From a virus: a DNA stretch of 64,000 nt. This document shows positions 1 through 64,000 of this stretch, piece by piece; positions within the stretch are counted from its first letter, which is position 1; each line of letters begins with the position of its first letter. The notes under the pieces were generated by a model, which saw only the letters and a list, made by a program, of their open reading frames with translations, was not told the DNA's origin and did not search any database. Made by a program: the position numbers and the translations under genes. The stretch spans positions 32,001 through 96,000 of IMG/VR virus record IMGVR_UViG_3300020122_000089. One strand, given 5' to 3'.

Positions 1-3000
1 CGTCATCTGGCGTATCCGCCGACGTAAATCTCCTACCTTGTCGATCCCGTACAACGTGTTTTCCATCTTCTTGTGCGACATAAAATCCATCGGGTAATTC
101 TAGTGTTAATAGGGGTGTTCTATCAATCGGGAGTGATAGCGTTAGCTCCCTATGGTTTTCGCCGCCGGGGGTGGTCCATTGTGTAAACCGTGGCAACCCC
201 TCTTGCTTTTCTAATGATCCAGCGATCAATCTTGCGTCTCGTCGAATACGAAGGGGCATTTCATCCGCTGTAAGAAAATCTGAGTGAGGAGCGGCGCCTC
301 GCCTTACAAACACAACTGACGGATCAGCTCCAGGGACGACGTCCGTAATATATCCCGCCGCCTCTAGTCGCTGTCGGGCTGCGGCGTATTCTGGCGTACC
401 CTGTCCACCAAACTGCCTTTCTTGCAGCTCCACCCTATTCTTCGCAAGATAATCTAATACTTCTTGTTTTGTTACGGGTTCTTTTGCGGAGGATTTGCGC
501 TGGAGGAAATCATAAAGGCCAGTCCAATGCGCTTCATCGTTTGGGCGCTCTATTCCGCCTTCGCCTTTGACTATAAAACCACCGCTACGGAGAATACCTT
601 TTACCTGCTCGGCGGATGCTTTGTTTGGCATTCTTAATTTAACGGCGTTTTCAAGAGGGCTGTACCATTGCGGTGCTTCGTTGTGAAGTTTTGACCAAAC
701 ATCTTCTAGGTATGGACGCACTCTTTCCCCAAGGCGTTCTACCATATCCTTCGTCCATTCTTTGATATTATCTGCGGTGTATTTGCCGGCTTTGTAGGCG
801 TCCCAACCTGTGATTATGGCGGTGTCGTATAGGGCGTGGATTGGGTTTGCGCTTAATGTGTTACCGCTTAATCCTTGGCGCAATCTGTCGCGGGATTTTT
901 GCACGAATTCTGGCTCTTTCTCGGCGCCTTCCATTGACTGATCTATTGCTTCTTTCGCCGCCTTCTCGCCAATATATCCCTCAGCGTCATGAATATTTTT
1001 ATAGACTTGTGGAAAATGCTTTTGAAGTTCTGCATCTGATAAATCGGATAGTCTTGTCGCGTTTGGATTTACCCGTCTTACATCCGCCATTGTTGGATGT
1101 ACGTCTGAAAGAAGCCCTACATCGGGCCAGTCTATTTCTGGAACTTTTCCCATCGCCAAGCGGTCAGCACCTTTGATTCTAGTATTTCCTGTTTCGCCAA
1201 AAGGACTTTGTATTATACGTGTTTGCGCGTCAGGTGTCAAGACCATTAGCTTTTCACCACCGGGAAATCTTCCTACTACCGTATAATCAAGATTACGCCC
1301 ACCGCTTCTATATTGCACTATGGTGGAGGGCTGACGCCCGGTAGCGGCATCTATACCCCGTACAGTACCGGTCATTTGTACAGGGTCTTTGAACTCCATC
1401 CTCATCGCCTTAAAGGCGTCTAATCGCTGGCGTGCGTCAAGACCTGACTGTTGCATTTCCCTGTGAATATCTGGCACTTGTTCGGCGTTTATTTCGTCTA
1501 CTGCATTACGGTGAATGTTGTAGGTTTTTCCGGTTTGTGTATTTTGTACTTTGTACGCTTCGCCTTCTTGGCCAAGAACTTTTAATGGATTTCCGGTTCT
1601 GCGGTCGTATGCAGTACCAGTGGTTTCTTGACCATACTTCTTACGGAGGAATTCTCCTGCTTCTTGCGGGGTTGCGCTTTGTGGAATTACATTTTCCACT
1701 CGCTGCCCAGTGGTAGGTTTTTGAACCACCGGCGGCGGCACTCTTTTAGTAGGGGGCGTAACGCCTTTAGCAACACCTTGTTCTGTTGGTACATTTGCCG
1801 CACCTCGTTCGCCGTTCCAGGCCGTCATGCCATGTCGTATAAAATAAATACCGTTTTCGAGTGGCTTTTTATCGTCAAGGCTGATTCGTTCTAATCCCCA
1901 TTTTCCGTTCGCATCGGGTGCGAATTTCAACACTGTACCGGGAGGGTCGTCGCCTTTCGCTAACATGTGCGCTTCGTCAAAACGATTGTTGGTAACCCCC
2001 TTTTTCAGCCAAGCCTCTAGCATTTTCAAGTCGCGGTAGTGGGTGACAACGCCAACCTTTTGCGGATTATCTTCATAATCAGCCATCGCCTCGCGGAGGC
2101 CGCCTACAAAACGGTCACGGAAATTTCCAAAACTTTCACCTGGTTTTGTACTTGCTTCGCCACGCCCTTCGGCTGGAATTTGTGGGTTCTTAATCAAGCG
2201 GTGCATTTCGTCTAGGACGTCTTGAGTTGGCCTTCCTTCATGCTGACCTAAATACCAAGGATCGAAAGCATCGCGGCTGTCTAGCCTTTGTAGGTTTGGA
2301 TTTGACTCAGCTATTCCATCCTTGGTTTGACGGACGCGCTCCATCTGTTCATTGCCATACAGTACATCAAGACCGCCTTTTGCGGCTAGTTTTGCACCTA
2401 TTTCGCGGGCTTGCTGTACGCCTTCTGGCGCAAGTGGGATATTTGTAGAGCCACGGATTACATCAACGCCAGACTTCATTCCTGGCAGTTCACTCTGTCG
2501 CTTTTGATCTATTAGGCTAGGCAGTGCTTCGCGTCTTGCCGCCTCTAATTCTGGCGTCACCGCTGCGGGTTGGTATCCTTCTAGTCTTCTGTTGATTTCA
2601 TTTTGGACGTCAGTATCCATTCCTATTTTTGGCCTTCCCGCTGGTGGTAGTTTGGTTTCTTCCGGAACTGTCGGGGTACCGCCACGCTCCGTCGCCCCTA
2701 ACGCGGGCTTAGTATCAGAAGCAATGCTAGCAGCGTCGAATGGAATGTAGACCGTATGAGTTGTGTTGCCAAAGTCCGGCGAATCTCCGTCAGTAATGAA
2801 TCCGTCGTAACCTAGTTTGCGAAAGACCTCCCGGACATCGCGGTCGCCCAGTTGCTCAAAGAAATTATCATGCGGCTCGATGCCATGCTGCCCTAAGATG
2901 TCGTAGAAGTCGGGACCGCCATCCTCCGTTATCGTATAAGGGTTCCGCATTGTCACTTTCAGTTTCGTGACTTTCTCGCCGTATGCCTTAGCCGCCGAGC

Positions 3001-5389
3001 GTGAGTCCGTCAGGTACATGCCGTCACGGGCCTTAAACTCACCATCGGTTCCGTGATAAAGTGTCAGTTCTTTCCCCGAAGCGCGCACGGGCTCTGCGTT
3101 AGGTTGGACTGTAGGCGTCGTGCTCGATGGTTTTTCTGCGGACCTGCCTTCTTTCCAAAACCATTGATATCCACGTCTTGAGGTTGCAGGTGTTACTTTT
3201 GTCGTAGTGTTTGGGTTTGCCACTTCGTATCTTGCCGCTGCGGCTTCTGCGTTTTCTTTTGTGGAATATGGTACTGCGATTTCACGTCGCCACTCTGGTT
3301 TTTCTTTGTCAAGCCAACGTGGGTCGAATCTTTCAAGGCTGCCGTTTTCATGCCATGCTTCTACTATTCCATCTGGAAGGGCTTGTCTTACGTTAAGAGG
3401 TTCGCCGCTTCCTTTCAAATACATCTTGCCGGATGGTTCTTCTGTTAATGCTTTTGAGATTGGGTAGGTGTTCCCCGTCCGAGGATTTTTTACCACCCAA
3501 GCATTTCCTTGCTCACCCACACGGAGAAGTGGAAGCCCTAAGTCGCGATGATAAATTACATCTGCTGGCTTTGTCGTTGGAGGTGTAGCGGCTTCGGGCT
3601 GTACACCAACTTGCACTTTTAAGGATTCTGGTATTTGTACTCCTTCAGAACCTTTTCCAACCACGTCAAGATTTGGGCGTTTGTATCTTTCGGCTGAGTA
3701 TTTTCCTTTTGCGGGGCCTTCTGTTGGCGCTTCAAACGGGCCTCGCGCCATCTGCGCTAAAACTTCTGGCGGTGCAGGTGGAAGCCCTAGCCGTCGCTGC
3801 GCTTCGGCGAAGTCTTGCACCTCAGGCTTCGCGGCGCCACGTTCACGGGATATAAGCCCGGCCAACGGCAATAACCCCATTTGTACGGCGCCCGGTATTG
3901 CCGCCAAAGCCGCTTGGCCAGGTGTTGCGCCCTGCGTTGCGGCTTCAAGATACGGAGGCGCCGCACCTACACCCGCCATATACGGTGCTTGTACGCCTAT
4001 CGGTAGCTCACTGCCAGCATGTAGTGCGCCGCCTATTAGCGCGTTCATTGCGGCGGATTTTGCAGCTTCAGCAGGCCCACGGTGCGCTTGTTCTGCCGCG
4101 CCTAGCCCAGCGAATCCTAACGGACCACCTTCTGCCGCTAATAGATATTCTGGTAATTGAAATGCGCCTTGCGCTACGCCGCGGACAATTTGATGTCCGG
4201 GCCCTGGCGCTTGTTCTGCTTCTGCTTGAGCCTGTTCGGATAGTGTTTGCGCTAACGGGCTGACTGGCGGTCGTTGTAATAGCTGACTGGCGTTACCCGT
4301 AAGTGCCGGGACAACATAATGCGCGACGTTGCTGCCTAATTGAGCGAGACCTGCACCTGTCGATGTAGCGGTAGACTGAATATCACTGGCGAGTGGTGGT
4401 TGTTGTTTTGGCGTTGGAACAGAACGCTCGGCTTGCGCTACTTCTGGATTTAATAGCGGAGAGTTTCTTAGCTGTTCAAGTATTTTTGCGTTACGGGCGG
4501 ATAATGCAATGTTTAGCCTACCGTTTTGTTTTCCAATTTGTGCGGCTAACTGGTCGGGGGTTGCATCTAATTCAAACGGATCATATCCTTCATGCTCACC
4601 GGCGCCCCATTGGCGGGCTACTGGTACTTGCCAAGGTTCAAACCCTAGCCCCTGCGTGGCGTATAGCTGCGTCACTTGCGCCTTAAATTCTTCCGGAGTA
4701 ATTCGTTTTGCCTGATAGTCGGCTAGGATGCTGGAGGCGTCTATCGCGGTCGCCCCGCCTATTCTACGATAGGATTTTGGCGTTATCGGTTTTTCGGTAG
4801 GCGGGCCGGCGTTGATTGTGATTTCGCCCAGCTTTGGCAATAATCTCTTGACGTTGGCATCGCCAAACCTAGCAGGTATCCCTGTATCTGGCGCCGTACT
4901 AACCGAGCCTGTATTACTATACGCCTTAGAGCCTGCATATGGATTTGCTGGGGCGGCAGGTGTTGGTTCTTCATCATCTGCAAACTCTACGCCTTCTGGA
5001 AGTATGCCGGGTTGTGCCGTCTGGGATTGAAAACCCGGAATGGGTTCTAAATGCCAATGCGGGCCGGTGCTCCAAGATTCCTGCCCGGTTGATTTGATTG
5101 CTTTTAGCCCGTAGTTTGAGAGGTTTTGATCCATCCAAGAAAGATGCTCTGGCTGTAGGTTTTTCGTTCGCACATCGAACGCATCTCGCTTTGCAGGTGT
5201 GCGGTGCATTGGGTTGTTTGCTGTATCACCAGTAACATCAAGCGGACGTCCGAACTGAGACTGAAACGCCTGTTGGAATTTGTAGAAAGGCGTTTGTTCG
5301 CTGTCGTCGGCGAAGTCAACACCTTCTGGTAGGATTCCGGTCGGAGGTGGTGATGGCTGACTATTTGGTTGTTGCGGGTAGGAGGACAT
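1..5389 (-). CDS. Giant virion/ejection polyvalent protein (>1796 aa, 3' end outside window) with N-terminal M15-like peptidase motif and ART-PolyVal-like ADP-ribosyltransferase domain
   Basis: ATG at 5389 (MSSYPQQPNSQPSPPP). The same frame was spot-checked at 3019 and position 4, and the ORF track lists no stop-terminated ORF in it, consistent with being open to the edge. Motifs: HR..DAFDVR..GPHWHLE, LYHGT..GMYLTDS..AYG..RNP..LGYDG, HWTGLYDFL..VTKQEVLDYL, TPGGENHRELTLSLP. Confidence 0.8.
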   Translation of the reverse strand, partial: MSSYPQQPNSQPSPPPTGILPEGVDFADDSEQTPFYKFQQAFQSQFGRPLDVTGDTANNPMHRTPAKRDAFDVRTKNLQPEHLSWMDQNLSNYGLKAIKSTGQESWSTGPHWHLEPIPGFQSQTAQPGILPEGVEFADDEEPTPAAPANPYAGSKAYSNTGSVSTAPDTGIPARFGDANVKRLLPKLGEITINAGPPTEKPITPKSYRRIGGATAIDASSILADYQAKRITPEEFKAQVTQLYATQGLGFEPWQVPVARQWGAGEHEGYDPFELDATPDQLAAQIGKQNGRLNIALSARNAKILEQLRNSPLLNPEVAQAERSVPTPKQQPPLASDIQSTATSTGAGLAQLGSNVAHYVVPALTGNASQLLQRPPVSPLAQTLSEQAQAEAEQAPGPGHQIVRGVAQGAFQLPEYLLAAEGGPLGFAGLGAAEQAHRGPAEAAKSAAMNALIGGALHAGSELPIGVQAPYMAGVGAAPPYLEAATQGATPGQAALAAIPGAVQMGLLPLAGLISRERGAAKPEVQDFAEAQRRLGLPPAPPEVLAQMARGPFEAPTEGPAKGKYSAERYKRPNLDVVGKGSEGVQIPESLKVQVGVQPEAATPPTTKPADVIYHRDLGLPLLRVGEQGNAWVVKNPRTGNTYPISKALTEEPSGKMYLKGSGEPLNVRQALPDGIVEAWHENGSLERFDPRWLDKEKPEWRREIAVPYSTKENAEAAAARYEVANPNTTTKVTPATSRRGYQWFWKEGRSAEKPSSTTPTVQPNAEPVRASGKELTLYHGTDGEFKARDGMYLTDSRSAAKAYGEKVTKLKVTMRNPYTITEDGGPDFYDILGQHGIEPHDNFFEQLGDRDVREVFRKLGYDGFITDGDSPDFGNTTHTVYIPFDAASIASDTKPALGATERGGTPTVPEETKLPPAGRPKIGMDTDVQNEINRRLEGYQPAAVTPELEAARREALPSLIDQKRQSELPGMKSGVDVIRGSTNIPLAPEGVQQAREIGAKLAAKGGLDVLYGNEQMERVRQTKDGIAESNPNLQRLDSRDAFDPWYLGQHEGRPTQDVLDEMHRLIKNPQIPAEGRGEASTKPGESFGNFRDRFVGGLREAMADYEDNPQKVGVVTHYRDLKMLEAWLKKGVTNNRFDEAHMLAKGDDPPGTVLKFAPDANGKWGLERISLDDKKPLENGIYFIRHGMTAWNGERGAANVPTEQGVAKGVTPPTKRVPPPVVQKPTTGQRVENVIPQSATPQEAGEFLRKKYGQETTGTAYDRRTGNPLKVLGQEGEAYKVQNTQTGKTYNIHRNAVDEINAEQVPDIHREMQQSGLDARQRLDAFKAMRMEFKDPVQMTGTVRGIDAATGRQPSTIVQYRSGGRNLDYTVVGRFPGGEKLMVLTPDAQTRIIQSPFGETGNTRIKGADRLAMGKVPEIDWPDVGLLSDVHPTMADVRRVNPNATRLSDLSDAELQKHFPQVYKNIHDAEGYIGEKAAKEAIDQSMEGAEKEPEFVQKSRDRLRQGLSGNTLSANPIHALYDTAIITGWDAYKAGKYTADNIKEWTKDMVERLGERVRPYLEDVWSKLHNEAPQWYSPLENAVKLRMPNKASAEQVKGILRSGGFIVKGEGGIERPNDEAHWTGLYDFLQRKSSAKEPVTKQEVLDYLAKNRVELQERQFGGQGTPEYAAARQRLEAAGYITDVVPGADPSVVFVRRGAAPHSDFLTADEMPLRIRRDARLIAGSLEKQEGLPRFTQWTTPGGENHRELTLSLPIDRTPLLTLELPDGFYVAQEDGKHVVRDRQGRRFTSADTPDD

Positions 5390-5413
5390 TCGATTAAAAT
5401 GGCCGGTGTGGCG

Positions 5414-5977
5414 TTAGGCGCATTGTCTCTTTGTACGTTTTATCAACCGTAGTTTTGCAGGTGTAGGCTTCCATTGCGGCGCTGGCGGCGGCTGTTTGTT
5501 CTCTTTTTTCTTCTTTTTTAATCTGTTCTGTTTTCTACTTTGCTTCAACGCCAGCCAGTACGCGGTCTCGCCTGATTCGTTTCTCGCAATTGTTTTATGA
5601 TATTCAACAACAGCTCGCGTTATCGCCGCTTCAAATATCCACGCTGAATAGTCAGGCTTGTCAATAATCTTTTCGATTGGATATGATTTTACGTTACTAT
5701 TTTGCAGCCGTACTACAGAGAATCCAAGCGATTTCAAAAACTCCGTTCGCCGCTTATCGTATACCACCGCATCAGGCGTTGAGTGCTGCTTGCCGTCTAT
5801 TTCAACGATTAGCATTTTCTCGGGTAGTACGAAGTCTGCTATATAGAATCCTATGACGTGCTGGCAATGGAAATTCAACCTCGCCATAGTAAGTCTTTTT
5901 GCAAAACGCCTTTCGTATTTAGTCTGCTCGTAGCGCATCTCTTTTGCGCGTGAGTGCAGTTCGTCTAATTGTAACAT
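5414..5977 (-). CDS. DUF559 / Vsr-like PD-(D/E)XK endonuclease-domain protein
   Basis: QHVIGFYIADF..LIVEIDGKQH..YDKRRTEFLKSLGFSVVR matches the DUF559 pattern. Confidence 0.85.
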   Translation of the reverse strand: MLQLDELHSRAKEMRYEQTKYERRFAKRLTMARLNFHCQHVIGFYIADFVLPEKMLIVEIDGKQHSTPDAVVYDKRRTEFLKSLGFSVVRLQNSNVKSYPIEKIIDKPDYSAWIFEAAITRAVVEYHKTIARNESGETAYWLALKQSRKQNRLKKKKKENKQPPPAPQWKPTPAKLRLIKRTKRQCA

Positions 5978-6172
5978 GGCGGGAATCTTCCGGAAGATTT
6001 CATTCCTTGATTTTTGCTAGTAAGCCCTATGTGCGAATCCTAGTAAAATGAAGGATTGCGATTTTCGAGATTTCAATCGCCTATCTGTGCTTTACGTATT
6101 CATTACCATGTGGTATTTCATGGTATTAAGAATCGTATTTACTCCGGCGGCCGCGTGTTTCTACAGGTCCCT

Positions 6173-6201
6173 ATTGTAGCATGGTTTCCTGTTAAAGTCA
6201 A
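6173..6201 (-). promoter_or_regulatory. Sigma70-type promoter upstream of the DUF559 gene
   Basis: TTGACT-17 nt-TACAAT with TG extension on the minus strand. Confidence 0.55.
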
Positions 6202-6240
6202 GGTATTTTTTCTTACCGTTCTTCCGGAAGAAAATCCTCA

Positions 6241-7623
6241 CTACCGCCAATCTATATCATACGTACCGTCAGCTTTGCGGGCTTTTATCACTCCGGTTTT
6301 ACCGTCTTTAGATTTGACAGCACGCCCTATGTTTTGGTCGTGTAAATTTGCAGAACCTGACGCCTTCTGTCTTTGCGCTAACTTAGCCGCTCGCATCGTT
6401 GCTTTTTCTTGTTCTATTGCGGCTTCGTTTGCCTGCTGCTGTTCGGGAGGGGCAAATACCGATACTTTATGCTTTGCTCTCGCATCTTTGTCGATTTGCT
6501 TTTCTTCTGAATCAGTGAGGCGTTGCTCTGAAACGGCACGGTTGGCTGAGGCAATGCCTTCGCGACTCTTAATGCCAGCCTCAGAACGTGCGTTGCGACC
6601 TGCTTCTTTTGTCGCCTCTGAGGAGGTTACGCCCGTCTGTTTTACCTCACCAGTCTGGAGGTTTAGAACACCAACACCAAAGTTCTTATCCACGACCTGC
6701 TTAATCGCGCCTGGGAGGAATTTAGGATCAATGTTTTCGGCGTTAGGGATTCCAGCCTTCTCAGCCATCGCTATGAGCCCATCTGGATCACCGTTTAACG
6801 CGCCACTATTATACGCCTTGATGAAGTTTTCAAAAGGAACATTAGCGTACTTCTCACGAATACCTTGAAGTCGGGCCGAGGTAATGTCTTTATAGGTTTG
6901 CGCACGGTCTTGAGCGACACCTAAACGCCCAAATGCTAGAGCATTCATGTAATCGCGATTCAAAGCGGTAGGGCCTCGAAGGCCAGTCATTGGGTCGATC
7001 CCCGTAAGGCCTTCTAGCTCTTGAGCACGTTTTAGCTGTGCTTGTCTTTGCTGTTCTTCTATCTGAGATGCTTGGGCTAAAGCGGGAAGATGTGACCGGT
7101 AGAAAGCTCGGTTAACGGTGGAAGGATCTACGCCACCATAAATAGCACCACCGAGCCCACCCATGAGAAGGCCCTTTCCAATTCCAGCAAGATGAGCTTT
7201 TAACCCATGTACGTCAGGGGGTGTATAAGCGCTCGCCTGCGCAAAGCGTTGTTCGGCGGGGCCGGGTTGATATAAAGACCTAAGATTAGCGGCCTGCTTC
7301 ATGTATTCTTGCGGGATTGGTTCACCCTGCCCGCCTACAGTACCACCTTGCGCCATTGCGGCAAGAGCGTTCATTAACCCCATGCGGTTTGCCATTTGAG
7401 GATCGGGGCCTGTAATACCTGGGATTTGTTGCGCACCACCACCGCCGTTCATGTCATACCCTGATTGTTGCTGAGGCGCCGCCACTGAGGCGCCCATGCC
7501 GGGAGGTGGGCCTCCGTACTGAGAAGGATCTGAAAATAATGTCACCGGTGGTAGTTGCGCGCCGGCGAGACGGGCAGCACCGCCCCAAGGGTCGGCAGGA
7601 TCAGCGGTAGGATCGTATGGCAT
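6241..7623 (-). CDS. Putative internal virion/ejection protein
   Basis: 460 aa, G/Q/A-rich low-complexity helical protein with a GLLMGGLGG segment, between tail genes and the giant protein. Confidence 0.5.
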   Translation of the reverse strand: MPYDPTADPADPWGGAARLAGAQLPPVTLFSDPSQYGGPPPGMGASVAAPQQQSGYDMNGGGGAQQIPGITGPDPQMANRMGLMNALAAMAQGGTVGGQGEPIPQEYMKQAANLRSLYQPGPAEQRFAQASAYTPPDVHGLKAHLAGIGKGLLMGGLGGAIYGGVDPSTVNRAFYRSHLPALAQASQIEEQQRQAQLKRAQELEGLTGIDPMTGLRGPTALNRDYMNALAFGRLGVAQDRAQTYKDITSARLQGIREKYANVPFENFIKAYNSGALNGDPDGLIAMAEKAGIPNAENIDPKFLPGAIKQVVDKNFGVGVLNLQTGEVKQTGVTSSEATKEAGRNARSEAGIKSREGIASANRAVSEQRLTDSEEKQIDKDARAKHKVSVFAPPEQQQANEAAIEQEKATMRAAKLAQRQKASGSANLHDQNIGRAVKSKDGKTGVIKARKADGTYDIDWR

Positions 7624-7652
7624 TGCTTTATCCTATGAATCTTCCGGAAGAA

Positions 7653-8159
7653 TTAAGACGCCTTTGATAGATACGCTTCGAGATTGAAGATTTGTTTACA
7701 ATTTGAGCAGGCGATTAAATGCGCCTGCTTGTGAAATATCTTTGCTGACGTTACACCGCCATCTGTATCGTGATCTACGAAACCGCTGAGTACAAGCACC
7801 ATCCTAGCGGGCGATTGAAATGTCTCTTTACAAAACATACATTCATATTCATGTTCACGCATTGCATAAGCGCCCTCTTTTGCCGCGATTGCGTCTTTTA
7901 ACGACGCCGCATGTCCATCAGGGTCATTAGTATGATGCGCTGCTGCGTTTATAAGTTCAAGCTGATAATGCGCTGAGGCGATTGCTTTAGCCCTGCTATC
8001 GGTGAATACATAAGGATGATTTAATGATTGCTGTTGACGTTCTTCTGCTAATGCGGATTCAAATTCACGAAGAAGCTCAACGCCATCCTCTTCTTCTTTA
8101 TCATTTAGAATAGAGAGGATTTTGAATCTAAGATCGTTTGCGCGTTGCGTTATATCCAT
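7653..8159 (-). CDS. Hypothetical protein with C-terminal Zn ribbon
   Basis: 168 aa; CMFC and CSNC pairs; ATG directly follows the upstream TAA. Confidence 0.6.
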   Translation of the reverse strand: MDITQRANDLRFKILSILNDKEEEDGVELLREFESALAEERQQQSLNHPYVFTDSRAKAIASAHYQLELINAAAHHTNDPDGHAASLKDAIAAKEGAYAMREHEYECMFCKETFQSPARMVLVLSGFVDHDTDGGVTSAKIFHKQAHLIACSNCKQIFNLEAYLSKAS

Positions 8160-10757
8160 TTAGGTTCCAATGAATCCGCCTACGGCAGGAACGTCGCCAC
8201 CACCGCCACTGCCAAATTGCTGCTGCCCACCAATCCCACCGGTAGGGACTACGCTGAAAGGCTCTGATGCAACAGGATTTCCCGCTGTAATGCCTAAAGA
8301 ATTAGTGTTGCGCTCTTTTAGGTTCTTCCTTACAAACTGTACGGGGGTTTTACCCGTAACCTGCATCACCCTTGCGATTTGTAAGTATGGGCCTGCCGTG
8401 TTTATAGTAGTCGAAGTGCGGAAACAAAGATAAGTGTCCTTCGCCGTGAAGGCATCCGCTCTAATCATTGCCGTAGCTTCTACATAGAGAGGGGTGGTGG
8501 TGAATAGTGTACTTCCAAGCGAGATAATATCAGACTGCTGGACGGCAGCATGGACGGTTTGTACGGTCGCCGTTCCGCTAAGGTTTGGCGTTACTTCAAA
8601 CGACTGATCGTTTGTAATTGAAAGGACGGTGCGGACGTCATTGTTGATCGCCACCTCAGCGCCTACCCTTAGTTCGGAGGTTGCAAGACCTAATCCGTTG
8701 TGTGAATTAACGGTATGGAGGTTCGCGTTTATATCCCAAGTGTCTGTCAAATCAAAAAGACTCGCCAGTAATAGGTCGAGATTAGCGGTTAAGCTGCTAT
8801 TAGAGGATAAGAAGAAGGTCCAACTCTTGAAATCGCCTCTTACGATGTTGGTGAATAAATCCTGTATAATGTACGCCTTATTTGCGGCGGAATCATTTTG
8901 ACGCCAAAACGCTAAGTGGTTCGCTTGATCCCACCGGCCACGAGTGCTACCGGTTCCAATTCCAACAAATCCGCCCGTGGATATTCGCCACTGCTGCCAA
9001 TTGCCCATGGTGGTAGGGGTAGTGCCATCGTCGTTTGTAAAATCGCCATTCCATAGATCGTTGTCAAATGCCGTGTTAGGCGAATAATCAATCTGTCCAC
9101 TCAGGGCTGGTATCGCCACAGAGGCCGCGCTTGTAGTTTGACCAACTGAGTTAGTCAGTCGAAATTGGCATATAAGCTGGACGTCGCCAAACAGTTTCCT
9201 TAATCGTTTTAGCGAAATTGGAATGCTTACTATGGTACCACGATCCGTCACATCGTAAAATACTACACCTGCGGCGCTAGTTGGGTTATCCAACTAGTTT
9301 AGATTCAAGCTAGTAGTCGCTGCAAAATCCGAGATGTTTAACTCTACCAATTTAACAGAAGCGATATTCGTAGCGTTCGCCATTGGCAGCTTGCAATGTA
9401 ATTTGCCTCTTACAAAGAAAAACTTGGGCGCATCTGGAAGAACCGGCGCCGTTAAGTCCGCCGGTATATCGTCTGGTACGCCTGTCGAAAAAGAGGCTCG
9501 GGTAAATGTAAGCTGTAATCCACCTATCGCGGTAATTACCACCTGTAGATCGTAAGTCTGAGATGGCTTGAACCTTGCGCCATCTGCGATAACTATAGAT
9601 TGGGCACCTGCGACTACTAATTCATTATGTTTCAAGGTGGTTTTGTCTATAAAAAGAACATAAGCACCTACACTTTCAGAAGATAGCTTCCGGAAGACTT
9701 TGACATTTTTAGGCGCCACTGGCGTTGCAGGTTGCGTAAAATTTAAGGTTAACTTAGCCGCCTTTGAAGTGTAAGGAGGCGTTGTACTATCTATTGAAAG
9801 ACTTGGGCTAGTCAGTAGTGTAGGGTCAACTGAAAACCCTCCGGCTGAAAAAGTGCATCCACCGCCCGTACTTACGGATTTGTCATTTCCAATCCAGGTG
9901 ATGTTTGCGGTCCAGTTTATTTGATCGCCTGGAATGTATCCTGTCTGTGTGATGTCTACAAATCCTCGATTAACCTTAGTTGGGGAGTTTGGATCTACCT
10001 GTGTTAGCTCAACGCCATTCAAAACGTGTGTAATATGCTTTGCAACGAAACTACCTGATTTAGCCACTACCACGACGGTATCAGAATTTGAAGCACCCCA
10101 CGTTTGGGCATTACCAGATGCGTCGAGTGGTGCCCAAACCCTGTAAGTAACAATTGCTTTATAGTCTAGGTTTGGGTCTAATCCGTTTGCTGCAATTGCG
10201 CCTCCGACTATGCCACCCGTTATCCCTTGTATAAGTCCGCAGTTAGGATCCGATGGAACGCCAAACAGTGACCCTAACGAAAACGTAATGAGATAATCAG
10301 ATTCGTTTCTTGGTGAATCAGGAAAATCAATCGCAGGATTCTGTGTTCTCGCTCCATTTGAGTCTACAGAAACGAGCTTGATACAGCCATATTTCTTCCC
10401 TGCGTATAGCGGGATTGGAAAATCAAAGTCAAATACTGGCGGCGTCGGGGATGGTATTTCAATGTCGGCCGAGTTTATTCGCCATGTCACTGTGACGGGA
10501 CTACCGGTACCTGTATACTCTTCTAATACCACCTTGAGCTTATTAGTATTGAACGGAACTGCACATCTGAGAGTTACTATTACCCTGCCGTTTTTGCCAG
10601 GCTTTGTAGCCACAGGCCACGGGCCTATAGGCGTTAGGTCTGTAGGATTGCCCGCACCAGTAGTTCCTGTGCTTGAAGATTGCGCTGCAATTTGCTGGCG
10701 CAGGTCCTCAAGCATGTTCTGCGTCGTTGGATAATCTATGTCGCCGCCTATACCCAT
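8160..10757 (-). CDS. Tail/receptor-binding structural protein split by one in-frame TAG (ORFs 9294-10757 and 8160-9293)
   Basis: Both ORFs are beta-rich and G/S/T-rich, in the same frame, joined as CTA AAC TAG TTG GAT; no obvious RBS for the TTG start. Confidence 0.6.
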
Positions 10758-10764
10758 TTCCTAC

Positions 10765-10793
10765 TTGACCTTTTGACGTAAATATGTTATATT
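10765..10793 (+). promoter_or_regulatory. Sigma70-type promoter, leaderless transcript for the LAGLIDADG gene
   Basis: TTGACC-17-TATATT (TG-extended), ATG 8 nt downstream. Confidence 0.65.
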
Positions 10794-10801
10794 AAACACC
10801 G

Positions 10802-11704
10802 ATGACCAGAATACATACATTAAACGAGTCGCGTTTTGCACGGGTGGATTCTGAGGATGCGGCCTATTGGTTAGGCTTTATTGCCGCTGATGGATGCGTG
10901 ACCGACCAGGGTGATTTCGCCATACAGCTTGCCAGGCAGGATGAATGCCACCTCCATGATTTACGAGATTGGTTTGGCAGTACACACGCCATCAGTCGTA
11001 AAGAACTACCATACCCTTCTTCATCTTTTACATTTCGATCACGTATAATCGCTGATAATCTTGCCAGGTATGGGGTCACCCCTAGAAAATCCATAACCTT
11101 AAATTGGCCGTCAGAATTAAACCCCACCTTATATCGTCATTATATCCGTGGATATGTCGATGGCGGCGGAGGGTTATATTCCGGTAAGGCTCGATCAAAC
11201 CAATCAACCTTCCATTTTAGCGTCATCGCCACTAAAACATTTGCAGATAAGCTACAGTCGGTGCTGATGTCAGAGTGTCGATTAAAGAAAACTAAGCTAG
11301 GTAAAAGTAAGGCTGGAATGGTTATTGTTGAATACGGAGGATTCTTGCAAGTTAAGAGAATTTTTCATTATCTTTACGATGGCGCTACTGTTTATTTATT
11401 GCGTAAACGATTTCCGATTCAATTAGCATTAAGCATGCACGTAAGACCTTCTAGCCAACCAACCGACGAGCAGTATCAAAGGTGCGCAACATTGCCGCAT
11501 GATGAAATTTGCCAACTATATATCGATGGTGATAGCACTGTTGACCTTTCTCGTAAATATAATGTTTCCATTGGCGCTATAACAAGTATAGTAAGGAAAC
11601 ATGGGCTATTAAGATCAACCAAGGAGGGTACGAGACTATACTGGGTAAGAAAGGGTAGCGAAATTCTTCCGGAGGAAATCAAATCCGAACTGGATGTTCT
11701 ATGA
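10802..11704 (+). CDS. Free-standing double-motif LAGLIDADG homing endonuclease with C-terminal HTH
   Basis: YWLGFIAADG and HYIRGYVDGGG motifs; C-terminal LSRKYNVSIGAI HTH-like segment. Confidence 0.85.
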   Translation: MTRIHTLNESRFARVDSEDAAYWLGFIAADGCVTDQGDFAIQLARQDECHLHDLRDWFGSTHAISRKELPYPSSSFTFRSRIIADNLARYGVTPRKSITLNWPSELNPTLYRHYIRGYVDGGGGLYSGKARSNQSTFHFSVIATKTFADKLQSVLMSECRLKKTKLGKSKAGMVIVEYGGFLQVKRIFHYLYDGATVYLLRKRFPIQLALSMHVRPSSQPTDEQYQRCATLPHDEICQLYIDGDSTVDLSRKYNVSIGAITSIVRKHGLLRSTKEGTRLYWVRKGSEILPEEIKSELDVL

Positions 11705-13391
11705 ACAAACCCTCCGCACCCACAACCTGCTTGCCGCCAGCATCGCTACCGCTCATCCCTATTGCAAAACTATGAATTTCCTGGATATCTAAATGCTTGA
11801 ACTGGCCTGTTTGATTCGCACCTTGAGAAATGTTTGTTCCTTGCGCATTTGACGTTGAGAGATTAAGATCGCTATAGATATCGAGCCGGTGGGCAACGTC
11901 TGCAATCGACTCGGCGCCTATAAAGGTTTTTCCAAACGCGGCAAAATCACCTGCTTGAAATTGAGATACTAAACTCCAACCTGTACCGCCGCCTGTTTCG
12001 GGGGTGTAAAGATTACCTGCCGAGTCAGAGAACAAAGCCCTTCCGTTTACAGTATCAGTTACCGCTGTAACTATCGAGGCAGGCATGTCCATTGGGGTGT
12101 TCCATTGGGCGAGATAACGATTGTAGGAGATACCGATCGAGCCATTAACATAAAATACACTATCCGATGCGGGGTCGTAACATACCACCACGTTGCCAGC
12201 GGCATACCCGTTAGCAGCAAAAAATTGCATAACAGGGGCGGCGAAAGAGGTTGCTTCGTCGTTCGGGTCGCGATAAGAGCTGCCACCTAAACTGTATCTA
12301 TCTCTGACAGGGCCGCGAGTGCCAAGCCAGGCGTATATCTCACCTCCAACGGTGGCGATTTGATTTGCACTTACCACACCTGTGGTTGGCCAAATTGGGT
12401 AGACGTTTAATGGGCTAATAGTGCTCTGTGATGCTGATACAAGATTCACACTTGAAGCGGTACAAACAAGGACCCGACCTTCAACGCCACTTCCTTTTAC
12501 AGCAGTAATCGTTCCACCGCCGGGAATGAATAATACAAAACTTACGGGATAGGCTTCTGGCTTGTTTGGGTACGAGGGGGATAATCCAGCACCACCATAA
12601 CATCCTGCCGCTACTATGACAGAATTGATTGCAAAACAAAAACCACAGGTGGGCGGAACGCTGAAGGTCTGAGGAGCTAAATCGCCAAGCTGCGCGTCTA
12701 TCCATCCAGGGGTTGTGTCGTTTGGTACTTGAATCGTATATGGAAGAGTCGGAATAGTAGTGTCGTAAAGATGAAAGTAAGGACCGATAGAACCAAACCC
12801 GCGCTTTGTAGCGTAAATGCCTATCTTGTTTGCACCAGCAGGAAGGCCGGGAAGGGCTGTGATATTTATTCCATGATTAGTGACTGATATGACATTTGAA
12901 GGTGCGCTGACGCTCGATTCGCCACCTGTTAAGGACCTGATTCCAGTAACGGCAATTGAATAAGCACCATTGTTATGCCCGGCGACGCCACTATCGGCTA
13001 TTGTTGGCGCGCCTGGTGGTAAGAGGCCAGCAGCTACGGCCGAGCTTCCTGTGTAAATCGTTACCGATCCGCCTTGAACAGCGCCAAGCGTTACGCCGCC
13101 AACCCTTGCAAATCCAGAGCCAGCGAAGAAATAAATTCCATTGCCAAAAGCCTGTACTATACTTCCGCCACCGCTTAACCCTCCATAAGTAGAGGCGACA
13201 TTTAATAGCGGATTCACGCCACCTGAACTAGCAACGGACCCACCAAAGCCTTTCGAGGTAATTAGTAACCCTTTACCACGTACCCATAGATTTTTACCGG
13301 CCAATAGGGTATGTGGTACGCCAAAGATTGGCGCAGTAGAGGGCCAATAGCCGTTTTCAAAGAAAAATCTCGCGGGTATTCTATCGCTCAT
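11679..13391 (-). CDS. Putative tail nozzle / DNA-stabilisation protein
   Basis: 570 aa beta-rich protein downstream of the adaptor-like genes; function from position and composition. Confidence 0.5.
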   Translation of the reverse strand: MSDRIPARFFFENGYWPSTAPIFGVPHTLLAGKNLWVRGKGLLITSKGFGGSVASSGGVNPLLNVASTYGGLSGGGSIVQAFGNGIYFFAGSGFARVGGVTLGAVQGGSVTIYTGSSAVAAGLLPPGAPTIADSGVAGHNNGAYSIAVTGIRSLTGGESSVSAPSNVISVTNHGINITALPGLPAGANKIGIYATKRGFGSIGPYFHLYDTTIPTLPYTIQVPNDTTPGWIDAQLGDLAPQTFSVPPTCGFCFAINSVIVAAGCYGGAGLSPSYPNKPEAYPVSFVLFIPGGGTITAVKGSGVEGRVLVCTASSVNLVSASQSTISPLNVYPIWPTTGVVSANQIATVGGEIYAWLGTRGPVRDRYSLGGSSYRDPNDEATSFAAPVMQFFAANGYAAGNVVVCYDPASDSVFYVNGSIGISYNRYLAQWNTPMDMPASIVTAVTDTVNGRALFSDSAGNLYTPETGGGTGWSLVSQFQAGDFAAFGKTFIGAESIADVAHRLDIYSDLNLSTSNAQGTNISQGANQTGQFKHLDIQEIHSFAIGMSGSDAGGKQVVGAEGLFIEHPVRI

Positions 13392-13488
13392 TTTCTTCCG
13401 GAAGAATTATTTTCTTGACATCTGATCGGAATTAACATATAGTTAATAACGTAGACGATAGGAATCGTCAAAAGGGAGGGAAAGATCG

Positions 13489-13701
13489 ATGTCGTTCAAC
13501 ATTAAAGAAGAAATTGAAAAATTGCCGCTGTCGAAACAGCATGAATTACGTCACATCCTAGCGACCAATAGCTGGCCTGGATGGGACCTACTAAGACTTC
13601 TCGGAGAGGAATCAACATTGATGACCGTCGGTGAAGAATGGGTAGATGACGCTATGGGGTATTTTAATATTCCGCCTCATGGTACATCGTTTACGGGATA
13701 A
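13489..13701 (+). CDS. Small hypothetical protein with own promoter
   Basis: TTGACA(13415)-17-TATAGT promoter and GGGAGG RBS upstream. Confidence 0.6.
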   Translation: MSFNIKEEIEKLPLSKQHELRHILATNSWPGWDLLRLLGEESTLMTVGEEWVDDAMGYFNIPPHGTSFTG

Positions 13702-14274
13702 TCAAAATAGCTTAGGTCTGTCCATTGGGCGGCCGTTAACCTTTGCGGCCGTCCTTGCGTATTCAATCGCCATAGTGCTGGTTTGTACACCAGAATAAGC
13801 GGCATGGAGTTCGTCTATGTCACCTTCGATTGATTGAACATGGCCGCAAAGATGGCATCTGTTAGCCCAAACCATCCCCCCATGGCTACTAGAGTAGTGG
13901 CGGAATATCCTTTGATAATGCGGATGCTGCTTTAGATCGGGCTCTCTTTCGCCTGCTTCGATTGCCTTTCCATGTTGAACGTAGTCCGTGGTATCAACCA
14001 TGTGAACGCAATCACACCGCTCGCGATCGTCTATTTCTTCGCCGTCTTTTAATGATTGAATGAACTTTAGATTCTCAGGGTCAACTTCTATTACAAGGGC
14101 CTCATTCCAACGCCCCATCCTCATGAGTGCTTCTACAAGCTGGGCGCGGCTGCCTACCTCTTGGCGTTGCGAGACGATGAGAATCTTATCGTCGATAGTG
14201 AGAGACTCCATCTCCGCTAAACTGCGCGGTTCTTCTATCGGCATATATGGTATTTTTTCGCTTGCTTTTGGCAT
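13702..14274 (-). CDS. Hypothetical protein, Cys/His metal-binding motifs
   Basis: 190 aa; CDC and CHLCGH motifs. Confidence 0.6.
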   Translation of the reverse strand: MPKASEKIPYMPIEEPRSLAEMESLTIDDKILIVSQRQEVGSRAQLVEALMRMGRWNEALVIEVDPENLKFIQSLKDGEEIDDRERCDCVHMVDTTDYVQHGKAIEAGEREPDLKQHPHYQRIFRHYSSSHGGMVWANRCHLCGHVQSIEGDIDELHAAYSGVQTSTMAIEYARTAAKVNGRPMDRPKLF

Positions 14275-14300
14275 TTGGTTGTGCTATACTAGCTCGCGTT

Positions 14301-15239
14301 ATGGATAGAAAACTTATTATCGAGGCGATGGACGGTAAATTAGCCGCAATAGCTAAGTGCGAATCCGATCTTCGTGTAAGAGCTGAATTGCGCCAACCGG
14401 AATATCGCCAAGAGGTTCAACGTGAACAAATGATGCTTGAGGCTGGCGAAATATATCGCTGGACGCAAGAAACGATTGGCATAGCAAAGGCTTCGACAGT
14501 AACATTTCCATTAGACGCCAAATTCGACAGGTCTTGGCTTTATACCCCTGCCGGATGGTGGTGGCTTGGTAGGGATGCAAATCTCATCGTGCATTCACCC
14601 GACCCTGCACATAACGGCATGCGCCAGCGTGTTTGCGCTATTTCGTATGGGCTATTTGACGGCGGCGCTGCGGCATTTTTATCTGACCGATCCGCCATTA
14701 AAGATTCGCTCAATAGTAAGCCGCTCGTTCTACTCGGTGCATTTACCTATGACCACCTTGAGAAGCAGATCGGGCCAGTTCCTAGCTGGTACGGATTTTG
14801 GCCAGAAGGCGAAACACTAGAACAGACATTGAAGCGCGAGACTAGCACCCCTGATAAATATCGAATATGGAGTAAAAACGGCATTCAGATTCTACCATTT
14901 TTCGCCGCCGCGAGCCTTTGGCTTCAGCAAAAGATTGTCTCTTTGCAATCTGTCAAGTACGACGGTAAGGGCAATCCGCCACGGCGATTCAGACGTAAGG
15001 ATGCGAAATGGAGCGTTCAAATTATTAGATTGCGCCGGCGTGAAAATATCTCGCAGTCTACTAATTCTCATGGCGATATTGAATGGACGTGTCATTGGGT
15101 CGTTAAAGGCCATTGGCGAAATCAATTTTATCCATCCACAAACACTCATCATCCGATATGGATCGACCCTTACTTAAAAGGCGACGAGACAAAGCCATTA
15201 AAACTTCATCCTGATCGTGTTTACGTAGTACAAAGGTGA
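14301..15239 (+). CDS. Phage hypothetical protein with C-terminal WxVxGHWRNQ..WIxPY.KG motif
   Basis: Likely start ATG 14301, 10 nt after TTGCTT-17-TATACT (14262-14290); motif recalled from phage proteins of unknown function. Confidence 0.65.
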   Translation: MDRKLIIEAMDGKLAAIAKCESDLRVRAELRQPEYRQEVQREQMMLEAGEIYRWTQETIGIAKASTVTFPLDAKFDRSWLYTPAGWWWLGRDANLIVHSPDPAHNGMRQRVCAISYGLFDGGAAAFLSDRSAIKDSLNSKPLVLLGAFTYDHLEKQIGPVPSWYGFWPEGETLEQTLKRETSTPDKYRIWSKNGIQILPFFAAASLWLQQKIVSLQSVKYDGKGNPPRRFRRKDAKWSVQIIRLRRRENISQSTNSHGDIEWTCHWVVKGHWRNQFYPSTNTHHPIWIDPYLKGDETKPLKLHPDRVYVVQR

Positions 15240-15246
15240 AACCGCC

Positions 15247-15612
15247 ATGCCAATAGATTATGCCGCTATCGCAAAACGTCTTGATGAAAGAAAGAAGATT
15301 TACAATAAGCCGCATCCGTGGGAGGAAGGGTTTTCGATTGAATTGTATGCAATTGATTGGATGGAATACCGCATTCTAAAACTCAATAGAGAATCGGATG
15401 AATATGCTACGTGGTATGAATCCTATCGTGCCAATAATACAATGGGTAGATTCTTCCGAACGCATTGCGGCGTCTCTGCTATTGAATTACTCACAAAACT
15501 TCTTCATGGACAAATCACGCTACCGCACTCCGAACGCACGTTATGTCCTCGATGTAATCTAATCCGTGAACAAAGAAAGATGGCAAAGAATCTAAAGTGG
15601 AGTAAATCATGA
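15247..15612 (+). CDS. Hypothetical protein
   Basis: 121 aa, follows the previous gene closely; CPRC motif. Confidence 0.55.
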   Translation: MPIDYAAIAKRLDERKKIYNKPHPWEEGFSIELYAIDWMEYRILKLNRESDEYATWYESYRANNTMGRFFRTHCGVSAIELLTKLLHGQITLPHSERTLCPRCNLIREQRKMAKNLKWSKS

Positions 15613-15621
15613 TGCCGCTTG

Positions 15622-16236
15622 CTATTGCGATGGTGCGCCAGGTAATTGGGGCGCTGCATCTGCTGTTTCCGCTTGTCTAATTACTTCATTCAATGCGCCG
15701 CTTTCAAGTATAATCGCTGCGCCGATGTCCGCGATATTGTCAAATAATTCCCCGTCAAATACTGCGTCTGTCAAATCCGCCGGAACTTTTTGCCCTACCA
15801 ATTGAATTGAGGTTCCGGCAGGGATACTGCCTAGGTTATCACGGACAAAAAGATTTTGCTCAAAAAAGGTATAGTAGAGGTAGTCATTGTCGGGTATGGG
15901 CGGTGGGTTCATTAGGTCATGATACGTAGGTCTGAATTTAAGTCCAAATCGCACTCCGGTCATGGTAATACGGATGTGTTTTCTAGCCTTACGTGAGAGT
16001 AGTAAGGTAGGTGCTAGATTATGAACAGGCACCTGCCCTGCGTTTAAGGTTAAATCCCATTCGTTTTGAAGAAGTGGAAAGAGATAGTCATCCGCCGCAA
16101 CACGGTCGGCTAGTCTTTGTAGGGCGGTTGGGATAGTGGACTGTATAGAAACGCGCCACAGTTTGCCTTGAGGTTGTGGAAGGCCTTTCGCCAGCCTTAG
16201 CCACACTGTATCTACATATTGCTGTACGGTTGCCAT
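15622..16236 (-). CDS. Putative head-tail adaptor/connector protein
   Basis: 204 aa; helical N-terminus (MATVQQYVDTVWLRL), beta middle, helical end; in the structural operon. Confidence 0.45.
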   Translation of the reverse strand: MATVQQYVDTVWLRLAKGLPQPQGKLWRVSIQSTIPTALQRLADRVAADDYLFPLLQNEWDLTLNAGQVPVHNLAPTLLLSRKARKHIRITMTGVRFGLKFRPTYHDLMNPPPIPDNDYLYYTFFEQNLFVRDNLGSIPAGTSIQLVGQKVPADLTDAVFDGELFDNIADIGAAIILESGALNEVIRQAETADAAPQLPGAPSQ

Positions 16237-16254
16237 TTGTTTCTTCCGGGAGAA

Positions 16255-16965
16255 TTAAGCCGCCTGACCTGCCATTTTTGCGGCAATGTTCTCCCTTACC
16301 TGAGAAGGAATCGACCCTTCGCCACTTGCAATTGCGCTTAATCCTTGTTGGAACATTTGACCCCAACCACCCATTGGGCCTACATTTTCCCCTTCCACCG
16401 GAACGGCAAGTGACATAGCGCCACAAGTGACCACCCATCTGTATTCATCTGCCGCTTGACAGGCTGAGGCTTGTGTGAATGTTGGGGCGGTTACATTAAC
16501 ACTCACCGATCCGCCGCCGCTACGAGCGGCTATCAAGGCACCGTTGTGGAAGATGACCTTGCCGTCTGTCGCATAGTGGCAATCGAAGTCTAGCCCTAAT
16601 GGATTAGCCGAGACATGGGTTAATTCGTATTGTATCTCGGCAGGGTCCCATTCGATGCCTGGACGGTTGCCTGGCGCCGTCCCTCCTGTTACCACAAATA
16701 CGACACTCGCCATTGGGCCGGCCATTGCCAATAGGGTGCCGCCATGCGCAAGACCGGATTGGGTGGAGTAGTAGAGGGCCGATCTGCCATTATCCTTATT
16801 TCTAAAGGTGGCCGCGCAGACTATAGCGTCCGCGGTTAGGATTAGGTCGGTAACCTGATTGGTATTCCAACGGGGGTCCACCACCACACCCGAATATTGG
16901 CCAGGGGTGCCGGCATTTAAGAGCGTGATGCAATCCGCGAGGACCGTTGCCAGGCTTACAGCCAT
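16255..16965 (-). CDS. Putative head-tail adaptor/connector protein
   Basis: 236 aa with the same helix-beta-helix layout as its neighbours. Confidence 0.45.
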   Translation of the reverse strand: MAVSLATVLADCITLLNAGTPGQYSGVVVDPRWNTNQVTDLILTADAIVCAATFRNKDNGRSALYYSTQSGLAHGGTLLAMAGPMASVVFVVTGGTAPGNRPGIEWDPAEIQYELTHVSANPLGLDFDCHYATDGKVIFHNGALIAARSGGGSVSVNVTAPTFTQASACQAADEYRWVVTCGAMSLAVPVEGENVGPMGGWGQMFQQGLSAIASGEGSIPSQVRENIAAKMAGQAA

Positions 16966-17008
16966 TTGCTACTTGACTCCGTTTGGAAATAGTAGTATAA
17001 TATAGCCC

Positions 17009-17890
17009 ATGCGTAGATTTAACCGAATCAAAAAAGAGTGCCTACATGATAAAGAGCCGGACGGCGCGGTGCATATTCCACTTGGACATGGGCAATGTGC
17101 TATAGTTGACATGGAAGATTATCCGACATTGATAGCATACAACTGGATGGGTGGGCGATATGCGTATACAGTCATCGGCGGACGTAAAAACCCCCAAAAA
17201 ATTTACATGCATCAACTAATACTATCAACACCAAATGGGCGTCAGGTGGATCATAGAGACAGGAATCGGATGAATAATAGACGTATAAATCTAAGGCCAG
17301 CCACCGCATCCGAACAGGGACATAACAAGTCGGTTAGTAGTTCTAGTACAACGGGCTATAAAGGCGTGTCGCGCTCTGGCAATAATTTTTGTGCATATAT
17401 TAAGACAAACGGGCATCGAATCATTCTTGGCACATTTATTACCGCAGAGGGTGCTGCGTATATCTATGACGATGCGGCTAGGATTCATTTTGGAGAATTT
17501 GCAGCCTGTAACCTTCCTCCCGATCCTCAGAAGGTAATTCAGGCAAAGCTCAGACAATGCAAAAGAAGGGGCCACCCTCTCCATATCGGCGTATATCGTA
17601 GGGGCGATAAATGGGCGGCGCAGTTCAAAAAGGATGGCGCATGGATTCATTTAGGTCTATTCGCGACAGAGCAAGAGGCGTACCAAGTAACGGTGTTGGC
17701 TACTAACGGAGATTTCACCAAAAAGAAACCAGGTGAAGCGCAAAGAAAATTCACAGCCGAACAGATACTGGATATCAGGAAAATGCGTCGCGACAAGGTG
17801 CCTTATTCTACCATCGCCACGTATTTCTCTACTTGTATTGCTACGATTCAAAGTATAGTTTCGTATAGGTCCTATAAGGATATCCCCTAA
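17009..17890 (+). CDS. Free-standing HNH-AP2 homing endonuclease
   Basis: YMHQLI..VDHRDRNRMNNRRINLR (HNH), GYKGVS..LGTF..AAYIYDDAA..FGEFA (AP2), second AP2-like repeat; leaderless promoter TTGACT-17-TATAAT (16973-17001). Confidence 0.9.
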   Translation: MRRFNRIKKECLHDKEPDGAVHIPLGHGQCAIVDMEDYPTLIAYNWMGGRYAYTVIGGRKNPQKIYMHQLILSTPNGRQVDHRDRNRMNNRRINLRPATASEQGHNKSVSSSSTTGYKGVSRSGNNFCAYIKTNGHRIILGTFITAEGAAYIYDDAARIHFGEFAACNLPPDPQKVIQAKLRQCKRRGHPLHIGVYRRGDKWAAQFKKDGAWIHLGLFATEQEAYQVTVLATNGDFTKKKPGEAQRKFTAEQILDIRKMRRDKVPYSTIATYFSTCIATIQSIVSYRSYKDIP

Positions 17891-18031
17891 CCAGCTAATT
17901 TCCACCCCTCACAATTTTCATTGCAATCATCAGCCAGCCACAACCTACCGCATTGGCATTTGAATACGTGAACTGATTCGGGCGGTAGAATTCTCTTGCA
18001 AATGCACATCGTTGTATGTTATAATGCGGCA

Positions 18032-18568
18032 ATGCTTTGGTGTTTATCTAACCGTTGTGATATACTTGCCTTACCGTTAGCTGATCGCCATTACAATCGC
18101 CAAAAGATAGGATCGCCACAATTCGTTCCGCCGGGCAGATGTATTGTCCTGCTAACCCCTCAAGCGGACGCTCTCTGGGTATCATCTTGGCCGTTAAAGG
18201 AATTCACAAAACATGCATGGTCTGGCGCATGGATCAATACATTATTCCGTAATGAATCTGATATTTTATCAAGCATACTAATTCAAGGGGCGGTAGCCAT
18301 CACCCGTGGTATTTGGGGCGACCCACCCCGATTAGGTATGGTGACGTTCATTGATAAAACCAAGGTAAAGAAGAAACGCGATTGGGGTAGATGCTACCGT
18401 CGAGCTGGATTTATTCCAGCGCAATGCCCGATTCATTATCCAGGGGTGACACGCGACTGCGCCTCTTGTCGTCATGAAACGTCTATCAACCATCTTTTTG
18501 CAGTACAGATGTTGCCGACGGCGATGCCCGAACCTAAGTATTTCCCGTCGTTATTTGACTATCTTTAA
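18032..18568 (+). CDS. Putative Mom-like GNAT-fold DNA modification protein
   Basis: LADRHYNRQ..PPGR..FRNES..SS.LI..VTFID..GRCYRRAGF resembles the Mom/XF1762-type pattern; promoter TTGCAA-18-TATAAT, ATG 6 nt later. Confidence 0.45.
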   Translation: MLWCLSNRCDILALPLADRHYNRQKIGSPQFVPPGRCIVLLTPQADALWVSSWPLKEFTKHAWSGAWINTLFRNESDILSSILIQGAVAITRGIWGDPPRLGMVTFIDKTKVKKKRDWGRCYRRAGFIPAQCPIHYPGVTRDCASCRHETSINHLFAVQMLPTAMPEPKYFPSLFDYL

Positions 18569-19169
18569 CCTTTGCAACATTCGCTGGGACAAAGTAATCC
18601 GTGTGGCAATCTTTGCATTGATGAACGAATCCGCCTGTTTCGCCAAGGATTTGTTTGTGTGCGGCATCTTCTTGCATGCCGTATTTTTTCATTGTTGAAT
18701 CTAGGCGTTCTTTGTACTTCGGGTTGTCGATTGGAGGGTGCCACGGCCCGGCGTCAGCACCACACGAAGGGCATTTTCCAGGCCCGTCGGCGGCATGCAC
18801 CATATCGCCTTCGTATACTTCGCGGCCGTCTACGATTAAGAATCCGTCACCGCAAGGGATTTTCTCGATGTTTTCATCCTTTGACATATCTTCGGTGGGC
18901 TCTTCGCTTGCCGCCATAGCTTTTGGTTCTTCCGGAAGATTGACAAAAACGGTTAGGATATCTTTGCCGTCAAATTGAAGTGTGTATGATTCTTGCGGAT
19001 CGACAAGAATAGAGCCAGCAGCGCCAACCTCACCAACCCCAGTAATCTCTATCTTATTGACAGGGGCGGATAAATACCAAGTGAGGCGCACTTTATCGCC
19101 CTCTACCTTAGCGGTAAAGCAGCTGATGATACTAGGCGGTGGTGGTTGCTCTATGTTGTCATCTGGCAT
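18534..19169 (-). CDS. Hypothetical protein with Zn ribbon
   Basis: 211 aa; CPSCG and CKDC. Confidence 0.6.
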   Translation of the reverse strand: MPDDNIEQPPPPSIISCFTAKVEGDKVRLTWYLSAPVNKIEITGVGEVGAAGSILVDPQESYTLQFDGKDILTVFVNLPEEPKAMAASEEPTEDMSKDENIEKIPCGDGFLIVDGREVYEGDMVHAADGPGKCPSCGADAGPWHPPIDNPKYKERLDSTMKKYGMQEDAAHKQILGETGGFVHQCKDCHTDYFVPANVAKVKDSQITTGNT

Positions 19170-19939
19170 TAGTAGCCCCCGGGCCAGCCCCTTCCAATTC
19201 TACCTGCACGGCTTTCGCCAAATATCTTGCGCCGTTGAGGCGTCTCACGCCTGAAGCCGCTCCAGCGAGCTTCTTCAAAGAGCGGGGCCCATTGCTGCAC
19301 CTTCTTTTCTTGCGCCTGCGCTAGTAGTTTTTGCCGCTCGTTCAGCCCTTTATCTGGGTCTGCTAGAAATGCAAAAAGGTTTAATGCGCAGTCAGCTATT
19401 AGAAAGAAGTGCTGCTCCTCGATTGGGAATAATGATGTATCATCGAAGATAGGCGGTACGCTCGCCGATCCGGTAGAATATGTTACCATATATACACAGG
19501 ACTGGCTATGCGCGGGCGTCCATAGCATTTTCCATTGCCCATCTTCGTTGATTGGCGCAAAACAGGCTGCTACGTGAGGATGCGCCCATCCACCACCTAT
19601 AGGTAAATTGTCAGGCCCGCTCCAGTAAGAGGTCATTTGATCGACCCTAACGGCGTCTATCATTCTTGGAATGTGATATGGATTGTTAGGGTCGTATGTC
19701 TTTATCATTACCACTTCGGCGAAATCGCCTAGGGTGATATTTGTTTCAGCGGGCAGTCCTGCATTGACAGGCATTGGCCATCGTTTTACCGACCAGCTTT
19801 CATGTGTTAAACGTAGCTTCGTTCGGTAGAAGGCGGTAACACCCCAGGCCTCCATTAAGATTTGGTCGTCGCCTAACTCTTGCTCGGACGGGTAGCCTAA
19901 GGCTCGTCTGACTTCGCCAATGAAAACGGCCATTAGCAT
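19169..19939 (-). CDS. Putative head-tail adaptor protein
   Basis: 256 aa; IGEVRRALG N-terminus, P..H..LIAD.A motif near the C-terminus as in adaptor families. Confidence 0.5.
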   Translation of the reverse strand: MLMAVFIGEVRRALGYPSEQELGDDQILMEAWGVTAFYRTKLRLTHESWSVKRWPMPVNAGLPAETNITLGDFAEVVMIKTYDPNNPYHIPRMIDAVRVDQMTSYWSGPDNLPIGGGWAHPHVAACFAPINEDGQWKMLWTPAHSQSCVYMVTYSTGSASVPPIFDDTSLFPIEEQHFFLIADCALNLFAFLADPDKGLNERQKLLAQAQEKKVQQWAPLFEEARWSGFRRETPQRRKIFGESRAGRIGRGWPGGY

Positions 19940-19980
19940 TTTGCTTGACCCCTTAGAACAAATGTGCTATACTACGAAAC

Positions 19981-20373
19981 ATGGAATCTTCCGGAAGAAA
20001 GAATTTCATTGTTCAACATCCAAATGGCGACCTCACCCTCTGCGGGCCTGGTAGATCGAAAACCTTCAACATACCATCTAAAATCACTCAACAGTGAATA
20101 CAGTTCCCATGCCTCAGAAGAAGCATGCGGCACATCCTAGAACATGCTGAACCGTGCGAAGATGTACGGTATCAAGTAAAGATGGCGCTTTTGGTTGATG
20201 CCGCTCTTTTAGGGTGCGGCCAGCAAAACGATCCAGGTTGGCCGTACCTGCCTACTGAACCCATAGCATGCCTGCCAGTTTCAGATTTGTGGTTGAATGA
20301 AATCCTGGCATTGCCGCATATTGCTGAACGGATACAGAAATCTCATGACCCACTTACAGTGCCAGCCGATTAA
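19981..20373 (+). pseudogene. Hypothetical gene with internal in-frame TGA (20095-20097)
   Basis: Promoter TTGACC-17-TATACT (19945-19973), ATG 19981 in frame with ORF 20125-20373. Confidence 0.45.
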
Positions 20374-21908
20374 CCGCCAAGAATAGACTTCAACACCTGA
20401 TCCTTTGCACCTTTTGGATCAAGTCTAGCGGCTATCTTTTCTATGTCGGCTTCGTCTTCGGGGGATAGTTTTACGGGTGGAGCCATTGGCCCTACCGATT
20501 CGTCATCGTCTTCTTGATTTGATTCCGTCGCCAATGGCATCGCTTTGTCCATTTCAATTGCCGCTTGAACGCCAGGCGATGGCTCGACAAAGGCCGTTGG
20601 CGCGTAGGGCGCTGCTGACTCACCTACTGGGCGGAATTCATACCCGCAATGGCGACACTTGCGAGGCGGCCCTCCGTTGATTGTGTTGATCTCCTCTGCG
20701 CAATCTGGACATTGCATTTTTTGGATAGTCGAGGCGGTAGCCGCAGGCTGTCCATTTCCCGCATTCTTCGCCACAACTGTTTCGATGTACATCTTGATTT
20801 CTTCCGGAGAAAGACCGCCACGGGTGGTGGATTCAAGAGTACGGCTTAGTGCAGTACGTTCGGGTTTGCGACCTAATAGCCACGCGAGCTTGAAGTAGTA
20901 ACGGTCGTAATTGTCCGTATTGTTAGGATTGCGCATCCTATCTTCAATTGCGGCTATTCTTGTTTCGGCGATGATTCTGAATTGGTCATTGGCGGGTATC
21001 ATGTAATCCATTATTGCGCGGTGCCACGCATCGCGCAGGAACGGCCTTGCGTCAATCACCCTGCGATGTGATTCAAGCATGCGGCCAGTTTCAAGACGTT
21101 CTACTGCATCTTGAAGCCAGCGGAGGCGGATGGCGAGCATACCTACCGCCTCTATCTCATTTCGCATGTCGGCGGGTTTGTCGAGTTCTTTTACTCGCGA
21201 AGGTCGAATCATTTCATTCAACGTGCTGTATTCAACGTCTATCTTATCGAATGGTTCGATATGCGCTAGGATATGTGACGTGATAGCGCGGTCTGATCTG
21301 AGGGCTTGAAGCGTAGTCCCGGCGGGGATTGCAATTACGTGCAACCTTCCTATCTCTTTTTGTTCGATTGGATGGCTTATCACCACCTCTTTGTGCGGAA
21401 CGGCTTGGTCGAGCCTACCGGCTAATACGGATTCTTCAATAGCGCCAATCCTGAACACTTCGCCGGCGGGGATTCTTGAATACGCAGGCGAGTGAAGCAT
21501 TGGCTGTAACCCTTCTGCGTCAATGCCTGGAATGTAAACATAATACGGGCCGGGTTCGGCGGTATTGATATCCCGCACCGTGATGCGTGGTTGCATTTCG
21601 TTTGGCACCATCGCATCTTGCCCAAGATTGTCAAAAACACTCTTTTCAACTGTCGCGCTACTCATGGTTGGTCTCCTTAAACTCTTTTTCTTTCTTCCGG
21701 AAGAATTCTTTAGGGCCGCTCCGGTGATTTCGGCCATTTTATGACGGATGACTTCGTAGGTGTCTTTTGAGGTGTTTAATTCTGTTTCACCTGAAACGCT
21801 TGACGCCCATTCAAGAAGGATTAAAAGGTTTTCATCGTTGAAACTTTCATGCGGAGAGGTTTGACGTGCGTTAAACCAAACGTCGCGGAGGTATCTTTCC
21901 CATGCCAA
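20370..21908 (-). CDS. Hypothetical protein with Zn ribbon; probable main start at ATG 21665
   Basis: AAGGAGA RBS before ATG 21665 (MSSATV); CPDCAEEI..CRHCGYEF. Confidence 0.65.
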   Translation of the reverse strand: MAWERYLRDVWFNARQTSPHESFNDENLLILLEWASSVSGETELNTSKDTYEVIRHKMAEITGAALKNSSGRKKKSLRRPTMSSATVEKSVFDNLGQDAMVPNEMQPRITVRDINTAEPGPYYVYIPGIDAEGLQPMLHSPAYSRIPAGEVFRIGAIEESVLAGRLDQAVPHKEVVISHPIEQKEIGRLHVIAIPAGTTLQALRSDRAITSHILAHIEPFDKIDVEYSTLNEMIRPSRVKELDKPADMRNEIEAVGMLAIRLRWLQDAVERLETGRMLESHRRVIDARPFLRDAWHRAIMDYMIPANDQFRIIAETRIAAIEDRMRNPNNTDNYDRYYFKLAWLLGRKPERTALSRTLESTTRGGLSPEEIKMYIETVVAKNAGNGQPAATASTIQKMQCPDCAEEINTINGGPPRKCRHCGYEFRPVGESAAPYAPTAFVEPSPGVQAAIEMDKAMPLATESNQEDDDESVGPMAPPVKLSPEDEADIEKIAARLDPKGAKDQVLKSILGG

Positions 21909-21909
21909 G

Positions 21910-22857
21910 CTAATACACCTTTTGCCCTCCGCCTGCGGATGAGAATATCCAGGTAGATTTGCCTTTCCTGCTGGTGAATCTTTGCTTGTGCGTATTGAAG
22001 GCCGATCTGATGCGTAGCCGCATAGCTTCGCGCTCTTTTGCTTTTAATTCTTTATCGGTATCGGCTATGCGCATTAGATTCTTTCGCATCGCTTCTGGCG
22101 TAGGGGATTCTCGCCAATCATGTGTGTGAGTTTCTGCGTAGTTACGTCGCCAGAGTGCTTGTACGTATTCGAGGTCGAGGTCGGATGGTTCACGATACAG
22201 CCCAAAACATTTTCTTCTTTCTAGTTTTGCGCGTTCGCAACATAGATGTGAAACGTGCCTCCAAATGCCGTGAAAGCCAAGAAAGTAAAACCCCTCGCGT
22301 GGCATTGGACCCATGTCCGCCTCTTGCCCGGGGTGTCCAAACGTACCCATTACACGACGCCTCGCTTCATCCCATGGGCCTATGATTTCAGGCGGCGTGT
22401 ATTGACTTACCCACCAACGAGGAACGCCAATCTCTTGGTTGTATACCATTTGCGGATAAGGAAGCCCGTATTCTTCACCGTCAGGAAGCATCGCCTTTAA
22501 CTTACCGAATTCTTTTTTCAATGGGTAGGTTAAGGTTTTTACTGTTCTTCCGGAAGAATCACAGACGTCTACATGCCAGCCGATTTGCTCCTGAAGGATT
22601 ACCCTGTGTAGGTATTTCAACGCCCTTGTGAAGGGTGTCCATGTACAAATTGAACCCCATTCCAATCTAAGCATTGGCAGTCCATTTGGGGTTAATCCTG
22701 CAATGTTTATCAATTGGCGTTGAAACCAATCACACCCTTGAGGTGGATTAAAGTTTCTTGGCGGTGGCCATATATCGTAAGGATTCTCGGACATTTGAGA
22801 TGTACCGAGAACTAATGGCCTGTCTACGTCGATGAGGTATTTTTGTTCTGCGCTCAT
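21910..22857 (-). CDS. Hypothetical protein
   Basis: 315 aa ORF, ATGA overlap with upstream gene. Confidence 0.65.
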   Translation of the reverse strand: MSAEQKYLIDVDRPLVLGTSQMSENPYDIWPPPRNFNPPQGCDWFQRQLINIAGLTPNGLPMLRLEWGSICTWTPFTRALKYLHRVILQEQIGWHVDVCDSSGRTVKTLTYPLKKEFGKLKAMLPDGEEYGLPYPQMVYNQEIGVPRWWVSQYTPPEIIGPWDEARRRVMGTFGHPGQEADMGPMPREGFYFLGFHGIWRHVSHLCCERAKLERRKCFGLYREPSDLDLEYVQALWRRNYAETHTHDWRESPTPEAMRKNLMRIADTDKELKAKEREAMRLRIRSAFNTHKQRFTSRKGKSTWIFSSAGGGQKVY

Positions 22858-23504
22858 TTGATAAATGCCGTGTATGAAGGTGGGTAAGATATTGTCGATT
22901 GTGGAATTGAAGGGGCGACCCCTGCCGTCATCGGGCCATCAAAAGATACATCGATAGCGCATGGCGCTACGCCTTCGAGACGTTTATTCACCTCCATAAA
23001 CTGCTTTAATTTCTTCTTTGGGATTGATAAACAAAATCTGCCGTATTCAGTAGTTGGAAACTCGTGGTCATTCCAGCCTTGCATCCATCGTATGGTTCTA
23101 GTGCCAACACTCCAAAACCCAAAATATATCTTCCACGTTCCACGGTCGGTGGCGATACCAATAATAAAATCCTTGATGAAGAAGCTGATCTGGCAGCCCC
23201 ATTCGTACACGTCTCTATCACTAGAACGCTGAAGCCCTATGCCGTATTGCCAAACGGCGGCGTTGCCCTTGCCCCACCATAAGATTCGGTGCTTACTACC
23301 TTTTGCGTTCCGTACTGGACTTCCTTTACCTTCAATACGGAAGAATGGCCATGCGAGAGAAAACCCTAGCCAGTGCGTCTTAGAGGATACTAGAATACAG
23401 CCACCCCAGCCCCACGGATTATATCTAGGGCGCAGGAAATACATGCGGCGATAATACACGCCACCACTTTCGTCTGTTTTGAATTTCTTCCGGAAGAATT
23501 GCAT
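22854..23504 (-). CDS. Hypothetical aromatic-rich protein
   Basis: 216 aa ORF in operon. Confidence 0.55.
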   Translation of the reverse strand: MQFFRKKFKTDESGGVYYRRMYFLRPRYNPWGWGGCILVSSKTHWLGFSLAWPFFRIEGKGSPVRNAKGSKHRILWWGKGNAAVWQYGIGLQRSSDRDVYEWGCQISFFIKDFIIGIATDRGTWKIYFGFWSVGTRTIRWMQGWNDHEFPTTEYGRFCLSIPKKKLKQFMEVNKRLEGVAPCAIDVSFDGPMTAGVAPSIPQSTISYPPSYTAFIK

Positions 23505-23509
23505 TGTGG

Positions 23510-23971
23510 TTACTTTGTGATATTTTCCAGCATCTCACGCATGTGGTCTTTGAAACGGGATATGGAAGGGGTATTTTCAATCGGGATTTTACATCCAGGC
23601 CAAATTGGCATGATAGCACCTGGCGCTGCGTTTGCCAGCCCCGCTATGTTACACATCTTTTCATCCTGCGCCTGGTCTTGCATTTGCTGCCAGACGGCCG
23701 CCATTTCGCGCTGCTGTTTTCTGAATTCACGTTCTTTCCACTCTACTTCTGTCAGCCTTTCTTTTGGCATTTCACCCGCCAACCTTCGATTAACTTCGGC
23801 GGCCAGTTCATCTGAATAAAGCAGCGCGTTTAGAATTTCTCCTTCCGGAAGACCGGTTTGCTCGACAAGTTCGGATAACATTCGCCCTATCGCGGCGAAT
23901 GCCCTATTGCTTTCGGCGGGTTCTAAGACGCGCTCGCGCTCTTGAACGTCGGGTTGTGATTGGGTGTCCAT
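23510..23971 (-). CDS. Hypothetical protein
   Basis: 153 aa ORF in operon. Confidence 0.55.
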   Translation of the reverse strand: MDTQSQPDVQERERVLEPAESNRAFAAIGRMLSELVEQTGLPEGEILNALLYSDELAAEVNRRLAGEMPKERLTEVEWKEREFRKQQREMAAVWQQMQDQAQDEKMCNIAGLANAAPGAIMPIWPGCKIPIENTPSISRFKDHMREMLENITK

Positions 23972-23972
23972 T

Positions 23973-24395
23973 TCAGACTATTATCACCTCGCCTGGCTTA
24001 CCCATCTTCTTTGCTTCTTTTACGGTCCAGCACCCACCACTCTTCACATGTTCATTCGTACCGCAATGGTAGCAGAGCTTGAATCGCATACCGTCGTAAT
24101 TTGGCGGTAGCTCTTTAACGGTAATACAAACAACCTTGTCGCTGTTTTGGGCTATCTTGAGATTGCGCTGTTTGTATCCACCTTCCCAGGATCGGCGCGC
24201 GGGAGGAAATTCCTCATATTCAAGCCCTAAAGATTTTGCCTCTTCTACGGCCCAAATATCAATGCCACCTAAGTGACATGCGCCACTGACTACTATATCG
24301 CCATGGCTGAGTAATGAACGAATAGTCTGGCGGGCTTTTGCTTCTGTGTCGGATGTGAACTTTGCAGCTTCGCTGCCAACGATTCCAATTCGCAT
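23973..24395 (-). CDS. SLOG (YspA/DprA-like) family nucleotide-binding protein
   Basis: MRIGIVGS..VVSGAC..GIDIWA..A..FPP..GYKQRNLKIAQNSD. Confidence 0.75.
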   Translation of the reverse strand: MRIGIVGSEAAKFTSDTEAKARQTIRSLLSHGDIVVSGACHLGGIDIWAVEEAKSLGLEYEEFPPARRSWEGGYKQRNLKIAQNSDKVVCITVKELPPNYDGMRFKLCYHCGTNEHVKSGGCWTVKEAKKMGKPGEVIIV

Positions 24396-24481
24396 GATTG
24401 CATTATGCAAGGGCCGTTACCTTATGTGCTATTTCATAAGAACCGTCTGGCTATTCACCGCGATGACGGCCAGCCCTTGTT

Positions 24482-25210
24482 CTAGGGGCTCGATTTTCCA
24501 CACTCTTTCGCTATGCGTTTGACGAATAAGATATCAGCCTTTCGCGTTTCTTCTGCATCGGCGGCACGGCGAGCTTCTTGCGCTTCTTTTTCTTTATCTT
24601 CGGCTATCGCCTTTAATCGTTCTAGGTGCGTCTTACCGGCGTATTTATCTGGGGGTGGATACGTCCATGTCGTGCCGCTGCCACTAAACGTGATTACGCC
24701 CGTTAGGCCGCCTAGGTCGACGTAGTCCGGTATCTGCCTCGCCGCCTTTTGAATGGCTAAAAGGAGATTTTCCCGTGTGCACTCGATATCATTGCCAGTC
24801 TTGGCGGTGGTGGCCTTAGTTGCCGCCTCGCAGCAATCGTTGAATTCTTTAGTACCGGGCACACCACCGCACCCACATAGCCATTGAGTCTGAGTGGGCG
24901 GAAGCGTGAACGCAACCACCCTTCCGGTCATGCGTGATGGCTCTTGGATGTGTAGCACATGTAGCGCTTCATCTCGCCGACGCACCATATTAGCCCACGT
25001 ATTCTCGCGATTGAATTTCCTCCACTCTAAAACATCACCAATCTCAGGATGGGTGATGCCTTCACATTCAAGCGCCTTAGCCTCCCAAAGCATCGCTGCA
25101 CGTTCCCATTTGCTTGTAGCGTCTTGCCATGCGGATACGGATTGCGCATTGGCGGCGGTATGGATTAACGATATCGCAACCGTTAAGAATAAGAGGATTC
25201 GTAATTTCAT
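24482..25210 (-). CDS. Secreted hypothetical protein
   Basis: Signal peptide MKLRILLFLTVAISLIHTAANA; leaderless promoter TTGACA-17-TAATAT (25218-25246). Confidence 0.6.
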   Translation of the reverse strand: MKLRILLFLTVAISLIHTAANAQSVSAWQDATSKWERAAMLWEAKALECEGITHPEIGDVLEWRKFNRENTWANMVRRRDEALHVLHIQEPSRMTGRVVAFTLPPTQTQWLCGCGGVPGTKEFNDCCEAATKATTAKTGNDIECTRENLLLAIQKAARQIPDYVDLGGLTGVITFSGSGTTWTYPPPDKYAGKTHLERLKAIAEDKEKEAQEARRAADAEETRKADILFVKRIAKECGKSSP

Positions 25211-25268
25211 GCAGAACATATTAACACACTATTTAGCATTTGTCAAGAGAAATCTTCCGGAAGAAAGT

Positions 25269-26279
25269 TCACTTAACACCAATTCCTATTAGGATTGCTA
25301 CGCTTTGCGCGTCAATATCGGGGTGGTAATTATCTTCAAATGTCATCCGGATAGCTTCGCACATTGCTTGGTGTTTTTTTGGTGATGTTTCAGTGATTAT
25401 TTGCGCCGCTTCTTCGGTTGAATGATTGTCTAGGTCGATACAGGTTTCACCATCACGCCAAAACACCCCCGATCGCTGTCCTTCGTAGTATCGGGCATGG
25501 CCTATTAGCGGCCTTCCTATTGCAGCCCATGAATGAATACAGTGGCCGAAACCGTCGCCGGTTGGTTTGTCATGATAAGCCCAAGATGAACGCGCCATCT
25601 TTTCTGCGATTGAGGCCACCGGAGTTAAAAACCCATCAGGGCATTTATGGCCGTAGGATTTGAATTCGTAGCTTGGTAATAATTTTGACAGTTCGGCGAA
25701 AGGTTCATAGGATTCTGGAATTTGCGGGAGTAGATTAACAAAAGATGTAATCCTTTTCGATGCTTTTGGCGTACGGAAACGAAATATCGAAAGGCTATCA
25801 AATTCTTGTGAAATATGAACGTATTTGCCTTCCAATCGTCTGCTGGTGCTATCGAGTATCAACGGGCTGAGTTCGTGATTGATTCCCTGCCCTGCATTGC
25901 CGAGATGGTAAAGATATTTTGCGCCAATTTCTTGTGCGAAATTGTGAAAACCTTGCTGGTTTTCTTGAACTGATGCTAGTATAAAATCAAGCGACATTGT
26001 GCGGGCGCGTTCTAGGGTAACGCCATATATTGGGTGTTCTGGATGGCATTGATCGAATGTAATAAATAGCCCGGGTTCAACCTCTCGATATTTAGCGTCG
26101 ATATTAAGGTATTGCCTAGCAAGTCGGTCGTCGCCAAAGCATTCGCCAAACCTCCATATTCCTGCCGTCCACCATTCAAGTCCTAGTGGGGTATAAAGTT
26201 CGCATCCTAATCTGTCTTCAAATAGGCGCTGGAGGGAATAGTATAAATCTGAGTGATGTCGGTCGGCTAGGATGCGCAT
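25269..26279 (-). CDS. Glycosyltransferase (GT-B-like)
   Basis: MRIL start; GDGFGHCIHSWAAIGRPLI variant of the GT4 donor-binding motif. Confidence 0.65.
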   Translation of the reverse strand: MRILADRHHSDLYYSLQRLFEDRLGCELYTPLGLEWWTAGIWRFGECFGDDRLARQYLNIDAKYREVEPGLFITFDQCHPEHPIYGVTLERARTMSLDFILASVQENQQGFHNFAQEIGAKYLYHLGNAGQGINHELSPLILDSTSRRLEGKYVHISQEFDSLSIFRFRTPKASKRITSFVNLLPQIPESYEPFAELSKLLPSYEFKSYGHKCPDGFLTPVASIAEKMARSSWAYHDKPTGDGFGHCIHSWAAIGRPLIGHARYYEGQRSGVFWRDGETCIDLDNHSTEEAAQIITETSPKKHQAMCEAIRMTFEDNYHPDIDAQSVAILIGIGVK

Positions 26280-26285
26280 TTTAAC

Positions 26286-26864
26286 CTACCAGCAAGAAGG
26301 AGGGGTGGAACACCACCTCCTATGACGCCCCTTATTAGCCCGGCTGATCTTACGTCTTTCTTCTTCGGTGTGTCTCCGTCTCGTTCCGGCGACTGATAAC
26401 TTCCTTCGCCACTCCTCAGAAAACGGTTCGCGAATCCTACCACGTAGAGATTTGGCAATCTTGGCGGCATGTTCCGGCGTTAAGCGCCTGCCGGTATTAC
26501 ATAAACGATTCAGGTGTCGGGCCACGTCGGAGACGCCCTGACCGCCCGTCGTAGTGTTAGTTAATCGTAAGCCCTCTGATTTTAATTTTTTAATCCATCG
26601 CTTTTCCGCCCCGTCCGGATCGGCGACGTTACTTTCTAGTATAATCAGTCCTGGCGGCGATGAAAGTGACCGAATCCAACGGGCCCGATAGGTATCATCG
26701 GCACGCCTCACCGTGATATGTGATCTATACCGTTTTTCCGGTTCGATAGACTGGCCTACGTATCTTATCTCACCCGTTTCCGGGTCGGTTAGTCCATATA
26801 TCGAACTTCGTTTCGTTTCTATTGATTCTAACCTGCGGAGAATTGCAAGATAGTCAATCGCCAT
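26286..26864 (-). CDS. GIY-YIG homing endonuclease with NUMOD3 repeats
   Basis: IYGLTDP..IRYVGQS..R..H; E..WI..LTN..GG; HTEEERRKISRANKG. Confidence 0.85.
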   Translation of the reverse strand: MAIDYLAILRRLESIETKRSSIYGLTDPETGEIRYVGQSIEPEKRYRSHITVRRADDTYRARWIRSLSSPPGLIILESNVADPDGAEKRWIKKLKSEGLRLTNTTTGGQGVSDVARHLNRLCNTGRRLTPEHAAKIAKSLRGRIREPFSEEWRRKLSVAGTRRRHTEEERRKISRANKGRHRRWCSTPPSCW

Positions 26865-26885
26865 TTATTACACCGTATAGCCTAC

Positions 26886-27890
26886 CTAGCCTAAAAACGC
26901 CTTCCACTCTTTTGCTATCTTTTCCTTTCCAAAAAGCTCAATAGCAATCCTGCGCTGTGCTTGAGATTGCCAATAGGCAGTTTCTTTACTCGATAATAGG
27001 CTTGACAGGATATTTCTTGCCTTTTTAGGATCGTCAGACCAGTATTGCGTAATTTGATGTCCTTCAAATAGGTCGGGACCGTAAGGAAATACCTGCATCC
27101 AGGAAGGGCCTATAGATACCACCGGAATACCCGTCATCATCGCTTCGATTAGCCCTAGCGTATAACTGGCGGGCTGTGTCCCGCAATATAAGTACGCCCT
27201 GTTACATCGAAGCGATTGCTTCATGTCGTCAAAGGACATTTCGCCTTTTCCACGGATAGATTCAGAGCCAGGCCCAATGGCTACGGCGTCTAATCCTTCG
27301 GTTGCTTCATCCCAGAAACTCCAGTTCGTATATGGCTCTCTCTGAAAAAGATTTTGAGTAATATTTATGACGGCGGGGATTTGGCCGGTCCAACCTTTCC
27401 ATTCTTCTGGGTCTTTATAAAATCTAATCCTGGCATCAGACCCAGCATATCCCGGAATGTTTACCTCCTTTGGCGAATATCTGACAATTTGAAGACCCTC
27501 TTTTCTAAGTGGCGCCATCATCCTTTCATTGCTTTCTACTGACTGCCCGACCGTTCTCCATATCACCCGCTTGTGTTTAATCCTGCTCCATTGGGGAAAA
27601 ATCCAAGCGTGTTCGTAGTGATGGCATATAATCGTGTCGCACCAGTCAAGTATGTCATCTGGTATGTACTGTTTTGCTGCTGCGATATTATCCTGCGTAT
27701 TTAACCCATCAACTATAGCCTGTAATTCTGGATGGTGTTTGACATCTGGTAATGCCGGGCGTTTTGGGTCGTGCGGGTGTGCGGGGTTGATGTATCCGCC
27801 AAGGCTAAAGCAATCATACCCAAGTTCGGATAAGAGTTTTAATTGGTCAAATTCCTCCACACTATGAGCAAGGAGCAGTAGTATGTTCAT
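26886..27890 (-). CDS. Glycosyltransferase family 4-like
   Basis: YTLGLIEAMMTGIPVVS; C-terminal ELFG..IA..W. Confidence 0.8.
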   Translation of the reverse strand: MNILLLLAHSVEEFDQLKLLSELGYDCFSLGGYINPAHPHDPKRPALPDVKHHPELQAIVDGLNTQDNIAAAKQYIPDDILDWCDTIICHHYEHAWIFPQWSRIKHKRVIWRTVGQSVESNERMMAPLRKEGLQIVRYSPKEVNIPGYAGSDARIRFYKDPEEWKGWTGQIPAVINITQNLFQREPYTNWSFWDEATEGLDAVAIGPGSESIRGKGEMSFDDMKQSLRCNRAYLYCGTQPASYTLGLIEAMMTGIPVVSIGPSWMQVFPYGPDLFEGHQITQYWSDDPKKARNILSSLLSSKETAYWQSQAQRRIAIELFGKEKIAKEWKAFLG

Positions 27891-27910
27891 AATTCTTTCC
27901 GGAAGAATTT

Positions 27911-28636
27911 CTATCGCTTCACAGCCTTAAAGCCGCCGGGCCCTTCTGGCGGACCTTCAAATGTTAAGACGTGCGTTTTATCTAAAAGCCAATATAGTTC
28001 GGTTTGTGTTTTACCATTGCAGGGGTGCCATTCGCCTACGATTATTGGAACCTCTACTGCCGACGTGTCTTCTAATGCTGACCACTCGCAACCTTCGCAG
28101 TCCATTTTTAGAAAGCCGATCTCGCCATACGACCTAACGATTTCAGAAATAGAAATGCAAGGAACTTCTTCTTCTTCAAATGCTACGCCGGTAGCGCCGG
28201 CGCCGGTGACTAAAGAGGCGTTGCCAATAAACGCATGGTGGTTAGCGTTTTCTGAGCCTTGATATCGCCAGCGGATTTTTGTAGAATCAACATCAGGGCC
28301 TGCAACGCCTACTGGAAGTACCATTACTTGCTGCGTTAGATTGTTTTCTTGAATGTTCAATCTTAGTAAGGTGACATTTTCGGGGACTGGTTCTATACAT
28401 AGCACTATAAGGTCTGGATTATCCATCGCCATTGCAATGCCAACAGAGCCAATGTGCGATCCTATATCCACCGCTAACCCTGATTGCGGGGCGTTTTCTT
28501 TTAAGTGATATTCATCTGCCGCCATTGAGGATTGAATTGTATTCCAATCGTTTGTTTCGAGACGGTAGTGCATGTGCGCGATGTTGCCATGCGGGGTTAT
28601 AAAATCCTGTATTGCTTGTTCGTAGTGAATTCGCAT
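27911..28636 (-). CDS. FkbM-family SAM methyltransferase
   Basis: VDIGSHIG, IEPVPEN, FLKMDCEGCEW, IVGEWH. Confidence 0.9.
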   Translation of the reverse strand: MRIHYEQAIQDFITPHGNIAHMHYRLETNDWNTIQSSMAADEYHLKENAPQSGLAVDIGSHIGSVGIAMAMDNPDLIVLCIEPVPENVTLLRLNIQENNLTQQVMVLPVGVAGPDVDSTKIRWRYQGSENANHHAFIGNASLVTGAGATGVAFEEEEVPCISISEIVRSYGEIGFLKMDCEGCEWSALEDTSAVEVPIIVGEWHPCNGKTQTELYWLLDKTHVLTFEGPPEGPGGFKAVKR

Positions 28637-29853
28637 CAGATTACCGCTGCTCCGCTTATTTCAGTTGAATCTACTTCTAAGAATGGCTCGGCGTGAAATT
28701 CTCTCGCGCTGTTAATATCCACTTCCACTTCTTCTAGGAACGGACGCCAGTATTTATCTCTCACTACCTGCCAAGAGAGTTCTTGTTTTACAGTTTCAGC
28801 AGCTTGCAGTCCTTGTTCTGCGTATAAATCTTGATTGAGATAAATCTCTTTAATTGCTCGCGTAATTGCCGGTATAGAGGGAATTGCTTGCCAGCAGGCA
28901 TTCATATTCCAGAATCTTTGTACGCTTGGTACTTTAATTCCAGCAAAAAGGTATTCTGGGCTTGCAGAGAAATCATGAACGATAACGGGCGTTCCGCATG
29001 CCTGTGCCTCCGCTTGGCAAAGGCCAAATCCTTCGCCATATGACGCCCCTAGTAAAACATCGGCGGCACTGTACATCATCGCCATGCGGTCATCGGATAA
29101 TCCCATCGCTATGTCGTAGTCTGGCGTGTTGCAGGTGCAATCACCTAACCCGAGATTGCGGACTAAATCGTTTAAGTCAAGGCCGCCATCATTTGTAGTG
29201 GGGGTTAATGCGGTATGTAATAGCAAATCTGAATCGGGATATTCTTTGTGGAATGCGGCAAATGCTGCCATTTGTTCTGGAAATGCTTTCCTTGAAGGAT
29301 AGTAGAAGTTTGCTGCCGCTATCAAGCAAATGAATTTATCCTCGCGAATTCCTAATTCCTTACGGGCCGCTTTTTTGTCTCTGGGGTAATAAATATCTGT
29401 ATTAATCGCATGTGGAATGTAGATGCTAGGGATGCCAGACTTCCGCATTTCGCGTTTACCAAATTGCGACATTGCTACAACATGTTTCGCTTCTTTCAGT
29501 ATCCTTACCAATCGAGGAGGTGTCGGTATTGAATCTACCGGACTATAAGTGATCCAAGGAACACTGAACAGTCTTGGGAAGTCGCGGCTAAGCGTCCAAA
29601 CATCGTGGAACGAGATTAAGCAGTCGGCCCTAGTAACCTTTACGTGCTCGCCAACTATATCATGACCCCAACTATCACGAAATGTTGGGAGGTATTCAAC
29701 ATCGTCAATCCTAGCCGGGCCGCCTTTATACCCCCAATGCGGCATGAAAAATACCTCATGCCCTAAATCCTTAAAGGCACGGATAAGGAAGCGGGACTGA
29801 GTGCCGTATCCAGAGTTCACAAAATGGGCCACGGAGGACAAAAGGATTCGCAT
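28636..29853 (-). CDS. Glycosyltransferase family 4
   Basis: SGYG, IPHAI, RK, YSAADV..S.GEGFGLCQAEAQACGTPVI. Confidence 0.9.
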   Translation of the reverse strand: MRILLSSVAHFVNSGYGTQSRFLIRAFKDLGHEVFFMPHWGYKGGPARIDDVEYLPTFRDSWGHDIVGEHVKVTRADCLISFHDVWTLSRDFPRLFSVPWITYSPVDSIPTPPRLVRILKEAKHVVAMSQFGKREMRKSGIPSIYIPHAINTDIYYPRDKKAARKELGIREDKFICLIAAANFYYPSRKAFPEQMAAFAAFHKEYPDSDLLLHTALTPTTNDGGLDLNDLVRNLGLGDCTCNTPDYDIAMGLSDDRMAMMYSAADVLLGASYGEGFGLCQAEAQACGTPVIVHDFSASPEYLFAGIKVPSVQRFWNMNACWQAIPSIPAITRAIKEIYLNQDLYAEQGLQAAETVKQELSWQVVRDKYWRPFLEEVEVDINSAREFHAEPFLEVDSTEISGAAVI

Positions 29854-29979
29854 TTTAATTTCTTCCGGAAGATTTCTTTCTTTCGACGTGTCGCAATATC
29901 AAGTATACGATAAAAGCCCCTACCGCAGCGCAAATCACCGCTGCGCTGAATATTTCAAGCATGTCTCGAAACGGATGGT

Positions 29980-30672
29980 TCATCGCGGCATATTACGAAA
30001 GCTACGCACCGGATCGAATCCGTGCTGCGCAATACGGTATTTATCAGGAACTGTACCTGGATCGCCCTGTCGCGCCAATTGATTGCCTAGGTACATTGCA
30101 ATTTCCTGAAAGGCGGTGTAGGGTTCAACCATTTTATAGAACTGGAAGTCTTTCAGGCAATCGTTTGGTATAAGGTTCAGGTATCGAGATTCATCTCTGG
30201 TAATAGTTAATACCGGAACGCCGAGTTCGATAAACAGAGGATGTATTTCTATCGGTGGATTATTTAGAAAATCTTCGCGACGTTTGCGATTCCAGTTAAG
30301 CCCGCGTTGACGACCTAGCCGTCCGATAAGTCTGCGCTCTCGTTTTAATTCATCGCGATAGCTCGGAGATGATTCCCTCAGCCCGTCTACGTTATAGACG
30401 CTAATCGGGTTTTTCTGCTCGCCTATAGATATGCGAATACAGGGATACAACCTGCCGCAAAATCCTACTATTACACGCTCGTTCATTTCTTTAAATTTAT
30501 CATTTGAAGTCCATCCCCATCGTGAAATTTGCTCAGTAAGTTTTCGCGGTGGTTTATTTTTTAGGCGCTCATAATCTACGGTGAAACTACGGCGGTTATA
30601 ATGTAGCTTTGGATCCAATCCAAAACCCATAGCGCCGTCATAGTAATCCTTTTTACCGCCGTGAATTTTCAT
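29980..30672 (-). CDS. Hypothetical phage protein
   Basis: 230 aa; KDYYD start and PYTAFQEI..IAQHGFD..SFR end. Confidence 0.65.
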   Translation of the reverse strand: MKIHGGKKDYYDGAMGFGLDPKLHYNRRSFTVDYERLKNKPPRKLTEQISRWGWTSNDKFKEMNERVIVGFCGRLYPCIRISIGEQKNPISVYNVDGLRESSPSYRDELKRERRLIGRLGRQRGLNWNRKRREDFLNNPPIEIHPLFIELGVPVLTITRDESRYLNLIPNDCLKDFQFYKMVEPYTAFQEIAMYLGNQLARQGDPGTVPDKYRIAQHGFDPVRSFRNMPR

Positions 30673-31533
30673 TTATTCTTCCGGAAGAAACATATCCAAC
30701 AACGAGTGTTTGGGTTTTATCAGCGACACTGGATGAATAGCGATAGGTGGTATATCCATCTGCTCAATATCACAATCTGAATGGTTGCCATTACCGGAGG
30801 ATAAATCAAGCACTTCTTGATTCATTCTATTGGCGGCGATTTCACAATAGCGCTCTTCGATTTCGATGCCAATGGCATGGAATCCCAAATTCTTAGCAGC
30901 TCGAAGAGTAGTACCGGATCCAAGGAACGGATCAAGGACAATACCGTCAGGCGGCATGGAAAGTGATAGCAGATGGGTAAATAAAGATAAAGGCTTTTGA
31001 GTTGGGTGGTCTAACTTGCCGGGCTGGCCATGGCGGTAACTATCAGCCTTAAAATAATTTGGGCACGTCCCGGGACGTAAATTATTCCAGGATTTACCGG
31101 TTTTATACGCAAACACGCAAAGCTCCACACCAGAATCAAATCCAGCATGCGGTGCTGCTGGGACTGGTACGGCCTTAACCAGGACAAATGGCCTGGTCTT
31201 CCAACCTTCCCCTTCTAGCGTTGAGACAATGTCACCGAATTGTCGATGTCCGCACCAAGCGTAAATTGTATTGCTACATAAACGTGAGGCTAGTAAGATC
31301 GACCCAACTGCGCGGGCGGTACTGGCGCCCCAGTCGCTATCGTCGTTGAAAAAATCAAGTGAACGTTTCCCTTTACCCGGTTGGCGCACATGGGTGGCGC
31401 TGTTACCTAGACTAATCGAGTAAGGCGGGTCGGTTAATACTAGATCGACGGGTTCTAGCCGTGGGAGGATTTCCCTACAATCGCCGTGGTAGATTGTAAT
31501 TCCACCATGTTCATAGTAGGGCGTCAACGGCAT
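30673..31533 (-). CDS. DNA N6-adenine/N4-cytosine methyltransferase (beta class)
   Basis: LTDPPY, HPTQKP, LDPFLGSGTT, GIEIEERYC; leaderless promoter TTGCAA-17-TATACT (31541-31569). Confidence 0.92.
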   Translation of the reverse strand: MPLTPYYEHGGITIYHGDCREILPRLEPVDLVLTDPPYSISLGNSATHVRQPGKGKRSLDFFNDDSDWGASTARAVGSILLASRLCSNTIYAWCGHRQFGDIVSTLEGEGWKTRPFVLVKAVPVPAAPHAGFDSGVELCVFAYKTGKSWNNLRPGTCPNYFKADSYRHGQPGKLDHPTQKPLSLFTHLLSLSMPPDGIVLDPFLGSGTTLRAAKNLGFHAIGIEIEERYCEIAANRMNQEVLDLSSGNGNHSDCDIEQMDIPPIAIHPVSLIKPKHSLLDMFLPEE

Positions 31534-31643
31534 GATAAGAAGTATAACACAAATCAAAAACATTTGCAAGTGTTATTTTTGCGGCCGACCGCCCCTTCCT
31601 CCGTTTCTTCCGGAAGAAGGGGCAAATCGGGTTAGTTCGGTGA

Positions 31644-31919
31644 TTAGTATCGCCCTTCAAGTCGGATGCGATACAGTGTAGCGGTGCGGACGCCCGGACT
31701 AAGTTGCAGAATCAGCTTGTTACCACTGATCTGATACGTAGTAGGCGCCGATCCGTTATATGACTCAACATCGAAGTCATCGATCTTCGTGATATAACGG
31801 GCCGTTATAGTGCCTGGACCGGAGTCGGTCGCAAGCGCTGTTGCGGTCCACCGCTCTATCTTCTTGGTGCCCGCGTAATCGGGAGCCAAGGTGTCGACCA
31901 ATGTCGGTGTAAACGCCAT
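31644..31919 (-). CDS. Small structural protein (possible capsid decoration)
   Basis: 91 aa, AAGGAGG RBS, immediately downstream of the capsid stop. Confidence 0.5.
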   Translation of the reverse strand: MAFTPTLVDTLAPDYAGTKKIERWTATALATDSGPGTITARYITKIDDFDVESYNGSAPTTYQISGNKLILQLSPGVRTATLYRIRLEGRY

Positions 31920-31946
31920 GATATGGCTCCTCCTTCTTTTTCCAGA

Positions 31947-34900
31947 TTACGCGAATGCTACGGCCGGTCCTGGCAGGTTTGTAATGTCGGAATTACTAAT
32001 GAGCCAGTGGCAGCCGAAGCGGGTAGCCCCGCCTTGTGTTAGCTTATGGTTCGATTTTCCATAAGAGCAGACTATCGCATCGCCTATTTTAGGCGCCTCT
32101 TCGTTTAGTCGTTCACGCTGATTATCTTGCGCCCTGTTTGGGTTCTCACCATTCAAGTCTATTAGAAGAGGTTTTCGCATATCATTATCTCTAACAATAT
32201 GGCCCCATCGGTGGAGGTCGTACTTACAGCCAAGGAACCCTATCCACTGATCGTAATAAGTCCCCCCGCTGGTGTACTGCCTGACCTGAAGCGTATCACG
32301 CGCATACGCCCCGAACTTCATTCATCTGTAATCTCCGGTTTTCACCGGAGTGTCGGACTATATTATCGGCTGTAAACATTACAGTCGCCGGGCGCTCTAG
32401 CTGGTAAATTAAAGGGACTAAACCCTTCCAGTAGTCTCTACACCTTCCGAGGGTGTACCCTCGACTTGGCTCGGTATTACCATACTATTTATTTCGTTTA
32501 GGCTTCACCGAATTCACCCGGTTAATTTCCCCTAGCATCACTGCTAGGTGAGCCAATTGTTAGTTTAGCTCGTACACATTGATTTCCGCCGGATTCACAC
32601 CGTACGTCCTGTCCGGGTCAATCGCGACATGGGTTTCCCAGGTAATGCCTTCTCCAAATTTCACGTCAGTGAACGTTTTGTTACTTCCCTTTCGGGAGGG
32701 TATATCATTTCTGTATACCTCTGTATGTTTCCATACAGCCCAGACTATCTCATATTCTCACTTGACAATGGCGCCTGTTTCATGTTATAATGTTTGGCAT
32801 TATGCCACAAAAATTCGGACGCTTAACTGTTCTGGGTAGGTCTTACAACAATCCATCTAAATTTCAATTCGCCAGATGGACCTGTTTATGCGATTGCGGA
32901 AACATCGTAGAGCCACTTGCAATTCATGTGCGATCTGGAAACACCCAATCCTGCGGATGCTTGCAGCGCGAAGCTGCGAGCAGACAGGGTAAGGCGAATG
33001 CTACGCATGGACTGTCGGGTACGCCTGAGGCCTACATCTACTATGCAATGCTTCAAAGGTGTTTTAACCCGGAGCATCCTAGCTATCAAAACTATGGCGG
33101 CCGTGGTATTACGGTATGTGAAAGATGGATTGGTGCTGAAGGATTGGCCAACTTTCTCGCCGATCTCGGGCCGCGCCCTAGTTCTGATTTGACACTCGAA
33201 CGCAAGAATAACGATGGAAACTACGATCCCGATAATTGTAAATGGGATACACGCGATAATCAGAATCGCAATTATCGTCGCAACCGATTTCTTACCTTTA
33301 ATGAAAAGACGCAGTGTATCGCCGATTGGGCCAGCGAAACAGGTCTCTCTCATGATACAATTAGCTATCGGTTGGCTCATGGATGGTCCGTCGAAAAGAC
33401 TCTAACTACACCTACCAAAAACAGTCTCAAGTAAGAACCGGGGCGTTATTAGGCTCTTATTGGATTGACTCCTCAAGCCTTAGTCGTTGCACCTGCCCGC
33501 CTACTTTTACGTCATTCGGCGAGATTGGCTCAGGATTTCCATGTCTCAAATTAACGAGATTTAGGATTCCCTGAATTAACCCCGTTTGCTTACAGATGTT
33601 ACCACCTGTAGGGACTTCTTTACAGAAATCCATTCTTAGCGATCCACCGCCCCCGTCAAAACGTTGCAAATTATATCCGTTCGTTGCTGTTATCCGGCCT
33701 ACGCCGAAACTGGTCATTTCTGCCAGTTTCTTGCGGTTATTTTTCCCGCAAGACCAGAACATTGCATCATCCTTATAGGATGTCGCCTCATTTGTTCGTT
33801 CACGCTGATTTCTTCCGGAAGAAACCTTGCGCCTCGTTGGCATTTCAGCCTCCGGGTCGATTACAGGCGATTTGCATCCCCGTATCACTACAGGACGGTC
33901 CAGGATTCCAGACATGTAGGCAGCTTTTTGGGTCGGGGAGGAAAGGATCAAAGTGTTACCTGGGTTGTCGGTCCGATACCTGAGGCTAAAGTGCACCTCT
34001 ACGAGCAATGCTACCTGCAATCTCTGTTGAGATGCATTTAGAACAATGCTCTTTAGGTATGGACGGTTGGATCTGAGTTGACCTTGGATTTCCCCCTTAT
34101 GTGTTAGCTTACGATTTTTCTTTTCGTAAGAACAGACTATCGCATCATCCTGACGTGCATACAGGACGCCTTCTCGTTTAGTCGTTCACGGTAGATTCTT
34201 CCGGAAGAATTATCCTTCCGCCCTATCAGCATTGCAGCTTTTAAGTCGATCAGAGAAGGTTTTCTATTCATCGTCACCGATGAATGCACCCGAGATTGAG
34301 TGTCATTGTTTACAAGATCGGTCACAATCTGTTACCTCTTCCTTGTGGAAGCGGGCGAGTCGTTTCCGCTCACCTCTGCATGTTACCATGCAGTTCAGAC
34401 TATATCTTTCTGAGTTTTCTTGATAAGCATTCTTAGCGCCTCCGTATCCGGAAAACCCTTCTTGATTAGGTAATGAATCGCCGCCGCTTTTACGTTCAAT
34501 GTTTCAGCCCAAGCGGTGATACATTGCGTAACGTCATCGAGTGTTATCATGTGATTACGCCGCGTATTACGCATCTGCTCTTTCTTGGTTGCCCACTTCA
34601 CATTCCCTGGTTCGTAATTGCCGTTGTTGTCAATGCGCTCAAGAGAATGTTCTGGTGATGGCCTTTCACCTACATCGGCGATCCAGTTTTCAAAGCCGTG
34701 CTCGCCAATCCACCTATCGGCAACCTTTATGCCACGTCCACCGTAATTTGGATAAGAAATCCCCGATTTTCTACGGCAGCGTGTAAGCATGGCGCAGTAC
34801 AATTCATACTCCACCGTATGCGAACGTCCATGCGTTCGGTTACCTGCCGCGGCGGCTTCCCGCTGTTTCTGTCCTTTATTGCGCTCTATTAATTCCTCTG

Positions 34901-37652
34901 TGCGTAAACAGCCGCAAGATTTAGTGACGCGATCATAGAGGCGCCTGGGCCGTGCAAGGATTTCGTTACCGCAATCACACTTACAAACATATCGAGTACG
35001 TACGTACCGTCCGATGGCAACCTGAACCCTCCGTATGACTGTCAGGCGGCCTACCCTGGGCGGAATTGGAAGCGCTGGATACATGCTTACTCAAACCTCA
35101 GACCGGGCATTGGCACGGGGTTATTAGTTTAGCCTCTTCACCCGTTAGTCGTTGAACGTTCCTGCCTACTGCTAAGCTATTCGGCAGGCTTCGCTGCTGA
35201 TTGTCCTTTGAAAGGAGTTCCCAGCAATTAACCCGGTTTATCCTGGGCTGTTGATTCAACCCATGTGGAGCCTTTAGCGCCGACCCCTCATAAGTGAGGT
35301 AATCATTCGCCGTAGTCCCCGTTGGCACTGTGTCGCACGTGATGACGCTCGTTGAGCGGTTGTTACCACCTGGGTCAACAACCACTCCGGTTGTAGGAGC
35401 GCCACGCGCTACGTTTGTAGTACCGTTTACGAAGTGAATACGTGCTCCGTCTTTTACTTTGAAGGAGCCGAACGTGCCGCCGTCTGCTACGGTTACGGCG
35501 CAGGTTACTGTACCGTTAGCACCTGTAGTAGCACTCTTGACTACCGCTATTGCACCGTTCTTAGAACCTGCAATTTGGAAGTCCAAAGTCTTCTTGGAGG
35601 CTTCGGTTTGGAGGAGGTAGAGGTCGCTGATTTTGTCAATCAGTGCATCGCCTCCGATGTTGTCGAACACGTCCCCCGAAATAAGGAACGCGGTTGCGTA
35701 TCTTGCTGGAAAAATCCGCATGTCATTACGGTCCTCCAACGGTTCAATTTCCGTTGGCCCGGGCCATCGCATCGTCTTGAACAGACGCCTCTCCGTTTGG
35801 TCTCTCACGCTACTAGATTCTTCCGGAAGAATTAGTTTGCGCCCCGTTCCCGTTTCAGGGTCCGAGTCTATTAGGGGTGGTTTACATAATCCACGTCGCC
35901 GTAGATTGAGTCCAATGTTTGAACTGCGGATTATCGGCAACTGGCATTGCTCCGCCTTCAGTGAAGTCGGTCTTGTTACTAGCTCTTTTTGTAAAGAGCC
36001 GGACGGGTCATTTCTGCCCATCTCTGCATTTTTCAATGCAGCCCGGACTATATCATAAACTTTACCTTGATTTTCCTCAAGAAATGTGCTATAATGACGC
36101 ACATGTATAAAGCGAAAAGCCTTGTCGGCCAAAGATTCGGACGTCTCATCGTTGTTGCGTTCTCGCATAGAAACGACAAGAAGAGGTCGAACCATTGGCT
36201 CTGTCAATGTGATTGTGGTGGGACGGCTACGCCATCCTCTTACGCCTTGAATTCTGGTCATACCCAATCCTGCGGATGTTATCACGCAGATTGCGCACGT
36301 GCTCAAGGTCATAAAAGTCGCAAACATGGAATGTCTAGGACGGCTGAATACTACGCTTGGAATTCCATGAAGGGTCGCGTTCTTTTTTCTCATCATCCTG
36401 GATATCCGGATTATGGCGGTCGAGGTATCACTATCTGCGACCGCTGGCTTGATCCGGAGCATGGGTTTGAGAATTTTTTGGAGGATATGGGGCCACGGCC
36501 TCATGATCAACTCTCTGTAGAACGCATGAATAACCACGGTAATTACGAGCCAGGAAATTGCAAGTGGGGAACGGATACTGAACAGGCTCGAAATAAGCGC
36601 AGTAATCATCCTCTGACTTTTAACAACAAAACCCAGCCTATGTCCGCCTGGGCGGAGGAAACTGGATTGCCATATCACATTATCAGCCATCGTATTCGTG
36701 CTGGCTGGAGTGTCGAACGGGCGCTGACTGAACCTATCAATCAATCGTATTCCCGTCGAAAAAGGTAAAGCCCTGGGGCGCTGTTTGGCGTTACTAAGAT
36801 TAGCTCTTTCGGCCATAGTCTCTGGACCTTCCTACCTACTTTTATGCTATTCGGTAGGCTTGGCTGCTGATTACCATATCTCGCGGTTGAGATTTAGGCT
36901 TCCAGCAATTCACCCCATTCATGTTAGATGTCACCATCTAACAGCCCATTGTGCATAGGAGTCGGATGCCGGCGGGCGGTCGTAGAAAGGAATTCTGTAA
37001 CCCCGTTGATTGACCTGTATGGCCTTCCCTTTATGGAAGCGGTTGTACAATTTTTGTTGCGTTCCTTAGAACGGATGGATATTTTCATTCCACCTCTTAC
37101 GGTTCAGATTTCCGCAAGATCGGACTGTTGCATAACCTAACAAATCAGGCCCCTCTTCGCTCAGTCTCTCACGGTAAAGATTTTTCTCTTTTTCCGCCTC
37201 GTTACCATGTTGCAGGTTTCGAGTCAATAAGAAGAGGTTTTCATCTATCGTTTTCACGGTAAATGCCCCGTATTTTGATGCCCAGGGTTTGGCTCTCTTC
37301 GAACTGTTTTTCAATCTCGGGATTGACAGCAGTCCTCACTACGGCTTCAAATTGGCTAAAAACAAGCTCCCGGTTTCTGGCGATTTTTCTTTTTCGCCAG
37401 CCCAGACTGTCGCATCACCCTTTTGGGCGCCTTCTCGCTCAGTCGTTTACGCCGCTCGGATTCATACCGCTCGTATAACGTTGGTCTCGTTAATTCGGAT
37501 TCAACAATCCGTCCTAACTGTTTCCAAAGTTTATCTGCCAATACTTCATCCTGCTTGCGCATTGTTCCCGTTTCAGGATTCAACTCAATCAGAGAAGGTT
37601 GTTTTCCAAAGGAGGCTGTATCGCTACAGGGCTGGCCGAGCTTTTCAGCCAT
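31947..37652 (-). CDS. Major capsid protein, 11 exons: 37652-37647, 37369-37284, 37048-36957, 35967-35922, 35728-35259, 34324-34299, 34095-33910, 33681-33628, 32673-32567, 32322-32215, 32031-31947 (421 aa)
   Basis: Exons total 1266 nt and read without a stop: MAELVFSQFEAVVRTAVNPEIEKQFEESQTLYNRF..GYRIPFYDRPPASDSYFTEGGAMP..KAPHGLTDLVNNDTGEIQG..SPTQKAAYMSNGYNLQRF..GFLGCKYDLGATRFGCHWLISN..AFA*. Lies downstream of scaffold and portal; RIP..EG and GL..LV motifs are HK97-fold-like. Confidence 0.85.
32032..32214 (-). mobile_element. Group I intron 10 (183 nt)
   Basis: P1 CCU/GGG; P3 CCUCUUC/GAAGAGG; AACGACUA / GAUAGUC; ends CACAAGG. Confidence 0.87.
32323..32566 (-). mobile_element. Group I intron 9 (IA-like, 244 nt, no ORF)
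   Basis: P1 GAGCU|AA..UUGGCUC; P3 CCGGGUG/CGCCCGG; AGAGACUA / AUAUAGUCC; ends CAGAUG. Confidence 0.9.
32674..33627 (-). mobile_element. Group I intron 8 (IA-like, 954 nt) with antisense HNH ORF in P8
   Basis: P1 GGAU|UUCU..AGAAGUCC; AAUUCAGGGAA..AAUCCUGAG; CAACGACUA / GAUAGUCU; ends AACAAAACG. Confidence 0.9.
32802..33434 (+). CDS. Intron-encoded HNH-type homing endonuclease (antisense to intron 8)
   Basis: CLCDCG..SCGC..YGGRGI..LERKNNDGNYDPDNCKW..QNRN; promoter TTGACA-18-TATAAT (32762-32791). Confidence 0.85.
   Translation: MPQKFGRLTVLGRSYNNPSKFQFARWTCLCDCGNIVEPLAIHVRSGNTQSCGCLQREAASRQGKANATHGLSGTPEAYIYYAMLQRCFNPEHPSYQNYGGRGITVCERWIGAEGLANFLADLGPRPSSDLTLERKNNDGNYDPDNCKWDTRDNQNRNYRRNRFLTFNEKTQCIADWASETGLSHDTISYRLAHGWSVEKTLTTPTKNSLK
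33682..33909 (-). mobile_element. Group I intron 7 (228 nt)
   Basis: P1 GUCU/GGAC; P3 UCGCCU/AGGCGA; compensated P7 GAACA/UGUUC; ends AGCAACG. Confidence 0.85.
34096..34298 (-). mobile_element. Group I intron 6 (203 nt)
   Basis: P1 CACU/GGUG; P3 CCUUCUC/GAGAAGG; AACGACUA / GAUAGUC; ends CAUAAG. Confidence 0.87.
34325..35258 (-). mobile_element. Group I intron 5 (IA-like, 934 nt) with sense HNH ORF in P8
   Basis: P1 UGGGU|UG..CAGCCCA; AAUUGCUGGGAA..AAUCAGCAG; CAACGACUA / AUAUAGUCU; ends AACAGAUUG. Confidence 0.9.
34395..35084 (-). CDS. Intron-encoded HNH-type homing endonuclease (sense, intron 5)
   Basis: CKCDCG..SCGC..YGGRGI..SLERIDNNGNYEPGNVKW..QMRN; the C-terminal codons overlap the P7 3' strand. 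Confidence 0.85.
   Translation of the reverse strand: MYPALPIPPRVGRLTVIRRVQVAIGRYVRTRYVCKCDCGNEILARPRRLYDRVTKSCGCLRTEELIERNKGQKQREAAAAGNRTHGRSHTVEYELYCAMLTRCRRKSGISYPNYGGRGIKVADRWIGEHGFENWIADVGERPSPEHSLERIDNNGNYEPGNVKWATKKEQMRNTRRNHMITLDDVTQCITAWAETLNVKAAAIHYLIKKGFPDTEALRMLIKKTQKDIV
35729..35921 (-). mobile_element. Group I intron 4 (193 nt, imperfect P3/P7)
   Basis: P1 AGUU|CAA..UUGGACU; P10 CAUUG/UAAUG; P7 GACCA/UGGCC with one mismatch; ends GACCG. Confidence 0.8.
35968..36956 (-). mobile_element. Group I intron 3 (IA-like, 989 nt) with antisense HNH ORF in P8
   Basis: AAUUGCUGGAA..AAUCAGCAG, CAGAGACUA / AUAUAGUCC, P3 GGGGUG/CGCCCC, extra helix between P7 and P3, ends AAGACCG. Confidence 0.9.
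36103..36768 (+). CDS. Intron-encoded HNH-type homing endonuclease (antisense to intron 3)
   Basis: CQCDCG..SCGC..HG..YGGRGI..DMGPRP..SVER..GNYEPGNCKW..QARN; promoter TTGATT-17-TATAAT (36067-36095), ATG 7 nt later. Confidence 0.85.
   Translation: MYKAKSLVGQRFGRLIVVAFSHRNDKKRSNHWLCQCDCGGTATPSSYALNSGHTQSCGCYHADCARAQGHKSRKHGMSRTAEYYAWNSMKGRVLFSHHPGYPDYGGRGITICDRWLDPEHGFENFLEDMGPRPHDQLSVERMNNHGNYEPGNCKWGTDTEQARNKRSNHPLTFNNKTQPMSAWAEETGLPYHIISHRIRAGWSVERALTEPINQSYSRRKR
37049..37283 (-). mobile_element. Group I intron 2 (235 nt; boundaries ambiguous by 1 nt)
   Basis: P1 CCCU/GGGG; P3 CCUCUUC/GAAGAGG; P7 GAGACUG/CAGUCC; end GCAACAAAAAUU(G). Confidence 0.82.
37370..37646 (-). mobile_element. Group I intron 1 (277 nt, no ORF), after codon 2
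   Basis: P1 UGGCU|GA..UCGGCCA with U-G; P10 AAGCUC/GAGCUU; P3 CCUUCUC/GAGAAGG; P7 GACUG/CAGUC; ends in G. Confidence 0.88.
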
Positions 37653-37787
37653 ACCGTAATCCCCCTTTCTTTCCTAATCCTTGCCTACGCTTTTCTTCCG
37701 GAAGAACCGGAATACTCGGCGCGTTACTCATGCTCTTGATTACGGTGACGATTCCGTGGTACGTCAAACATTTCTTTTTGTTTCCGC

Positions 37788-37876
37788 TTCAATCCATTTG
37801 GCCGGAGGCGAGTCGGCGGTACGCCTTTTTTGGATTGAAACTGAGGGGTGCGGATGGCGAATCCGCGAGTACGCCT
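37788..37876 (-). promoter_or_regulatory. Tandem H-type pseudoknot motif in the capsid gene leader
   Basis: AGGCGUACUCGCGGAUUCGCCAUCCGC and AGGCGUACCGCCGACUCGCCUCCGGC; the second is enclosed by UUCAAUCCA/UGGAUUGAA. Confidence 0.5.
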
Positions 37877-37912
37877 ATTAGTGATCTTTATAGGATCATG
37901 GAATAAGGCGAT

Positions 37913-38152
37913 TTAATATCGTTGTAGAATTTCAGTATCGCGCCATATTGGTTTTACCAAGAAGAATGCCGCCCTTAAATTCTTTCTCCTTTTAATGACG
38001 TAGGGGGTGGTATGTGTCAATAGCCGCCAAATCGCTCTAATATGACGTATAACCGGAAGCCTCTTCCATGGTGGCTGTCTGTATAGACGTCCTGCGGCAA
38101 AAAGCGAATCTAGGTATGCCTGTCCTTTTGGCGTAAGAGATATTTTCTCCAT
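37913..38152 (-). CDS. Small hypothetical protein
   Basis: 79 aa ORF. Confidence 0.5.
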   Translation of the reverse strand: MEKISLTPKGQAYLDSLFAAGRLYRQPPWKRLPVIRHIRAIWRLLTHTTPYVIKRRKNLRAAFFLVKPIWRDTEILQRY

Positions 38153-38158
38153 GGCGAT

Positions 38159-38359
38159 TTAATAAAACCCGCATCTTGCACCGCGGTCACGGTCCTTCCC
38201 ACTAATAAGATCCTCAACGGTAGATTGTCGCTGAATCGTCACGTTGACGTTCACATTGTTGCGGGCGATGTCTGTAATTGCCTGAGCAAGTATTTTGGCA
38301 TCGCGATCACTATTCCACTCCTGACTAATAATCGTAATTGTTTTTGTAGGTGTCTCCAT
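38159..38359 (-). CDS. Small hypothetical protein
   Basis: 66 aa ORF preceded by a palindrome copy. Confidence 0.5.
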   Translation of the reverse strand: METPTKTITIISQEWNSDRDAKILAQAITDIARNNVNVNVTIQRQSTVEDLISGKDRDRGARCGFY

Positions 38360-38389
38360 ATTGAACGCCTATTCTTCCGGAAGATTTAA

Positions 38390-38628
38390 TTCCTTGAATC
38401 CGCACCGGCCAGAACGTATACGTTTTACTAGCGATCACTCGACCTATCGTCCATTTTCAAACCCGGCGATCAGCCCGAGCGCGATAGGCATCACGTCCCG
38501 TTTATACCTTGTCGGCCGCCGGAAATTCAAAAGGAAGGCTAACTATCCCGTCTTCGGGCTGCCGGTACAGCGTGACGGGCTCTCCTTCTGAATAGCCATA
38601 ACACTCACGGCGGTGCGGATTCAAGGAA
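38390..38628 (-). ncRNA. Candidate structured ncRNA closed by a perfect 18-bp stem
   Basis: TTCCTTGAATCCGCACCG (38390-38407) and its reverse complement (38611-38628); internal helices AUUCAGAAGGA/UCCUUUUGAAU and CCUAUCG/CGAUAGG. Confidence 0.55.
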
Positions 38629-38639
38629 CAGTGACGTTA

Positions 38640-38789
38640 GCACGGGGTCGGTCGCTACTCCGACCTAACCCCTGGGATTACGCTCGCTTCATCCAAAGGT
38701 ATCTAATACCCTCGCGGGCTACATTTCTCACTCAACAACTTGCGATCATTGTAGAGTGGACGTGTCTTGCATTCCCACGCCGCCCGTGC
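38640..38789 (-). ncRNA. Candidate tRNA-like RNA (150 nt)
   Basis: 7-bp GCACGGG/CCCGUGC stem stacked on a 5-bp GUCGG/CCGAC arm, D-like arm GGCGUG/CACGUC, long insert in place of the anticodon arm. Confidence 0.5.
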
Positions 38790-38815
38790 CGTACGCCTCA
38801 CCTTCAATGGCAATA

Positions 38816-38844
38816 ATAATAACACATTCCGGGTTGTTTGTCAA
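38816..38844 (-). promoter_or_regulatory. Sigma70-type promoter reading into the ncRNA locus and capsid gene
   Basis: TTGACA-17-TATTAT with TG extension; palindrome copy 6 nt upstream of -35. Confidence 0.7.
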
Positions 38845-38870
38845 GTGTTTTCTTCCGGAAGATTTTCGCA

Positions 38871-40370
38871 CTAACCCGGAAGCCCTAACCCTGCTTGCTT
38901 CAATCTTGCCCTTACGGCGGCGCGAGTGCCTTCGATGTCGCCGGGCTGCGTTTGTGCTGGTTTTGGTGCACCGGAAGGAGGGTTCGACCCGCCAGGAATC
39001 TCTACCCTCTTTCTTGTGTTATCGGATTTTTGTTTTGCTTCACGCGCCTTAGCTACGATTGGGCCAAATAGTTCTTTCGCCTCTTCAGCCATTGCGTTTG
39101 CGCGAAGGGTAGAGATGACCGCCATAGCGTCAAGTCCCCGCTGTTCATACTTTTGGCGGTTCTCAATAGTCGAAGCCGTTGCGGCTTGCTTGAGCCATTT
39201 CTTTGCGGTGGCCTTCGCGGTCTGAAAGTTTGGGTCGCTTGCCAATCTTTCTTTCGTCAGCGTCTTGAGGCGATCAGCGAGCCCGGGTCTGTCTTTTGGA
39301 ACCGAAGATTGATACGTTTCTTTCAAGTCTTTGTCTAACGCATCTGCAAGGTATTGCTCGACCCTTGATTCGGCACGGCGCTCTGCTTCTTCTGCGGATT
39401 GCCCTTGAATTTTTTCTTGCCCGCCACGGAGATTTTCAATCTCTTTTCTAAGTGCTTCTGTTTCACGGCGGCGCGTGTCAAGCTCTTGCTGGATGCGGGA
39501 CTGTTGAAGAAGGGCCCGTTGCTGTTCATCTCTGATGCCATCAATAGTGCGAACATGTACAGGGTCGCTGAGATCAAGTTGAAGCCTTTGGGCGATTTGC
39601 TGTGGCGTTTCTACACCCTGCGGCCCTTGCTGCGGCGGTTGCTGATTGAGTGGCATAGCACTCGTTCCGCCATTTATGCGCGAGTAGATCGCTTGCATGA
39701 TGTCGGGACTTTTCGCAACTACGTTGATGATGTTGTACATCGTCTCGCCATCGGTACCCGCAACCCGTTTGGACATGAAATCCCAAACTTGATTTAGTTG
39801 CTCGAACTGAAAGCGCCCTTCGTCGGTATTAAGATCAAGGGGTTGACCTTCTAACGCTTTTATCCTGCCTGCAATCTCGGGCCAGAATTGCGCCTCCATG
39901 ACCGTGTCAACCAAAGCGTCGTGATATTCTGGCTCTTCGGTGGCCATCTTCGCCAACCCCTCGGCGGGCTTGAAATCCTCAAACGGAACGTCGGTTGAAA
40001 GATAGACACCACGACCCTGAGAGGATCGGGTAGTCTCTAGCTCCTGCTTGAAAGCATCACGTTCGCGTACGGCTTCGTCGCGTTCGTATTTGCGCTTTTC
40101 ATACGCAGAGCGAAACTCTGTTAATCCTTCAGATTTTGAAAGATCGAGCTTAGAGATTTCTTCGTCGGATAAAGGTTGTCCGGATTGGCGCTGCCCTTCA
40201 TCTGTTGCGGGCGGTGTTTCTTGCTGACCGTCTGTTCCTGCCGCCACTGAAGCGGATGGCGCACTGCGATCCGCTTGTGGTGGTGGCTGATTACCCGACG
40301 CCGGCGGCGGACTGCTTTCACCACCCCCTAAGCCAAGATCGATTTCAGATTCTACAAATGATCCGTCCAT
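38871..40370 (-). CDS. Putative capsid scaffolding protein
   Basis: 499 aa; acidic P/Q-rich N-terminus, long coiled coils, basic C-terminal helix; AGGAGG RBS; upstream of capsid. Confidence 0.65.
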   Translation of the reverse strand: MDGSFVESEIDLGLGGGESSPPPASGNQPPPQADRSAPSASVAAGTDGQQETPPATDEGQRQSGQPLSDEEISKLDLSKSEGLTEFRSAYEKRKYERDEAVRERDAFKQELETTRSSQGRGVYLSTDVPFEDFKPAEGLAKMATEEPEYHDALVDTVMEAQFWPEIAGRIKALEGQPLDLNTDEGRFQFEQLNQVWDFMSKRVAGTDGETMYNIINVVAKSPDIMQAIYSRINGGTSAMPLNQQPPQQGPQGVETPQQIAQRLQLDLSDPVHVRTIDGIRDEQQRALLQQSRIQQELDTRRRETEALRKEIENLRGGQEKIQGQSAEEAERRAESRVEQYLADALDKDLKETYQSSVPKDRPGLADRLKTLTKERLASDPNFQTAKATAKKWLKQAATASTIENRQKYEQRGLDAMAVISTLRANAMAEEAKELFGPIVAKAREAKQKSDNTRKRVEIPGGSNPPSGAPKPAQTQPGDIEGTRAAVRARLKQAGLGLPG

Positions 40371-40420
40371 GATGTTGAATTACCCCTCCTTTTTCGTTTC
40401 TTCCGGAAGAAAAACTACCA

Positions 40421-40909
40421 CTACTTACCCAGCACAGCCTGCATTGCCGCGCTCTGCTTCTTGACGTAATCCGCTAGTTCTCGCTCTGTCTTTGGTGCAT
40501 TCGGGCTTGCTGCCGGAGCCGAGCTATAGAATGCCTCGACTGTGCTGATGGTCGCATTCAGAATTATCCCTGCCGTGCCTAGCTGTGGGACATTGGCGAA
40601 GTCGCCTACTATCGGCGTGACCGTGTTGGCAAACTTCCTCACCGCCTCAAACTTATCGACCTTAGTCTTCGCTATATTGAAGTCGCTTTCGAGCACGCCG
40701 AACGCATCAAGTAGTTTGTTGGTATCTGCGGTATAGGCGTCGCGTTGAGCCGGAGTGATCTTATGCTGATCCACTAGTATTTGGATGACCGGAGTGAACG
40801 CGGTGATAGCGGACTTGAGTGGCGCGATTGGTATTCCGCACGCCACGGTAAACACGCTCATAGTCCAGATCAGGGTGGCGAGTGATGCAGCGGTTAGTTT
40901 ACGAGTCAT
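40421..40909 (-). CDS. Putative lipoprotein
   Basis: Basic N-terminus, hydrophobic core, TVA-C lipobox; AAGGAG RBS. Confidence 0.6.
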   Translation of the reverse strand: MTRKLTAASLATLIWTMSVFTVACGIPIAPLKSAITAFTPVIQILVDQHKITPAQRDAYTADTNKLLDAFGVLESDFNIAKTKVDKFEAVRKFANTVTPIVGDFANVPQLGTAGIILNATISTVEAFYSSAPAASPNAPKTERELADYVKKQSAAMQAVLGK

Positions 40910-41502
40910 TTTGGTTCTCCTTTTGAGTTAGCAGGGTTCTGGTCCAATATAATCAACAACGTCAATCTTACCCTCGAACGATTTGATATCATCGTTGAAG
41001 TCGCGCTTTAGCTGATGATTGAATCCAGCTAGAGACTCGGCAAAGCGATTGACACCTTCTATGTTGTCTTCATTTACAACAAAATGGATTGCTACCTTGA
41101 TCTCTTTCAGCTTCACCTTGGTTCTCCTTTTCGTTGGGACACTATGGAATAGTCAACGTAAACGGCAGCGACATTGCTCCATCTGGGTTCCGACAGATCA
41201 GCACATGAGCGCCCGGCGCAAGATCGAGATGCTTAGCACTGCGAAATGAATCATCAAACGGTTGCGCCGGCGTCATCTCGATATCCATTCCATCTAGTGT
41301 AAACCTCGCGATATACGGTGCATTCGTTGTGTAGGCGACGATCCTCTGTTTGTTACGCCGATAGTGAGTCTCAGGGTCGATGACTGGTCCGCCGGTCCCC
41401 AGGCAGCCTCGCGCATCGCAGACTAACACGAATCACACACAGAGGAAAGTGTGATTGATTGGCCGTAGTATAGCACAGATTGCGAGAGAAGCGGTGAACT
41501 AC

Positions 41503-41838
41503 TCACTGACCACTGACGCGTTGTTGCAGCAACACCATTCGCTGATCATGTGCCGCAGCCAGCTCAATCGCTATTGCCTGTCCTGTTAGCCCAAACGCGG
41601 CAGCATCAAGATAGTCATGCGCTCCGGTCGGAATAGTAGCGATGTTGGCCTCAGTCCACTGATCCCGCCAGTCTTTAGGCACAGGCACAAAGTCGTTGGA
41701 CATTTCTTTGTGATCCTGTCCAACAGTGTCAATGTAGAAAATGATCCCTTCATTTACAGTGCCGTCGATGTCGTAGCGAGGCGCTACGATCTCTCCAGTT
41801 GCACTGCCGATACTCGTGAAACATGTGAATTGTCCCAT
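41503..41838 (-). CDS. Hypothetical protein
   Basis: 111 aa, AAGGAG RBS. Confidence 0.55.
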   Translation of the reverse strand: MGQFTCFTSIGSATGEIVAPRYDIDGTVNEGIIFYIDTVGQDHKEMSNDFVPVPKDWRDQWTEANIATIPTGAHDYLDAAAFGLTGQAIAIELAAAHDQRMVLLQQRVSGQ

Positions 41839-41993
41839 TAGTTCTCCTTTAGCTTTTTGCCCGATGAACCGTCTTACAGTGCATTAGCACTTGAAAGAAG
41901 CTGCCAAACCGCAGGCCGTAGAATGAGCACTTTCGCGGGTCTCGGCTCTGCTTCCATGGCCAATGGTTTGGATTAAACTTCTTGAACACGGTG

Positions 41994-42197
41994 TTACGTA
42001 CTTGAACCTATCGTCAAATCTGTCTTTGCCGTGATGCGTCCGATGACCGTCAGAATCGCGCCGCAGGCGAGGATCAGATTATCTGCAAGTCCGTCAGCGT
42101 CTATGCCGCTGAATACCTTTGGAAACGCCTTAGCTGCGATCATAATCACGACGCCCCAAAGCGTCTTACTGAGCAGGAAGTTTTTGGTTTGCTCCAT
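41994..42197 (-). CDS. Putative holin-like 2-TM protein
   Basis: SKTLWG..GAILTVIGRITAK, 67 aa, AGGAGG RBS. Confidence 0.55.
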   Translation of the reverse strand: MEQTKNFLLSKTLWGVVIMIAAKAFPKVFSGIDADGLADNLILACGAILTVIGRITAKTDLTIGSST

Positions 42198-42497
42198 TCT
42201 GTCCTCCTAATCGTAATACTCGCGATGTCGCGGCGGCTCGCCCCCTCCAACGACTATCTAGTGCATAGCCAACACACCAGCCGCGACAGGTGCTACTAGT
42301 CCGAACAGCCAAACCGGCGTGATGATTATCGTGACGATCATCGTTGTCCTTAATCGCGGCAACGCCCGGATTACTCACGCATTAACCGACGTCCGAGGTC
42401 TTTCCAGTAGCGTGACAGCCGTGCCGCGAAGATCATGCCCGCCCGCCGCAGGCTTAGAATCGCTTATGATCGGGTGAGCAGCGGGACGGGCACACTG

Positions 42498-42956
42498 TTA
42501 AGCATTCTCCGCCAACGTAATCGACACGCTCGCAGCCGCGCCGCTGATAACCTCAACGTCGGCGGTACCGGTAAGCGGCGGTGTCACATCGTTATCGGCA
42601 AACTGCACCTGAGCGGTCCCAAGCGGACCGACCGGCGCAATGACCGCACTCATTCCGTTAGCGGAAGGCGTGACAGTAAGGATCTTCGGATCGCTCGATC
42701 CCCAAGTCGCCGCCTTCACGGTGGTTGGATTCCCCTTGCTGTCCTTTGCTGACAACGTCGCTGTCGCCGTCTTATCATCGTGTAGCTGAAATGCCATGAT
42801 CTCTCCTCTGATCGTCACGCCATCAAGCGTGAGAGTTGAAATGAAAATGCGCGGCTGTTGGTCGCTTCCCCGAACAAGCACAAGCAGTTCGTCTATCTTG
42901 CGCTCGATTCGCCTGAGACGGTGCCCGTCTTCCATCGTTGCGGCCCCCCCCCGCAT
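42498..42956 (-). CDS. Ig-like domain protein
   Basis: DSKGNP..TWGSSDPKILTV..GTAQV resembles Big-2-like domains. Confidence 0.55.
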   Translation of the reverse strand: MRGGAATMEDGHRLRRIERKIDELLVLVRGSDQQPRIFISTLTLDGVTIRGEIMAFQLHDDKTATATLSAKDSKGNPTTVKAATWGSSDPKILTVTPSANGMSAVIAPVGPLGTAQVQFADNDVTPPLTGTADVEVISGAAASVSITLAENA

Positions 42957-42980
42957 TGTATCAAGGTTTTGCGTGTCTGG

Positions 42981-43139
42981 CTACCGCAAAAGCGTGATCA
43001 TCTTGCTAAGCTGCAATAAGAAGGCCAACAGTCCCATCGCGTAAGCAATTCGACCGATCTCCGCAAACTTCGGATTTGTGCTCAAGGCATAAACCAAGAG
43101 CCCGATCACCGATACTAGCAGTGCTAGGTAAATCTCCAT
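42981..43139 (-). CDS. Small 2-TM membrane protein (52 aa, below ORF-track cutoff)
   Basis: MEIYLALLVSVIGLLVYALSTNPKFAEIGRIAYAMGLLAFLLQ; GGAGG RBS. Confidence 0.55.
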   Translation of the reverse strand: MEIYLALLVSVIGLLVYALSTNPKFAEIGRIAYAMGLLAFLLQLSKMITLLR

Positions 43140-43469
43140 TACTCTGCCTCCGCTTTACTCGGTCCACAAAATCTCGCCCGACTCAATCCCGTATCCAAGA
43201 ACGACGCTGAAACTTTAGCCCCTGGACTGAGTCGGGCAAAGTGTTACGGCACGACCTTGTCAGTGACCATCTTCTCCATTGCTTCGGTCACTTCCTGCAA
43301 GGTGTCGCGAAAAGGAACGTAGGCTGCTTTCAGTTTTGCGTCGAGGTCTTTACATTGGCCGAGTAGGTCGTGCCTCTCAACCTGTGCGCCCGCATGTACG
43401 GCCGCCTTAAACATTCCTTCCAGCACAAAGTTCTTGATAATGATGTCGTCAACTATCCCCGGCAAATCT

Positions 43470-43943
43470 CTACCTCCGCTTTTTACTATCGTCTATCCGA
43501 CTGACATTGCCCTCGGTATCAACAAGCCAACCATACGCAGCCATGTTGTTGCGCAGCTTTTCATTCCAAGTTTTCAAATAGGTTAGCTCACTGTTGATTC
43601 GTTTGTTGTCTTCTAGGAGCGTACTGACCGCTTGGCTTGTATCGCGCTCCGTGCCGCGTGTCCACCAAACAATGTTGAAAGCGAGCGGCGTAAAAGCAAT
43701 AAGTAGTGCCGCGATGATCGTGTTTCGTTGGGTCTTTCCGTTGCCGTTCGGAGTTGCCTCCTTCTTGATGAGCATCGTTACGCCAAGCATCAGTGCGTGT
43801 GTGGCCTCGCGCATCTCCGCTTCTTCGGCTTTCGTCATTGATTGCTCGTAGCTTACGTCACTATCCAGTACCGGCTTGAGTTTTCCTGTATTGACCTTCG
43901 GCTGCGGGAATCCAAATACTTCACCTGTCGCAGCGTTTCCCAT
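43470..43943 (-). CDS. Membrane protein with coiled coil
   Basis: One TM segment followed by a heptad region. Confidence 0.55.
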   Translation of the reverse strand: MGNAATGEVFGFPQPKVNTGKLKPVLDSDVSYEQSMTKAEEAEMREATHALMLGVTMLIKKEATPNGNGKTQRNTIIAALLIAFTPLAFNIVWWTRGTERDTSQAVSTLLEDNKRINSELTYLKTWNEKLRNNMAAYGWLVDTEGNVSRIDDSKKRR

Positions 43944-44016
43944 AAATCTCTCCCCAACCCAGAGGGAACATCGGTCTCACTTCCCCGGCGCAAGAGTTCG
44001 GCCTGTAGGTCTATGC

Positions 44017-44793
44017 CTACTTAGAAAGTGGCCCACACACTATGGTCTGTGAGCTTCCACTTACCTCGCTGGCAGTGTTCTCAAACTTGATCTTGATGTT
44101 GTGCGGCGCGCTGTTTCGGAATTGTGGCTCAAGTGGAATCGAGAATCCGTGGTCGCCGTTGTCGGGAAAGTTCCAGCTTTGAAACCAGTCGGCCACGTCC
44201 TGTCTATGCAGTCGTGCAACGACGGTATCAACTAGAACGTCATCGTAGTACACGCCTACGGTAATTGGAATCGACGGACGACTCATATCAGCAGCCCATC
44301 CACGGAATGCTTGGCACTCAATCTTATCGACATTGCCAGCGTAAACTGGCGCGGCAGGTGGCGGGCTGCAATCTACGGTCTGTCCACCAAAGATGATCAT
44401 CGACCCGTGTGCGATGACCACTGATATCATCGCGAAGCCATGATCTACCGAGATCCGTGTGTCGCCCTCAACCGAATGAAAGAACAAAACTAAGGGCTCT
44501 ACTGACTCAACCGTTGCTTTCCCGCTGACTTCTGTATGACCTACTGCGTCAATAACAAAGTCACCGGCACTGTCAAAGCGAGCGGAGTTGTGAGCGGAGT
44601 CAGTCACACAAACGAAGCCCGACTGTTGCGCGAATTTGAACGGAGAAGCGTCGCGAGGAAGTATAAGGCCAAGACGAGTCCAGTCCGTGTCTACCCAATC
44701 CGTCGTTGGCGGATGTTGTGTAGGGCTCTGCGCGAGGGCCATCGAAGCCCACAGCGCGAGAATCGGTAACGCAAAGCCGATTGATCTTTTCAT
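44017..44793 (-). CDS. Secreted protein with C-terminal beta domain
   Basis: Signal peptide; GNVD..GWAAD..R.DVA..HGF motif. Confidence 0.6.
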   Translation of the reverse strand: MKRSIGFALPILALWASMALAQSPTQHPPTTDWVDTDWTRLGLILPRDASPFKFAQQSGFVCVTDSAHNSARFDSAGDFVIDAVGHTEVSGKATVESVEPLVLFFHSVEGDTRISVDHGFAMISVVIAHGSMIIFGGQTVDCSPPPAAPVYAGNVDKIECQAFRGWAADMSRPSIPITVGVYYDDVLVDTVVARLHRQDVADWFQSWNFPDNGDHGFSIPLEPQFRNSAPHNIKIKFENTASEVSGSSQTIVCGPLSK

Positions 44794-45069
44794 TTGGTCT
44801 CCTTCTTCCTTTTACGTTCTTCCTCAACGGTCTCGATTGAATTAAATACATCGCAGTATCCGGAGAGAAGATGATGCTTGAGACCGATTCCATCAAAGTC
44901 GGGCTCACTACAAAACGGACAGGTATAGACGCTGAAATCGCTCATTGTGGTACTTTCATCGTTGGATCGATCTTAATCATATTGGCATACACCGCCGCAA
45001 TCTCAGCTAGTTGCTCATTGCTCTGAGCTGCTGCGAGTTGCCGTAGAAGAGCTCGAAGTGTCCAGTGCA

Positions 45070-45507
45070 TTAGTGCCCTTTCGCAAGTGAGATTAAGAAC
45101 ATAATTATCGCTGCCAGTATAGCACCGGCAATCGCTCCAAGCACGGTATCACGACCCTTGTTTTGACTACGTGACTCACGCAGCCCCTGTAACTCCTTCT
45201 TGATATCCTCGAACTTCTCATCGGTTCGCTGAAACTGAGCCTGCGCTTCCGTGCGCGGAATCATCTGCTTGTACTGGTCGTCCATCTTGCGGGTGAGGTC
45301 GTTGTGTGTTGCATTGTACTGTTTCTGTCCCTCTTCCTGCTTGATGATCGCTTCTTTGCTTGACGCAAATGCCGCCTCTACCGCTCGCTGTCTTGATTCG
45401 TCGCGTTCTTTGTAGCGATCGTGGCGCTCGTTGACCAACTCTTTCAGCGCTTCAAGTTTGATGTCCAACTCGCGAGGACTGGAAACATGATCTGTTGAGT
45501 TGGGCAT
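45070..45507 (-). CDS. Coiled-coil protein with C-terminal TM anchor
   Basis: 145 aa; helical with a terminal hydrophobic segment. Confidence 0.6.
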   Translation of the reverse strand: MPNSTDHVSSPRELDIKLEALKELVNERHDRYKERDESRQRAVEAAFASSKEAIIKQEEGQKQYNATHNDLTRKMDDQYKQMIPRTEAQAQFQRTDEKFEDIKKELQGLRESRSQNKGRDTVLGAIAGAILAAIIMFLISLAKGH

Positions 45508-45670
45508 TCCGTAACGCTACCTCACAACTGCTAGTCCGCGCATCGGGCACCTGCACGGCCGCTCATAGCGATTGTCATTCTTGCACGAGCCGCCGCTGTC
45601 GGTGTGGTCTTCATGATTGCCGACCCTACAAGCTGAGCATAGTTGATTCGGGTCGACCTGGCGCTTTGGT

Positions 45671-45949
45671 TCAGGCTCGCTCATAGGTCAGCTCGAAGAT
45701 ATCAGGCTTGCAAGGATAGAACTCGCCTTTAACACCTTTGATAATCCAGTCGCCGGGAGAGGCAACCATTAGACCTTCACTGGTGCCTATGTCCACGTAC
45801 CGACCTTTCACCCAACCTGCCGCTGCGTCTTTTGTTTGCATTAAGAACGCCTGTACCTCGCGGGCATTCTCTCCTGTCCATCGAATCGCCTCAATCACTA
45901 CGGGCTTCTTTCTAAACCTCTCAGGCTCGCTCATCTTCCCTCCACCCAC
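45671..45949 (-). CDS. PGDYG-like small phage protein
   Basis: FRKKPVVIEA..ASPGDWIIKGVKGEFYPCKPDIFELTYE. Confidence 0.75.
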   Translation of the reverse strand: MGGGKMSEPERFRKKPVVIEAIRWTGENAREVQAFLMQTKDAAAGWVKGRYVDIGTSEGLMVASPGDWIIKGVKGEFYPCKPDIFELTYERA

Positions 45950-47414
45950 ACCGTTCCAACAAACGCGAGCATGGTGAAAGCGCCCAGAACAACCGCCAGC
46001 ACGATGAGGGCGATCGCAGCTTTTCGCCCTCGTTCATCGCTCATTTTGAACCCATCACGAGATATTTCTTGATGCCAGGATGTACTACCGATGCCGCTGA
46101 GCGCGTCTCTATGGCGGTCACGTCCTCTGCTGTATCGACGCAGATTTTTATGACTATAACACCGCCAAACAGAACCCGTAACCGATCTTTCCAATCAAGT
46201 ACAACATCGACCTCTGTTGAGACGCCGTAAGATAACTGCTTGTTCTTCCATGGCCAATCAGGATAGCCAGAAAAGATCGTGAAGCGGATCAGGCGATTAA
46301 GCCAGCTTCGTTGCTTTAGAGGCGCGGTCATGTTTATTGATTCCATATCATTCTCCCCCTCTCCGTTCATTCTTCACCCGCCACGTTAACACGAACAGGA
46401 TGGCAAGTACTAGAATTAAGAAGGCGACTAATGCAGCCAATTCTATCCTCGCTCCAGCTGAGCACGGAATGCGTCAAGCGCTTGAAGAAACGATCTATGA
46501 AAGCGAATCTCTGGAGATTCGTAAGAGGGTAACATGTCGTCCATCCGATACGCGCCTATCGTTTCATAGATCGTACCTAGTCGCGAATAAATATCCCGAC
46601 CAATGCTGTCTAATCCATCCGGTATCGGTGCTGCCATTTTCAATTACCTCCGCTTCAATACTTTTAGATCGTACAAGTCAATCTCATCACAGAAGCTACA
46701 TGTCCCATCAAGATGGATGACTGCCCTTTTCTCGCTGTTGATATAGTCTATCACACCGCGCCTGCCGTCCGGTAACAGCACCCGCTGTCCTTCGTGCCAG
46801 CCACGATGACAGGCGGAGAAGAGGCAGATAAGGATGAGTAATGTGAGTTTCATACGGTTATGAAACTTTCCCTTGCCATGTCTAATGCTTCCTCCCAGGA
46901 AAAGCCCATAAAGCCCTGATAGGGGCCCGGTATCTTAGGGCATGCACCGACATAATAGCGTACACGCTTGCCGTGATCGTCGGACTCGGTGAAAGAATCC
47001 TCGCCGAAGAGCTTGATTGTTTCGACTTCCGCTTCTTCCGGTGTCATCATCATTCTATCCTCGTTTCGGAATCTCCAACTCTTCCAGCCTCACTAGGTAG
47101 AACTCGCCGCCCTGTTCGCAGTGGTAGATCAGTGCCCCGTTATGGGTACGTTGTAATCGAAGCGTCAGATGTCGATGGTTGCCCTGATCGTCTTCGTTCT
47201 CGCTCTCATCTTCAAGCGGCTCGCTCATTTGGTAGCCTCTCTAAGCTCTCTAAGCACGCTTCGGCAAGCAGTATGCACTCAGCCTGCTCATAGCTCTTCG
47301 CCTGCTGCCAGACTCGCGTGTCTTGTTCACCCGACCACGCGTCGGCATTTCTGGCAAGCTGCATGTGATGCCAGATTTGTTGGGCGAGGGAGGCGACGAT
47401 ATCGTTGCGGGGCA

Positions 47415-48458
47415 TCACTTCACCAGCCCTCGATTGTGAAAAATCCCAAACAGCCCGTAGCCAATTGGCCCGAGCTTGAACCATCGAATGATCTTTCGCT
47501 TCTCAGGGTATTTGTACTGCAAGTAATCTGTAGTTCCAATCAGCGCAAAGCTGATCGTAGTCCTCGCGTTTGTCGATGGAATAGGGATTGTTTCGTAGCA
47601 TGTTGGGCAATGTTTCAACGCATATGTCGTTGAGAGTCTATCCCCTATCGCGGCTGCGGCCCAGGCTGCGTCGAAGGTGAAGTCGAGTGGCGTGTACCAG
47701 CGTTCTTTTCCTGTTGCGCCAGTTGATAACCACAGCCTTGGCATTGAAAAGCGAGGCGGACGTATAGCGATCGACTGTTCACCCTCCCGAGAGCTTACTG
47801 AGAAGTCGTGTCCATTGGAGCAGGTGAACGTGCAAGTTGTCCAATTCGGATCGCTGTGATGATATACGCCCTTTTCATCGTAGTAGTCGTAAGTCGCCAT
47901 CAATGTACAGGTGCATCCGAGTCCGCTTGGATAAACCTTGCTCTCTTTTCCCTGCTTGACACAAACCGGACAGCGATGATCCCAACCTATTTGAGTGGCA
48001 GCTACTGTTAGCTTGCTTCCTGACGTAGTAGCACCCAAACAGCAGTCGTTAAATTCTTTTGTGCCCGACAGCCCGCCACGGCCGCAAATCATCGGCGATG
48101 TCAGAGTCTTGCTTGGTGTAGACTCTTGCCCGTAGGCGAGAAGGGGAAGGGCGAGAAGTAGCAACAGGGTAGGTAGAGCCTTTGACCTTAGAATACGGTC
48201 AATCTCTGCGGCGATTAGCGCTCCCGCTATAACAAGAGACCGCACAGCGTCATCACCGTGTTTGGCAATCAATCCCCGGGCATCACCCTCCGCGTCGCCA
48301 TCATATTCGGCGCGGCAATTTGGTGTACCCCGCCCGAGTGGATCACAAACGGTGGCATCGGTCCCGTGGACAGCAAGCGCAGCCTCAATATCGGCCCAAT
48401 CTAGCGGCTTGGAAAGCTCAGTTCCCATTGGCGACAGTTCGATTGAATGTCCGCTCAT
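47415..48458 (-). CDS. Chimeric hypothetical membrane protein
   Basis: N-terminal LVIAGALIAAEIDR domain, internal signal-like segment, Cys-rich middle, hydrophobic C-terminus. Confidence 0.6.
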   Translation of the reverse strand: MSGHSIELSPMGTELSKPLDWADIEAALAVHGTDATVCDPLGRGTPNCRAEYDGDAEGDARGLIAKHGDDAVRSLVIAGALIAAEIDRILRSKALPTLLLLLALPLLAYGQESTPSKTLTSPMICGRGGLSGTKEFNDCCLGATTSGSKLTVAATQIGWDHRCPVCVKQGKESKVYPSGLGCTCTLMATYDYYDEKGVYHHSDPNWTTCTFTCSNGHDFSVSSREGEQSIAIRPPRFSMPRLWLSTGATGKERWYTPLDFTFDAAWAAAAIGDRLSTTYALKHCPTCYETIPIPSTNARTTISFALIGTTDYLQYKYPEKRKIIRWFKLGPIGYGLFGIFHNRGLVK

Positions 48459-49663
48459 TTGCCAACCTCCCCGCGCGAGAGGCAGTAGGCGGTAAGAATC
48501 TGCGCGATTGCCGGATCAAACATCGCAATAAGCATTTCTCGACTTTTTCCCGGCAAGAGTCCGTTGACGTTGAGCACTTCCGCACATTTCTCAGCCGATA
48601 GATTCGCGGGGTCTACGGCTGTCGGCGATTGAGCAAGGACTCTCCTGACGTGGTCCTTCGCGGCATCTACGGCGATCATTCGATGAGTATAGGGCGGTAT
48701 CTCGAATCCACCTTCATCAAGGGCGTTGGTTATGTCGCTCACAACGCCAGCGGCGGCTATCGACGGTTGGGCGCGGCGTTCACCCGCAGCATACGCCTCA
48801 AGCATGTGTCGATAATCATGATCGCTGTCGATTCTGTGAATCTCGGCATATTCGGCGAACCACCTGTTGAATTGGATTACCACCCGGGCGGTTTCTGGCA
48901 ACTCAGGCTTTGCATCTTCGGCGGCTTGCCCGCCCTGAATATCGAAATGCTTACGTACTTCGTTCGCGACCTCGGCCACAAGATTAGCAGTTCGGGTATA
49001 GCAACAGGCAATAGCCGGATCGTTAATCGCCCTCACCTGCCAAGGCCCAACGGGATCGGTTGGCGGCGCTGAACCTATCAGGGCTCCGACATGCTGTGAA
49101 CACGAATAGGTAACGCCCATATCGGGTCGGCGCTCGCCTTCGTCGAATATCTCAAAATCGGCTTGAGCAGTGCAGGCTTGCTCGCTGGCTGCTTGAGTAG
49201 GGGCCAACGGCTCAACGATAGGATTTTCCCACTCCCAAGTTCGGCCCGAGCCGTCAGGACATAGTGCCGCTTTGTTATCGTGACGACCGTGAACTTGACC
49301 ACAGTGAGTGCACGTTACCTCTCGCTCGATTTGCGGATCTGAGATTGGCGCTGAGATAGACTTTGGCTCACGGCTCTGTTTATGCCAAGGATCGGAACAG
49401 TTAAACGACCTCGGAGGATATCCGTGACAGGTAGGGCACCACTTAGTAGGTTGCTCTACGGCTTGTTGCGTTGTAGCCAGAGCTACACGAAGAACTTCTT
49501 CAACATAAGAACAGGTTGGGGCTTCCCCGTTTCCGCCAATCGAACTGCGCAGTTCATGTCGTACGTCTTCGATGCTGTGACCGGCTTTAAGCATCTCCAG
49601 TGCGGCGCTGAGAAAATGCATCTGTGGTTCTTGCTTCTGAATTTCCGATGCGGTAGGATTCAT
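48455..49663 (-). CDS. Mosaic hypothetical protein with Cys motifs
   Basis: 402 aa; CPTC, CTHC; GAAGG RBS. Confidence 0.6.
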   Translation of the reverse strand: MNPTASEIQKQEPQMHFLSAALEMLKAGHSIEDVRHELRSSIGGNGEAPTCSYVEEVLRVALATTQQAVEQPTKWCPTCHGYPPRSFNCSDPWHKQSREPKSISAPISDPQIEREVTCTHCGQVHGRHDNKAALCPDGSGRTWEWENPIVEPLAPTQAASEQACTAQADFEIFDEGERRPDMGVTYSCSQHVGALIGSAPPTDPVGPWQVRAINDPAIACCYTRTANLVAEVANEVRKHFDIQGGQAAEDAKPELPETARVVIQFNRWFAEYAEIHRIDSDHDYRHMLEAYAAGERRAQPSIAAAGVVSDITNALDEGGFEIPPYTHRMIAVDAAKDHVRRVLAQSPTAVDPANLSAEKCAEVLNVNGLLPGKSREMLIAMFDPAIAQILTAYCLSRGEVGK

Positions 49664-49788
49664 TTGCTCACCATCCTTCTTTCATGAGACTTTGGTGGGT
49701 TTCAGCAGGGGCGGCTAGTTTCGACCGGTCGCCTTGTGCTGTCTCTGGGCTCATTGTAACACCTCGCTCCCGCATTGCAAGCTGAATC

Positions 49789-50001
49789 CTACGGCAATAT
49801 CTCATTGCAGTTCGAAATCGTGATACACCCGCTTGAATCAGCGTACAGGCTGATGTAGACGGTTTGGCCTGCCGAGTTTGTGTAGGACGTTACAACATGT
49901 TCATTTGGCTGATAGCTGCAGTCCGAACAGGTTGAGCTATCACACGCACCGATGAACAGAATTGAGAGAGCGAGTACGAGAATTAAGATTGATCGTTTCA
50001 T
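49789..50001 (-). CDS. Small Cys-rich lipoprotein
   Basis: MKRSILILVLALSILFIGA-C lipobox; TAATG overlap with upstream gene. Confidence 0.55.
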   Translation of the reverse strand: MKRSILILVLALSILFIGACDSSTCSDCSYQPNEHVVTSYTNSAGQTVYISLYADSSGCITISNCNEILP

Positions 50002-50333
50002 TAGTGCCTCCAATTCTTGAACGCTACTCCAATATGAACCCCGCCAACAACGTAACGTAGGATGTTCATTGCTCGCGGATGATTCTTCTGAAAGAACAGC
50101 GTCGTGCCGTAGCCCGCTGCGTTTAATCCGAAGTACAAACCACCATTGACCTGTCCGTTACTGCGGATGAATGGGTTGCCCTCCGTTCGCTTATAGCTTG
50201 AAGCGTAGTCAGCGGACACGCTGCCCCAAAACACAACGCTTGACGATTTGAAATTCCAGTCCCAAGTTGACTTGACGGGCTGTTGAGCAAAACAGGAACA
50301 GCAAAGTACGAGAATTACTAGCATCGTCTTCAT
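50001..50333 (-). CDS. Secreted/membrane protein with D..S..EGNP motif
   Basis: Signal peptide plus hydrophobic helices. Confidence 0.55.
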   Translation of the reverse strand: MKTMLVILVLCCSCFAQQPVKSTWDWNFKSSSVVFWGSVSADYASSYKRTEGNPFIRSNGQVNGGLYFGLNAAGYGTTLFFQKNHPRAMNILRYVVGGVHIGVAFKNWRH

Positions 50334-50341
50334 AAAAATCC

Positions 50342-52831
50342 TTACTTCGCGGGAACAATCGACATTGGCTTAGGCTGTGTCAGTGTCTGAATATCGCGGT
50401 GAAACTGCTCCGTTTCGGCCTGTTGCATCTTTATGGTCTTTAGTTCTCTTAGTTCTTGGACCTCACGGCGGAGCTGTTCAATCTCCATTTGCTGATCTTG
50501 AATCGCACGGATCAACAGCGCTGGCATTTTGATATAATCAACGCTGTGCAGTTCGCCTCTTCGGTCTCGGATCGCAAGCCGCTCGTCAACCCGTGCCACT
50601 TCTTCTGCGATCAATCCAACCTGTCTTGACCCGCCTGTTTTGTAGTTGAACGCGACGGGCCGCAGTCTCATCACTTCATCAAGACCGTTTGTTAAAGGCT
50701 CGATGTGATCTTTGAATTTTAAGGCCGAGACGATACATGCTGCGTTGTCGTTGACTAGCTCGCCATTCGAGGCGACGCACATATAGGTAGTTCCTGAGCC
50801 AGAAGTAGAAAGGCCATCCATCCATACTCTCTTACGGATCGCTGCCCCACCTGCAACTTGTAGGGCTCCGGTTGTTGTGGACGTGGAGTCAGTTGTACTA
50901 GTTACAATAATGTTATTAAGTTTTAGATCGCCAGCAAAGCTACCTTGGGAACCTGTGCCGATTCCAACCAGGCCCGCAGAGATTCGCCCGATTCCAGTAT
51001 CTTGACCTCCAGCAGCCTCCCAACTATTAGTATTCGCCCACACAAGTGACATATTTTGTGCAAGTCCAAACCGATTTCCTCCTGTATATATTTCAAAGAC
51101 TGACCCCGTTCCCTCTACATAAAAGTCAAATACAGTTCCCGTCCGACGATACCAGCCCTGAGTCTCTCCGGCGAACTTGAATCCTTCTACTGCCCCATTA
51201 GCTATAACAAGCTGTCCGGCGATAGAAAGGTTTCCACTTGAATCTAGTGTGGTAGTAGCAGATGGGGTTTGTAGAGTTGTTGTGCCGCCGCCTGTCACAA
51301 GAGCAGTCGAAGTTAAACTACCCGCGCCAACAACCGTAACTGTTCCGCTTCCACCTCCCGCTGCTGCCCACTTCACCCCATTTGTACTTGCTGCATCTGC
51401 GGTCAACACTTGACCATCACTACCCACCGCAAGTTTATTCAGGCTTGCTCCACCCGGAGCGGTCAGCAAGTCACCTTTCGTATAGGCGGTCTGACCTGTC
51501 CCGCCGACCGCCACTGTAACTGTATTCAACGCCGCTGCAAGAATCTTTCCCGCTGCATCGGTGTGGGTAGTAGGGCCAGAGCCGACTTTCAATACTCCCG
51601 CAACAAGTAGATTAGTTGCTCCGGCATCAGATGTAGAGCCTATACTCACGCCACCGCTATCGTTTATCCTCGCCGCTTCCGTCCCTCCATTGTTCCCGAC
51701 CGTGAATTTGATGAGGTCGGTTGTGCCAACACCGGAGGTCGAGCGAATCTCAGCCGAAGCCCCAACTGCTGTGCCGCCTATGACCGATGGGGTGGTGACA
51801 GAACTTGGGGTAATCGCTCCAAGGGTGACGGTCAGGGATGGGGTTGCGCCTCCGCTTGAAATGCCACTGACTCCATTTGCTGTAGTGATTCCGATAGTCT
51901 TAACAAACGTGCTTGAAAGTGAGCCGTCAGCAATTCCACTTACAGTCAACACCCCCGCACTTGACAGCGAGAACGTCGCACCTGATCCGCTCAAGCCCAC
52001 TGGCGCGTAGGCTGTTCCTCCGGCATTACCAGCAAGGATTTGGCCGGCCGATGGCGCGGTGTTGGGAACGATGCTGGCTTTCGTTTGAGCGTCGTTAGTG
52101 ACTGCGCTCAACCCGACATCGGTCTTCGAGGGTGTCGAGTAAACGAACACGCCCGCTCCATCGTTGTGCAACCAACCAGCGCCGTTCGCCAGTGCTGCGA
52201 TAGTCGTGAGGTTTGTGTTAAGTGGCTGTGCATCTGTGATTCCATACCCACTCAGTGTCGTTGGCTTGCTCGCGATATTTGCGAAGATGTAACCGGTGCC
52301 CGCTGCAAGGTTGCCCGATGCAATCGTGCCGAGGATTGGCGCTGTGAACGTCTGTTGTCCACCCCATGAATGCGCCGTCGAAAACACATCCGCGTTGAGC
52401 ATTGCAGAGGTAACTTTAGTCGCGCCTATGGCGGTGGTTTTTCCGCCTGACGTACTAACATCGCCGGTTAAATCGCCTACGGCGGTTGCTTGACTGCCGG
52501 CGCCGAAAACAAGCTGGTTTAACGTAAGGGACGCCGCGGAGGTGACGCAGGTAGCGCAGGCAATGGTTCCTGTAGTTGTAATTACACCGCCGGTTATTGG
52601 AGAGGTGGTTGAAATGCTGGTTACAGTTCCCGACCCACCGCCACCTGCCACGGTGACCACACCACCTGTAATGGTGAGTGATCCGTCTGCGAATACAAGA
52701 TTGGTGGCGTTTGTTCTTCCAACCCCTGTAGTTGCTTCGCGTATTGTCAGCGGTGGATGGCTTTGCGCCTTTACCGTCCTACTACAAGCTATTGTAAGCA
52801 TGAAGGCGAGAATGAAAAGGATTTTTTTCAT
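50342..52831 (-). CDS. Tail-fibre-like protein with C-terminal peptidase S74 chaperone and N-terminal signal peptide
   Basis: G/T/A-rich repeats (GTVTSI, KPTTLSGYGITDA, GGTGQT, GSDGQVLTAD); SALKFKDHI..LRPVAFNY..GLIAEEV..VDY..LIRAIQ. Confidence 0.85.
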   Translation of the reverse strand: MKKILFILAFMLTIACSRTVKAQSHPPLTIREATTGVGRTNATNLVFADGSLTITGGVVTVAGGGGSGTVTSISTTSPITGGVITTTGTIACATCVTSAASLTLNQLVFGAGSQATAVGDLTGDVSTSGGKTTAIGATKVTSAMLNADVFSTAHSWGGQQTFTAPILGTIASGNLAAGTGYIFANIASKPTTLSGYGITDAQPLNTNLTTIAALANGAGWLHNDGAGVFVYSTPSKTDVGLSAVTNDAQTKASIVPNTAPSAGQILAGNAGGTAYAPVGLSGSGATFSLSSAGVLTVSGIADGSLSSTFVKTIGITTANGVSGISSGGATPSLTVTLGAITPSSVTTPSVIGGTAVGASAEIRSTSGVGTTDLIKFTVGNNGGTEAARINDSGGVSIGSTSDAGATNLLVAGVLKVGSGPTTHTDAAGKILAAALNTVTVAVGGTGQTAYTKGDLLTAPGGASLNKLAVGSDGQVLTADAASTNGVKWAAAGGGSGTVTVVGAGSLTSTALVTGGGTTTLQTPSATTTLDSSGNLSIAGQLVIANGAVEGFKFAGETQGWYRRTGTVFDFYVEGTGSVFEIYTGGNRFGLAQNMSLVWANTNSWEAAGGQDTGIGRISAGLVGIGTGSQGSFAGDLKLNNIIVTSTTDSTSTTTGALQVAGGAAIRKRVWMDGLSTSGSGTTYMCVASNGELVNDNAACIVSALKFKDHIEPLTNGLDEVMRLRPVAFNYKTGGSRQVGLIAEEVARVDERLAIRDRRGELHSVDYIKMPALLIRAIQDQQMEIEQLRREVQELRELKTIKMQQAETEQFHRDIQTLTQPKPMSIVPAK

Positions 52832-52858
52832 TTCTTTTTCTTCCGGAAGAAACTCAGG

Positions 52859-53344
52859 CTACTGGCCAAACATTCTCTTGATACGCACAGTCACCAATGG
52901 CGAGCCACCGCCACTAAATGTCGTGGTTACGCGAGCACGGATGTATCCTAACGGGCCGGGATATGTAAAGAATTGCTTTGAAGGGGCAGTGGCGAAACTC
53001 GTTCCTACGGTTTCTTTATCAAGCTGCGCCCAAGTACCAGAATATCCACTCACAGCAGAATGCTCTAAAACAACAACACCGGCAGTTGTGCCGGTTGAGA
53101 TTTCATATTCTACTGCTACTTGAGTACCGCCACCTAATTGGACTTCAGTACCGGTTCCTATAGCGGCGCTGAGTTCGGTGATCCACTGTGAATCTACGTT
53201 AGCGGCAGGTGGGTTGGAAATAGAAATAGCCGGAGGGTTAGCGCTGCCGTAGCTGGGGCGCGTAATTGTAAAATCGCCTATACCCCATCCCGCAAGAAAC
53301 GCTAGGATGCTAATAGTTATTACCCTTACTAATGTTTTCGCCAT
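52859..53344 (-). CDS. Beta-sandwich protein with N-terminal TM/signal
   Basis: 161 aa; hydrophobic N-terminus, YIRARVTT near the C-terminus. Confidence 0.55.
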   Translation of the reverse strand: MAKTLVRVITISILAFLAGWGIGDFTITRPSYGSANPPAISISNPPAANVDSQWITELSAAIGTGTEVQLGGGTQVAVEYEISTGTTAGVVVLEHSAVSGYSGTWAQLDKETVGTSFATAPSKQFFTYPGPLGYIRARVTTTFSGGGSPLVTVRIKRMFGQ

Positions 53345-53754
53345 TACTTATTCCCTCCTTGCGCCGCCTCTTGAGGCGTCTTTGCTCTGTAAGCACCTTT
53401 TGTCCAATCGAACACAAAATCCTTTGGCACGTTAGATAAGTATCTTGTATTTGTTTCAGTAGCAATCCAAGCATTTTGCTTTGCGGCGGCGTTTGTTTCA
53501 AATGTTCTTACAACACGCACGTCGCAATCTTCTTTGCCGGTAAATAAGCGTTTTGCTTCATTCAACGCTTCGCTTGAAGCTATTGCATCAGAGTAAATCT
53601 GACGCATTTGCTGAAGCGTGTTTGGGTCTACCGAGATGTCGCTAGTTGGTGGTTTTGCTTTGTCGTCGGCGTGTATTGCATCGTACATGCATAAACAACA
53701 GAATAGTATCATTACTCCAATTATCATGCTTAGTGCGCTTTGTGTTATTTTCAT
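53344..53754 (-). CDS. Hypothetical protein with signal peptide
   Basis: 136 aa, overlapping start/stop with both neighbours. Confidence 0.55.
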   Translation of the reverse strand: MKITQSALSMIIGVMILFCCLCMYDAIHADDKAKPPTSDISVDPNTLQQMRQIYSDAIASSEALNEAKRLFTGKEDCDVRVVRTFETNAAAKQNAWIATETNTRYLSNVPKDFVFDWTKGAYRAKTPQEAAQGGNK

Positions 53755-54221
53755 ACCCTCACCTGTCCTAATCCTAACCTTTCTCTTACGCCGCGGTGGG
53801 CGGCCGGATCACGGGTGTCGTTGCTTACATTGTTCGCTGGGATTGCCACGTTGAGATTTGATATCAAAGCGAACCCCTGCCCTGATTCGCATTTGACACG
53901 TATTTCATCTTGAGGAATTGAATTTGTAACAATAATCTCGGATACGCGGTCTAGTGGGTTGACTATAAAGCTATTTTTTGTGTCTAGCTGCTCTCTTGTG
54001 AACTTCATTAGTTGACATCTCAGTATCGCGTCTCTGTGTGGTGTTAAAATCAGCACCAGCCTTTCATCGCCTACTATCGCTTGCATTTCGTTGATTACGC
54101 GATGAAGAAGGTATAGTGTAATTTCAGCGAAGCAAGCATCCATCTTATAAAGGGTAAGAATCTCTGCGGCCGACCCAATAGGATATTCCAGTCTGTCGTA
54201 CTGTTGTTTTGTTGCTGACAT
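53751..54221 (-). CDS. Hypothetical protein
   Basis: 156 aa; palindrome just upstream of ATG. Confidence 0.55.
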   Translation of the reverse strand: MSATKQQYDRLEYPIGSAAEILTLYKMDACFAEITLYLLHRVINEMQAIVGDERLVLILTPHRDAILRCQLMKFTREQLDTKNSFIVNPLDRVSEIIVTNSIPQDEIRVKCESGQGFALISNLNVAIPANNVSNDTRDPAAHRGVRERLGLGQVRV

Positions 54222-54242
54222 ATTCTTCCGGAAGAATTAAAA

Positions 54243-56999
54243 TTACATTGCGGCCCGTTGAGGAATCCCCGGTAAAGGTGGTACCTGAGGATATCCAGAA
54301 GCCAATGCGTTGTGCATACCCGCTTGCGACTGGCCTGGATGTTCGAGTGTTGGAGGTTTTAACGCCGCGTCAATTGCGCCTTTAGTGATTGTCTCGGCTA
54401 ATCGGTGTTTGTGTTGCTGCGCTTCTCTATCTTTGTCTAACAGGTGCTCAAATGCGCTGTCTCGCATTGTATTGTCTACAGGAGGTGGCTGTATGTTCAC
54501 GGCCGGAGCGGGTGTAGCCATTGCTTTTGCATGATCGGCGAGACCTTTAGCGCCAATCTCGTTTAAGCGTCCTTCCTGTCTGGTTTTTTCAAGGGCTATA
54601 TCGCCTTGAGTCTTACTACTAGCCTTCACACCCTCCATCGCTTGAGCTAGTTGTATCTGATGCTGTTCGTCTTGTTGCTGCTGCTGTTGTACGATTTGAC
54701 GATATTGCATCCACTGACTTCTAATTGCCGAGACGGCGATTGGGTCGGCCGCTTTAGATTCATCCCCTCGCAGCCACGCTTTCATCTCGGTTTCATAAGA
54801 TTGTGCGTCGTCGAGGTCTGAATCTACAGGGTGCATGCTTGATAGGATCTGCCCTGCGAGTTGTGCAATGTTGTTTTCGTCTGTTATCCCCATCGTAGAC
54901 CGTTGTAGATGCCATTCTGCTATCTGTTTTGCTTCACCTACCGAGGTACATAATTGCTCTATGCGGATTTTAGCATTGCGACTTTCAATACTAAAATCAC
55001 CCATTGGCATATCCCCTAGCCCATAAAGGGTGGCAATAAATTGTTTCGCTTCTGGCGGTGTCTGCGGATTTACAAATAACTGCCCAAACACAGACCACAT
55101 ATTCTGTAATGCAGCTTGCTTTTCTTCGCGAGGATGCGGTATCCAACTCCCAGGGCGTGGGTAGACATGAAAATCGCCCTCCATGTCGGCGCCGTTTAGA
55201 GATACCCATTCGGCGGTGCCGGTGTCGCCCCTGAGCGGCACCGGAACGTCCTCGGTAACATTCTCGCGAAACATTTCTATCCACTGCTCTACCGCACGAG
55301 CCTGTCCAAAAGCGAGTGGCATGAGTTTTGGCCCTTGCAAGCCCATCGCTTTAGCATTCATTATCATCATGCCACGGGCGGTGTCAGTGCCACCCATTTC
55401 CATCGCGTTTGGATCGCCCGTTGTATTTGGGCTTACTACTTGGGCCATTACTTGCATTTCGCCCGACATCGTGTTTGGGTATGCTGCAAGGCCCGGGTCG
55501 GACGGGGGATATTGCCCTTGATAAATTAGCTCTTGAACAGGAGGTGCGCCAAATGGAAGTTCTGTTATACCTGCTGGGCTTCCATCGTAATCAGCGGCAG
55601 ATAGTGGGGCTTTTATAATAGTTGGCATTCCGCCAGCGCGCGCCATATAATAAAGATATTGAAGACTGCGAGCTTTTATCATCTCCATTTGTGGCTCGCA
55701 CATGTCTGATAGCGTGGTCCTTCCGTCTGTTTTGTGCGGAACATAAACGTAAGGAACGTAAACCCAATGCCTCCGGAAGTCTTCTTCGTAATGATCTACC
55801 CAATCCGACCCTAGTCGAGTCATGCGAAGGCCTTTTGGGAATACCTCACCAAGCCTAGTATAGGCAGGGACCGTGGTTTCTTCTTGCCCTACAAATACTA
55901 TATCTTGATTAAATTCTATGTGCGAGTATTTTGAAGGGCGGAACCACCAGTCTTCTGCTACTGTACGATCACCTGTAGCATCCGCCGAGCCTGCCGCCAC
56001 TAAACTGGCTGGCGTCATTCCGGTAGGGCGTCGGGCTAATTCTTCCGATCTTATTCCGGCATCGTCCATGCCGGCGCCTTTTTTAGAAGAGCCAGGCTCC
56101 CACCAGGGCATTATTTCAGCCGCCGCATCACTGTCCACTAACCTCTTCCAACGAAGCCATTCACCACTCATGTAATGAGCGGCGGTGCGGTCGCCTTTCA
56201 TTTGTAGCGGGCTTACGCATCTAAGGGAGGGAAATCCTGCGTCCTGTTTTTCATATCCAATTATTTCTTGAATAGAAGTTTCTGGGCCATGAAAGAATTG
56301 CTGACGTTGACTTCCGCAGTCGGGGCATTTCCTGCCGTAGCCGGTATCTATTAACCTAGCAAGAGGGCCCATGCCGCCACACTCGCACATAAAAGAGGTC
56401 TGAGCGGACGTTTGTTTCCACGATTCTTCGTAGATTGGGTGTTCAATCCAAAGCCTACCGGCATCGTAAGACCATTGTGAGTACCACCAAACACCACTGT
56501 AAAGCTGACGTGTTTTTTCTGACTCGAGGCGAAATTCCTCCGTCAGCAGTTCTTGTTCATTGTAATCGGCTAGTCTTTGTGCTGCCGACGCAGATTCAGC
56601 GGTTTTAGAATCTCTTCCTGCGGGGTCTATGATAATGTCGGGGGTTGCTTCTAATGCTGCTGCTACTGATAGGTCGGTGAAGTAGGCGTACCAATTGTGA
56701 GGGTAAAATGGGTCTTCTGATGAATGCGGTAAATCTCTGACAGAATCATCGTACTCAGAGAACCGCCAAAAGTATTCGCCTTCGTAATACTTTTGGTTCC
56801 TAACACCCTCTCTATATTTAATTCTGTCAAAGCTCTTTTCAGTGTCTTCTAGTTTTGAAGCTAGAGAATCAAAATACTTGTCCCAATCGTCTTCTATCAC
56901 CCTAGGATCGCGGCGCTGCGCACGTTCGCGGGATTGAGGCGTAGCGCCACTTCCTGGCGGGCGATTCGGGCGGGAAATGTCTAAGACGGAGGTTGACAT
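54243..56999 (-). CDS. Portal protein (P22-like size), with Zn-ribbon insertion
   Basis: 918 aa; NQKYYEG near the N-terminus, DMCEPQ..S helix, GTDTARG..I motif, Q-rich C-terminal coiled coil; CEC..CPDCGS insert; upstream of scaffold and capsid. Confidence 0.75.
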   Translation of the reverse strand: MSTSVLDISRPNRPPGSGATPQSRERAQRRDPRVIEDDWDKYFDSLASKLEDTEKSFDRIKYREGVRNQKYYEGEYFWRFSEYDDSVRDLPHSSEDPFYPHNWYAYFTDLSVAAALEATPDIIIDPAGRDSKTAESASAAQRLADYNEQELLTEEFRLESEKTRQLYSGVWWYSQWSYDAGRLWIEHPIYEESWKQTSAQTSFMCECGGMGPLARLIDTGYGRKCPDCGSQRQQFFHGPETSIQEIIGYEKQDAGFPSLRCVSPLQMKGDRTAAHYMSGEWLRWKRLVDSDAAAEIMPWWEPGSSKKGAGMDDAGIRSEELARRPTGMTPASLVAAGSADATGDRTVAEDWWFRPSKYSHIEFNQDIVFVGQEETTVPAYTRLGEVFPKGLRMTRLGSDWVDHYEEDFRRHWVYVPYVYVPHKTDGRTTLSDMCEPQMEMIKARSLQYLYYMARAGGMPTIIKAPLSAADYDGSPAGITELPFGAPPVQELIYQGQYPPSDPGLAAYPNTMSGEMQVMAQVVSPNTTGDPNAMEMGGTDTARGMMIMNAKAMGLQGPKLMPLAFGQARAVEQWIEMFRENVTEDVPVPLRGDTGTAEWVSLNGADMEGDFHVYPRPGSWIPHPREEKQAALQNMWSVFGQLFVNPQTPPEAKQFIATLYGLGDMPMGDFSIESRNAKIRIEQLCTSVGEAKQIAEWHLQRSTMGITDENNIAQLAGQILSSMHPVDSDLDDAQSYETEMKAWLRGDESKAADPIAVSAIRSQWMQYRQIVQQQQQQDEQHQIQLAQAMEGVKASSKTQGDIALEKTRQEGRLNEIGAKGLADHAKAMATPAPAVNIQPPPVDNTMRDSAFEHLLDKDREAQQHKHRLAETITKGAIDAALKPPTLEHPGQSQAGMHNALASGYPQVPPLPGIPQRAAM

Positions 57000-57207
57000 T
57001 TTATAGATGTGGTGCTTCCGGAAGAAATCTAAACGGAGTGTCTATCGGCCTGGTCATCGGGTAGATTTTCATTTCAATAGCGCACTCCGCCGGTGCTTCA
57101 TCTTGCGTTAGTCCGCACCAATAACAACGCTGGCCTATCTTGCATACCGTCGCTTCTGGCGTGACAATATGTTCAACGCAATCTGTAAACCAACAGTGTT
57201 GCATCGA

Positions 57208-57510
57208 TTACAATTCAATGCGCTGCAATAGATCGCGCTGCATTTGAACCAATTGGCCTAGCATGTTCGATTTATCGTTGAGCGTGTCGGCAATAGCGAC
57301 TAGCACCTCCGCAGGTCTGGCTTTTTCGTTTGAAAGTGTCGGCGTTGGAGGTCTGGTAACGGCGGTCAACCGCCCTTCTATTTGATGCTGGAGGTTTAAT
57401 GCCTCTTCTACAAGAGCGCAAACACGGTCAAGGTGAACACTCGCCTGTCCGCGGTCTCTTTCTTGTGCGTGCCCTGCCGTTGTGTTCGCGTATTTTGCGT
57501 CTTCGTACAT
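57208..57510 (-). CDS. Hypothetical coiled-coil protein
   Basis: 100 aa, AGGAG RBS. Confidence 0.55.
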   Translation of the reverse strand: MYEDAKYANTTAGHAQERDRGQASVHLDRVCALVEEALNLQHQIEGRLTAVTRPPTPTLSNEKARPAEVLVAIADTLNDKSNMLGQLVQMQRDLLQRIEL

Positions 57511-57513
57511 CTG

Positions 57514-57978
57514 TCATTCTCCTTTTGGTATTGAATTATCCCAACCATCCTCAATAGCCGCTTCTCGTATCACTGAAAATGCTACGTTACGACAAAGTGC
57601 ATCGAGGTCAATAAAGTCGTAGTCTGGTTTTGGCGTATCGTATCGAGAAACAAATACCATTGTATGATTGCCAATCTTTGGGCAGTTCCAGTCCATTATA
57701 ACCGAGATACCTTCAATCGCAGCGCGTAACTGATTACGTAATACCCGTCCGTCGGTTTGTAACATTTCATTCGCATCGAATGAAGGTCTTAATTCGTCGC
57801 GTAATAGGATAATCGCTTCGCTTAGATTGTCTGGTACGGTGTATGGGCTTTGTCTGATAGCACAAGCGGCAAAATACCCTAACACCATTTTCAATGTAAC
57901 CCAGGCCGGCCTTTCTGTCTCGGCGAGGGCTCGGTTAGTTAGTTCGGCGTATTGATCTTCTTTGTATGCAACGGACAT
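57514..57978 (-). CDS. Hypothetical protein
   Basis: 154 aa ORF in operon. Confidence 0.55.
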   Translation of the reverse strand: MSVAYKEDQYAELTNRALAETERPAWVTLKMVLGYFAACAIRQSPYTVPDNLSEAIILLRDELRPSFDANEMLQTDGRVLRNQLRAAIEGISVIMDWNCPKIGNHTMVFVSRYDTPKPDYDFIDLDALCRNVAFSVIREAAIEDGWDNSIPKGE

Positions 57979-58186
57979 GGCGTTTTTCTTTCCTCAATCT
58001 TTTTTCTCTATTTACACGGATCCGTCCAATGCCAGGATCGGTGCGCGGCGTGCCTGTTAGGGACGCTAGATCGTCAAGCATGGCGTCTAATTGCAGTATA
58101 CGTCCTTCGATAGCGTCTTGCCTAGACACCTGTACGGCCAGCTCCTCTTCGGCGGCGGTCAATGCGTCTTCGTATACCTTACTCAC

Positions 58187-58777
58187 TCACATAACCTCAA
58201 CGCCCATTCCTATATCCAAACTCCGCTCAAGTTCAGCGTCTTTTGCTAATAGGGCGTTAAATCTCTTGAGAACTTCTTTGTCTTTTTGCCTTGGGGAAGC
58301 GGCTAGGTCGTCAATACGTTCGAGGACGTCTTTATCGCCTCGCTGCATTGCTTCAAGTAGCCTGTCGGCTTCGGTGTCGAGTTCTATTGAACGGGCGCTG
58401 ACGATGCGGTTCACCTGAGTCGCGCTACCTGGTGCCGATCTTTGAGTTGTAGGGACTGGCGTCCCCGACGCAGGAAGCATCCCTTGCCTTAGTAGTACAG
58501 AATCAGAAAGCGATCCGTATCTGTCACGCCACCAATTCAACTCTTCGTTTTGCCTCTGTAAGAGTTGATCCTTTTCCGCGATCCTTGTCTCTAAATCACG
58601 GGTGTTGCCAACAAGTAATCCTAAAAGGCGAGAGGTTGATTGACGTGCGACCCAAGCGGCAAATATGTGCAGTGGTGACTTGGTGCGCGTTTCTTGCCTC
58701 TCGCCTTCTTGTGGCCGCTGAAGCTCTGGACCCGTGATTGCGCCCTCAGCGGATTCTTTGCTGTTGGTTTCTTCCAT
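58187..58777 (-). CDS. Hypothetical coiled-coil protein
   Basis: 196 aa; palindrome upstream of ATG. Confidence 0.55.
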   Translation of the reverse strand: MEETNSKESAEGAITGPELQRPQEGERQETRTKSPLHIFAAWVARQSTSRLLGLLVGNTRDLETRIAEKDQLLQRQNEELNWWRDRYGSLSDSVLLRQGMLPASGTPVPTTQRSAPGSATQVNRIVSARSIELDTEADRLLEAMQRGDKDVLERIDDLAASPRQKDKEVLKRFNALLAKDAELERSLDIGMGVEVM

Positions 58778-58815
58778 TTCGATTCTTCCGGAAGAATAAC
58801 CTTCCTGTTGGCCGT

Positions 58816-59157
58816 CTACGCTGTCTGCGTATTCATTTCAGTGGCGGTAAGGGCAGCGCCAGTGCCAGCGCCAGTATCGAAGGTTAATAGGAACGTTCTT
58901 AGCCCTGACACGCTTCCGGCGGCTGCTACACCTGCGTCAGTGATAGCGCCAATCGCTTGCAAGCGGTCAATGCGCTTCTGATACATTTCATAGAAGCGAC
59001 GGGATGTTTCGTAACCGCTGAAAGTAATAGCGCGCAGACCGGCAACGGTTGTAAGCGCTGCAACTACGGCGTCAGTCAATGTACCAAGCGCGACCTGTAG
59101 GTTCACGGCATGCAAACCGTGCCGTAGAAATCCTTGCTGTACTTCATAAATTGCCAT
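58816..59157 (-). CDS. Hypothetical, possibly structural protein
   Basis: 113 aa A/T/G-rich, AGGAGG RBS. Confidence 0.55.
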   Translation of the reverse strand: MAIYEVQQGFLRHGLHAVNLQVALGTLTDAVVAALTTVAGLRAITFSGYETSRRFYEMYQKRIDRLQAIGAITDAGVAAAGSVSGLRTFLLTFDTGAGTGAALTATEMNTQTA

Positions 59158-59363
59158 GATTGATTCCTCCTGCCACCTTTTCGGCGGCGGTTATTGAAGC
59201 TGCCGCCTGAACGGCATCTATGATTGCTTTACCTGCGAGTTCGCCGGCTAGAAGTTTACTAATTATTAAAGCACCGGCTTCGTCGTAGGTGTTTACTGTC
59301 ACCTGCTGCGGGTTTTGTTCGATTAAGATTTGATGGGTAAGCATGAATTATCTTCCGGAAGAA

Positions 59364-60254
59364 TTAACCCGCCAATTCTTCTTGCTGTTCGCGGATTTGT
59401 TGAGTACGCGCTGAGATATGCGCATATGACGGCGCCGGCTTTGCGTTGTCGTGTAATGCTTTTGCCGTCTTTTCACCCATGCACTGCCCGCATACAGCGT
59501 AAGGACTGCGACCCATTGGCCCGTGACATTTCGAGCATTCTTTTTGTTGTTCTTTTACTCGCTCGCGGTAGGATTTTAGTTCGTCATGCTTTTGACGTCC
59601 TTGCTCGGCTTTCTGTTGAACTATTTTTTTAATTTGTTCAATGCGAGGCTTTGCGGCTTCAACTTCTGCATCGGCAAGGATGACCGATTCTTTGTTCTTA
59701 GTGTCAGGGAAATTCTTAGAACGGATAACCTCAATCTGCTTGTCGGCGTCTTTTAGCGATTTGTCTATGCTGATTGAATCATCGGGCGGCGTTGCTTGTT
59801 TCAAGTCGGCGCGACGACAAAGGCCGCGATGCTTTTTCTTGCCACACTTGTTGCAAATTCTTGGCTCATCATCACGTATTACGCTCGCGCGGCATTTTGA
59901 GTTCTTGCATCTATAGCGCCCGCCTTCTTCGATGCGCATTTCACTTTGACACTTAGGACGTATCTTCGATGCAACGGATTCAGGATCGGCTTTCTCTAAG
60001 AATTTCTCGAACGTGTTGTGCGCTACCTGTATAGCGTTGAAGGGGTTTGATTGTTTCGACTTCACGGTTGGCGTTTGCCGCGAAGCGTTGTTTTCTACGT
60101 CAACGGCAATCAAATGCTCTAGGGCTTCAATACCCCTCCGTAGCGCTTCATCTTCGGCGGAAAGCGAGCGTATTTCGGCTTCTACGTCAGCTAGAGTGGC
60201 GCGCATTTCATCAAGGGTATCTTGAAAGCGGTGTTTTTGCGCTGTGGCTTTCAT
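59364..60254 (-). CDS. Hypothetical protein, coiled coil plus Cys clusters
   Basis: 296 aa; several CxxC pairs. Confidence 0.6.
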   Translation of the reverse strand: MKATAQKHRFQDTLDEMRATLADVEAEIRSLSAEDEALRRGIEALEHLIAVDVENNASRQTPTVKSKQSNPFNAIQVAHNTFEKFLEKADPESVASKIRPKCQSEMRIEEGGRYRCKNSKCRASVIRDDEPRICNKCGKKKHRGLCRRADLKQATPPDDSISIDKSLKDADKQIEVIRSKNFPDTKNKESVILADAEVEAAKPRIEQIKKIVQQKAEQGRQKHDELKSYRERVKEQQKECSKCHGPMGRSPYAVCGQCMGEKTAKALHDNAKPAPSYAHISARTQQIREQQEELAG

Positions 60255-60263
60255 GCTAAATCT

Positions 60264-60725
60264 TTACGCCCTACCAAAAGGAGCGGGCCTGCGCATATGC
60301 TCCCTAACCCGACGCCCTTGGTCAACAACCTTTTTTAGCTCTGGGCGTTCGTGTTCAGGTCTAGTTTTCAAGTATCTCGACGCAGCTTCGGTCATTGGTG
60401 AATGCGTGGCAGAGTAGCCACAAGAAGGACACTTGCCGCCTTCCATTTTAGCGCCACATTCGGGGCAAGTACCGGTGTCGGTTGCCGCAGGCTGTGGAGG
60501 TCCGCCTTGCGCTGACACCTGATCCGACGGGCCACCTGGCGCGCCAGCCGCAGCGCCCTGGGCCAATTGTGCGGCGTCATTGTCAGAATCGCCAGGGGCA
60601 AATTTTGTTCAGCATGAAGGACAGACCACCATGGCATCATTGTCGCCATCATGGTCGGGGTCTGATACGCCAGCACCGCCCTGCGGCATTGCGGCTGCTA
60701 TATTTGAAGCGTTTAACATTGACAT
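60264..60725 (-). pseudogene. Zn-knuckle protein with in-frame TGA (60609-60611)
   Basis: ATG 60725 with AGGAG RBS and TAATG overlap; reads VVCPSC*TKFAP in frame into ORF 60264-60566. Confidence 0.6.
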
Positions 60726-61292
60726 TATTCCTCTCCTTGATCGGTATAAAACGGGATGCGAATACCGCGTGAATAGATTATCTCGCCGCTGCTTAATCGG
60801 TCATATATCTTTTGCTCGCGGCTAAACCTCTCTGAAGGTGTCTCCATATAGCGCATTGCGAATTTTGCTATATCCTCTAATGAATCACTTTCCGGTGCTG
60901 ATAAAGAGCGCTGGTGTAATATATCGCGCTCTAATTCGGCTAAGTGCTCGCCGCACGGCTCGTATTCATTACATTCGCAGGGCATAAATTTCTTCCGGAA
61001 GATTCAAAATAGAGCATGTACAACTTTAAGGGGTGTCAAGGGGGATGGATTTGCATAGCCATCTTCGTATTTGAATACGTGGATGCGTTCACGGTTTTTA
61101 GAGTATGTCATTAAGTGCAATAACTGGCTATACTCTCGTCGTTTTGTAATCTCAGTCGCGGCGCGTGAGGCGGTGATAGCGGTGCAGTCTAACGCTTTGT
61201 AGCCTTCGTCCTTCCATCGTTGAATATGCTCTGGCAATTCTATAGCGGTTATGTTTTCTACTGTAAACATGCGCATTGTTTCTTCCGGAAGA

Positions 61293-61499
61293 TTACTTAT
61301 GAAATCCGCCTAATGTCTTAGCAAGATTAGCCCGCTGTGCGGTCTTTTTGCCATATCTACCAGCGCGAGCGGCGGCGAGCTTTGAGGTGGGAATTTTCTC
61401 GCCCTGCGGTACGCCTAAATCCCTGTGTAGTTGTCCGGGTTTTCGGATAGCTTTCCCGATCCATCTCTTTGAGTAGTTCGAGCCGTTATACTTTGCCAT
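61293..61499 (-). CDS. Small basic phage protein
   Basis: WIGKAIRKPGQLHRDLGVPQGEKIP..KL..A..RANLAKTL, a pattern recalled from phage head-gene regions. Confidence 0.7.
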   Translation of the reverse strand: MAKYNGSNYSKRWIGKAIRKPGQLHRDLGVPQGEKIPTSKLAAARAGRYGKKTAQRANLAKTLGGFHK

Positions 61500-62187
61500 T
61501 TTGCTCTCCGGTTTGAAAGAGTTCTTGACAATGCACTACCCAACGGCCGTTAGGTAACACTGCGTAGCGGGCTAGTCTATCGTCAAGCATGCGGAAGGTT
61601 TTGTCGAGTGATATTATCTGATAGGGCCGCTCTGTGGTGACTGGAAACCGCCCACTCTCGCTAAAATAGAAGGCGCTTGGATTATCATCTCTTTTGTGGT
61701 AAACAAACCTATTACCACTCGATTTGATTACGGGAATCGCATAGCTGCATTCCGCCATTTCATCTTGATACGATAGAAAGCAGAATCGGACAACGGATTC
61801 GGAAATGGATTTGTCAAAGGATCGTATCATTTCAGGGGTTGCAACGCCAATGCGGCCGTCAGCGGTACCGAGAAGTTCTTTTCGATATGAAACATAATCC
61901 TCAAGATGGTCGCCATCGAGTAGTGTTAGTGGAAGGCTGTCTTTCCAAACATACATATCTTGCTGATTGCCATTTCTTCCTGATATCAGCATTGCTACAG
62001 GCTGTTCGCCTTCAAGATATCTCGAAACAATGTATACGCGACAGTCCGGAGAATGATGCCTCGAAATATCACCCTCTAACATAGGCGCTTGAGCAAGGTA
62101 TTTCTTTTGAAACCATTGATCGCAGCAGTAGCCTGGAATCTCAAATACGGCGGCTTGTGTTTCTTCCGGAAGTATTGCTGCGCTCAT
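61486..62187 (-). CDS. Hypothetical protein
   Basis: 233 aa ORF. Confidence 0.6.
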   Translation of the reverse strand: MSAAILPEETQAAVFEIPGYCCDQWFQKKYLAQAPMLEGDISRHHSPDCRVYIVSRYLEGEQPVAMLISGRNGNQQDMYVWKDSLPLTLLDGDHLEDYVSYRKELLGTADGRIGVATPEMIRSFDKSISESVVRFCFLSYQDEMAECSYAIPVIKSSGNRFVYHKRDDNPSAFYFSESGRFPVTTERPYQIISLDKTFRMLDDRLARYAVLPNGRWVVHCQELFQTGEQNGKV

Positions 62188-62368
62188 TTTAGACCTTGCT
62201 TCTTTTCGTAATGCTTAATGGTTCGAGGGGCATAATCGGGGAGGTTTTTAGGTGACTGCCCCTCGTGTATTCGGCGGCCTTTGAACGGGATAATCCTTTC
62301 GGGGCGGGGATGCTTCCCGACTGGATCGCTTTCATGTAGCCAAATTGGGCTTTACTCACGCTTGGCAT
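62184..62368 (-). pseudogene. Small MPSVSKAQ-type phage protein with apparent 1-nt deletion
   Basis: GGAGG RBS; MPSVSKAQFGYMKA..KAAEYT then GQSPKNLP in the -1 frame, ending with an ATGA overlap. Confidence 0.5.
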
Positions 62369-62370
62369 AA

Positions 62371-63153
62371 CTATTCCTCCGAAAGAAATGAACGCCCGGC
62401 ACCCGCATACCGCTTGAGACTATTCATATCTATGTCATATGCGCGGTCGCTAGAACGTAATCTTTTCCAATCCGGCGGCTCCTGTTTCGACCATTGTCGA
62501 ATTGTCGATGTGCGGAACCTTACATTCGTAACATGCGACGAAGCCCTAATCCCGTCCCTGCATAACACTTTCAACTTTTCTAGTTGGTATTGCATGCCGG
62601 GCTGTAACCCTTCAAATTCATAATCAACACGCCCGCCGTTCATTGTAGGGATGGGTGTTTCTATTTCCGATCGGATGATCTGATTATCAATACCGCGCAA
62701 CACCGTCCTTAACCTCTCCGTGCCGGCAGGAATCCAGGCGGACAGCGTGGCGGCTACATTACGATGTGTGTCAAATCTTTCGGCGATCTTAAAAGGCGTC
62801 AGCGGCTTCGGAAGTGGCAGACTGTTTATGCTTGAAGCGTCAAGCGCCACCATAGCCCTAAACGACTGCGCTGCTTTTTGAAGTTCGCGGGCTAGTTCAG
62901 TAGACGCAAGCCAAGCACCTTCTTCGGCGTAATAGATCGCTTTCATGTCTAGGTCAAGAGGTACTTCCCATTCCATACCAGACGGTAAAGTACCTTTGAC
63001 CACTAAGCGTGGCGCGCCTAACCCATCAACAATGTCAGGTCCGTATTGCGTGTTCAGCCTAGCATCATGAACTTCGTTAGGCATCATCGCCTGTAATGAA
63101 GCCGAAGCTACAGATTCAAGATTTGCGGCCATATCTATAGCACTCATTGCCAA
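62371..63153 (-). CDS. Hypothetical protein, possible Fn3-like segment
   Basis: 260 aa; FEGLQPGMQY. Confidence 0.55.
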   Translation of the reverse strand: MAMSAIDMAANLESVASASLQAMMPNEVHDARLNTQYGPDIVDGLGAPRLVVKGTLPSGMEWEVPLDLDMKAIYYAEEGAWLASTELARELQKAAQSFRAMVALDASSINSLPLPKPLTPFKIAERFDTHRNVAATLSAWIPAGTERLRTVLRGIDNQIIRSEIETPIPTMNGGRVDYEFEGLQPGMQYQLEKLKVLCRDGIRASSHVTNVRFRTSTIRQWSKQEPPDWKRLRSSDRAYDIDMNSLKRYAGAGRSFLSEE

Positions 63154-63278
63154 TACCTGTCGCCTTGAATTTTTGAGGTGTCAATTCGGAGCATGAAGGA
63201 TAGAAGCCAAAATACAAAAACAACACCAATTGTCAGGACGATTAAGATTCCGATAGATAACAGGATTGCAGCGAGCAT

Positions 63279-63635
63279 CTAATACATCCTCATAGGGGAA
63301 TAAGGCGAAACGCCACGGAAGTTGGCGTATGGTTCTGGCGAGTTTGCGCCCGCCGTTGGAAAGCCTATCGGCCTTTCAGGTGAAGGCGCTGCAAGTGGTG
63401 GTAGTGCTTTGCCGCCTAAGTCTGGCGCTTGCTGGCTGAAAGATTGATTCGGTTGCTGTCCGTAAGGCTGTATTGACATCGTATCAGGTGTTGCACTGGC
63501 TAGTGGCTTTGCACCGCCAAGAGGATTCGCGTACATACCCTGCCCGTTACCTGCGCCGCCGCCAAAAGACATTCCGCCTTGCGAGAAGTCTGGCTGGCCG
63601 TATGCTTGCTGATTGTATTGGAAAGGGGATCCCAT
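63279..63635 (-). CDS. Low-complexity G/P/Q-rich hypothetical protein
   Basis: 118 aa ORF. Confidence 0.5.
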   Translation of the reverse strand: MGSPFQYNQQAYGQPDFSQGGMSFGGGAGNGQGMYANPLGGAKPLASATPDTMSIQPYGQQPNQSFSQQAPDLGGKALPPLAAPSPERPIGFPTAGANSPEPYANFRGVSPYSPMRMY

Positions 63636-63959
63636 TTCTTTACTAATCCGCCACTATCGCTGTTGCTTTCGATAGCTGATTGAGAATTGCTGTGGTGAGT
63701 TTCATCCTTCCAGATGCTTCTAAAAATACGCACGCGGTCTCATGTGAAACCCTAGCGCCACACTTACATCGAAAAAAACATTGAACCGCATCATCTACCC
63801 AATCGTGAAGGTGTTGCATTTCCTATTTCCTCCGGAAGATTTTTCATTGTCTCCTTACGTACCACGTATTCTAGTACGATTAACGTAAGTGGGTATTTTA
63901 GAGGCGCGCAACACTCTCGGAAATTTTATCCGAGAAGATTTCACGGCTCGATTATGATG

Positions 63960-63988
63960 ATTATAGCATAATACGGGGATGTTGTCAA
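63960..63988 (-). promoter_or_regulatory. Consensus sigma70-type promoter
   Basis: TTGACA-17-TATAAT with TG extension. Confidence 0.7.
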
Positions 63989-64000
63989 GTGTTATTTTCA

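Follow-up and report, generated by a model that had tools for sequence, protein, structure and literature searches.

A compact group I intron after the second codon of a putative viral major capsid gene, with predicted masking of the Shine-Dalgarno sequence in the unspliced RNA

Introduction

Splicing of the c-di-GMP-dependent ribozyme of Clostridioides difficile repositions the ribosome-binding site, so that the presence of a usable site and start codon hinges on splicing (PMC3984707, PMC8565351). This element lies in a 5' untranslated region, and combines a ligand aptamer with alternative 5' splice sites. The self-splicing group I introns of the phage T4 genes td, nrdB and nrdD are located in protein-coding genes, where splicing and translation interact (PMC3984707); they lie deep in these genes, and an early in-frame stop codon ends translation of the upstream exon (PMC8565351, PMC3984707). 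Ribosomes that translate into such an intron are considered to disturb its folding, and an early in-frame stop is regarded as the usual remedy (PMC3984707). In the engineered SIBR system the T4 td intron has been placed directly after the ATG, with TAA at intron positions +1 to +3 and a theophylline aptamer, and output is dependent on splicing (PMC8565351). Several group I introns, many of about 200 nt, also occur in the major capsid genes of crAss-like (Zeta and Delta) phages and Jug phages; the passages searched in these reports mention neither an intron placed where translation starts nor a link to the ribosome site (PMC7886860, PMC12880540).

We describe here intron 1 (E1) of a putative major capsid gene on the minus strand of a 64,000-nucleotide stretch (the window) of IMG/VR virus record IMGVR_UViG_3300020122_000089. 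Like the C. difficile element, E1 is placed such that access to a usable ribosome-binding site and start codon would depend on splicing, but it lies inside the open reading frame and has no detectable aptamer or alternative splice site; any gating by E1 would be constitutive. It differs from the T4 introns in its subtype, which is compact and missed by the Rfam model RF00028, in its position only 6 nt into the reading frame, in the inclusion of the AUG in P1, and in having predicted masking of the Shine-Dalgarno (SD) sequence in place of an in-frame stop. It is a natural counterpart of SIBR, with a predicted shut ribosome site instead of the TAA and the aptamer. To our knowledge, ligand-free masking of the host gene's ribosome-binding site has not been described for any natural group I intron.

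Results and discussion

Position and borders of E1

The features of the locus are collected in Table 1. The uninterrupted 415-420-aa homologs P0006, P0009, P0012 and P0014 have the N-termini MAELVF, MSELVF, MAQLVF and MAEMVF, respectively; uninterrupted homologs start MAELVFSQFEAVV, and a relative has the same leader and ATG. In the window the ATG (37652-37650) and GCT (37649-37647) are followed by E1, after which the DNA reads GAG CTT GTT on the minus strand, and this comparison shows that the mature message AUG GCU GAG CUU (MAELVF) would be readable only once E1 has been removed. The position of the junction is independent of RNA pairing, because it is set by protein homology.

Table 1. Coordinates within the window of E1, its flanking exons and the associated sequence and structural elements
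Feature	Position	Strand	Basis
SD tract AAAGGGGG, 8 nt upstream of ATG	37661..37668	-	sequence
Coding exon 1, ATG GCT (Met-Ala)	37647..37652	-	homologs start MAELVF; leader and ATG kept in relative L002; in-frame stop just upstream
P1 hairpin, exon UGGCU (37651-37647) / guide GGCCA (37637-37633)	37633..37651	-	sequence; pair probabilities 0.96-0.999
Intron 1 (E1), 277 nt, compact 'E-type' group I, last base G37370	37370..37646	-	tblastn exon map, family covariation, covariance model
P2 hairpin CUGUA-GCGA-UACAG, GNRA loop	37616..37629	-	
SD-complementary tract CCUCCUUU, lying between P2 and P3	37608..37615	-	alignment, folding, shuffles
P3 CCUUCUC (37598-37592) / GAGAAGG (37436-37430), enclosing P4, P5 and P6	37430..37598	-	RNAalifold, pair counts
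P7 pseudoknot: A37446, bulged C37445, GACUG (37444-40) / CAGUC-U (37409-04)	37404..37446	-	
P9 hairpin CUGGCGA...UCGCCAG, then AAACCG and terminal G37370	37377..37400	-	
Exon 2 (ELVFSQFEAVVRTAVNPEIEKQFEESQTL)	37283..37369	-	83% identical to P0006 and P0014 by tblastn
98-aa ORF of unspliced RNA, frame differs from exon 2	37356..37652	-	no Pfam or PHROG family

P1 consists of four Watson-Crick pairs and a U37647.G37637 wobble at the cleavage site, and can be lengthened by an extra pair, G37646-C37638. Its loop holds the P10 guide AAGCUC (37643-37638), which forms six Watson-Crick pairs with the opening bases of exon 2, GAGCUU (37369-37364), P10 directly adjoining P1. Two hallmarks by which group I introns were judged, a P1 with a U.G wobble formed by the 5' exon and an internal guide, and a terminal G (here G37370) with a P10 guide paired to the 3' exon, are thus both present. 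By our calculation, the probability that the target motif UGGYU^GRGYUU is matched at a random site is about 2e-6, and the P1 and P10 pairings are therefore not due to chance. The preliminary description of this DNA, made from the letters alone, had placed an intron after codon 2, with UGGCU (including the UG of the AUG) paired to GGCCA in P1 and AAGCUC perfectly paired to the start of exon 2. The homolog N-termini, the tblastn exon map and the covariance model agree with that position, and both pairings were found as described. Sequence evidence thus confirms E1 as a group I intron that separates codon 2 of the putative major capsid gene from codon 3. Given that a U must precede the splice site, E1 occupies the position nearest to the translation start that is open to an intron within this reading frame. 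An intein-like in-frame insertion was considered and rejected, since 277 nt is not a multiple of three.

A compact group I core

P3 to P9 occur in E1 in the canonical order, with a P3/P7 pseudoknot and covariation. P4 is formed by GUUG (37584-81) and CAAU (37564-61), and P6 by GCGC (37560-57) and GCGU (37452-49), while P7 encloses the 3' strand of P3 and also P8 (CGCCC 37429-25 / GGGUG 37420-16). In the family structure from P2 to P9, including the P3/P7 pseudoknot, 94.9% of cells are paired, against 33-44% with slid partners, and compensatory changes are seen in 41 of the 47 pairs. All core pairs of E1 itself are standard except at two helix-end positions, two further exceptions being an artefact of the alignment in P2. 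At the sequence level the guanosine-binding site in P7 has a single bulged nucleotide next to an invariant G-C (8/8), and the flanking pair shows covariation between A-U and G-C. Family alignment A2 also reveals an insertion found in E1 only, an extension of P6 by about 100 nt (37556-37453).

A covariance model (R1) trained without E1 matches 37377-37604 over the full length of the model (103.9 bits, E 1.6e-20). RF00028, which has a gathering threshold of 50 bits, did not match 37330-37700 with the cut-off relaxed to E<=10, nor did it match E1 in wider scans, and relaxed-threshold Rfam searches of E1 returned only noise. In the same gene four other introns score 66-91 bits with RF00028, and one sibling, E4, scores 16.8 bits. 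E1 is predicted to function as a group I intron. Its subtype is compact and phage-specific, and has 13 members, which are distributed over the window and the relatives L002, L008 and L009.

The host gene and its relatives

The capsid gene contains ten introns, E1 and nine others, and capsid synthesis is therefore already dependent on splicing. The tentative assignment as a major capsid gene comes from homolog P0006, residues 7-368 of which match phrog_14242 'major head protein' (E 9.7e-8); Pfam Phage_capsid is below cut-off. Atlas neighbours are viral, with SU10_MCP in 16% of the members of one cluster. A PDB profile search gave no match, and an AlphaFold2 model from homolog alignment A1 had a mean pLDDT of 36.8, too poor for use. 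A tblastn search with exon 5 against 50,697 phage records found nothing, and the only blastn hits to the gene were short stretches of group I core in unrelated phages.

E-type introns are present in related capsid genes after codons 9 and 25 (L002) and after codon 17 (L009); L007 has its first intron after codon 9, as in L002; L001, L005 and L006 are intron-free; and L008 was also recovered. Searches of viral, metagenome and genome contigs turned up no other genome that has an intron at codon 2. As judged from these genes, the insertion site of E1 is not conserved in relatives.

The start codon and the read-through frame

If E1 is not removed, translation from the ATG would run through the whole intron and terminate 14 nt into exon 2, the first in-frame stop being at intron-relative nt 289 and hence none lying inside E1. 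The preliminary description had called the resulting 98-aa product junk, and this stands: it has no homolog among 5.8 billion proteins except itself. Introns 7 and 10 of the same gene are likewise without in-frame stops.

Ninety-eight open codons behind a good SD sequence might instead be read as a real small gene, in which case E1 would not be an intron at all and the capsid protein would start elsewhere. We find this scarcely credible. The lack of any homolog or of a Pfam or PHROG family for the product argues against it, as does the score of 104 bits from an RNA model built on other family members, and the frame owes its openness largely to the family consensus, which leaves it open in other copies as well. 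A start within exon 2, which had been named in advance as an observation that would overturn the proposal, is excluded: there is no ATG, GTG or TTG in exon 2 upstream of the conserved residues. The homologs and the leader of L002 place the start at the 37652-37650 ATG, just upstream of which there is an in-frame stop (37676-37674).

Predicted masking of the Shine-Dalgarno sequence

The leader that carries the SD tract has a homologous counterpart in L002 (AAAGGAGAUUACGGCUAUG). The segment joining P2 and P3 (J2/3) is 6-8 nt longer in E1 than in seven other aligned family members, all of which are gapped at CCUCCUUU, and the predicted pair probabilities between the SD tract and CCUCCUUU are 0.68-0.99. 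The mean probability that the GGGGG core of the SD tract is unpaired is 0.004 in the precursor, 0.43 if the insert is deleted and 0.76 in the spliced RNA. The precursor value was reached by 1.3% of self-shuffles and by 0.7% of random J2/3 sequences. For 30 other genes in the window the corresponding probabilities were 0.047-0.73, none being <=0.01, and for the L002 precursor, in which the first intron follows codon 9, the value was 0.56. The pairing was noticed first and the tests of masking were designed afterwards, and the evidence for masking is all thermodynamic prediction.

The pairing forms part of a three-way junction. Folding predicts this junction for all transcripts that reach no further than the intron's end, also when the leader is 260 nt long, and likewise at 25-50 C. 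When about 30 nt of exon 2 are included together with a 260-nt leader, an alternative fold, in which UGGCU of exon 1 pairs with AGCCA of exon 2, becomes 2.2 kcal/mol more stable, and the probability of the junction falls to 0.02. RNAduplex of the SD region with the intron gave -13.2 kcal/mol, which was not significant in comparison with 1000 dinucleotide-shuffled whole introns (mean -13.9 kcal/mol). CCUCCUUU looks like a degenerate second copy of the pyrimidine-rich strand of P3, and a duplicated P3 strand would be anti-SD-like without selection.

These predictions suggest the following course of events. During transcription the leader, P1 and P2 would fold as a three-way junction, in which the SD tract is paired with the CCUCCUUU tract peculiar to E1; the ribosome site is therefore predicted to be shut on the precursor. 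This would keep ribosomes both from making the 98-aa product and from entering a ribozyme that has no stop codon, and the same helix could help to keep the short 5' exon in place from the first splicing step until the second. Excision of E1 would take CCUCCUUU away and open the ribosome site. The preliminary description had proposed that ribosome loading and P1 folding compete, so that capsid translation may be gated by splicing, and had correctly cited the C. difficile c-di-GMP-II element as a precedent (PMC3984707, PMC8565351). The competition gains in silico support, in that the SD tract is predicted to be masked in the precursor and freed by splicing. Regulation by such gating does not, given the unconserved site, the nine further introns and the lack of any ligand-sensing element.

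Control device or tolerated parasite

We consider the chances about even that E1 and its leader make up a constitutive 'splice first, then translate' arrangement, one that is not a signal-responsive switch and that would make an awkwardly placed selfish intron tolerable. That E1 has gone further, and evolved a dedicated anti-SD insert such that the late protein which the phage needs in greatest abundance is initiated only on RNA that is already spliced, seems to us doubtful. It is quite possible, at somewhat less than an even chance, that E1 is a purely selfish and unadapted insertion: a mobile E-type intron would have landed at AUGGCU^GAG because the site fits its guide, the SD pairing would be a coincidence or a by-product of the duplicated P3 strand, and some precursors would be loaded with ribosomes and wasted. 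The overlap of P1 with the AUG is an automatic consequence of the position of the intron. The scatter of intron positions in related capsid genes (after codons 9 and 25 in L002, after codon 17 in L009, and none in L001 and L006), the occurrence of one guide at several sites, the nine other introns in the gene, the RNAduplex result and the ambiguity of the fold in long context all favour an unadapted insertion. Against it, the J2/3 insert is peculiar to E1, and it exactly covers the SD tract; the SD tract in the precursor is less accessible than in all 30 control genes and about 99% of shuffles; and folding predicts the junction for as long as the intron is being transcribed. On balance, the modelling partly supports gating of capsid translation by splicing.

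An allosteric ribozyme, in which the P6 extension or the leader senses a metabolite or a protein and so times capsid synthesis, would have a precedent in the tandem of c-di-GMP-II riboswitch and ribozyme in C. difficile (PMC3984707), and it is true that the extension of about 100 nt is found in E1 alone. That extension folds as ordinary hairpins, however, and neither a riboswitch nor an aptamer family was detected in 37330-37700 at E<=10 or in the window at gathering scores, Rfam searches of the window and leader finding no ligand aptamer beside E1 of the kind present in C. difficile. The intron lies after codon 2, and does not separate a ribosome site from its start codon in a 5' untranslated region as an element with alternative 5' splice sites would; a single site fits the homologs, and no other is evident; and the element is not conserved elsewhere. 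We therefore regard a signal-sensing E1 as very improbable.

If the masking of the precursor by E1 is real, it would represent a second, natural answer to the known conflict in bacterial and phage protein genes, where ribosomes that trail the polymerase can unfold a group I ribozyme, one that does without an in-frame stop, and a natural counterpart of the engineered expression switches in which an intron follows the ATG. Should the insert prove in addition to be a dedicated anti-SD element, it would be a new way for ribozyme folding to survive coupled transcription and translation, and capsid output might then be tied to the supply of GTP. Aside from masking, the guide GGACU is common to three members of the E-type family, which are located at three different CAGUU^C sites. 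This points to guide-directed spread, and makes the E1 family a clean case, as far as sequences can tell, of intron spread directed by guide sequence within one gene family.

The interrupted gene and its introns

The source viral record, of which the window forms bases 32001-96000, comprises 104,058 bp with direct terminal repeats. The interrupted gene lies on the minus strand from 37652 to 31947, and its pieces match uninterrupted proteins of 415-420 aa (P0006, P0009, P0012 and P0014) from related uncultured phages. P0006 matches PHROG 14242 'major head protein' over nearly its full length (E 9.7e-8), Pfam capsid families score below cut-off against a homolog, and the protein-atlas neighbours are viral, with SU10_MCP in 16% of members of one cluster; the product is therefore likely, rather than proven, to be a capsid protein. 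An AlphaFold model of a homolog, built from a five-sequence alignment, was of too low quality for use. Ten insertions interrupt the gene. The Rfam group I model finds four of them (66-91 bits), and the remaining six belong to a second repeat family missed by Rfam, here named E-type. Earlier literature describes phage capsid genes that harbour several group I introns, as well as an abundance of introns of roughly 200 nt (PMC7886860, PMC12880540).

Features at the 5' end of the interrupted gene
Feature	Position	Strand	Basis and remarks
Shine-Dalgarno (SD) tract AAAGGGGG	37668-37661	minus	read from sequence; 8-nt spacer before ATG
Exon 1, ATG GCT	37652-37647	minus	read from sequence
Intron 1 (E1), 277 nt	37646-37370	minus	read from sequence; last base G37370
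Exon 2, GAG CTT GTT TTT AGC...	from 37369	minus	read from sequence

The preliminary description placed intron 1 (E1) after codon 2, with a P1 helix overlying the start codon, and this junction is borne out by comparison with relatives. Homologous proteins begin MAELVFSQFEAVV, MSELVF, MAQLVF or MAEMVF; the tblastn match to the window resumes at ELVFSQFEAVV, exactly at 37369; and in contig L002, which carries a related capsid gene, a nearly identical leader (AAAGGAGAUUACGGCUAUG) is joined directly to AGC GAG CTA GTT TTT AGC CAG TT. These matches identify the ATG at 37652 as the homologous start. A start within exon 2 was considered and rejected: the exon has none of ATG, GTG or TTG before its conserved residues, and the frame of the 37652 ATG is closed by a stop shortly before it. 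The pairings also read as originally described, P1 being UGGCU/GGCCA with U.G at the cleavage site, and the adjoining P10 being AAGCUC/GAGCUU with six Watson-Crick pairs; E1 ends, as claimed, in G. Since protein homology fixes the junction, the chance of such P1 and P10 pairings there can be put, by our own arithmetic, at about 2e-6. The unspliced frame does encode 98 aa, ending 14 nt into exon 2; this ORF had no match in Pfam or PHROG, and a search of 5.8 billion proteins gave no homolog of it.

E1 as a group I intron

The Rfam group I model RF00028 gave no match to the 371-base stretch containing E1 even at E<=10, so that the evidence for an intron must be structural. An alignment of the six E-type copies in the window with two from L002 folds into P2, P3, P4, P5, P6, P8 and P9. 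With the P7 pseudoknot added, 94.9% of cells are standard pairs, and sliding the partners by 1-3 columns lowers this to 33-44%; compensatory changes occur in 41 of the 47 pairs, and none of 500 shuffles matched the observed pairing values. In P7, an invariant G-C and a single bulged base are accompanied by a flanking pair that alternates between A-U and G-C; judged by sequence, this is the layout of a guanosine-binding site. Trained on nine other members, with E1 left out, a covariance model matches E1 at 37377-37604 (103.9 bits, E 1.6e-20) and also recovers three further members outside the training set. The core helices of E1 are intact. As judged from these comparisons, E1 truly belongs to a compact subtype of group I introns, and is predicted to self-splice.

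Predicted masking of the ribosome site

That the U and G of the AUG lie within P1 is an automatic outcome of an intron placed after codon 2, and alone says nothing about regulation. From geometry, a 30S subunit on the start would span all of P1, and initiation on the precursor and P1 formation should therefore be mutually exclusive. The preliminary description had not included a further feature: the J2/3 segment of E1, between P2 and P3, is longer by 6-8 bases than in all seven other aligned members, and holds the tract CCUCCUUU (37615-37608), complementary to the SD tract. When leader and E1 are folded together, P1, extended by G37646-C37638 and GGU/GCC, is predicted with pair probabilities of 0.96-0.999, P2 also forms, and the SD/anti-SD helix (0.68-0.99) closes a three-way junction with both. 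The predicted mean probability of the GGGGG core being unpaired is 0.004 in the precursor, 0.43 with the insert deleted and 0.76 after removal of E1; the same measure, under identical treatment, ranges from 0.047 to 0.73 in 30 other genes of the window, and is 0.56 in the L002 precursor. The pairing was spotted first and the tests devised later. Shuffling the J2/3 segment gave the observed value in only 1.3% of cases, and replacing it at random in 0.7%; a looser test, comparing duplex energy with that of shuffled whole introns, was not significant.

The prediction is stable from 25 to 50 C and for a leader of 148 nt, and with a 260-nt leader masking is predicted at every transcript length up to and past the intron end. 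With the 260-nt leader and about 30 nt of exon 2, an alternative fold pairing UGGCU of exon 1 with AGCCA of exon 2 is favoured by 2.2 kcal/mol, which is within model error. These two segments (37651-37647 and 37357-37353) are perfectly complementary; in the spliced mRNA they are predicted to fold into a small hairpin that covers the start codon, and in long precursors to compete with P1.

Gating of initiation by splicing, as first proposed, thus gains from the predicted masking of the SD before splicing and its exposure afterwards; the overlap of P1 with the AUG carries no weight of its own, and the position is idiosyncratic among the sequences scanned. In the scheme to which we would give an even chance, E1 self-splices, and in the nascent RNA the junction of leader, P1 and P2 would fold first and exclude ribosomes. 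Such exclusion would protect a ribozyme lacking an in-frame stop and avert the 98-aa product, until the masking tract is spliced out and the ribosome site opens. The ordering would be constitutive, and probably an accommodation of a selfish intron with an essential gene; it is consistent with the conflict that group I folding is known to face from coupled translation (PMC3984707). The leading alternative, that the insertion is simply tolerated without any adaptation, is a serious possibility, if one falling a little short of even. The predicted SD/anti-SD helix is known from one sequence only, and the tract CCUCCUUU has the look of a degenerate copy of the P3 strand, whose richness in pyrimidines could make the tract anti-SD-like with no selection involved. 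Like E1, introns 7 and 10 have no in-frame stops. In the Clostridioides difficile ribozyme, presentation of the ribosome site depends on splicing (PMC3984707), but a ligand-sensing switch of that kind is very improbable here, because no aptamer family in Rfam matched the window or the E1 stretch.

Position of the intron in relatives

The capsid genes of contigs L001/L005 and L006 are uninterrupted. E-type introns follow codons 9 and 25 in L002 and codon 17 in L009, and others occur in L008; the frame that enters the L009 intron from upstream meets a stop two codons in. The nearest siblings of E1 share about 70% identity with its core (70.1% for the L009 intron, 69.3% for E4 of the window gene). 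Scans of viral, metagenome and genome contig collections gave no second sequence interrupted after codon 2; on this survey the position is idiosyncratic, which counts against an old, conserved control element. Literature phrase searches for naturally occurring group I introns that immediately follow a start codon gave only engineered cases. SIBR is an engineered design in which the intron directly follows the ATG (PMC8565351); E1 is natural and lies six bases into the gene. The main value of E1 is that it offers a sharp, cheap experimental test.

Three E-type introns, namely window intron 4 (35921-35729) and L002 7872-8108 and 8157-8400, have the guide GGACU in common and occupy three different CAGUU^C sites, at Phe77 (window) and at Phe9 and Phe25 (L002). 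This is the pattern predicted by guide-directed ectopic insertion resembling reverse splicing, for which the case remains circumstantial, as a review considers it to be for reverse splicing (PMC3984707). The E1 site, AUGGCU^GAG, likewise fits its own guide.

Other features of the introns

All six E-type introns of the window are without an ORF; in the relatives L009 (about 270-1090) and L008 (about 690-1480), E-type introns bear, downstream of P9, ORFs some 800 nt long. Three related ORFs lie inside long introns of the window, at 35995-36768 (+), 32766-33434 (+) and 34395-35090 (-), two of them on the strand opposite the intron; they have motifs such as YGGRGI and NNxGNYEPGNxKW in common, and matched no Pfam family at E<=0.01. 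Introns 7 (33909-33682, 228 nt) and 10 (32214-32032, 183 nt) have lengths divisible by three and are open in the exon frame; unspliced, they would give a capsid protein with insertions of 76 and 61 aa respectively, not a truncation.

The sole frame-keeping junction of intron 2 (37283/37282 and 37048/37047), ..ACC CUG / UAC AAC.., is irregular: cleavage after G37283 gives a P1 (CCCUG/CGGGG) with G-C instead of U.G, and cleavage after U leaves U instead of G as the final intron base. For intron 5 (Rfam match 35306-34376), the cmscan 5' end is about 45 nt too early; homologs extend the exon to about 35258 (..APHGL), where a GGGU/GCCC-like P1 pairing is found. The three long Rfam-positive introns have an extra GGGCAGAAAUGACCC-like hairpin past the cmscan-reported 3' end. 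The palindrome TTCTTCCGGAAGAA (family D12) forms the P6 tip of introns 4, 6 and 7 (35817-35831, 34195-34209 and 33809-33823), and also occurs in the capsid leader at 37692-37706, about 40 nt upstream of the ATG.
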